Shown here: positions 1-29,142 of the stretch, one piece after another
Numbering within the stretch: position 1 is the first letter of the stretch
How the letters are laid out: each line of letters starts with the position of its first letter
The notes under the pieces: model-generated
What the model saw: only the letters and a program-made list of their open reading frames with translations
What the model was told of the DNA's origin: nothing
Database searches by the model: none
DNA from: an uncultured Candidatus Peribacteria bacterium
Lineage (GTDB): Bacteria > Patescibacteriota > Gracilibacteria > BD1-5 > UBA2023
Reading direction: 5' to 3'
Length of the DNA stretch: 29,142 nucleotides
NCBI GenBank assembly: GCA_964446905.1
Contig: CAYUQQ010000003.1
Coordinates: forward strand, 1-29,142
Program-made: the position numbers and the translations under genes

Positions 1-60
1 TAAAAAATCTAAATACTTTTTTAAATTACTAAATATATTATTTTGAATTTTTTTAATCAT
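1..60 (-). CDS. 5' fragment of a gene running off the window (MIKKIQNNIFSNLKKYLDFL...)
   Basis: ATG at 60-58 directly follows the TAA of the PriA-like gene in the same frame; open to the window edge; too short to assign. Confidence 0.45.
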   Translation of the reverse strand, partial: MIKKIQNNIFSNLKKYLDFL

Positions 61-927
61 TTAATAATTAATTAATTTATAATTTTTAAAACGAGTTTTA
101 TAAATAGATGTTATATCAGGTATTGTAGAAATAATAAATCAATTAAAATTTCCATATTTAATTAAATTATCAAAAATATCTATATTTTTATATTTATGAA
201 TATAACTAAAATTATATTTAATAAATATATCTTCTATATAAATAATATTATTGTATTTTTTAAGATTATATTGAAGAATTTTTCTAGTTCAAATAATAAT
301 ATTTTTTGTTTTATTAAAAATTTCTAAAAAAATTTTTGCTTTAGCATTATAAGTAAAAGAATTTTTATAAATAATAGCATTTTTTGTAAAATCTTTATTA
401 TTTTCTAAAAAATAAAAAACACTATAATCATCTGGAAAAACCAAAACACAGTCATCAATTTTTTTTAAAATATTTTCAATTATTTCTATAATGTTTTTAT
501 TTTTAATATTATAAATTAAAGATATTATATTATTATTTTTATTAATTTTTATAAAATCATCTTGATTGTTTATATTTTTAAAAGATTTTTTTAATAAAAA
601 ATTAAATATAAATTTTGGTAGAAAGATATTTAATATTTTATGAATTTGTACAAAATATTTACTTGATAAATAATAAATTAATTTAATTTGATATTCATCT
701 AAAACTGGATTATAACAAACAACATCAATAATAGATTTAATGTTATTCTCATTTTCATCAATATTTAAATCTAAAATTTTAGAAACAATTCAATATTTAA
801 TATTATTTTTTATAGGAATAGAAACTATGGATCATATATTAATATTATTTTTTAGTTTATCTTGTATAAAATATGTAAGTCACATATTATCTATAGATAC
901 ATCTAATGGTATTATTTCTATAAACAT
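61..927 (-). CDS. priA: Truncated PriA-like protein (288 aa): N-terminal 3'-DNA-binding region plus degenerate first helicase lobe
   Basis: Open in code 25. The N-terminus (MFIEIIPLD...GLTYFI...GSIVSIPIK...YGIVSK) matches the PriA N-terminal pattern; CVLVFPDDY and NIIIGTRKILQY match PriA VLVLVPE and VVIGTRSAL; no Walker A or DExH motif. Confidence 0.65.
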
Positions 928-950
928 AATTTTTTATTAAATAATTTAGA

Positions 951-1652
951 TTAAAGTCTAATTCAACATTTATTTACATATTGTTTAGCAATATTTTTAA
1001 ATTCAACTAATTCCTTATGAGTAAAGCTAGCTCAAATAAATTTTGGATTTAGATTAATTTCTGATTCATAATTTTGAATATAATAAGCTTTCGCTCATTT
1101 TATAAGTTTTCAGATATTTTCGATATCTTTTTTATTATGATAACCAGATACTACTGTAGTACGAAACTCATGATCAATTCAAGATTTTATAATTATTTTT
1201 ATACTTTCTTTATATGGTTTAGTATCAAAATTAATATTTATAATATTTCCATATTTTTTTATAGGATTTTTAATATCCATCGCAATATAATCAATAAGTT
1301 TTTCGTTTATCAATTTTTTTAAAATTTTTGGATCTCTACCATTTGAATCAAGTTTTACAAGAAATCACATTTCTTTAATTTTCTTTATAAATTCATAAAG
1401 ATCTTTTTGGAGAGTTGGCTCTCAACCTGAAATAACCACTCAATCTATAAATCAAACTCTTTTTTTGAGAAAATTAAAAAACGCATTTTCTAAAATTAAA
1501 TCATTTTTTAAAGTTTTAATTTTACTAGGCAAAACAAATTCTGGATTATGACAATAATGACAACGAAAATTGCATCATAAAGTAAAAATTATGGTTGCAA
1601 TTTTTCCAGGGTAATCCAGTAATGTTGATTTTTGTATTCAGGCGATTTGCAT
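951..1652 (-). CDS. nrdG: Anaerobic ribonucleotide reductase activating protein (radical SAM), 233 aa
   Basis: MQIAGIQKSTLLDYPGKIATIIFTLGCNFRCHYCHNP with a CxxxCxxC motif; VVISGGEPTLQ; lies downstream of nrdD. Confidence 0.95.
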
Positions 1653-1791
1653 TGGAGTTTAGCTAATGGCTAATAGCTTTTAGCTAGTAGCTCTGGAAGT
1701 AAAATTATTTTGGAATAAAAAATCACTCCTAGTTTTTTGTTTTTGTTTAATTATCTAAGAATGATTTTTTGCATTTTCGCACTTCTGCATT

Positions 1792-1959
1792 CTAATATCC
1801 GTATTGAGCTATAAAGTCAGAATTAAAAGATTTTTTTTCATTAAAATAAGTTCTTCCATAATATTCAGATTTTTTACCTTCATTAAATTGACTTACGGGC
1901 CTGTGGTATCCCATTACACGAGTATAAATCTCGCATTTTGTTCTATTTTTTTCTTGCAT
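1792..1959 (-). CDS. Stand-alone NrdD C-terminal glycyl-radical peptide, 55 aa
   Basis: MQEKNRTKCEIYTRVMGYHRPVSQFNEGKKSEYYGRTYFNEKKSFNSDFIAQYGY*. The RVMGY..RPV..FN.GK..E..R pattern is the class III RNR glycyl-radical tail; own ATG, in-frame TAA just upstream, different frame from nrdD. Confidence 0.85.
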   Translation of the reverse strand: MQEKNRTKCEIYTRVMGYHRPVSQFNEGKKSEYYGRTYFNEKKSFNSDFIAQYGY

Positions 1960-1985
1960 AAATTAAAAAAATTAAAAAATAAATA

Positions 1986-4154
1986 TTATTTGTTTATATA
2001 TTTTTTTCTAAAATTTGAATCTATATCAGATCCTATATATCAAATTTCAATATCACATTTTGGACAATAATCATGTTCTCCTGGAATATATCCATGAATA
2101 GGACAAATAGAAAAGGTAGGAGAAATTGTAATATATGGTATTTGATAATTTGATATAACTTTTTTAATTAAAGCCTTACATGATTTTGAATCAGATAATC
2201 TTTCTCACATAAATATATGAAATACAGTTCATCATGTATATTTACATTGTAAATCGTTTTGCATTTCAAGAGCTTCAAATACATCATCACTAAATCATAC
2301 TGGTAATTGTGTAGAATTGGTATAATAAGGAGCCTCTTCTGTACCAGCCTGTATAATGCCTGGAAGATTTTTTTTATCTTCTCTGGCAAATCTATATGTA
2401 GTTCATTCTGCAGGAGTAGCTTCTAAGTTATATAAATTTCAAGTTTCTTCTTGATATTTTTTAAGATTTTCTCTTATATAATCCAAAATTTCTGTTGCAA
2501 ACTTAATTCATTCTTTTGTTGAAACATTTTCTTTTCAGTCAGTAAAATTTAAAATTGCTTCATTCATTCAATTTATTCAAATAGTAGAAAAATGATTTCT
2601 AAATGATTTTAAATAACGACAAGTATAAGGATAAAATCATCTTTCTAACCATTTTGTAATTTCTTCTCTTTTCATTTCTAGTGATGTTTTTGCTAAATCC
2701 ATAAGATATTTAATTTGATTTTTAAATCAAAGAACATCTCATTTAAAATTATATCCTATACGAGCCAAATTAATAGTAACTACTCAAATAGATCCTGTCA
2801 TTTCTGCTGATCCAAAAAGACCATTTCATCTTTTTACTAATTCTTTTAAATCAAGCTGTAATCTACAACACATACTTCTTACAGCGCCTGGTGAATATGC
2901 ATTTTCATTTCTTATTTTAATTATTTTTCAAGATTCATCTTTAACTTTTTTAAATTGTGATCCTATAAAATTTTGAAAATATGGAAGTCAATATTTTGCT
3001 GTCATTTCAAATAATGCTTCAGAATTTGGATCATCCCAATTAAAATCTTCTGTAATATTGTAAGTAGGAATTGGAAAAGTAAAAACTCTTCATTTCCAAT
3101 CTCATGCTGTATAAACCTCTATTAATGCTTTATTAATAAGAAGCATCTGTTTTTGCAATTCTCAAAATTTCTTTTTGTAAAGTCATTTATCATATCAACC
3201 TAAAAATAATGCTTTTTCTTTAAGGTCTTCTGGACAAACCCAGTCTAGTGTAATATTTGTAAAAGGGGTCTGAGTTCACCATCTAGATGGTGTGTTTAAT
3301 CAAAATATTAAATTTTGTAAATTTTGTGTAACATATTTATAAGTTTTTTCATTTATATATTCTTGTTTTTTTGTTTCAGATTCAAATTTAATATTGTATT
3401 TTTCAATATCTTCTTTTAACGATTCTTCATATTTATGAACAAAAGGAGCAAGATAGGTATCAAAAGATGAAAAAGCCTGAGCTCATGCCCATTCATTTTG
3501 TAAAACTCAAAAAAAATTGATTATTTGATTTACTGCAGATTGTAGATTTTTTGGAGGAGATGATTCTATTTTTGATGGCACTCAATTAAATCATTCTTCT
3601 AAAAGAGCTCTAAGACTCCATCATGCACAATATCAAGTAAACATACCCAAATCATGAATATGATAATCTCAATTTCTGTGAGCATTTCAAATTTCTGAAG
3701 TATATATGTGTGATAACCAATAATTAGCTGTGATTTTTTCTGAATTTTTTAATATTAATCAACCAATAGAATATCAAATATTTGCATTTTCATTTATTCT
3801 CCAATCTATATTTTGTAAGTACTCTTCCATAGTTTTTCATACTTCTACAACTACATTTTTATCAGCTCTCGCCTCATTTCTTTTTTGACGATATAAAATG
3901 TAGTTTTTTGCTACAGTATCATGACTATATTTTATTAAAACTTCTTCTACTTTATCTTGTATAAGCTCGATATCTGGTATATTTTTACCAGCAACAATAT
4001 CAACTTTTTCAATTATTTCATCTGTTAAAATTGGTACTTCATGAAAATCAGATCATCAAGAAGCTTCAATTGCCTTTTTTATAGCAAGTTCAATTTTAGT
4101 TCTATCAAAAGTTACGATAGTTCAATTTCTTTTTTTAACTTTAAATATGGCCAT
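1986..4154 (-). CDS. nrdD: Class III (anaerobic) ribonucleoside-triphosphate reductase, 722 aa, lacking the glycyl-radical tail
   Basis: N-terminal ATP cone (MAIFKVKKRNGTIVTFDRTKIELAIKKA); VRSMCCRL active-site motif; C-terminal metal site CPIHG..CPKC, followed by a short tail and TAA. Confidence 0.96.
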
Positions 4155-4264
4155 TTTTTTCAAATTATAGAATATAATTAATTTTAATTTTATTTAATTT
4201 TAAAAATTTATACAAAATTAACAATAAGCTTTAGATTAGGTTTTTTTGATGGTCTTTTTTGTAA

Positions 4265-4313
4265 AATCTATATATTGTTATATTTTTTTATATATAACCA
4301 CTATATATTGTAT
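4265..4313. promoter_or_regulatory. Tandem NrdR boxes (4265-4280 and 4298-4313)
   Basis: aatCTATATATTGTta and ccaCTATATATTGTat both match the NrdR consensus core (acaCwAtATaTwGtgt); 33 bp apart and 110-160 bp upstream of the nrdD start. Confidence 0.75.
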
Positions 4314-4521
4314 TTTTTTTAAAAAAAGCAAATCTTTTTATCAAGTTTTTTTTAATTTTTTTTATGTTATATATAAAAGGTTTTTTTATAAAAAAAAATT
4401 ATTAAAAATAAAATTATTAATAATGGCAAGTATATTTTTTACTTTTTTAAATTTTATATTTTGACTAAATATATTTTTTTACTAAACTTTTTTATAAGTA
4501 TTATATATCACAAAATATATT

Positions 4522-5292
4522 ATGAAATGTATAAGTTGGAATGTTAATTGAATTCGTTCAATTATTCAAAAATGATTTATCGAATATCTTAATAAAGAAA
4601 ACCCAGATATTATTTGATTACAAGAAATAAAAGCAGAAGAAAAAGATGTTCCTATATGATTTGATTTAAATTCTCTTGGTTATTATTCTTTTTGGAATTC
4701 TTCAAAAATTAAAAAATGATATTCTGGTACTGCTATTTTTACAAAAATAAAACCCATAAAATTTATTTATGATACATGAATAGATTCTCATGATAAAGAA
4801 TGAAGAATAATTACTTTGGAATTTGATAAATTTTATTTTGTTAATGTATATACGCCAAATGCAAAAAGAGATTTAGAAAGACTGGATTATAGGCAATTGT
4901 GGGATAGTTTATTTTTTGATTTACTTAAAAGATTAGAGACAGATAAGCCAGTTATTGTTTGTTGAGATTTTAATGTGGCACACAAAGAAATAGATTTGTA
5001 TTATCCATGACAAAATAAATGAAATGCTTGATTTACAGACGAAGAAAGAGAGGGTTTTTCTAAATTTTTAAATAATTGATTTATAGATACATATAGACAT
5101 TTATATCCAAATAAAATAGGAGCTTACAGTTGGTGGAGTAATTTTTCAAATAGTAGATCAAAAAATATTTGATGGCGTATTGATTATTTTTTAATTTCAA
5201 ATATTTTATGAAAAAATTTAAAAAATTCTTTTATCCATTCTAATGTTTTTTGATCAGATCATTGTCCTGTTTGAATAGAAATCAATTTATAA
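4522..5292 (+). CDS. xth: Exodeoxyribonuclease III / AP endonuclease, 256 aa
   Basis: ISWNVNGIRS, GLQEIK, NVYTPN, CGDFNVAH, GWRIDYF, GSDHCPV motifs (Gly = TGA). Confidence 0.96.
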
Positions 5293-5309
5293 TTTTTTAA
5301 AAAATTTTT

Positions 5310-6062
5310 ATGTTAAAATTAGATAATGTAAATATTACAGTTAATAAAAAAGAGATTTTAAAAAAAATTAATCTTTCTTTTAAGCCATGAAAAATTTATT
5401 TTTTAATTTGAAAAAATTGAAGTGGTAAATCTAGTTTGGCTCTTAGCATAATGTGACATCCAGATTATAAAATAAATTCTTGAAAAATTATTTTAAATAA
5501 TAAAGATATTACAAATTTATCTCCAGATAAAAAAAATAAATTATGAATTTTTTTATCATTTCAAAATATTCCAGAAATACAATGAATTAAATTAATAGAA
5601 TATCTTAGATCTATTTATAATGAATTTTTAAAAACAGAAAAAAAATCAAAAACATGATTAAGTTTATTTTTATTTAAAAAATTTATTACACCTTTTTTAA
5701 ATGAGTTTAATATAAAAGAAAGTTTTTTAAAAAGAGATTTAAATGTATGATTTAGTTGAGGAGAAAAAAGAAAAATAGAATTACTTCAAATTGCTTTATT
5801 AAAATCAAAATATATTATTCTTGACGAAATAGATGCCTGAATGGATATAGATACATTTAATTTTATGATTAAATTTTTTCAAAAAATTAAAAATAATAAA
5901 ATAGCCTTGATTTTTATTACTCATAATTTTTTATTAGCAGATAAAATTTGAGTCGATGAAGTTTATGTTATAGAAGATTGAAAGTTAAAATCTAAATGAA
6001 ATAAAAAATTAATTGATAAAATTAAAAAAACTTGATTTTTATCTTATAAAAATCAAATATAA
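5310..6062 (+). CDS. sufC: Fe-S cluster assembly ABC ATPase SufC, 250 aa
   Basis: Walker A GKNGSGKS followed by LSIMGHP.Y; GIFLSFQ.IPEI.G; signature FSGGEKRK; Walker B ILDEIDAGMDID. Confidence 0.85.
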
Positions 6063-6241
6063 ATTAATTTAATAAATAAAATAGATTAACTCAGACTAAT
6101 GTGTGAGTATCTTTTAATTTTGTTTGGATATATAAATAAAAGAAAATAAGAATTATATTTTTTACTTGATATAGATTTTTTTTATATATAATATATTTAT
6201 CAATTAAATTGATAAATATTTTAATTTTTAATTTATTTTTT

Positions 6242-6697
6242 ATGAATTCTTTAAATAGAGCTCAATTATTATGAAACTTGACTGCAGATCCAGAAATAAG
6301 ACAAACTCCAAGTTGACAATTTGTAGCAAATTTTAATTTAGCAACAAATAGAACATGGAAAGATTCTTCATGAATGAAACAAGAACAAGCAGAATTTCAT
6401 AGTGTTGTTTTATGGTGAAAACTTGCAGAAATTGCGCAACAATATTTTAAAAAATGAAAAAAAATATATATAGATTGAAGACTTCAAACTCGTAGTTGGG
6501 AAGATCAAACTTGAGTTAAAAGATATAAAACAGAAATTATTTGAGAAAATATTATTATGTTATGATCTCCATGAGGCAAAGATGATAATGTAAGTTTTTC
6601 TGAATCAGCTGATGAAATTATAGATGATATGTCTATAGAAAATAAAAAATCTTCAAAAAAAGAAGAGTCTATTAATATAGAAGATATCCCATTTTAA
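6242..6697 (+). CDS. ssb: Single-stranded DNA-binding protein, 151 aa
   Basis: LNRAQLLGNLTADPEIRQT..G; IYIEGRLQTRSWEDQ.G; acidic C-terminus ending EDIPF. Confidence 0.97.
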
Positions 6698-6750
6698 AAA
6701 AACAATATAATTGTATTTGATACAAAATTTTGTTGATCAGTTTATAAATT

Positions 6751-6780
6751 ATAAAAGAAGGCCTTTAAGTCTTCTTTTAT
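6751..6780. terminator. Bidirectional intrinsic terminator between convergent ssb and mnmA
   Basis: ataaaagaagGC-ctttaa-GTcttcttttat hairpin with A/T tracts on both sides. Confidence 0.75.
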
Positions 6781-6822
6781 TTTTACAATTAAACCATATT
6801 TTAAAATATTTATTTTAATTTT

Positions 6823-7875
6823 TTAACAAATCATTCAACTTCCTATTACTTCATTTTTTTTATAAACAACAAGTATTTGTCAGGGGGTTATTGCTCTTTG
6901 TATTTGTTTAAATTTTACTTCAATTTTTCATTTTCAAATATCAAATAATTCTACATCTTGATCTACTTGTCTATAACGAATTTTTGCTGTTGCTTTAAAA
7001 GGAAATTTTAATTCTTTTCATATCCAGTGCCAATTAGTAGCAATTAAAGAAGATCAATATAAATTTAAATCGTCTTTTGTGCCTACGGTAATAGTATTAC
7101 TTTTTACATCCTTTTTTATTACAAAAAGAGCTGGTCATCATCATATTTTTATTCCTTTTCTTTGTCCTATTGTAAAAGTTTCAGCTCAATCATGTTTTCA
7201 TAAAATATTTCAATTTGTATCAATAATGTTCCCAGGTTTTGTTTTTATTTTTTTTTGTAAAAATTTATGCAAATCTACTTTTCATATAAAACAAATTCAT
7301 TGACTATCTTTTCTTTCTGCGTTGGGAAGTTTTATTTTTTTTGCTAATTTTCTTACTTCTATTTTTTTCATGTCTCAAATTGGAAATAAGGTCTTAGAAA
7401 GCTGATATTGATTTAATCAAGATAAAAAATAAGATTGATCTTTGGTGTTATCAACTCATTTTAAAAGATGATAAACTCAAGAGTTATCTTTTTTAATATT
7501 AGCATAATGACCTGTTGCAATATAATCAACTCAAAGATTGAGAGCGTTTTGCATAAAAATTTTAAATTTTATTTCGCTATTACAAAGCACATCAGGATTT
7601 GGAGTTATGCCTTTTTTATATCAATCATAAATATATTGAACTATTTTTTTATTATACTCTTCACGTTGATCAAAGATGATAAAAGTTTTTATTCATAAAT
7701 GTGATGCTACTTTTATTGCCTCATCTCTATCTTGTTTGGTTGTACAATCTCATTGTTCGCTTATATAATTTTTCATAAATCAAGCAATTACTTCATATCA
7801 TTCTTTTTGCAAAAGATAAGCAGACACGGCAGAATCTACTCATCCAGAAAGTCAAATTAAAACTTTTTTTGACAT
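6823..7875 (-). CDS. mnmA: tRNA-specific 2-thiouridylase MnmA, 350 aa
   Basis: PP-loop GLSGGVDSAV; TPNPDV.CN; KDQSYFL; ESQGICF; YTIGQRKG; RAITPGQ. Confidence 0.97.
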
Positions 7876-7913
7876 ATTTATGTTTTTTTTAATTAACATC
7901 TTTATATAATTTA

Positions 7914-7935
7914 ACTCACCGCTTAAGCGGTGAGT
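7914..7935. terminator. Perfect 22-bp palindrome, probable dnaK terminator
   Basis: actcaccgcttaagcggtgagt, GC-rich, about 30 nt past the dnaK stop. Confidence 0.65.
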
Positions 7936-7966
7936 ATTTGTTTTATAATTTTTTTAAAATTAAAAT

Positions 7967-9883
<1,917 letters not shown>

Positions 9884-9923
9884 ATTTAAATTTTGTTAAA
9901 ATATAAAATAAAATATTAATTTT

Positions 9924-10175
9924 TTAATGCTTAACTATTTTTCAGTCTATAAATAAATTTTCTTTTAATTCTTTGTCAAAATTAGAATCATTTCTTCTTA
10001 TCCATTCAATTAACATAGCAGCATGTTCTTTTTCTTCATTACTGTTATGTATAAGAATTTCTTTTAATTCTGGATCAGAGCAATTTTCTGCTCTATGATT
10101 ATATAAATCAATAGCTTCTAATTCTTCTCTTAAAGAATCAATAGCCTTTTTTATATTTTCTATATCTATAGTCAT
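9924..10175 (-). CDS. Encapsulated-ferritin (EncFtn)-like protein, 83 aa
   Basis: AIDSLREELEAIDLYNHR...DPELKEILIHN.NEEKEHAAMLIEWIRRND...LFIDGKIVKH*; matches the EncFtn EELEA and EEKEH ferroxidase motifs; extends past the track ORF through a TGA (Gly). Confidence 0.88.
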
Positions 10176-10212
10176 ATATTATGAATTAAAAAAATAAAAT
10201 ATTTCAAAAAGA

Positions 10213-10240
10213 ATTTTATTCAATTTTTTTTTCTTGTCAA
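10213..10240 (-). promoter_or_regulatory. Putative sigma-70 promoter for the ferritin-dnaK unit
   Basis: TTGACA (10240-10235), 16-nt spacer, TAAAAT (10218-10213). Confidence 0.55.
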
Positions 10241-10247
10241 ATAAAAA

Positions 10248-10274
10248 TTAGCACTTTTTTTATCTAAGTGCTAA
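10248..10274. promoter_or_regulatory. CIRCE element (HrcA operator)
   Basis: TTAGCACTT-N9-AAGTGCTAA versus consensus TTAGCACTC-N9-GAGTGCTAA, with a symmetric change at the innermost pair; upstream of the dnaK unit. Confidence 0.88.
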
Positions 10275-10400
10275 AATACGATTTTTTTACTTTAAAATAA
10301 ATAAAATTATCAAATAAAATTTAATAAATTTTGTAATAAAAAATATGAAACAAATATTTGATATTTATTTTTTCTTACGAAAAAGTTTTTTAAACATTTC

Positions 10401-11387
10401 TTAGTTTCCTTTTTTTAAAATTCAATAAATAGATATATATCACATAAATAATATTCAATCTAAAAATAAAAATGTTATAATACCATAAATTATGTTTAAT
10501 ATTTGATAATTTGGTAAAACGTCTTTAATTAAAGATGTTATTCAAATTACAAGCATTAGAGGAATTAGAAGAGTTATAATTTTAAATATTTTATTTTTTG
10601 TAATTGTAAAACTTTCATCAATATATATTTTGGTCTTATTTTTAATATTTTTAGTATAAATTAAAGCAATATATGAAAAAGATAATCTAATATATAAATA
10701 TATAAATAAAATAACTATAAATAGCAATACCGTTATGGTTGATATTCATAATAAAATATTTCAAGTATCTGTAATATTAACTGTAATAAATCATAAAGAT
10801 CATAATATTTTTATTATTAATAAAAATATTAATAAAAATAACACAGGTATAAACATATATAAAGAAACCCATCATAAAGTATAAATATATTTTAAGAAAT
10901 ATTGTTTTGAAAAATATAAATTTTCCTTGTATTTAAGTATTTTTCATTTTAAATATGATTTATAAACGTTTTGTAATAATAGATTTCCATATGTAAAAAT
11001 TATTAAAAATATACATAAAATTATTGAGAGTAATAAAAAAATTATTAATATTATACCTATATTTGTTGTAATAATATTTATTAATTCAGTATTTATTGTA
11101 CCATTTATTAAAAAATTTTGTAATAATTTTTGATCAAATTGGATAAAAAGATTATATGACAAATAAGCCAATAATCATAAAAAGGGCAAAGAAATAATAA
11201 TACTAAATAAAAAAGAATAAATTATAATAATAATTTTTGAAATATTCCAATGAATAAAATTTTTATAAAGCAATTTTATGTTTTCAAAAATTATACTTAC
11301 ATTATTTTTATAATTTTTAAAAAAATATAAACATATTATAAGTATTATTCAAATAAATAAATAAAAACCTAATATAATAAAAATTTT
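10401..11387 (-). CDS. Multi-pass membrane protein of unknown function (about 330 aa; start uncertain)
   Basis: One code-25 frame open from 11387 to TAA at 10401, joining two track ORFs; many hydrophobic segments; no in-frame ATG near the 5' end (first TTG about 11273; nearest ATG at 11430 is out of frame). Confidence 0.6.
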
Positions 11388-11722
11388 CTAAATTTAATCA
11401 ATTTTGTATTATATTTGATCCATTTTCCATATAATAAAAAATAAAAAAATAAATATATTTAAACTTAAATTGTAATTTAAGTAATTTGTTTTAAATTTTA
11501 TTTGTAAAATAAGATAGTAGTATATATATAATCAAAAAAAAGTAAAATAGAACTTATTTTAATATATACAAAAAAATTGATCAACTATCTCTCAATGGCT
11601 AGATATAATCTAATTTAAAAAGTTTTTGGAAAGAAGAAATCCAAAATTAATTCTTTATATATATTTGAATATTATTTGCATTTTTGGAATTTTTTAATAA
11701 TTAGAAAAATAAATTAATAAAA

Positions 11723-12793
11723 CTATTTTATCCATCTTCTAATAACAAATTTCTTTTTTCATTCAGGTAATTCTGTATCATAATTATTTAATCATATTTT
11801 GCTTAACATTAAATTTTCTAAAACAGGTTTTATTTTTCTAATTTTTACTCAAGAATTAGATCAAGAAAATTCTGTGTCATAATTAATGCGACTTTCTATT
11901 AAATTTTCTTTGTCTAAAATTATCATTACATGTCATTTCCATACTATTAAATCCAAAGGCTCTATTTTTTTTATAATATCATCAACATTAAGTCATTCTA
12001 TTTCAACTCATGTTCAAAAATAAACTAATTTACTTGTATTCCTTGGAGTATATCAATTTGTAGCAAAAAATAAAAGGCCACTACAATCAAATCAATTAAG
12101 AATAAGTTTATTTTTTAAATCATCTCATATTTTAATTTTTGGTTTATAATATTTTGCAAACTCCGGAATTCATCAAAGTATATTACCTCACCAAATATAA
12201 GAATATCAATTTAAACTAATAAGATTATTGATAATTTCTTCTTTTGTTGGCAAAATAATAGTTCTTTCAGAAGGTATTGTATTGTATGTTTTTATAAATC
12301 TTGCATCTATAAATAAATCTCAATCAAAATCATATTCGTTTGATTGAATTTTATAAATTTTATTATTTCAATCCATTATAAAATCTTTAATAATAACAGT
12401 TGTTCAGCTAAATAAAACAGATTCTATAGGATCGATTTGTCCATATTCATCCAAAATTGGTCAATATCAATTTCAATAAAAAGTATTAATAAAACTTCAT
12501 GTATTAAGAATTGGAGCATTGGAAATAGTTTTTCAATATAAAAATTCCATTTTTTCTATTTTAGGTAATATATAATTTATAATATTTTGTTTTTCTTCAT
12601 TTCAAATAAATTGAGTTTTGTATTTATTTAATTTATAAATAATTTTTGTTTTAAACAAATCTCATTTTTTATAAATAATTTTTTTAATTTTATCAACTTT
12701 ATCATTTAAAATTTTATCATTTTCTAATGATGCATATGCTGTGAAATTAATAAAAACAAAACAACAAAACAAAATAAATATTATTTTTTTCAT
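11723..12793 (-). CDS. Secreted NlpC/P60-family peptidoglycan endopeptidase, 356 aa
   Basis: Signal-peptide-like N-terminus (MKKIIFILFCCFVFINFTAYA); YSYIWGGN...GFDCSGLL (catalytic Cys); WKGHVMI (His); LIESR. Confidence 0.85.
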
Positions 12794-12813
12794 AAAAAAT
12801 ATAATTAGATTTT

Positions 12814-12847
12814 AATAAATACTTTTCTTTAAAGAAAAGTATTTATT
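12814..12847. repeat. Perfect 34-bp palindrome in a divergent intergenic region
   Basis: aataaatacttttcttt|aaagaaaagtatttatt: 17 consecutive pairs, no loop. Confidence 0.9.
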
Positions 12848-12929
12848 TTTAAACAAAAGTCAACTTATATATTTGATATTTCAATTAATAAATATATAAT
12901 TATATAAATTAATAATTAATTTTAAAATT

Positions 12930-13928
<999 letters not shown>

Positions 13929-14246
13929 AAATTATTTCGTACGAAAATTTTATAATTAATAATTAAGGAAATATAAAATAAATATTAATTACCAGCTATA
14001 AAATCAATTAATTAAGCCTTATAAGACCAATAAAAATTTTAAACTCAGGATTTTTTAATTCATTAATAAACAAAAAAGAATTATAACTCTTTTTTTACCG
14101 TACATTTTTGTATTAAAGTAAAAGCAAGATTCTTTTCATGTAATTAAATTTTTATTTTATATTTTCAAACTCAAGAAAATTTATTCTAATTTAAAGGATT
14201 TTTTGAAATAAAAAAACTTATAACTAAATCTTTTTAAATATAAAAT

Positions 14247-17200
14247 CTACTTAAATAAAATTTTTTCTTTAAAGGCGTTTAATAAACTAAATAACTTCTC
14301 TCTTTCATCATAATTAAGTAAATATTGTGGTAAATTCACTTTTTTACCATTATCTTTCGTTATTTCTAACAGTTCTCATATACAACGTAATCGAAAAGCA
14401 AAAGCAGAAAGTTCTTTTACAATTTCTCATTCTAAAGGAGTAAAAATATTGTTTTTAATCAAAAAATCTATTTTACCTCCTGATCATAATACGTGCGCAG
14501 GTAAAGATCAAGATTGTTCTTTAAGTTCTTTTTTATCTTTAAGTAAACGAAAGATTAAAAAATCTATTTTAAAATTTATTGTTCTCTGAAGAGATATTTT
14601 TAAATTTTCAAGCATTTTTCAAGTACCAAGCGAATTATATAATGTATTAAAGCTCTCAATAAATGAAACCCCCTTCATTGATTTTATCTCCAAAGGCACT
14701 TGAGCAACTGAATCGTAATATTGAGAAAATTCGTTTTCAAAATAAAGTTTAAGTGCGTCTTCTCTAAGTTTTTGTTGAACAGAATCTTTAAAAAAAGGGC
14801 AAGTACTACTCATAGATGTAGGTTCAATTTCATGAAAACCACTAAAATTATTTAAATCCAAACTGAAGCTTGATATTTTTGTCATTGGTACTATTCATTT
14901 TCATCACTTGTTAAATTTACCAAAATCTATTCATCAAGATCATTCCCAATTATCTCTAATATTTAAAATAATTTTTTCTATTATATTAGATACTTCACTT
15001 ATTTGGTCTTGTGTCATATTTCTATCATCAACAACTATAACAAAGTCATTATCTGAATCAAAACCGCTTTCCATTCTACCAATGCTTCATATAAACATAG
15101 GACAAATTTTATCTTTATACTTTTCGTAATTTGGATACTTTTTACACATTCTTCACCAAATATTTCTTAAGCTTCTTTTTTTGGTATTTATTAATGTTTT
15201 TTGGATTTTTATTATTGATTGTATATCTAATTTTTCTGAATTTTTCTTAAATTTTCGGAACAAAATCTGATTAACAATATCTAAATATTTATAATAATTC
15301 TTAGATCATTTCGATATTCATAAATCTTCCAATTGTCTAATAAATTTTTTCATTATTTTATTATCTGGATTAACTTCGACTCTTTTGCCAGGTGCGGATC
15401 TTTTTATAAAAAATGTTTCTTTTATGCTTTTTATTCTTTTATCTAAAGTAAATTCTTTTACTGATTTAAGAAGCTCTGGAAAGTTATGCGAATTTTTTTC
15501 ATACCAGTCAGTTGATTTTGTATTTAAATGATTAGTATTCAAAAATTCTACCAATTGTACCATATCAAATAATTTTTGATCTGGATTATTTTTTTCATAC
15601 TCAAAAGCTGCATCCATTACTATTTTATGTTTTGGAGATTTTACTACAATACTATTAGACTCAGGTACAGAAGGCTTTAAATAATATGAGTAAACCGCGT
15701 CGATAATATCCATAGAATATCATTTATAATACAAATCATGATAAAACACCTTCATCTGATCAAATTCTTCTGGTGAAAAAAGTATTTTTTCTGTCATTTC
15801 ATGTATTACTGGAATAAAAAATCCATTGATTGCAATTGCTTTTTTTTGACTATTTAGTAGATCATTAAAATCTATAGATCCTCTGTTATTTATAATTATC
15901 GCTGTAATTTCTGTACTAGGAATTCAAAGATGAATACATTGATGAGCTATTCACATACTAAAACTACTATTTTTATCTCCATTAAGACCATATATTACAT
16001 TGTCATTTATTAGTATTTTTCAATAAATTCGATTTACGTTATGACCATGAGGATTTCAATATGATTGTAATCTTTCTGATAAATTTTTGTTACTTAGCTT
16101 TTGTATTTTTTTAGTTGTACATACGTGTGATCAAAAATTGTTTTCTTGAAAAAATGCCATTTCACCAAGTAAAGCATCGCATAATGTACCAGTATCTAAA
16201 ATTGAAAGAGTTACGTCTGGAGGTCCTACTTGAGATACACTAGTTTCAAATGGAATAGCAAGATCCACAAAATCTTCTTTGGTTTTTGCTTGTTTTAAAT
16301 TCTCGTATAATTCACGATTATATTTATCTGCTTCTATTACTACCTCTTTCATTCTTTTTAAATTAGATTTAATTTTTAATTCCTCTTCTTTGTCTATATT
16401 ATAATCAATATTATCATCTTCAAAGAATTCTCAATTTTCTCAAAAAAAGAAACTTGACAAATCTTGCGTTATACCTTCTAGTCAGCTTGTCTTATATTTT
16501 TTTATAGGCATTTCAAGTCTACGCAAATAATATTTTTTTAATTCTTCACTACCAGACAATACAAGTATTTCTTCAAAATCTCTTCTTACCACCAATTCTG
16601 TTGCTTCATTTATATTAATATTTTTTGATTGTGTTAATTTTATTATTTCATCAACAAATAGTTTATATTTTGAATCTCTTTCAGGTAAGTATTGATCCAA
16701 AAAAAGAGATCTTCTATCAATTATAGAATAATCACAACTAGAAAATATTCTTTTAATCTTATCTAATTTATTTTTTATTTCTTTCATTATTTGATCATTA
16801 TTTTTATTAGTTTCTTCATTTTTTTGTTTAATATATTTAATTAAATTTTGTATGACAATGTATTTTAATTTTCATAATTTTTGAGGATTATTAAATAATC
16901 TTTCAAGAGAAGGATCAATTTGAATTATTGAATCGATAATTAGTTTATATGGATCACAATTATTATTATTTAGAAACTTTTTAATTTTATTAAACTCATC
17001 TTCATCAAGAAAAAATTTACAGGTTGCTATATGTCTTAAATTAAGACAATTTATCTTAAATAAAAAATTATATGAGTAATATTTTTGGCAAATATCTTCA
17101 TTTTGTAGATTATCTTCCATTTTCAATGCAATTTTATCCTTATAAGATGACCACAAAGGTAATGATTTTATATGATGTATATATTCATATTCTGGTATTT

Positions 17201-19346
17201 TATCAATATATTTTATCCAGTGTGATATTTTTTCTTCTTCTGTATAAAAATTTTCTGGTATTTCTGAGTAATGTTGTATAATTGTTAATATATCCTTTTC
17301 TATTCATATATCCCAGAAGTCTTTATTATTTTTAAATTGAGACAATAAGTTCTCAGGAAGATTTGTATATTTTTCTAACAAAAAAGTTGGACAACTATTA
17401 ATAATATTTGGTGTTAAAAATTCTAATATAATTCACTTTAAATCAGAAAATTCTAATAAGTATTTAATGTCTTGACAATTTTTTCTTTTAAAAGCCTTTT
17501 CAGTTCCTGTTTGTAAAGATGTTTTAAAATCGGAACTATTATAATCAAATTTAATATTATTTTCGTCCAGATATTCAATTATTATTCAAGCACAATTACT
17601 TTCTCCATTATTAATTTCTTCTAATAATCTTTCTTTTAAAATTTTTTTTAGATCAATCTCAAATACAATATTATTTTCCTCCATGTATTTAATTATGCTA
17701 AACAATATTTTTGTATTTGTTTTTCAACTAATAGTTAAAGCTTCTTTATATATTTTATTATAATCAACTTTTATTCAATAAGATTTTACTAATTCAAATA
17801 TTTTTCTGTTATCAATAACTGGGAATTTATTCAAGGGAAATCCATACTTACTTAATATTTTTATCATTCAATTTTCGCAAAAATCTATTATATTTGGTCA
17901 TCAAAAATTTAAACTTATACCATCTGATTCAGCAATTTTAATAATTTTTTCTACAAATCATCCTATTCCAGATTGTAGAGATTTTTCGAGCTCAAACTGA
18001 TATATTTTTTGAATATCAAAACTTATTCATTTGCTTTTAATAAAGGTTATAATTTTATTTATTTCTTTTTTCCACAAACTTAGATAATCACTTTCCTCAT
18101 TAATAATTATTTTTTCTATATCACAGGTCTTATCAATATACAGCTGAAAAGCCTCATTATAATCTATAAATATTCCATTTTCTAAATATTGCTCAATTTT
18201 TTTGGTAAATTCATTCCAATTAAAAACTTTCTTAAATTCACTTATGAAATAATTTTGTATAAAATCTTTATTAAAATCAAGATAGACTCCTACTAATTTT
18301 GCATATCAAGCCAATTTATCAATATATCTTCTTCCGTTTTGAATATTTTCTTCAAATAATTCCTGAAAAACTTCTTTTATATTTAAATCAATATTATTTT
18401 TTTTAAAACAATCAATTAAAGTTTTAATATTATCAGATTTATTATAATAATAAGTGATTTCATTTTTAAAACAATTTTTAAAACAATCTTTAAATATTTT
18501 ATATAAATCAACATCTATTTTTTGTTTTTTTATTAAATTTAACAATTTTGAGATATTCTCTAATTTATCATATTCATTATATTTTAAATAAAAATTAATA
18601 TTTCTTTCAAGTCCTGTTGTACATGAATTTTTTGCTATATTTTCTTGATAATCAACTTTATATCAATTCTTGACTAATAAGTCAAGATATTTTGTATCAG
18701 CTGATTTTTTAATTTCACACCAAATAATAGAATTGTATGATGAAATTGCTATTGGATCTGTTAAGTCAATATTAGTCTTGTTTGTTACATTATTAATAAT
18801 GTCATCAAGCTGTTTTTTATAAGTATTTATTATGTCTAATGAAAATATGTCTATTTTAGATTTTATAGAATTTTGAATAATTTCTTCAATATTTAATTCT
18901 GATAATTCTCCTTCTTTAGTTCAATTATTAGCATATTTAGAAAGAGATTGAACTACTGAAAAAATAATTTCAATTAATTGTTCAGATAATTTTGGATATT
19001 TTTCTAAAATTTTTTTAAAAATTTCATCAATAAACATATTATAGATATCTTTTAAAACCTTATCCTTAAGATTATCATCAAAATTATTAAATATTTTTAA
19101 CTCTTTAAAAGTTTTTGCTGCTAAAAACGGTTTCATAATTTCAAATAATTTATCAAACATTGTATCTAAATCATCTTTATCTGTAATAAAATCAATGACA
19201 TTTGTGTTAGAATTTTGTAAATTTTCAACTTGATTTTTTACTCATTTTATTGTTTCATTTAATTGAGATGATCAAGAATCTTCACTTATATTATTAACTT
19301 CATTCTTTTTGTTATCTATTGGATCTATATTTACTCTTTGTTTCAT
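14247..19346 (-). CDS. Giant multidomain protein, 1699 aa, with a C-terminal GlnE/GlnD/DUF294-like nucleotidyltransferase
   Basis: Single code-25 frame from ATG 19346 to TAG 14247 that joins seven same-frame track ORFs; GSIGRMESGFDSDNDFVIVVD (G-x11-DxD) at 15089-15045 followed by a helical domain (FRLRCIGELL). Confidence 0.85.
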
Positions 19347-19412
19347 AAAAATATGGTAGTGTTTAAATTTAAAATTATTTTATCATAAAGTTTTAAAAAA
19401 AACAAAGATTAT

Positions 19413-19441
19413 TTGACAAAATTATTAATATATTATACACT
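19413..19441 (+). promoter_or_regulatory. Putative sigma-70 promoter
   Basis: TTGACA-17 nt-TACACT, 32 nt upstream of ATG 19474. Confidence 0.6.
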
Positions 19442-19473
19442 TATCAGACAATTTATTTATTAACTTTTTTTAT

Positions 19474-20070
19474 ATGAAAAATTTATTTAAATCATTATTA
19501 ATGATAAGTTCTTTTATCGTTATTTGAACAGTTTCTGCTTCAGTAGAAACAAATACAGGTACTGCCACAAATGTTACAACAAATACTACCACTACTACAA
19601 GTTTAAATACTACATGAACAATTGTAACATTAAAAACTTTTACAGATAATCAAAAAGCAGCTTTAAAAACTTTTACAGATAATCAAAAAGCAGCTTTAAA
19701 AACTTTTACAGATAATCAAAAAGCAGCTTTAACAAATTTGTTAACTAAACAAAAAGAAATATTAAAAAATACATGAACAGGTAGTACAACAAAACTAAAA
19801 ATAGATCAAAAAAACGAATTAGCTAAATTTAAAATAGATCAAAAAAACGAATTGGCAAATTTTAAAATAGATCAAAAAAACGAATTAGCTAAATTTAAAA
19901 TTAATCAAAAAAACGAATTGGTTAAATTTAAAAATGCAGATGTTATGAAAAAAAGTAAAGAAAAAATACAAAAAACAATAAAACAATTGGAAGATCAATT
20001 AAAAAAAGCTCAAGAAGAATTAAAAAAAATTGAAGGATTACAAAATAGTATGACCTGATCTACAAATTAA
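19474..20070 (+). CDS. Secreted Thr-rich, 11-residue-repeat coiled-coil protein, 198 aa
   Basis: Signal-peptide-like N-terminus (..FIVIGTVSA/S), Thr-rich linker, (LKTFTDNQKAA)x3, (KIDQKNELAKF)x4, C-terminal coiled coil; TAA at 20068-20070. Confidence 0.85.
19630..19732 (+). repeat. Three perfect 33-bp in-frame tandem repeats
   Basis: ttaaaaacttttacagataatcaaaaagcagct x3. Confidence 0.95.
19798..19929 (+). repeat. Four imperfect 33-bp in-frame tandem repeats
   Basis: aaaatagatcaaaaaaacgaattagctaaattt and variants x4. Confidence 0.9.
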
Positions 20071-20125
20071 ATAAAAAAATTTTAGTTTTAATCTATATTT
20101 AATTTTTTATACTTTTAATAAAATT

Positions 20126-20154
20126 AATAAAACTCCTTACAAAGGAGTTTTATT
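20126..20154 (+). terminator. Intrinsic terminator
   Basis: aataaaactcctt-aca-aaggagttttatt, downstream of the repeat-protein gene. Confidence 0.85.
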
Positions 20155-20238
20155 TTATAATTTTAAGCAAATTAAATTTGACTTAAAAATATTTTTATTA
20201 ATATGTCAATATATATTGTTTTTTAATTATTAAAAAAT

Positions 20239-20673
20239 ATGAAAAAATTAATTTTTACAATAATATTATTATTTATAAGCAATATCACATATTGAGATTT
20301 TTTTTCTGATATTATATTTAAGGATGATCTTGAATATTCTAAATTAGATAATATTTCAATTAAACAAGTATATTTTAAAAATTATATTTATAATAAAAAA
20401 TTTACTGATTCAAAAATATTTATAGACAAACTCAAAGAAGAAGTTAAAAAAAGATATTTAAATCAAAAAATATCATATTATACTTTTTGTGATATAATTA
20501 CAGATCTTGATTATGTTGTTTATTATTTAAATAATTATTTTGATAATTTAAAAAAATTTGAAAATACAAGTAATAAAATATATTATGAAATATCGGAAGA
20601 TAATTTATCAAATATACAAATATTTTGGGAAAAATTAAGATATACATTAAATAAAAAACATTATCAAAATTAA
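20239..20673 (+). CDS. Hypothetical secreted protein, 144 aa
   Basis: Open frame in code 25; MKKLIFTIILLFISNITYG signal-peptide-like start; Tyr/Lys-rich helical body. Confidence 0.7.
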
Positions 20674-20742
20674 ATTTGTTTAATTCTCTAGGTATTTTTA
20701 TGATTAATTTTTAATTATTTATTCTATATTTTTTTAATTTTT

Positions 20743-22104
20743 TTAATTTTTAAAAATATTTTCTTTTCATTTATATTCTATAATTATTGGGGTTCACCAA
20801 AATCAAAAATTTTCTCTTATTTTATTTTCTAAATATCTTTTATAAGAAAAATGAAAATGAGAAGGATTATTTACGCTAATTAAAAATTTTGGAGGATTTA
20901 TATCAACTTGAGAACCATAATAAATTTTTGGATTATGTGATTTTTTATTTCATGTAGGAGCATGGTTGTATATTGCTTTTTCCAAAAAATTATTAAATAA
21001 CGATGTTTGAATTCTTTTTAATCTTTCTTCTTTAATTTTAGAAGAAGTATATAAAATATCTTCTAATCTTTTTCATGTAGTAGCACATGTAAATAATGGT
21101 GTAACATAGGGTAAAAATTCAAATTTGGTCCTTAAATAATCCATATATTCATTCATAATATTTTTTGTATCAATTCATGGCTTTGATAAAACTTTGTCCC
21201 ATTTATTTATTACAATAATAATTCATTTATTATTTTGAAGAGCTTTTGATGTAATGTGTTGATCCAATGCAGCCACTCACTCGAATCAATCAATTACAAC
21301 AACTACAATATCTGCCCTTTCTATAGCTCTTTCACTTCTTATAACGCTCCAATGTTCTATATTTTGAGATCATATTTTTCATGGTCTACGAATTCAAGCC
21401 GTATCAATAATTATAAATTTTTGATTATTCCATTCAAATACAGAATCTACAGAATCTCTAGTAGTTCAAGGAACATCTTTTACCATTACTCTATTTTCTC
21501 ATAAAATTGAATTTACTATACTAGATTTTCATGCATTTGGTTTTCAAATAATTGCTATTTTAATGGCTCAAACATCTTCTTTTGTTTCTTTTGCTGTTAA
21601 TTTAAGTTTTTTTAATGTTTTTACAATTTTTAATTTTAATTCTTTAATTCATTTATTATGAGCAGAACTAGTAAAAAATATTTCTTTAAATCATAAAGAA
21701 TAAAGAGAATATCAATCTGTTAATCTATTATCATTATCTATTTTGTTTCAAACTAAAATAATTTCTTTTTTTGATTTTCTCAAAATTTTTAAAATTTGTT
21801 CATCTATTTTTGTAAATTTATCAAATTCCAAAACAAATATAATAATGTCTGATTTGTTTATAGAATCTTCAACCCTTTTTTTTGTATCTTTTAAAATTTC
21901 ATCTTCTTTATCAAAATTTATTCATCAAGAATCCACAATGATATAACTAATATTGTTTTCTTTATCATTAACTTGAAATTCCAAAATATCACGAGTAGTA
22001 TTTTCTTTATCAGAAATAATTGCTATTTTATGTCATGTTATAAGATTAAAAATGCTTGATTTTCAAACATTTGGACGTCATACTATTGTAATTTTTCAAA
22101 TCAT
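20743..22104 (-). CDS. der: Ribosome biogenesis GTPase Der (EngA), 453 aa
   Basis: IVGRPNVGKSSIF, TTRD and DSGG in the first G domain; IGRPNVGKSS, GTTRDS and DTAG in the second; C-terminal GFWGTPIII. Confidence 0.97.
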
Positions 22105-22253
22105 AAAATCTATATTATTTAACTAAAATTATGTTTAATATACACATAAACAAAATTAATTTTCCTAAATTTAAAGTCCTTTAAAATAAATTAGTTCACG
22201 CTATTCATGAGCATTGATCAATTTTCCGTTGGTATCATTATTTTTATAAAATA

Positions 22254-22328
22254 TGGTGATCCCGACAGGAATCGAACCTGTGCCTAAACCTTAGGAGTGT
22301 TTTGTTCTATCCATTAAACTACGGGATC
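22254..22328 (-). tRNA. tRNA-Arg (anticodon CCT)
   Basis: GATCCCG acceptor stem, D arm, anticodon loop CTCCTAA, GGTTCGATTCC T arm, encoded CCA end. Confidence 0.93.
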
Positions 22329-22687
22329 AAATAAAATATAATTTATTTCGTAATACAATATGAAAAAAACTTTTATAATCAAATTTATATTTTTAAAAAA
22401 TATTTAAAATTTAAATTTTTTATTATAGAAAAAAAATATATACTCAAGTAAGTTTGGTTTTTTAAATTTATGGAATTAACAAAGCTTGGATTTGAAATTT
22501 TTATTGACTTTATAGAGCTTAATTAACTGTTTTTATAATAAACATCTGACATTTATATATAAATAAAATAGTTTTTATAAATTTGAATTTAAAATCTTTA
22601 AAAATATATTAACTCAGATTATATATAAGTATCAATCAATTTTTTGGATATAAATTTACTTTTTAATTGTTAAATATTTTATAATTT

Positions 22688-23425
22688 ATGGATTTTTTAA
22701 AATATCATGAAATATTTAAAAAAAATTTAAATATTAAAGAAAAACCTAATGAATATGAATTAAGTCTTTTTTTAAAAACTCAAAAATATATGAGTTTTAT
22801 TTCTTGGATTCCTGGTTTAAATTTTATTTGAGTTTGTGATAGCTTATCAATGTATGCAACAAAAGAAAAATGATCAGATATTGATTTGTTTATTATAACA
22901 GAAAAAAATAAACTTTGGTTTGTGCGAATTTTGGTTACTTTTATTTTTCAAATTCTTTGAGTTCGTAGATATAAAAACAATATAAAACATAGATTTTGTT
23001 TGTCGTTTTTTATTACAGAAAATGCAATGGATTTCTCAAAAATTGCAATAGAAAATGATATATATTTATATTACTGGATTTATTATCTAAAACCAATTTT
23101 AAACAAAAATAATACTTACGAGCAATTTATAAATACCAACAAAACATTATGAATAATAGCTCATATTTTACCCGAAGATAATTTAAAATATTTAAAAATA
23201 CAAAAATTTAAAAATGAGGAACAACAGCAAAAGAAAAAATTCGTTTTATCTATTTTTGATTTTTTAAATTCTTTTTTTAAAAAAATTTTTATTAGTCGTA
23301 CATTAAACAAAAAAGAAAATTTATCCAACTCTTCTGGAATTATAATTTCTGAAGATATGTTGAAGTTTCATGATAATGATAAAAGATGGCAGATTAGAGA
23401 TAGAATTTTAAAAAGTGTTTTATAA
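22688..23425 (+). CDS. Pol-beta-superfamily (minimal-type) nucleotidyltransferase-like protein, 245 aa
   Basis: WIPGLNFIGVCDSLSM...KGSDIDLFII..KLWFVR; RFCLSFFITE; C-terminal LKFHDND. Confidence 0.65.
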
Positions 23426-23450
23426 ATTGAATTCTTTTATTTTAAATTAT

Positions 23451-25286
23451 TTATTTTCAAGAGGATCAAAGTGCTGTAAATCAAGCAGCTCAAGCAGCAA
23501 TCAAAAAAGTATTCCATGCTATTCAAATCGTAATAATTGCTCATTTAAAGTAACATCATAATACTAAAGAAAATATCATAGCAGCAATAATTCAATAAAA
23601 AACTTTTGGATTTTTTTCTTTTATATTTCATAGTGCTTTGATAGCATCTTCTCATAACTCTAAAGACTTAAGCAATCATTTATATGTTCATTCATTAATT
23701 TTTGAACCTAAATATTCAGCAATATCTCAAATATATTTATTGGTTGGAGAATTTGCAAATTCAAGTAATTTGTCAGTTGTTACTGATATTGGTTTTCTTT
23801 TCATAATTATAAAAAGAATTGTCATATATAATTCAGAACACTCTCCTTTAGTCATTGAATCAAGATCTGTCTTTCAACCAGATACTGCATATAATGTTAA
23901 TAATTCTTTCATAGTAAAGCTATCTCAATTATTAAATTCGCCAATATGATCTTTAAATCAAAAAGCTCACATTACATTTAATATATCTTTTGAAAAACCT
24001 CATTCTTTTGTAATTTCTGTCAAAAAATTTTGAGCTTGTACATCTCTACAAGAACTATTTATTAAAGTATTTTTTCTATAAAACACAACTTCCGAATCTC
24101 AATCTTTTGTTAATAAAATTTTTTCAACAATCTCATGATTAAATCATTTTGATTTTAAAGATTCAATTTTATCTCAAACCAAACCACCATAAGTACCATT
24201 AGAATTTTTAGAAAATACCATATTTTGTATTTTTCATACAACATCATTCTTATTAGACCAATCAATTCACTCTATAATACCTTTTATTTTATCTATTTTT
24301 TCAAAACCAATTCATTTATATAAAGCATTTATTGATTCAAAAAGAGGGCGAGTTTTCCAATTTGGAAGAATATTACTTAAATTTTCATTTATCCATTCTT
24401 CATTATCTAAAATAGACTCTATTGCTAATTTTGCTGCTTTTTGGGTTTTTGGATCTTCTATTTTAGCAATATTTAATTCTTGAGGACAATTTTTATAATA
24501 TTGTAATTCTTGAAAAGATAAATTTTTTATAGTATCAGAATTAATTATATCAATAACTAATTTATTTGCATCATCCTTTTGTTTTTTTTCATCTTCTCAA
24601 AAAGTCCCATCCCAAGCTGCCTTACCTATAGAATCCCACCATCAATCAAATTTTACATTATTTTTTTTCCAATAAATATGATCTATCATTTTCGTATAAG
24701 AAAGATCTTTTATTGTTTCTGTTGTTTCTTTTTTTGTATCTGCTTGTGTTTCTTGAATATCATATTTTTGATCATCTCAAGATCATGTTTGTTCTCAATC
24801 ATTTTTTTGTGCCTCTTCTCAATGATTTTCAGGAACTTCAATATCAAAAAATTTAGCTAAAAAAGGGAGTTTTTTAGCTAACAATGTTCCTATTTTTTTT
24901 ATAAATTTATCCCACATGTCTCAAAATTTATCCCAAATTTGACCCAATGTATCCATAAAACCAAATTTTTCTGCAGCCGCTAAAGCAACTCATCATACTC
25001 ATGTTGCTCAAGCTACTTTTGCAACGGCTCCTTTTAAAGAAGGCTTAATGATCTTGTCTTTTAATTTAGGATCTTGTTTTTGAAAAGTTTCAACTATTTC
25101 TTGAGCTTCTTTTGGAGTTAAACTGTCTTTTAATTTATTCCATTTATCATTAGTTTCTCATTTTATTCCATTTATTACATTTTCAACTTTTCATGCTAAA
25201 ACATTCTTGCTTTTTTGTCTTAATTCAGAAATCAGCTGTTCTGGAGTTTGTATATTTAAACTTTCTTTTGATGTTTCTGCTGTCAT
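23451..25286 (-). CDS. Hypothetical membrane protein, 611 aa
   Basis: Open code-25 frame; Gly/Ala-rich segment (GAVAKVAGATGVGGVALAAA), WDKF repeats, C-terminal hydrophobic hairpin. Confidence 0.8.
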
Positions 25287-25358
25287 ATTAATTATTGTAA
25301 ATAAATTTTATTAATAATACCATATTTTGTATTAAAAAACAAAATTTTGTATAATTTT

Positions 25359-27167
25359 TTAAATTATATTATATGCATTATTTGGAAAAAAAATATTTAC
25401 ATCAAATAAATCTTTAAATTCTTTACAAAATTTATCATCTAATAATTTTTTAATTTTAATTTTTTCTTTTTTTGTTATTGGTTTTATATAGAGAGTGTTT
25501 CATTCTAACATTATAGATCAATTAAAACTTTCTCAATTTTGTGATATTTTGAAATGAAAAAATTTATAAAGAATATTTAATTTATTTTTTTCATTCATTT
25601 GTAAATAAATTTTTTTAATTTCATTTAAATTTAAGTTTCCTTTTTTATCAATAAATCAATCTTTTTTTAATTCATTATTTAATATTTTTTTATTTTTTTC
25701 AATATTTTCTAAATTAAAAAAATTTTTTACTGATTTTTCTACAAATTCTTTTTTGTATGTTTTTCCATTTGGAAAAACATATTCTCATGTTTCTGCATTA
25801 AGATATTTTGCTAAAATTAGTAAAATTGCCGTTATTGTGACTGTTAACGAAGCTACTCTTATTATTCAAACGGTTTTCTTTGCAATATATATAGATCCTA
25901 TAATAATTGATGTTATTGCGATTAGCTCAGGCCATTCGGTACTATGAAAAATTTCTACAAAACCTTCTGTTGTATTTTCAATAACTTCATCAATCTTATC
26001 TCATATCACTTGTTTAAGAATATTTTTAACTCAAGCAGGTAAAATATCTATATCTTTATATAAAGAATTTTTAAATATTTTATCGTAAGTTTCTCCTCTT
26101 GTTTTTATATCTTTTCATAATATTCACCAAATTTTTATAATTAATATTCAGTTTTCAACATCATTTAGTTTGTCATAATCTGTTTCTCATTGAGTTATAA
26201 TATAAAGTTCCAATAATTCTTTTATTGTTAAATCATTTTTTTGATTATTAAAAAATTTTTCAAATTTTTTTCTGTTGTTATTTTTTCAATTATCAAAAGA
26301 AAAATTATTTACTATTAAATTTTTAATTTTTCCATAAAAAGGAAATATTTTTTTATTAAATATATCTTTATCATCAGAATTTAAATGATCTGTACTTATT
26401 TCTTTTAAATTATTTTGTAATTCTCCAACCTTTATATCTTTATTTGTATGAGCAAAAATAAGAATTCTATCATTTAATCATAAACTAGCTGCTTTTTCTT
26501 TTAATTCTCATTCTCATTCTCATTTTTGTAAACTTACTTTTTTTATTAATTCTTCGCGAAAATTATTTAAACCATTTAATCCAATTTGAAAATTTATTTC
26601 TTTTAATTTCCCAAGTATTCATAAATCAGAACTTAAATTTAAAATTAAATCATTAATTTTTAAATTTAAAGGATCTTCACTTTTTGATTTGTATGATTTA
26701 TTTATAAGTTCTCTTCAATATCATGTTGATAAAATTTTACAAGCATAAAACAAAGCGTCTTTATTTTCATTCTTAAATCAATATTTAGAAGGAATTAAAT
26801 TATCATAATCTAATTTTGATAAGTCATCTATTTCTCTAAGTGTAAGTTTTTTAAATTTTTCATCTACAAATAATAATTGTATTTTACTAATAATATCTTT
26901 ATCTAAAGATGAATTGTTTTGTGTTTTTATTTGTATACAAAATGTTTCTACAAAAACTTTTACAGAAGTTTGATATTTAACATTATTTTTTACTTCTTCT
27001 AATTTTTGTTTTGTTTGAATATTGTTTAAAAATTCATCTAATGTTGGTCATTGGGGTTGTTTTGGTTGTGTAGTTTCTACTGGCACTCTATATATAGAAT
27101 CTCATCCCAATTGAGGAAGAGAAGGATCTATTAGTGTTCGATATATATTATTCTTTTCTGCCGCCAT
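25359..27167 (-). CDS. Hypothetical membrane protein, 602 aa
   Basis: Code-25 frame from ATG 27167 to TAA 25359 (ends and C-terminal third checked codon by codon, middle read through); hydrophobic hairpin LIAITSIIIGSIYIA...IIRVASLTVTITAILLILA. Confidence 0.75.
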
Positions 27168-27187
27168 ATTGTTTTTTAAATTAAAAA

Positions 27188-29142
27188 TTAAGCTCACCAT
27201 TTGACAGCTTGTCAGGTGGTGTCTATGTTGTCCAAAAACTCTTTTTGTCTTTTGTATTCAAGGATCATATTAAGTATATTTACAAATCATGTTTTAGTTT
27301 TTGGGTCATCGAGTAATTTGCTGTAAAAAGTATATTCTGAATTACAAAGAGTTTCTGTTTGGCCACTAAAATCATAACCATCATAATAGTCCAATTTCTG
27401 AATTTCACTATATCCTGGTAATTTTCATTTTGTAAGTATTGGCTGATGCTTAATCATTCTATCAAGTATTGATGTACAAAGTTTTTTATAAGCATCTGGA
27501 TATTGACTTTTCTTAGATTCCTCATTAATTTTCAATAATAATCAAATATATAAATTATTATTTTCTGTTTTCATATTTCTTATTCCTTCAGCATCCAGTT
27601 TCATATAATCACATATATTATTAATAGTATATTTTATATCATCATTTTTAAAATTTGGTCTTTCTATTTGATTTAAAATTGCTTCTATTAAAGCAAGTTT
27701 AAAAATATCAAATCATGTAAATTCTCCATCTCAAATCGCAGATAATAGCTTTGATTTAAAAATTTCTTTTTGTTGTTCTTTGTTATAATAAATCCAATCA
27801 TCACCTGTATATTCAGAACTATATTTTCAGCTTTTATATTCTCAAATTATTTTTATAAAATCTTTATTAAGATTATTTTTATATTCATCTACTTTATTAT
27901 TCCAAAAATTAACATCTCTACCATATGCAGCACTCATATATTCTCTTGGATTAGTGCTCATATCTACTTTGCCAAAAACTCAAAATCATTTTGCTTTATC
28001 AGATATATCATGGGCCACTCAATAATTAGTCACATAATGCATAATCATAGATTTTTTATCTGTCATTCATAGATTTTTTTCAGCCCAATCTTCTCTGTCT
28101 GGAGCAGTTTTCCAAAATAATATATCTGCTTTTTTCGTAGTTCAAGCAAAGCCAAGAGATGAGGCTCATATTCATCAAAGTACCAATCAAAGAGTAAGTC
28201 ATCCAATTTTTCACCATACTCATGGCATTTTTGAAGCAATTGTTGATCATAATCGTACACCAGCTTCAAAACCTCAATATTCTAATCATACTTTTCATAT
28301 AGAAACTAAGTCTTGACTATTGTGATGAATATTTTCGAAAAATACAGGTAAAAATACAACATGCATAGCATTTCAAAATCAAGCCAAAAGCCTACTCAAA
28401 GTAATTGATTTTAATATAAATTGATCTTTTGTTAATATTTTTGTTTTAGAAATAGCTTCATTTATAGTTTTTTGATTAATATCTGATTTTATATCTCAAG
28501 TTAATTTTAATTGTTTCTTCAAATACTCAGTATATTTTGTTTCTTGTAATACAATCTCCTGATTGGTTCTAATTTTTAAATCTTCAAATTGTTCTTTTGT
28601 AATTGGCTTATGTTTTAACCTTTTAAGAATTTCGGAATATTTTTCATAAGTTAATTTTTGTGTAATTTTTTTAAGATGCTCTATTCTTTGACTATGAGGC
28701 AATATTTTTTCAAACTTCATTATAGAAATATCAAGAAAAACAGATTTTGATTCCAATAATTTAAGTGTTTTTGATTTTAAAGCTTCTTTTGTTCATGTAA
28801 ATGTATTTTTTATATCAAAACTAACATTTTTTATTCCCTCAGGAGTTTCATAGTATATTTTTTTTATTGCATAAGTTCATGCTACTCAAGTACTAGCAAA
28901 AACCAAAATAGCAGCCCCTCAAAAAATTTTTTCTCATTTTAACATTTCTTCTTTTTCTTTTTTACTTTGAATCACTTTTTCATCTTTATCCTTTTTTGAC
29001 AATTTTTTATTTTCATTACTACTGTTTTGTTTTAAAAATTCCTCATAAGAAGAAACTGGTTTAATATTAATTATACCACTTTCTCCTGTTTTAAGAGTAT
29101 ATTTTAAAATATTATTTGAAATTTCTACTTGTATTATTTTTT
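27188..29142 (-). CDS. Hypothetical protein with glycine-zipper membrane segments (5' end outside the window, >650 aa)
   Basis: Open code-25 frame from the window edge to TAA 27188; IFGGAAILVFASTGVAGTYAI and PGVWGKIGGLTLGLVLGGIGASSLGFAG segments. Confidence 0.8.

What the first reader, a model, noticed from the sequence alone, without database searches (positions are those of the whole stretch)
1792..4154. Naturally split class III ribonucleotide reductase: the glycyl-radical loop is a separate 55-aa protein
Seen: NrdD keeps its ATP cone, the SMCCRL cysteines and the CPIHG..CPKC metal site, but stops 22 aa later with no RVxGY motif. That motif (CEIYTRVMGYHRPVSQFNEGKKSE) is on an independent ORF starting 26 nt downstream in another frame, with its own ATG, a stop just upstream of it, and nrdG next. 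Established: the RVxGY Gly carries the radical installed by NrdG and is cleaved on O2 exposure; GrcA/YfiD is an autonomous glycyl-radical spare part for pyruvate formate-lyase. Inference: an obligate two-component RNR with a replaceable radical subunit supplied in trans, so oxygen damage would cost only a peptide. I recall similar short NrdD-tail proteins annotated in some other bacteria, so the arrangement may not be unique; I do not know whether it has been characterised.
Basis: partly seen in the sequence, partly recalled or inferred. Interest (0 to 1): 0.85.

Follow-up and report, generated by a model that had tools for sequence, protein, structure and literature searches.

The report
Two-piece anaerobic ribonucleotide reductase
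The oxygen-sensitive enzyme that makes DNA building blocks is here encoded in two pieces, with the radical-carrying loop on its own 55-residue protein; the same split occurs in hundreds of bacterial species and the small piece alone in many phages, yet I found no paper that describes it.

Summary
Read with TGA as glycine (code 25), the window carries nrdD (722 aa, 4154..1986, minus strand), a 26-nt spacer, a 55-aa ORF (1959..1792) and nrdG (1652..951). NrdD covers the family profile up to the zinc ribbon. The small ORF covers only the last 34 positions, which hold the radical glycine (RVMGY).

It is not an indel or a frameshift. An independent metagenome has the identical junction. All 83 related loci that hold both parts are split, in all three relative frames, with spacing from a 41-nt overlap to a 960-nt gap. 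Proteobacterial copies have their own Shine-Dalgarno sites.

The arrangement is widespread. At least 594 species-level genomes carry this tail type, including Cupriavidus necator pHG1, C. metallidurans CH34, Ralstonia solanacearum, Paracoccus and Bradyrhizobium. RefSeq annotates both genes.

The small gene also occurs unlinked, and in 288 phage contigs, mostly without nrdD or nrdG nearby.

I found no paper describing it. A 2026 review says spare-part proteins are known only for formate-lyases.

Best reading: an obligate two-polypeptide class III reductase. Exchange of the radical peptide after oxygen damage is plausible but untested.

The parts
1986..4154 (-). nrdD 'body': tail-less class III ribonucleotide reductase catalytic subunit, 722 aa under code 25 (39 TGA = Gly codons), TAA stop at 1988-1986
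   Evidence: Pfam NRDD E = 2e-166, profile positions 1-528 of 562. NCBIfam NF006126 scores 1005.5 bits against a cut-off of 548. An AF2 model of a 79%-identical homologue matches NrdD structures.
3873..4142 (-). ATP-cone (allosteric activity domain), NrdD residues 5-94
   Evidence: Pfam PF03477, 67.7 bits; coordinates.
2859..2876 (-). Finger-loop motif SMCCRL (NrdD residues 427-432), the double-cysteine MCCR type
   Evidence: Sequence. The motif classes are described in PMC9669993 and PMC4493059.
2055..2105 (-). Zn-ribbon motif CPIHGYIPGEHDYCPKC (Cys-x2-His-x9-Cys-x2-Cys), NrdD residues 684-700. It is the last element shared with fused NrdD.
   Evidence: The pattern CP.HGY..GE....CP.C recurs, with minor substitutions, in nearly all related bodies. 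The T. maritima Zn site is CxxxHx6CxxC.
1989..2054 (-). Body-specific C-terminal extension DIEIGYIGSDIDSNFRKKYINK (22 aa). It has no counterpart in fused NrdD. In other Gracilibacteria it is a conserved extension of about 35 aa.
   Evidence: It is predicted helical in the homologue model. It is not homologous to the tail (hhalign probability 0.2%).
1960..1985 (-). 26-nt A/T-only spacer between the nrdD stop and the tail ATG, with no Shine-Dalgarno sequence. No gene in this window has one.
   Evidence: The spacer is identical in the independent contig L171.
1792..1959 (-). Glycyl-radical tail gene, 55 aa: MQEKNRTKCEIYTRVMGYHRPVSQFNEGKKSE... Proposed small subunit that carries the radical glycine.
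   Evidence: Pfam NRDD profile positions 529-562 of 562. It aligns to T. maritima NrdD residues 610-644 around Gly621. It has 136 stand-alone homologues of 48-89 aa and 21 invariant positions.
1909..1911 (-). Codon GGA for Gly17 of the tail, the predicted radical site within RVMGY
   Evidence: It aligns with Gly621 of T. maritima NrdD.
951..1652 (-). nrdG, radical-SAM activase, 233 aa, with CNFRCHYC at residues 27-34
   Evidence: NCBIfam TIGR02495 (NrdG2) scores 214 bits against a cut-off of 131.15; Pfam Radical_SAM also matches. No terminator-like site lies between nrdD, the tail and nrdG.

Best explanation
The window comes from a TGA=Gly (code 25) Gracilibacteria/Absconditabacteria-type genome. 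It carries a three-gene class III ribonucleotide reductase operon, nrdD-body / tail / nrdG, in which the catalytic subunit is naturally split at the boundary between the Zn ribbon and the glycyl-radical loop.

Shown by sequence and comparison:
- The body keeps the ATP-cone, the barrel, the MCCR finger loop and a complete Cys3His Zn ribbon, but lacks the radical glycine.
- The 55-aa protein consists only of the glycyl-radical loop and the short segment after it.
- The split is conserved in hundreds of species.
- The tail is translated from its own start codon.

Inferred mechanism:
- The tail docks into the body's barrel where the C-terminal loop of fused NrdD sits.
- NrdG with S-adenosylmethionine abstracts the C-alpha hydrogen of tail Gly17.
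- The glycyl radical then generates the thiyl radical on the finger-loop cysteine, and nucleotide reduction proceeds as in fused enzymes. Reduction is probably redoxin- and/or formate-dependent, as proposed for MCCR-type enzymes.
- The enzyme is therefore an obligate heteromer (body2 tail2) plus the activase.

More speculative, about 0.35-0.4: because the radical site sits on a cheap separate peptide, an oxygen-cleaved tail can be exchanged for a fresh one. Phages would exploit this by bringing extra tail copies.
For: 1. Anatomy. The family profiles are cut cleanly between the body and the tail.

2. Not an artefact. The junction is identical in the independent contig L171, and differs (75-nt spacer) in L170.

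3. Conservation.
- All 136 tail homologues are 48-89 aa.
- All 120 closest bodies lack RVxGY.
- All 83 loci that hold both parts are split. Relative frames 0, +1 and +2 occur 17, 28 and 38 times. Spacing runs from -41 to +960 nt.
- Standard-code genomes have two separately called genes.

4. Independent translation. Canonical AGGAG/AAGGAG sites lie 5-10 nt before the tail ATG in 32 proteobacteria-type loci, including pHG1, CH34 and Bradyrhizobium. No gene in this window has a Shine-Dalgarno site, so its absence here is normal.

5. Purifying selection. Twenty-one positions are invariant across genomes from 21% to 73% G+C.

6. Action in trans. Seven cellular loci, and 77 of the 80 viral loci held, have the tail without nrdD or nrdG within 4 kb. 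The phage context is confirmed.

7. Function of the split type. [quoted passage not shown]

8. Fused relatives have only 8-10 residues between the CxxC and the RVxGY. The break is therefore at a domain linker.
Against: - There is no biochemical evidence. Nobody has shown a radical on the small protein, a body-tail complex, or dependence of activity on the tail.
- I could not model the complex, because no multimer prediction was available.
- The window is only 29 kb, so a second, fused nrdD elsewhere in this genome cannot be excluded.
- A crude tree interleaves split and fused forms (11 state changes among 67 representatives). The history of the split is unresolved, and some representatives scored as tail-less may be truncated gene calls.
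- Replaceability rests only on gene distribution. Viral contigs were inspected only within 4 kb of the tail.
Confidence: 0.85

Rival explanations
1. Neutral gene fission. The split arose at a flexible linker and persists because the tail binds permanently. The enzyme behaves exactly like fused NrdD and gains nothing in repair or regulation. Phage and unlinked copies would be incidental cargo or dosage effects.
For: - The break falls at a short linker between the Zn ribbon and the Gly loop.
- Fused and split forms are interleaved among close relatives.
- Another RNR class has a tolerated split, NrdJa/NrdJb.
- The tail is nearly always adjacent to the body and co-oriented with it.
Against: - The tail type occurs in 288 viral contigs, usually without nrdD or nrdG nearby. 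That is hard to explain if extra tail has no effect.
- Gracilibacteria bodies have gained a conserved C-terminal extension, which suggests adaptation to the split state.
Confidence: 0.45
2. Sequencing or assembly indel, or a decaying pseudogene. The true gene would be a normal fused nrdD.
For: The region is a homopolymer-rich A/T tract where indels are common.
Against: - The junction is identical in an independent metagenome.
- All 83 related loci are split, with different spacers and frames.
- RefSeq complete genomes show two genes.
- About 22 body residues, 26 nt and 6 tail residues have no counterpart in fused NrdD.
Confidence: 0.01
3. Programmed ribosomal frameshifting or stop read-through produces a fused NrdD. 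The small ORF would not be a separate protein.
For: The two ORFs are close together and on the same strand. Some relatives overlap by up to 41 nt.
Against: - In the window the body stop lies upstream of the last stop in the tail frame, so no single shift can fuse the ORFs.
- Relatives use all three relative frames, with gaps up to 960 nt.
- The tails have their own Shine-Dalgarno sites.
- Unlinked and phage-borne tails exist.
- No Rfam element lies in this region.
Confidence: 0.02
4. The small protein is a decoy or regulator rather than the catalytic radical carrier. It might, for example, titrate NrdG or block the body, and in phages act as an inhibitor of host RNR. The body would obtain its radical in some other way.
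For: Stand-alone copies sit in phages beside lysis and integration modules, a position typical of morons and host-manipulation genes.
Against: - The body has no other glycine motif.
- The tail keeps the canonical R-V-x-G-Y radical motif and the flanking positions seen in fused NrdDs, which fits catalysis rather than mimicry.
- The body-tail-activase order is the rule.
Confidence: 0.05

Closest known systems
Canonical fused class III RNR NrdD with NrdG, in particular the double-cysteine (S/M)CCR lineage. Examples are T. maritima NrdD (RNRdb NrdDh; PDB 4COI, 4U3E) and N. bacilliformis NrdD.
   Same: - ATP-cone, barrel and MCCR finger loop.
- Cys/His Zn ribbon placed before the Gly loop.
- RVxGY loop sequence.
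- Adjacent radical-SAM activase.
- The body scores 1005 bits against NF006126, and the homologue model matches NrdD structures.
   Different: - The glycyl-radical loop is a separate gene product.
- About 22 extra residues end the body and about 6-25 variable residues start the tail.
- Reviews describe class III RNR as NrdD plus NrdG only.
GrcA/YfiD of E. coli and Y06I of phage T4: autonomous glycyl-radical cofactors, spare parts for pyruvate formate-lyase
   Same: - A small stand-alone protein that carries a glycyl-radical loop.
- Presumably radicalised by the partner enzyme's activase.
- Also encoded by phages.
   Different: - No sequence relationship: there are no Gly_radical or GrcA profile hits.
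- The partner is an RNR, not PFL.
- The partner is genetically tail-less, so the small protein is obligatory rather than a repair part.
- It is 55 aa, against about 127 aa for GrcA.
Split class II RNR NrdJa/NrdJb of Pseudomonas aeruginosa
   Same: The RNR catalytic polypeptide is encoded by two consecutive ORFs a few bases apart. The C-terminal functional module is on the second ORF.
   Different: - It is B12-dependent class II.
- The second piece carries the Zn-finger and redox cysteines, not the radical site.
- It is described as exceptional, whereas the class III split is widespread.
Accessory small subunits of glycyl radical enzymes (HPAD gamma, BSS beta/gamma, MASS beta/gamma/delta)
   Same: Small polypeptides that complete a glycyl radical enzyme.
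   Different: - Those are Fe-S or rubredoxin-like proteins that do not carry the radical.
- The tail has a single conserved Cys and does carry the radical glycine.
Genes-in-pieces class Ia RNR of Aeromonas phage Aeh1: nrdA split by a homing endonuclease gene (recalled from my own knowledge, not checked here)
   Same: A functional RNR large subunit assembled from two separately translated pieces.
   Different: - It is class I.
- The split is caused by an inserted mobile endonuclease gene. No such gene lies at the junctions here, although relatives carry inteins elsewhere in the body.

Membership tests
Class III RNR catalytic subunit NrdD (Pfam PF13597; NCBIfam NF006126 / TIGR02487) | Whole-protein profile score above the curated cut-off | tested here: met
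   NF006126 scores 1005.5 bits (cut-off 548). TIGR02487 scores 447 bits (cut-off 326). PF13597 has E = 2e-166.
Class III RNR catalytic subunit NrdD (Pfam PF13597; NCBIfam NF006126 / TIGR02487) | Ten-stranded alpha/beta barrel fold of NrdD | tested here: met
   The AF2 model of the 79%-identical homologue P0122 has pLDDT 74.5 and pTM 0.71. Its top 36 Foldseek PDB hits are all NrdD, with E from 7e-30 to 3e-18. The window's own protein could not be submitted.
Class III RNR catalytic subunit NrdD (Pfam PF13597; NCBIfam NF006126 / TIGR02487) | Finger-loop cysteine motif and Zn ribbon before the C-terminal loop | tested here: met
   SMCCRL lies at residues 427-432 and CPIHG..CPKC at 684-700. The motifs are as described.
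Class III RNR catalytic subunit NrdD (Pfam PF13597; NCBIfam NF006126 / TIGR02487) | Glycyl-radical motif RVxGY at the C-terminus of the same polypeptide | tested here: not met
   The body ends at profile position 528 of 562. The motif lies on the separate 55-aa ORF. The same holds for the 120 closest bodies.
Class III RNR catalytic subunit NrdD (Pfam PF13597; NCBIfam NF006126 / TIGR02487) | Cognate radical-SAM activase NrdG | tested here: met
   TIGR02495 (NrdG2) scores 214 bits (cut-off 131.15). The gene lies directly downstream on the same strand.
Class III RNR catalytic subunit NrdD (Pfam PF13597; NCBIfam NF006126 / TIGR02487) | Glycyl radical formed, and NTP reduction | not testable with these tools
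   This needs anaerobic reconstitution, EPR and an activity assay.
GrcA/YfiD autonomous glycyl radical cofactor (spare part) | Small stand-alone protein with a glycyl-radical loop | tested here: met
   A 55-aa ORF with RVMGY.
GrcA/YfiD autonomous glycyl radical cofactor (spare part) | Homology to the PFL C-terminal glycyl-radical domain (Pfam Gly_radical PF01228 or the NCBIfam GrcA models) | tested here: not met
   Only NrdD models match the tail. No Gly_radical or GrcA hit appears at E <= 0.01.
GrcA/YfiD autonomous glycyl radical cofactor (spare part) | The partner is a full-length enzyme that has its own glycyl domain, which is replaced only after O2 cleavage | tested here: not met
   The partner body is genetically tail-less here and in all 83 linked loci.
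GrcA/YfiD autonomous glycyl radical cofactor (spare part) | Restores activity of the oxygen-damaged enzyme | not testable with these tools
   Biochemical test.
Split class II RNR (NrdJa/NrdJb) | Catalytic subunit encoded by two consecutive ORFs | tested here: met
   A 26-nt spacer separates the ORFs.
Split class II RNR (NrdJa/NrdJb) | B12-dependent class II homology | tested here: not met
   Class II models match only through the ATP-cone and score far below their cut-offs.
[quoted passage not shown] | Cys-rich Fe-S or rubredoxin-like small protein that does not carry the radical | tested here: not met
   The tail has one conserved Cys and carries the RVxGY glycine.

The most novel reading that the evidence does not exclude
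The NrdD tail is an exchangeable, consumable radical subunit, a spare-part system for ribonucleotide reductase. After oxygen cleaves the peptide at Gly17, the fragments leave and a fresh tail is installed and re-radicalised by NrdG. Phages, both temperate and lytic, carry their own tail genes to keep or boost host anaerobic dNTP synthesis during infection. This would be the first spare-part or auxiliary glycyl-radical protein outside the formate-lyases, and a new class of phage auxiliary metabolic gene.
Probability: 0.35. Interest if true: 0.88.

Novelty: new variant of a known kind. Interest (0 to 1): 0.74.

Why it matters
Class III RNR is described in the reviews as NrdD plus NrdG, with the glycyl radical on NrdD's own C-terminus. 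The 2026 review of glycyl radical enzymes states that spare-part proteins are known only for formate-lyases. It lists no small subunit that carries the radical. The PFL spare-part paper explicitly asks whether such proteins exist for other glycyl radical enzymes.

A large, overlooked clade has the radical on a separate 6-7 kDa peptide. It includes tractable organisms:
- C. necator H16
- C. metallidurans CH34, where the genome paper lists NrdDG as Rmet_5137 and Rmet_5139 and skips 5138
- Paracoccus denitrificans
- Bradyrhizobium
- Ralstonia solanacearum

If confirmed, this has several consequences:
- It changes the stated subunit composition of this enzyme class.
- It offers a natural system for studying how an activase recognises and radicalises a glycyl loop outside the barrel.
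- It makes the repair question directly testable.
- It suggests that hundreds of phages manipulate host anaerobic dNTP supply with a gene of about 50 codons that PHROGs files as 'unknown function'.
- It warns annotators and RNR surveys, which filter out sequences under 400 aa, that these bodies are not complete enzymes.

Tried and rejected
1. Inter-subunit metal site (tail Cys9 as the fourth Zn ligand). I do not favour this. The body already has a full Cys-x2-His...Cys-x2-Cys ribbon like the CxxxHx6CxxC site seen in the T. maritima structure. Fused relatives have Thr or Cys at the equivalent position. Why Cys9 is invariant remains unexplained.

2. Body C-terminal extension as a degenerate duplicate of the Gly loop (it contains 'IGY'). 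Rejected: hhalign of the extension against the tail gives probability 0.2%.

3. Frameshift, read-through and indel were all rejected (see the rival explanations).

4. Counting fission events. A crude NJ tree of 67 representatives interleaves split and fused forms, with 11 Fitch changes. Inteins and fragments make it unreliable, so I draw no conclusion.

I used homologue P0122 instead.

6. The papers of Siedow 1999 and Wei 2014 are not held. I could not check whether either mentions the small ORF.

7. Cultured-phage records (INPHARED) hold no close tail homologue. There are only two weak hits.

8. No Rfam family lies in this region, and there is no terminator between the three genes.

9. Six full-text searches found no description of a split NrdD.
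Full report
**1. Observation**

The window is 21.8% G+C. Under the standard code it breaks nrdD and nrdG into fragments. In nrdG, TGA falls on the invariant glycines of the radical-SAM motifs: 'TL[TGA]CNFRCHYCHN' and 'SG[TGA]EPT'. nrdD has 39 in-frame TGA codons. The organism therefore reads TGA as Gly (code 25).

Under that code the minus strand carries, in order:
- nrdD at 4154..1986, 722 aa, ending in TAA
- 26 nt of pure A/T
- a 55-aa ORF at 1959..1792
- 139 nt of intergenic sequence
- nrdG at 1652..951

- ATP-cone at residues 5-94
- SMCCRL at residues 427-432
- CPIHG...CPKC at residues 684-700
- 22 further residues, then the stop
- the tail in a different frame, with a stop two codons before its ATG
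- RVMGY at tail residues 14-18

Profile searches show a clean cut:
- Pfam NRDD positions 1-528 of 562 lie on the body and 529-562 on the tail.
- NCBIfam NF006126 positions up to 650 of 684 lie on the body and 649-683 on the tail.
- T. maritima NrdD residues 101-608 align to the body. Residues 610-644, which include Gly621, align to the tail.

About 19-22 body residues, the spacer and about 6 tail residues have no counterpart in fused enzymes.

**2. Not an artefact and not a frameshift**

The contig L171, from an unrelated JGI metagenome, has a DNA-identical junction (TAA, 26 nt, ATG). The C-terminal part of its tail differs. A more distant Gracilibacteria genome (L170) has a longer body extension and a 75-nt spacer.

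In the window, the body's stop precedes the last stop in the tail frame. No single frameshift can join the two ORFs.

**3. How widespread it is**

- All 136 database homologues of the tail are proteins of 48-89 aa.
- None of the 120 closest NrdD bodies has an RVxGY motif.
- In standard-code genomes, where gene calling is not confounded by TGA, the two parts are separate called genes. L001 has a 701-aa body and a 64-aa tail that overlap by 41 nt. L004 has a 592-aa body and a 56-aa tail 16 nt apart.

Among the loci I hold, 83 contain both parts, and every one of them is split:
- relative frame 0 (with an in-frame stop) in 17 loci, +1 in 28, +2 in 38
- spacing from a 41-nt overlap to a 960-nt gap, median 32 nt

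The hosts include:
- Patescibacteria: Gracilibacteria, Absconditabacteria, Peribacteria, Magasanikbacteria, Moraniibacteriota, Uhrbacteria and Nomurabacteria
- Omnitrophota and Chthoniobacter
- many Proteobacteria

The plasmid and chromid collection adds Ralstonia solanacearum (132-133 records), Cupriavidus metallidurans CH34, C. necator H16 pHG1, Paracoccus denitrificans and P. versutus, Bradyrhizobium, Cereibacter and Allochromatium.

RefSeq annotates three genes in these loci: a 'ribonucleoside triphosphate reductase', a 63-66-aa 'nrdD anaerobic ribonucleoside-triphosphate reductase', and the activase.

**4. The tail is translated on its own and is under selection**

In 32 proteobacteria-type loci the tail ATG is preceded by a canonical AGGAG/AAGGAG site at 5-10 nt. 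These loci include pHG1, CH34 and Bradyrhizobium. The Patescibacteria loci lack such sites. So do all 20 genes of this window, so the A/T-only leader here is normal for the organism.

Twenty-one tail positions are invariant in a 17-sequence alignment, and the genomes that carry the tail range from 21% to 73% G+C.

In some relatives the radical glycine itself is encoded by TGA. It appears as 'RVMWY' in code-4 translations. This independently supports TGA = Gly.

**5. Where the break lies**

In the T. maritima structure, a Zn ribbon (CxxxHx6CxxC) is inserted between the last barrel strand and the C-terminal loop that bears Gly621.

The motif CP.HGY..GE....CP.C, with minor substitutions, is present in nearly all split bodies. 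The body therefore keeps a complete metal site. The tail is only the radical loop plus the short segment that follows it.

Among the best 150 cluster representatives of a body search, 64 are tail-less, 55 are fused and 31 could not be scored because no Zn motif was found (mostly fragments). The fused forms have only 8-10 residues between the CxxC and RVxGY. A few fused forms carry the RVMGY-type loop typical of the split tails: P0251, P0256, P0309 and P0323.

The fission therefore occurred at a short domain linker within the double-cysteine (MCCR) lineage.

A crude tree interleaves split and fused forms, so I cannot say how many times the fission happened.

Gracilibacteria bodies have a conserved extension of about 35 aa after CPKC. 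It is predicted helical at moderate confidence. It is not homologous to the tail. The window's version is shorter, at 22 aa.

The AF2 model of a 79%-identical body matches only NrdD structures at the top of a PDB fold search.

**6. Evidence that the tail acts in trans**

In seven cellular loci the tail gene has no nrdD or nrdG within 4 kb. In L061 it follows the ATP synthase genes. In L043 it sits in what looks like a prophage.

IMG/VR holds 288 viral contigs with this tail type. In the best 80 of these:
- the tail is a 42-93-aa stand-alone ORF, usually with a Shine-Dalgarno site
- 77 have no nrdD or nrdG homologue in the DNA held

The surroundings are phage genes: endolysin, integrase, tail fibres and helicase.

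Several of these phage tails are interrupted by TGA under code 11, as expected for phages of code-25 hosts. Others closely resemble the Parasutterella tail (compare L082 with L118-L124).

PHROGs places the tails in phrog_4132, 'unknown function'.

One viral contig (L148) has the full split arrangement. Two others (L136, L138) have a body about 2.8 kb downstream of the tail.

**7. Mechanism**

Shown: the gene anatomy, its conservation and independent translation.

Inferred:
- The tail occupies the barrel position of the C-terminal loop of fused NrdD.
- NrdG radicalises Gly17.
- The radical passes to the finger-loop cysteine.

The enzyme would then be an obligate heteromer.

Genetic support is indirect. 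The CH34 genome paper reports that the pHG1 nrdDG genes are essential for complete denitrification in strain H16, and that cobalamin rescues the defect. The pHG1 locus is the split type. I could not read the original paper.

The only evidence for it is the phage-borne and unlinked copies. A neutral fission with a permanently bound subunit remains a serious rival.

**8. What is known**

- The split class II enzyme of P. aeruginosa is called exceptional.
- The 2026 review of glycyl radical enzymes lists small subunits only for HPAD, BSS and MASS, none of which bears the radical. It states that spare parts are known only for formate-lyases.
- The PFL spare-part paper says only YfiD and T4 Y06I are validated, and speculates about other enzymes.
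- The CH34 genome paper lists NrdDG as Rmet_5137 and Rmet_5139, skipping the intervening gene number.
- A large RNR phylogeny discarded sequences under 400 aa, so it could not have seen the tails.

Six full-text searches found no description of a split NrdD. Subscription literature was not searchable, so prior mention cannot be excluded.

The tail is not a GrcA family member: it gives no Gly_radical or GrcA hit. It resembles GrcA only in how it would work.

**9. Verdict**

The split is real, ancient enough to span phyla, and common. The window is one ordinary member of that clade.

What is new is the clade itself. It is a variant of a well-known enzyme that databases annotate but that no paper I could search describes. 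The unexpected phage-borne stand-alone tails add to it.

Confidence that this is a genuine two-polypeptide class III RNR is 0.85. Confidence that the tail is an exchangeable spare part is about 0.35.

Noticed in passing
L090-L169 (IMG/VR viral contigs), e.g. L119:4001-4165, L117:4001-4129, L161:4001-4123: 288 viral contigs encode an NrdD-type glycyl-radical tail as a small stand-alone ORF. In 77 of the best 80, no nrdD or nrdG lies within the DNA held. The flanking genes are endolysin, integrase, tail fibres and helicase. PHROGs files the tail under phrog_4132, 'unknown function'. Whole contigs were not inspected.
   Followed up: partly
L043, L048, L058, L061, L065, L072, L077 (tail at about 4001-4140 in each): In these cellular genomes (an Oxalobacter MAG and gut alphaproteobacterial MAGs) the tail gene is unlinked from any nrdD or nrdG within 4 kb. 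In L061 it follows atpAGDC. In L043 it sits beside a lysozyme-like gene, probably in a prophage.
   Followed up: partly
whole window; nrdG 1652..951 and nrdD 4154..1986: TGA is read as glycine (code 25), G+C is 21.8%, and none of the 20 genes has a Shine-Dalgarno sequence. In some relatives (P0042, P0072, P0096) the radical glycine itself is a TGA codon, seen as 'RVMWY' in code-4 translations.
   Followed up: yes
P0244, P0299, P0256 and many other representatives: Many relatives of this NrdD, both tail-less and fused, are 800-1800 aa long because they carry one or more inteins. Intein_splicing and LAGLIDADG domains were confirmed in three of them.
   Followed up: partly
window 1989-2054 (-); P0122-P0240 C-termini: Gracilibacteria/Absconditabacteria bodies end in a conserved extension of about 35 aa after CPKC (D.E.GY.G..FD...R..YT.D..K..L). 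It is absent from fused NrdD and from proteobacterial split bodies. It is predicted helical. Its function is unknown. The window's copy is truncated to 22 aa.
   Followed up: partly
window 1933-1935 (-), tail Cys9: A cysteine eight residues before the radical glycine is invariant in all split tails. T. maritima has Val there, and fused relatives have Thr or Cys. Its role is unexplained. The body's Zn ribbon is already complete.
   Followed up: partly
L001:5206-5448 and L002:5206-5448: A glutaredoxin-like gene sits between the tail and nrdG in a standard-code relative. This fits a redoxin-dependent reduction mechanism for this MCCR-type enzyme. In L170, two extra ORFs (45 and 337 aa) lie between the tail and nrdG.
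   Followed up: no
L088 (C. metallidurans CH34 megaplasmid) and PMC2864759: The CH34 genome paper names NrdDG as Rmet_5137 and Rmet_5139. From the gene order at the locus, the skipped number should be the 63-aa tail ORF that lies between them; the record shown carries no annotation, so I did not confirm the locus tag.
   Followed up: yes
window 9924-10175 (-): An 83-aa EncFtn-like (encapsulated ferritin) protein (Pfam PF22277, 111 bits). I noticed no obvious encapsulin shell gene next to it; the neighbours are dnaK and a membrane protein.
   Followed up: no
window 61-927 (-): A 288-aa protein that matches only the PriA 3'-DNA-binding domain, much shorter than a normal PriA helicase. It may be a truncated or split priA.
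   Followed up: no
window 14247-19346 (-): A 1700-aa ORF rich in Asn, Lys and Ile. I did not scan it against any family library. Two further large ORFs (23451-25286 and 25359-27200, both minus strand) were also left unexamined.
   Followed up: no

Follow-up and report, generated by a model that had tools for sequence, protein, structure and literature searches.

A fast-diverging five-gene operon of large hairpin-bearing proteins in code-25 Gracilibacteria: a candidate surface-facing membrane complex

RESULTS

A five-gene operon read with TGA as glycine

The last three genes of a five-gene operon lie at the end of the window (the whole 29,142-nucleotide stretch of Candidatus Peribacteria DNA analysed here), and encode large proteins with membrane hairpins but without relatives in the curated families or solved structures searched. 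We tentatively propose, at somewhat under an even chance, that the operon encodes a membrane-embedded hetero-complex restricted to this Gracilibacteria lineage, located in the envelope and facing the host or prey cell.

The features discussed below are as follows (window coordinates, strand, description).

22688..23425, plus: F3 gene, 245 aa, convergent neighbour; core gene at the conserved 3' boundary of the locus
23451..25286, minus: P0001 (F1a), F1 protein, last operon gene; code-25 ORF of 611 aa with F1 profile match
23478..23612, minus: P0001 C-terminal hydrophobic helix-turn-helix hairpin with basic tip, residues 559–603 (hydropathy; AlphaFold2 helices 560–579 and 583–600)
23787..24599, minus: P0001 all-alpha globular domain, ~residues 230–500 (pLDDT 85–97), containing the motif common to P0002
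24972..25028, minus: P0001 Ala/Gly-rich, mildly hydrophobic segment, residues 87–105 (Kyte-Doolittle [KD] window ≥1.5; low pLDDT)
25359..27200, minus: P0002 (F1b), tandem F1 paralogue, fourth operon gene; 613 aa, or 602 aa from 27167
25794..25925, minus: P0002 hydrophobic hairpin, residues 426–469 (hydropathy; aligns with the F1 C-terminal hairpin)
27188..29142, minus: P0003, F2 protein, third operon gene; 650 aa in the window, 5' end open, F2 profile match
28139..28309, minus: P0003 Gly-rich helix-turn-helix hairpin with basic tip, residues 278–334 (AlphaFold2 helices 278–303 and 308–334)

The three minus-strand ORFs are real code-25 genes. Translation table 11 gave no ORF of at least 150 aa across the 29 kb, while long ORFs run all along the window under table 25; the three frames are open only with TGA as a sense codon, and they hold 37 (23451–25286), 23 (25359–27200), and 33 (27188–29142) in-frame TGA codons, 93 in total. 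By our own arithmetic, TAA and TAG make up ~8% of random codons at the GC content of the window (~22%), which puts the chance of a 600-codon open frame at p ~1e-21. TGA also encodes conserved glycines, namely G443 and G471 of P0001, both invariant columns in a nine-sequence alignment, and G374, another invariant glycine column. The nearest relatives of DnaK came from MAGs of Gracilibacteria, Peribacteria, or Patescibacteria. The first-pass annotation, made from the sequence alone, was thus right to describe three large co-oriented ORFs (611 aa, 613 aa, and at least 650 aa). Its 72-nt gap (25287–25358) also stands, while its 20-nt gap holds only with the middle gene starting at the second ATG (27167), as the first ATG (27200) results in a 13-nt overlap with the P0003 gene. 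The second ATG is probably the true start of P0002 (602 aa), and the protein then begins MAAEK, in agreement with the M-A/T-x N-termini of its relatives.

The cluster had been expected to continue past the window, and it does. The window is the whole of contig C3, and its final 55 nt recur without change as the first 55 nt of contig C17; that contig supplies the start of P0003 (~65 codons further) and two more ORFs on the minus strand (742 and 743 aa). Because of this overlap, the operon is one of five genes, in the order gene 1 (743 aa), gene 2 (742 aa), F2, F1b, and F1a. A gene-1 homologue in a related genome (G021) matched C17 at E = 2e-24. An AAA_14/DUF4143 ATPase gene is also among the upstream genes, and neighbouring genes include der, dnaK, trpS, mnmA, and lemA- and htpX-like genes.

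Two protein families at a fixed and variable locus

By sequence comparison, P0001 and P0002 are tandem paralogues of one family, F1. They have a stretch in common (BLASTP E = 2e-4), and the F1 profile matches 25785–27017 of the P0002 gene at E = 5.6e-98, although the N-terminal region of P0001 is missing from P0002, which carries an additional C-terminal domain of ~145 aa. Homologues of P0001 in genomes of the same GTDB family reached E values down to 3e-129. P0003 belongs to a separate family, F2, in which the hairpin is the most conserved block of the alignment.

Conservation across Gracilibacteria and Absconditabacteria, suggested as a check on the first-pass annotation, was narrower than that among the genomes searched, with F2 restricted to a single GTDB family and F1 to two families within the same order, but synteny in relatives was borne out. 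The F1 profile matched 31/89 genomes of the same family and 5/20 of the sister family, and F2 matched 20/89 of the same family, leaving F1 undetected in 58/89 and F2 in 69/89. In half (10/20) of the F2-bearing genomes, an F1 match in the same orientation came no more than 3 kb after F2, and large co-oriented gene runs containing F1 were present at 8/9 same-family and 3/3 sister-family loci fetched.

The locus is a fixed chromosomal site, where the run is convergent with the core gene F3, itself often beside dnaJ. F3 was found in 81/89 same-family genomes, adjoining the large-gene run in G019, G021, G023, G018, and others; it had no Pfam match, and on gene position we treat it as a boundary marker and neighbour rather than an assigned member of the operon's system. 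In other genera, the site is occupied by different gene families, and gene content varies between relatives. Within the genus, operon proteins were 27%–36% identical over partial lengths or had no match, compared with 73% for F3 and 76% for a 356-aa neighbour. Public protein sets contain proteins of this kind mostly as fragments or as translations with TGA read as Trp, which is why the family has gone unnoticed so far.

Hairpins and topology

AlphaFold2 models were mostly helical, as anticipated from the long charged helical regions, and the hydrophobic or Gly/Ala-rich segments that had been noted were recovered at residues 559–603 (P0001), 426–469 (P0002), and 72–90 and 312–333 (P0003). By hydropathy, the F1 hairpin qualifies as an integral membrane hairpin, with a C-terminal KD window ≥1.5 in 25/27 sequences and a family mean of 1.8. 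The F2 hairpin qualifies less clearly: it is only mildly hydrophobic (family mean KD 1.34), with a window above threshold in 9/19 sequences within the aligned region and 13/19 anywhere, and has a conserved acidic residue in its first helix. Gene 1 and its relatives have a comparable central hairpin. The hairpin turns are strictly basic, with 34 K/R versus 0 D/E across 27 F1 sequences and 43 K/R versus 2 D/E across 19 F2 sequences. Such tips are the only hint of possible membrane insertion from outside, or of an exposed domain.

The lack of an N-terminal signal peptide on the two complete proteins was confirmed, the first hydrophobic windows lying at residues 87–105 (P0001) and from residue 426 (P0002), and no signal peptide was seen in any of the five operon proteins, as judged by a 19-residue hydropathy scan and inspection by eye. 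The Ala/Gly-rich segment of P0001 (residues 87–105) could be a first membrane span; 12/27 F1 sequences have a window of at least KD 1.5 in the N-terminal half, seven of them at ~residues 82–109 as in P0001.

Searches for known families, folds, and secretion systems

Searches of the operon proteins against Pfam, NCBIfam, PHROGs, PADLOC, and PDB sequences, and fold searches with AlphaFold2 models, yielded no match to a known system. The genes are syntenic in relatives and unlike ordinary transport or housekeeping families, so that neither outcome named as refuting their first description was obtained. The likeness to pore-forming or translocon-type proteins drawn in that description was not supported, as neither sequence nor fold searches found a resemblance to colicin, ClyA/XaxA, or translocon proteins. 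Colicin, ClyA, and XaxAB Pfam profiles gave nothing at E ≤1 for the three proteins and nothing at E ≤0.01 for 35 cluster proteins of relatives. With full-length models (mean pLDDT 67–68), Foldseek returned best E values of at least 0.45, with IpaD at E = 1.4 and XaxA (6gy6_A, 6gy8_A) at E = 2.1–3.6 and probability 0.02. A wide VIA-align search reached best Z scores of 6.2 (P0001) and 7.5 (P0003), both on generic helices, and the ~230–500 domain of P0001 had no fold match.

PADLOC gave 0 matches at E ≤0.01 for six proteins, and PHROGs only two matches, both of unknown function (E = 0.005–0.008). In BFVD, Foldseek found a few tape-measure or minor-tail proteins at E = 0.1–0.6 with TM-scores of 0.04–0.11. 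Phage tape-measure or structural proteins were rejected as an identity, with no PHROGs family and no phage genes nearby.

Upstream of the three genes, where the first-pass annotation had suggested looking for VirB4/FtsK ATPases, pilins, or lytic enzymes, we found the two large unknown proteins of C17 instead, and no such ATPase, pilin, or lytic gene was found linked to the operon. T2SSE genes occurred in 5/5 genomes searched (G000, G018, G021, G022, and G023), the nearest ~22–35 kb from the cluster in G018, G022, and G023, >200 kb away in G021, and on other contigs in G000. A type II secretion or type IV pilus locus was accordingly rejected, as no T2SSE (PilB/PilT/GspE) ATPase or pilin adjoins the genes. 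A type IV secretion system was likewise rejected: VirB4 (PF03135) was found neither in the locus nor in any of the same five genomes (0/5), and the five proteins had no match to a type IV secretion family.

DISCUSSION

What the operon may encode

In the surface-facing complex that we favour, the F1 and F2 hairpins would pack together in the cell membrane with their basic turns on the cytoplasmic side, following the positive-inside rule. The 230–500 domain of F1a would therefore lie outside the cell, flanked by the Ala/Gly-rich span on its N-terminal side and the hairpin on its C-terminal side. Exposed parts would face a host or prey cell or phages, and this proposed exposure would account for the fast sequence change, the exchange of families from genus to genus, and the tandem duplication seen here; the role at the surface might be adhesion, a contact-zone scaffold, or a conduit. 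Several observations nonetheless fit poorly. P0002 has no N-terminal span, so that an outside domain needs another export route, and the Ala/Gly-rich segment passes the threshold in a minority of F1 proteins and is modelled at low confidence. The F2 hairpin is mildly hydrophobic with an acidic residue conserved in its first helix, the absence of signal peptides from all five proteins fits a cytoplasmic bulk equally well, coiled-coil scaffold proteins under relaxed constraint typically diverge fast too, and most genomes of the family have no F1 (58/89) or F2 (69/89) match. The first-pass suggestion of an undescribed contact or feeding apparatus survives as an undescribed, co-oriented, and tightly spaced membrane-associated cluster in a code-25 bacterium, without the pore or translocon likeness.

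An internal location is unlikely, though it is the rival that we take most seriously. Here, the hairpins would hook the proteins into the inner leaflet or across the membrane, building a skeleton on the cytoplasmic face, for example at an attachment pole or in division. Terminal-organelle proteins of mycoplasmas would be analogous to such a scaffold, without homology to it. The missing signal peptides, first hydrophobic windows far from the N-termini, and long charged helical regions all agree with this, as do the lack of a linked secretion ATPase, the housekeeping genes surrounding the locus on the chromosome, and the geometry of a hairpin, both flanks of which end on one side of the membrane. 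However, the basic turns (34:0 and 43:2 K/R to D/E) would then sit on the outer face, contrary to the positive-inside rule, and a core cytoskeletal function would not usually go with gene content that turns over within one genus.

Rather less probable is a set of exported alpha-helical proteins of pore-forming or translocon type that would insert their hairpins into the host or prey membrane as a feeding conduit. The proteins are helical, each has one hydrophobic hairpin, and they come from a gene run and carry no Sec signal, all of which fits such a system; insertion from outside would put the basic tips on the cytoplasmic side of the target cell, and hypervariability suits a host-facing role. 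Many biosynthetic pathways are missing in CPR in general, as stated in the Vampirococcus lugosii description (PMC8080830), and would be missing in these bacteria too. Nevertheless, fold searches gave nothing significant for ClyA/XaxAB, colicin, or type III translocators, export machinery is not linked (VirB4 in 0/5 genomes, T2SSE >20 kb away), and the operon contains no lytic enzyme. A more speculative version, to which we give slightly less weight still, is a new contact-dependent conduit of four to five hairpin proteins, exported without a known secretion ATPase, whose basic-tipped hairpins in the prey or host membrane would form a feeding or attachment pore and whose hypervariable parts would set host range.

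Finally, a mobile-element remnant or cargo, a prophage with tape-measure-like proteins, or a defence island is very improbable: gene content does vary at one locus, a multi-copy AAA_14/DUF4143 ATPase adjoins the cluster in G000 and lies near F1 in G001, G092, and G315, and tape-measure or minor-tail proteins appear in BFVD at E = 0.1–0.6, but that ATPase has five copies in the genome and its proximity may be chance, the BFVD TM-scores are just 0.04–0.11, PHROGs gave nothing below E = 0.004 and PADLOC nothing, inspection of the ORFs of the window and C17 showed no integrase, capsid, terminase, or tRNA-linked boundary, and in many genera the site is fixed beside core genes.

A life on other cells is presumed for Gracilibacteria and their relatives, and to our knowledge hardly anything has been learned of the ways in which they attach to or tap their hosts. 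The operon is a concrete, testable candidate for this, with a fixed locus, basic-tipped membrane hairpins, and proteins that change much faster than those of neighbouring genes. Host-facing proteins could carry marks of host specificity in their variable parts; a scaffold inside the cell would amount to a new kind of membrane skeleton in bacteria.

Comparison with known systems

Like the ClyA, XaxAB, and IpaB/YopB class, the operon proteins are mostly helical, have a single hydrophobic hairpin and no Sec signal, and are encoded with their partners side by side, but they are larger, number four or five, and have no linked cognate secretion system. Chlamydial Inc proteins are small to medium-sized, carry a bilobed hydrophobic hairpin, and are exported by a type III system; they resemble the proteins here in that their sole membrane element is a two-helix hairpin with a short turn, in lacking a Sec signal, and in forming lineage-specific families that evolve fast. 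The genomes studied here are not known to have a type III system. Phage tail tape-measure proteins are similarly long and helical with Gly-rich hydrophobic segments, but differ in that the BFVD matches were non-significant (E ≥0.1, TM ≤0.11), no PHROGs family matched, and no phage genes lie nearby.

The patescibacterial type IV secretion locus, defined in its description by VirB4, VirD4, VirB6, VirB8, and VirB2-like pilins, is also a multi-gene envelope system tied to an epibiotic lifestyle, whereas here PF03135 was found in 0/5 genomes of the family and the five proteins had no type IV secretion match (PMC12857230). The giant surface proteins of V. lugosii (1392–4163 aa, with WD40, PKD, and other interaction domains, according to the genome description) are likewise large and membrane-associated, come from a code-25 CPR relative, and are thought to mediate host contact; compared with them, the proteins described here are 600–750 aa in length, have no known domain, and are encoded by a dedicated operon (PMC8080830).

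Operon architecture and genetic code

The three large minus-strand proteins at the end of the window belong to a real, lineage-restricted operon at a fixed locus, the large and mostly helical products of which show divergence and turnover far above those of their neighbors. Under translation table 11, no open reading frame (ORF) of at least 150 aa occurs anywhere in the 29-kb window, and under table 25, which reads TGA as glycine, the window (GC content 16-29%) is densely coding. DnaK has its closest relatives, 72-88% identical, in metagenome-assembled genomes titled Candidatus Gracilibacteria, Peribacteria or Patescibacteria group. The unit consists of five co-oriented genes, two of them on the adjoining contig C17, in the order gene 1, gene 2, F2, F1b and F1a:

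C17:2521-4752, same strand as P0003, gene 1, a 743-aa ORF upstream
C17:255-2483, same strand as P0003, gene 2, a 742-aa ORF upstream
27188-29140, minus strand, P0003 (F2), 650 aa, open at the contig end
25359-27200, minus strand, P0002 (F1b), 613 aa
23451-25286, minus strand, P0001 (F1a), 611 aa

Across P0001, P0002 and P0003 there are 93 in-frame TGA codons, and in the family alignments TGA encodes the family-invariant glycines G443 and G471 of P0001 and G374 of P0003. Open frames of 600 codons do not arise by chance here, since by simple arithmetic from the composition of the window TAA and TAG are expected to make up about 8% of random codons. The 72-nt gap between P0001 and P0002 reported in the first-pass annotation is exact, while the 20-nt gap reported between P0002 and P0003 holds if P0002 starts at its second ATG (27167), the likelier start, and fails from the first. 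A search for promoters and terminators was uninformative in such AT-rich DNA and was set aside: it returned 47 promoter-like sites, where 55.8 were expected, and two terminator-like sites, both on the plus strand.

The assembly (898 kb in 112 contigs) holds the window as the whole of contig C3, and its last 55 nt (29088-29142) are identical to C17:1-55. Contigs C3 and C17 therefore abut, the 55-nt match resembling an assembly-graph overlap. The frame of P0003 runs about 65 codons further into C17, to an ATG, and is followed by the two additional large ORFs, so the cluster continues past the window, as had been proposed. Gene 1 is matched by the first gene of a syntenic run in another genome (G021, E = 2e-24). 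Beyond gene 1, and divergent from it, C17 encodes an AAA_14/DUF4143 ATPase, a LemA protein and an M48 peptidase, which the join of the two contigs therefore places upstream of the cluster. The ATPase gene (C17:4948-6213, plus strand) has further copies on contigs C11, C35, C38 and C74, that is, five copies in a 0.9-Mb genome. In this genome (G000) and in G001, G092 and G315, an F1 gene has a copy nearby; this proximity could be chance or weak linkage.

Two other ORFs of the window were recorded. A 1699-aa ORF (14247-19346, minus strand), 4 kb from the cluster, is another large protein without a family assignment, its sole family match being a weak one to a DUF294 nucleotidyltransferase near the C-terminus (E = 0.0013, under the cut-off). 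A 198-aa protein (19474-20070, plus strand) without a Pfam match combines a hydrophobic N-terminus and a Thr-rich stretch with two 11-residue repeats, one present three times and the other four, and is probably a secreted repeat protein.

Family relationships and distribution

P0001 and P0002 have a short conserved stretch in common (BLASTP E = 2e-4), and one profile matches both, which groups them and their relatives by sequence into a single family, F1. Compared with P0001, P0002 is missing the N-terminal third and carries about 145 extra residues at the C-terminus. P0003 falls in a second family, F2. The cluster families are not detectably related to one another (hhalign probability <1% for F1 against F2 and for F1 against gene 1); a likeness seen by eye between a C-terminal motif of gene 1 and the conserved F1 motif had no hhalign support and was dropped.

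Within the GTDB family of the source genome (the home family), matches to the F1 profile came from 31/89 genomes, representing 13 of 24 genera, and matches to the F2 profile from 20/89 genomes, representing 9 of the 24. When 301 genomes from across the class were sampled, F1 was confined to two families, with matches in 4/16 genomes of the home family and 5/20 of a sister family, and F2 occurred in 6 of 16 other home-family genomes, with only two marginal short matches (E = 2e-4 and 8e-4) outside the home family. F2 is followed by F1 within 3 kb on the same strand in half of the F2-bearing genomes (10/20). Synteny in relatives is borne out: at the nine loci first fetched from the home family, F1 and/or F2 belong to runs in which three to five ORFs, each about 600-1100 aa long, share one orientation and are separated by short spacers, and the three sister-family loci have the same arrangement around F1.

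A fixed site with fast turnover

The large-gene run ends at a conserved neighbor:

22688-23425, plus strand, F3, 245 aa, convergent with the end of the large-gene run

A core gene, F3 is present in 81 of the 89 home-family genomes, often followed by dnaJ, and Pfam offers no match for it. Its sequence includes a Gly-Ser-Asp-x-Asp stretch that we take to be reminiscent of nucleotidyltransferase motifs, and in G014 F3 is apparently fused within a 402-aa ORF. We examined its neighborhood in 13 genomes without an F1 match. Eight of these (G002, G012, G013, G016, G043, G086, G088 and G100) carry, convergent with F3, runs of large ORFs that share one orientation and are made up mostly of other sequence families with some relatives of gene 1, and five (G007, G014, G054, G055 and G072) have no such run beside F3. 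In the F3-adjacent regions of the former eight (L165-L175), the place that F1 holds beside F3 in the window is taken by a further family, whose members (L167_1814, L168_2821, L169_10756, L170_1620, L174_9058 and L175_10788) measure about 910-970 aa and have several hydrophobic segments; this suggests alternative cassettes at one locus.

Within the genus, the neighbors F3 and a 356-aa protein are 73% and 76% identical, respectively, whereas the cluster proteins are 27-36% identical over partial lengths or have no counterpart, and the gene line-up differs. The 356-aa protein (11723-12793, minus strand) has a hydrophobic N-terminus and no Pfam match. Its counterpart in G001, of the same genus and 76% identical, sits 1.4 kb from an F1 gene, so the two genomes are rearranged around the cluster.

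Database searches and public gene models

No credible Pfam family was found for P0001-P0003 (few matches, E = 0.0096-0.2, all under gathering cut-offs), NCBIfam returned nothing for them, and gene 1 and gene 2 had nothing credible in family libraries. Nor did 35 cluster proteins from relatives or 23 database homologs yield anything credible, except that one of the relatives' proteins, encoded downstream in G022, matched PG_binding_1. Searched against PDB sequences with the two family profiles, the best match was to a phage upper collar protein (E = 0.05), which was discarded. A word-index protein search returned nothing for P0001 or for the F1 alignment. A full HMMER search of F2 against 1.84 billion representatives yielded 176 proteins at E <= 0.001, a large share of them fragments shorter than 200 aa. 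Most public F2 proteins are 50- to 300-aa fragments (P0004-P0153), pointing to gene calling with TGA as stop, and full-length forms have W at conserved G columns (alignment A7), pointing to calling with TGA as Trp; judged from these gene models, the F2 family is systematically mis-translated in public data.

No description of the operon was found in the literature searched, including PMC11452946, PMC8080830 and PMC12857230, where supplementary tables could list the families. No RNA sequencing run was listed as carrying the sampled sequence words, and DNA runs with half or more of the sampled words came from three studies labeled wastewater or bioreactor metagenome.

Predicted structure and membrane topology

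The AlphaFold2 model of P0001 (27-sequence F1 alignment, mean pLDDT 67.7) has an all-alpha domain at about 230-500 (pLDDT 85-97), 185 N-terminal residues below pLDDT 50 and a C-terminal helical hairpin. That of P0003 (19-sequence F2 alignment, mean pLDDT 67.5) has a beta-rich N-terminal part (1-145) followed by helices that include a hairpin at 278-334. With models of undivided chains, Foldseek gave no match at E <= 0.001 (PDB for both proteins, BFVD for P0003), and the best VIA-align wide Z-scores, 6.2 and 7.5, were to generic helical hairpins only.

Of the 27 F1 sequences, 25 have a hydrophobic segment at the C-terminus (family-mean hydropathy 1.8). It takes the form of either a helix pair with a turn of two to four residues or a single helix followed by a short basic tail. 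Counted over all 27, the turn contains 34 K/R and no D/E, and the 16 residues preceding the hairpin are net acidic (38 K/R versus 54 D/E). In F2, conservation is highest in a Gly-rich helix-turn-helix, the turn of which holds 43 K/R and 2 D/E in 19 sequences, and this hairpin is less hydrophobic than that of F1 (family mean 1.34). A comparable hairpin lies centrally in gene 1 and its relatives, and a single hydrophobic stretch occurs in gene 2. None of the five proteins has a hydrophobic N-terminus, in line with the lack of N-terminal signal peptides first noted for the two complete ones.

We tentatively favor, at somewhat less than an even likelihood, the reading that the operon encodes an envelope complex, in which the hairpins would co-assemble in the membrane. 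By the positive-inside rule, their basic tips would be cytoplasmic, and the folded domain of F1a would therefore be outside the cell, flanked by an Ala/Gly-rich span on its N-terminal side and by the hairpin on the other, where exposure to host cells or phages might drive variability. This reading is weakened in that P0002 has no such span, that support for the Ala/Gly-rich segment is poor and that the hydrophobicity of the F2 hairpin is mild. A cytoplasmic scaffold built of these large helical proteins appears rather unlikely.

Exported pore or translocon proteins, the basis of the feeding or contact apparatus first proposed, are a doubtful explanation of the hairpin-bearing products. A VirB4/FtsK ATPase, pilin or lytic enzyme, suggested as something to look for upstream, did not materialize: the upstream genes are gene 1 and gene 2, large proteins without a family match. 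The ORFs of the operon and its flanks, in the window and on C17, include no secretion ATPase, pilin, lytic enzyme, integrase or phage gene. VirB4 was found in none of five genomes searched. T2SSE ATPases are present but distant: the gap between the cluster and the nearest one is about 22-35 kb in G018, G022 and G023 and more than 200 kb in G021, and in G000 they are on other contigs. An origin in a mobile element or defense system is very improbable, and PHROGs and PADLOC likewise gave nothing credible.

Comparison with known systems

By sequence and by comparison of undivided structure models, the system appears to lie outside every known kind. Lineage-specific genes without a known role are common in these genomes, which tempers the significance of this novelty. 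Family profiles did not place the proteins among alpha pore-formers or type III secretion system (T3SS) translocators. As hairpin-bearing helical proteins, they nonetheless find their nearest functional analogies in alpha pore-formers and T3SS translocators and, presumably, in the chlamydial Inc proteins.
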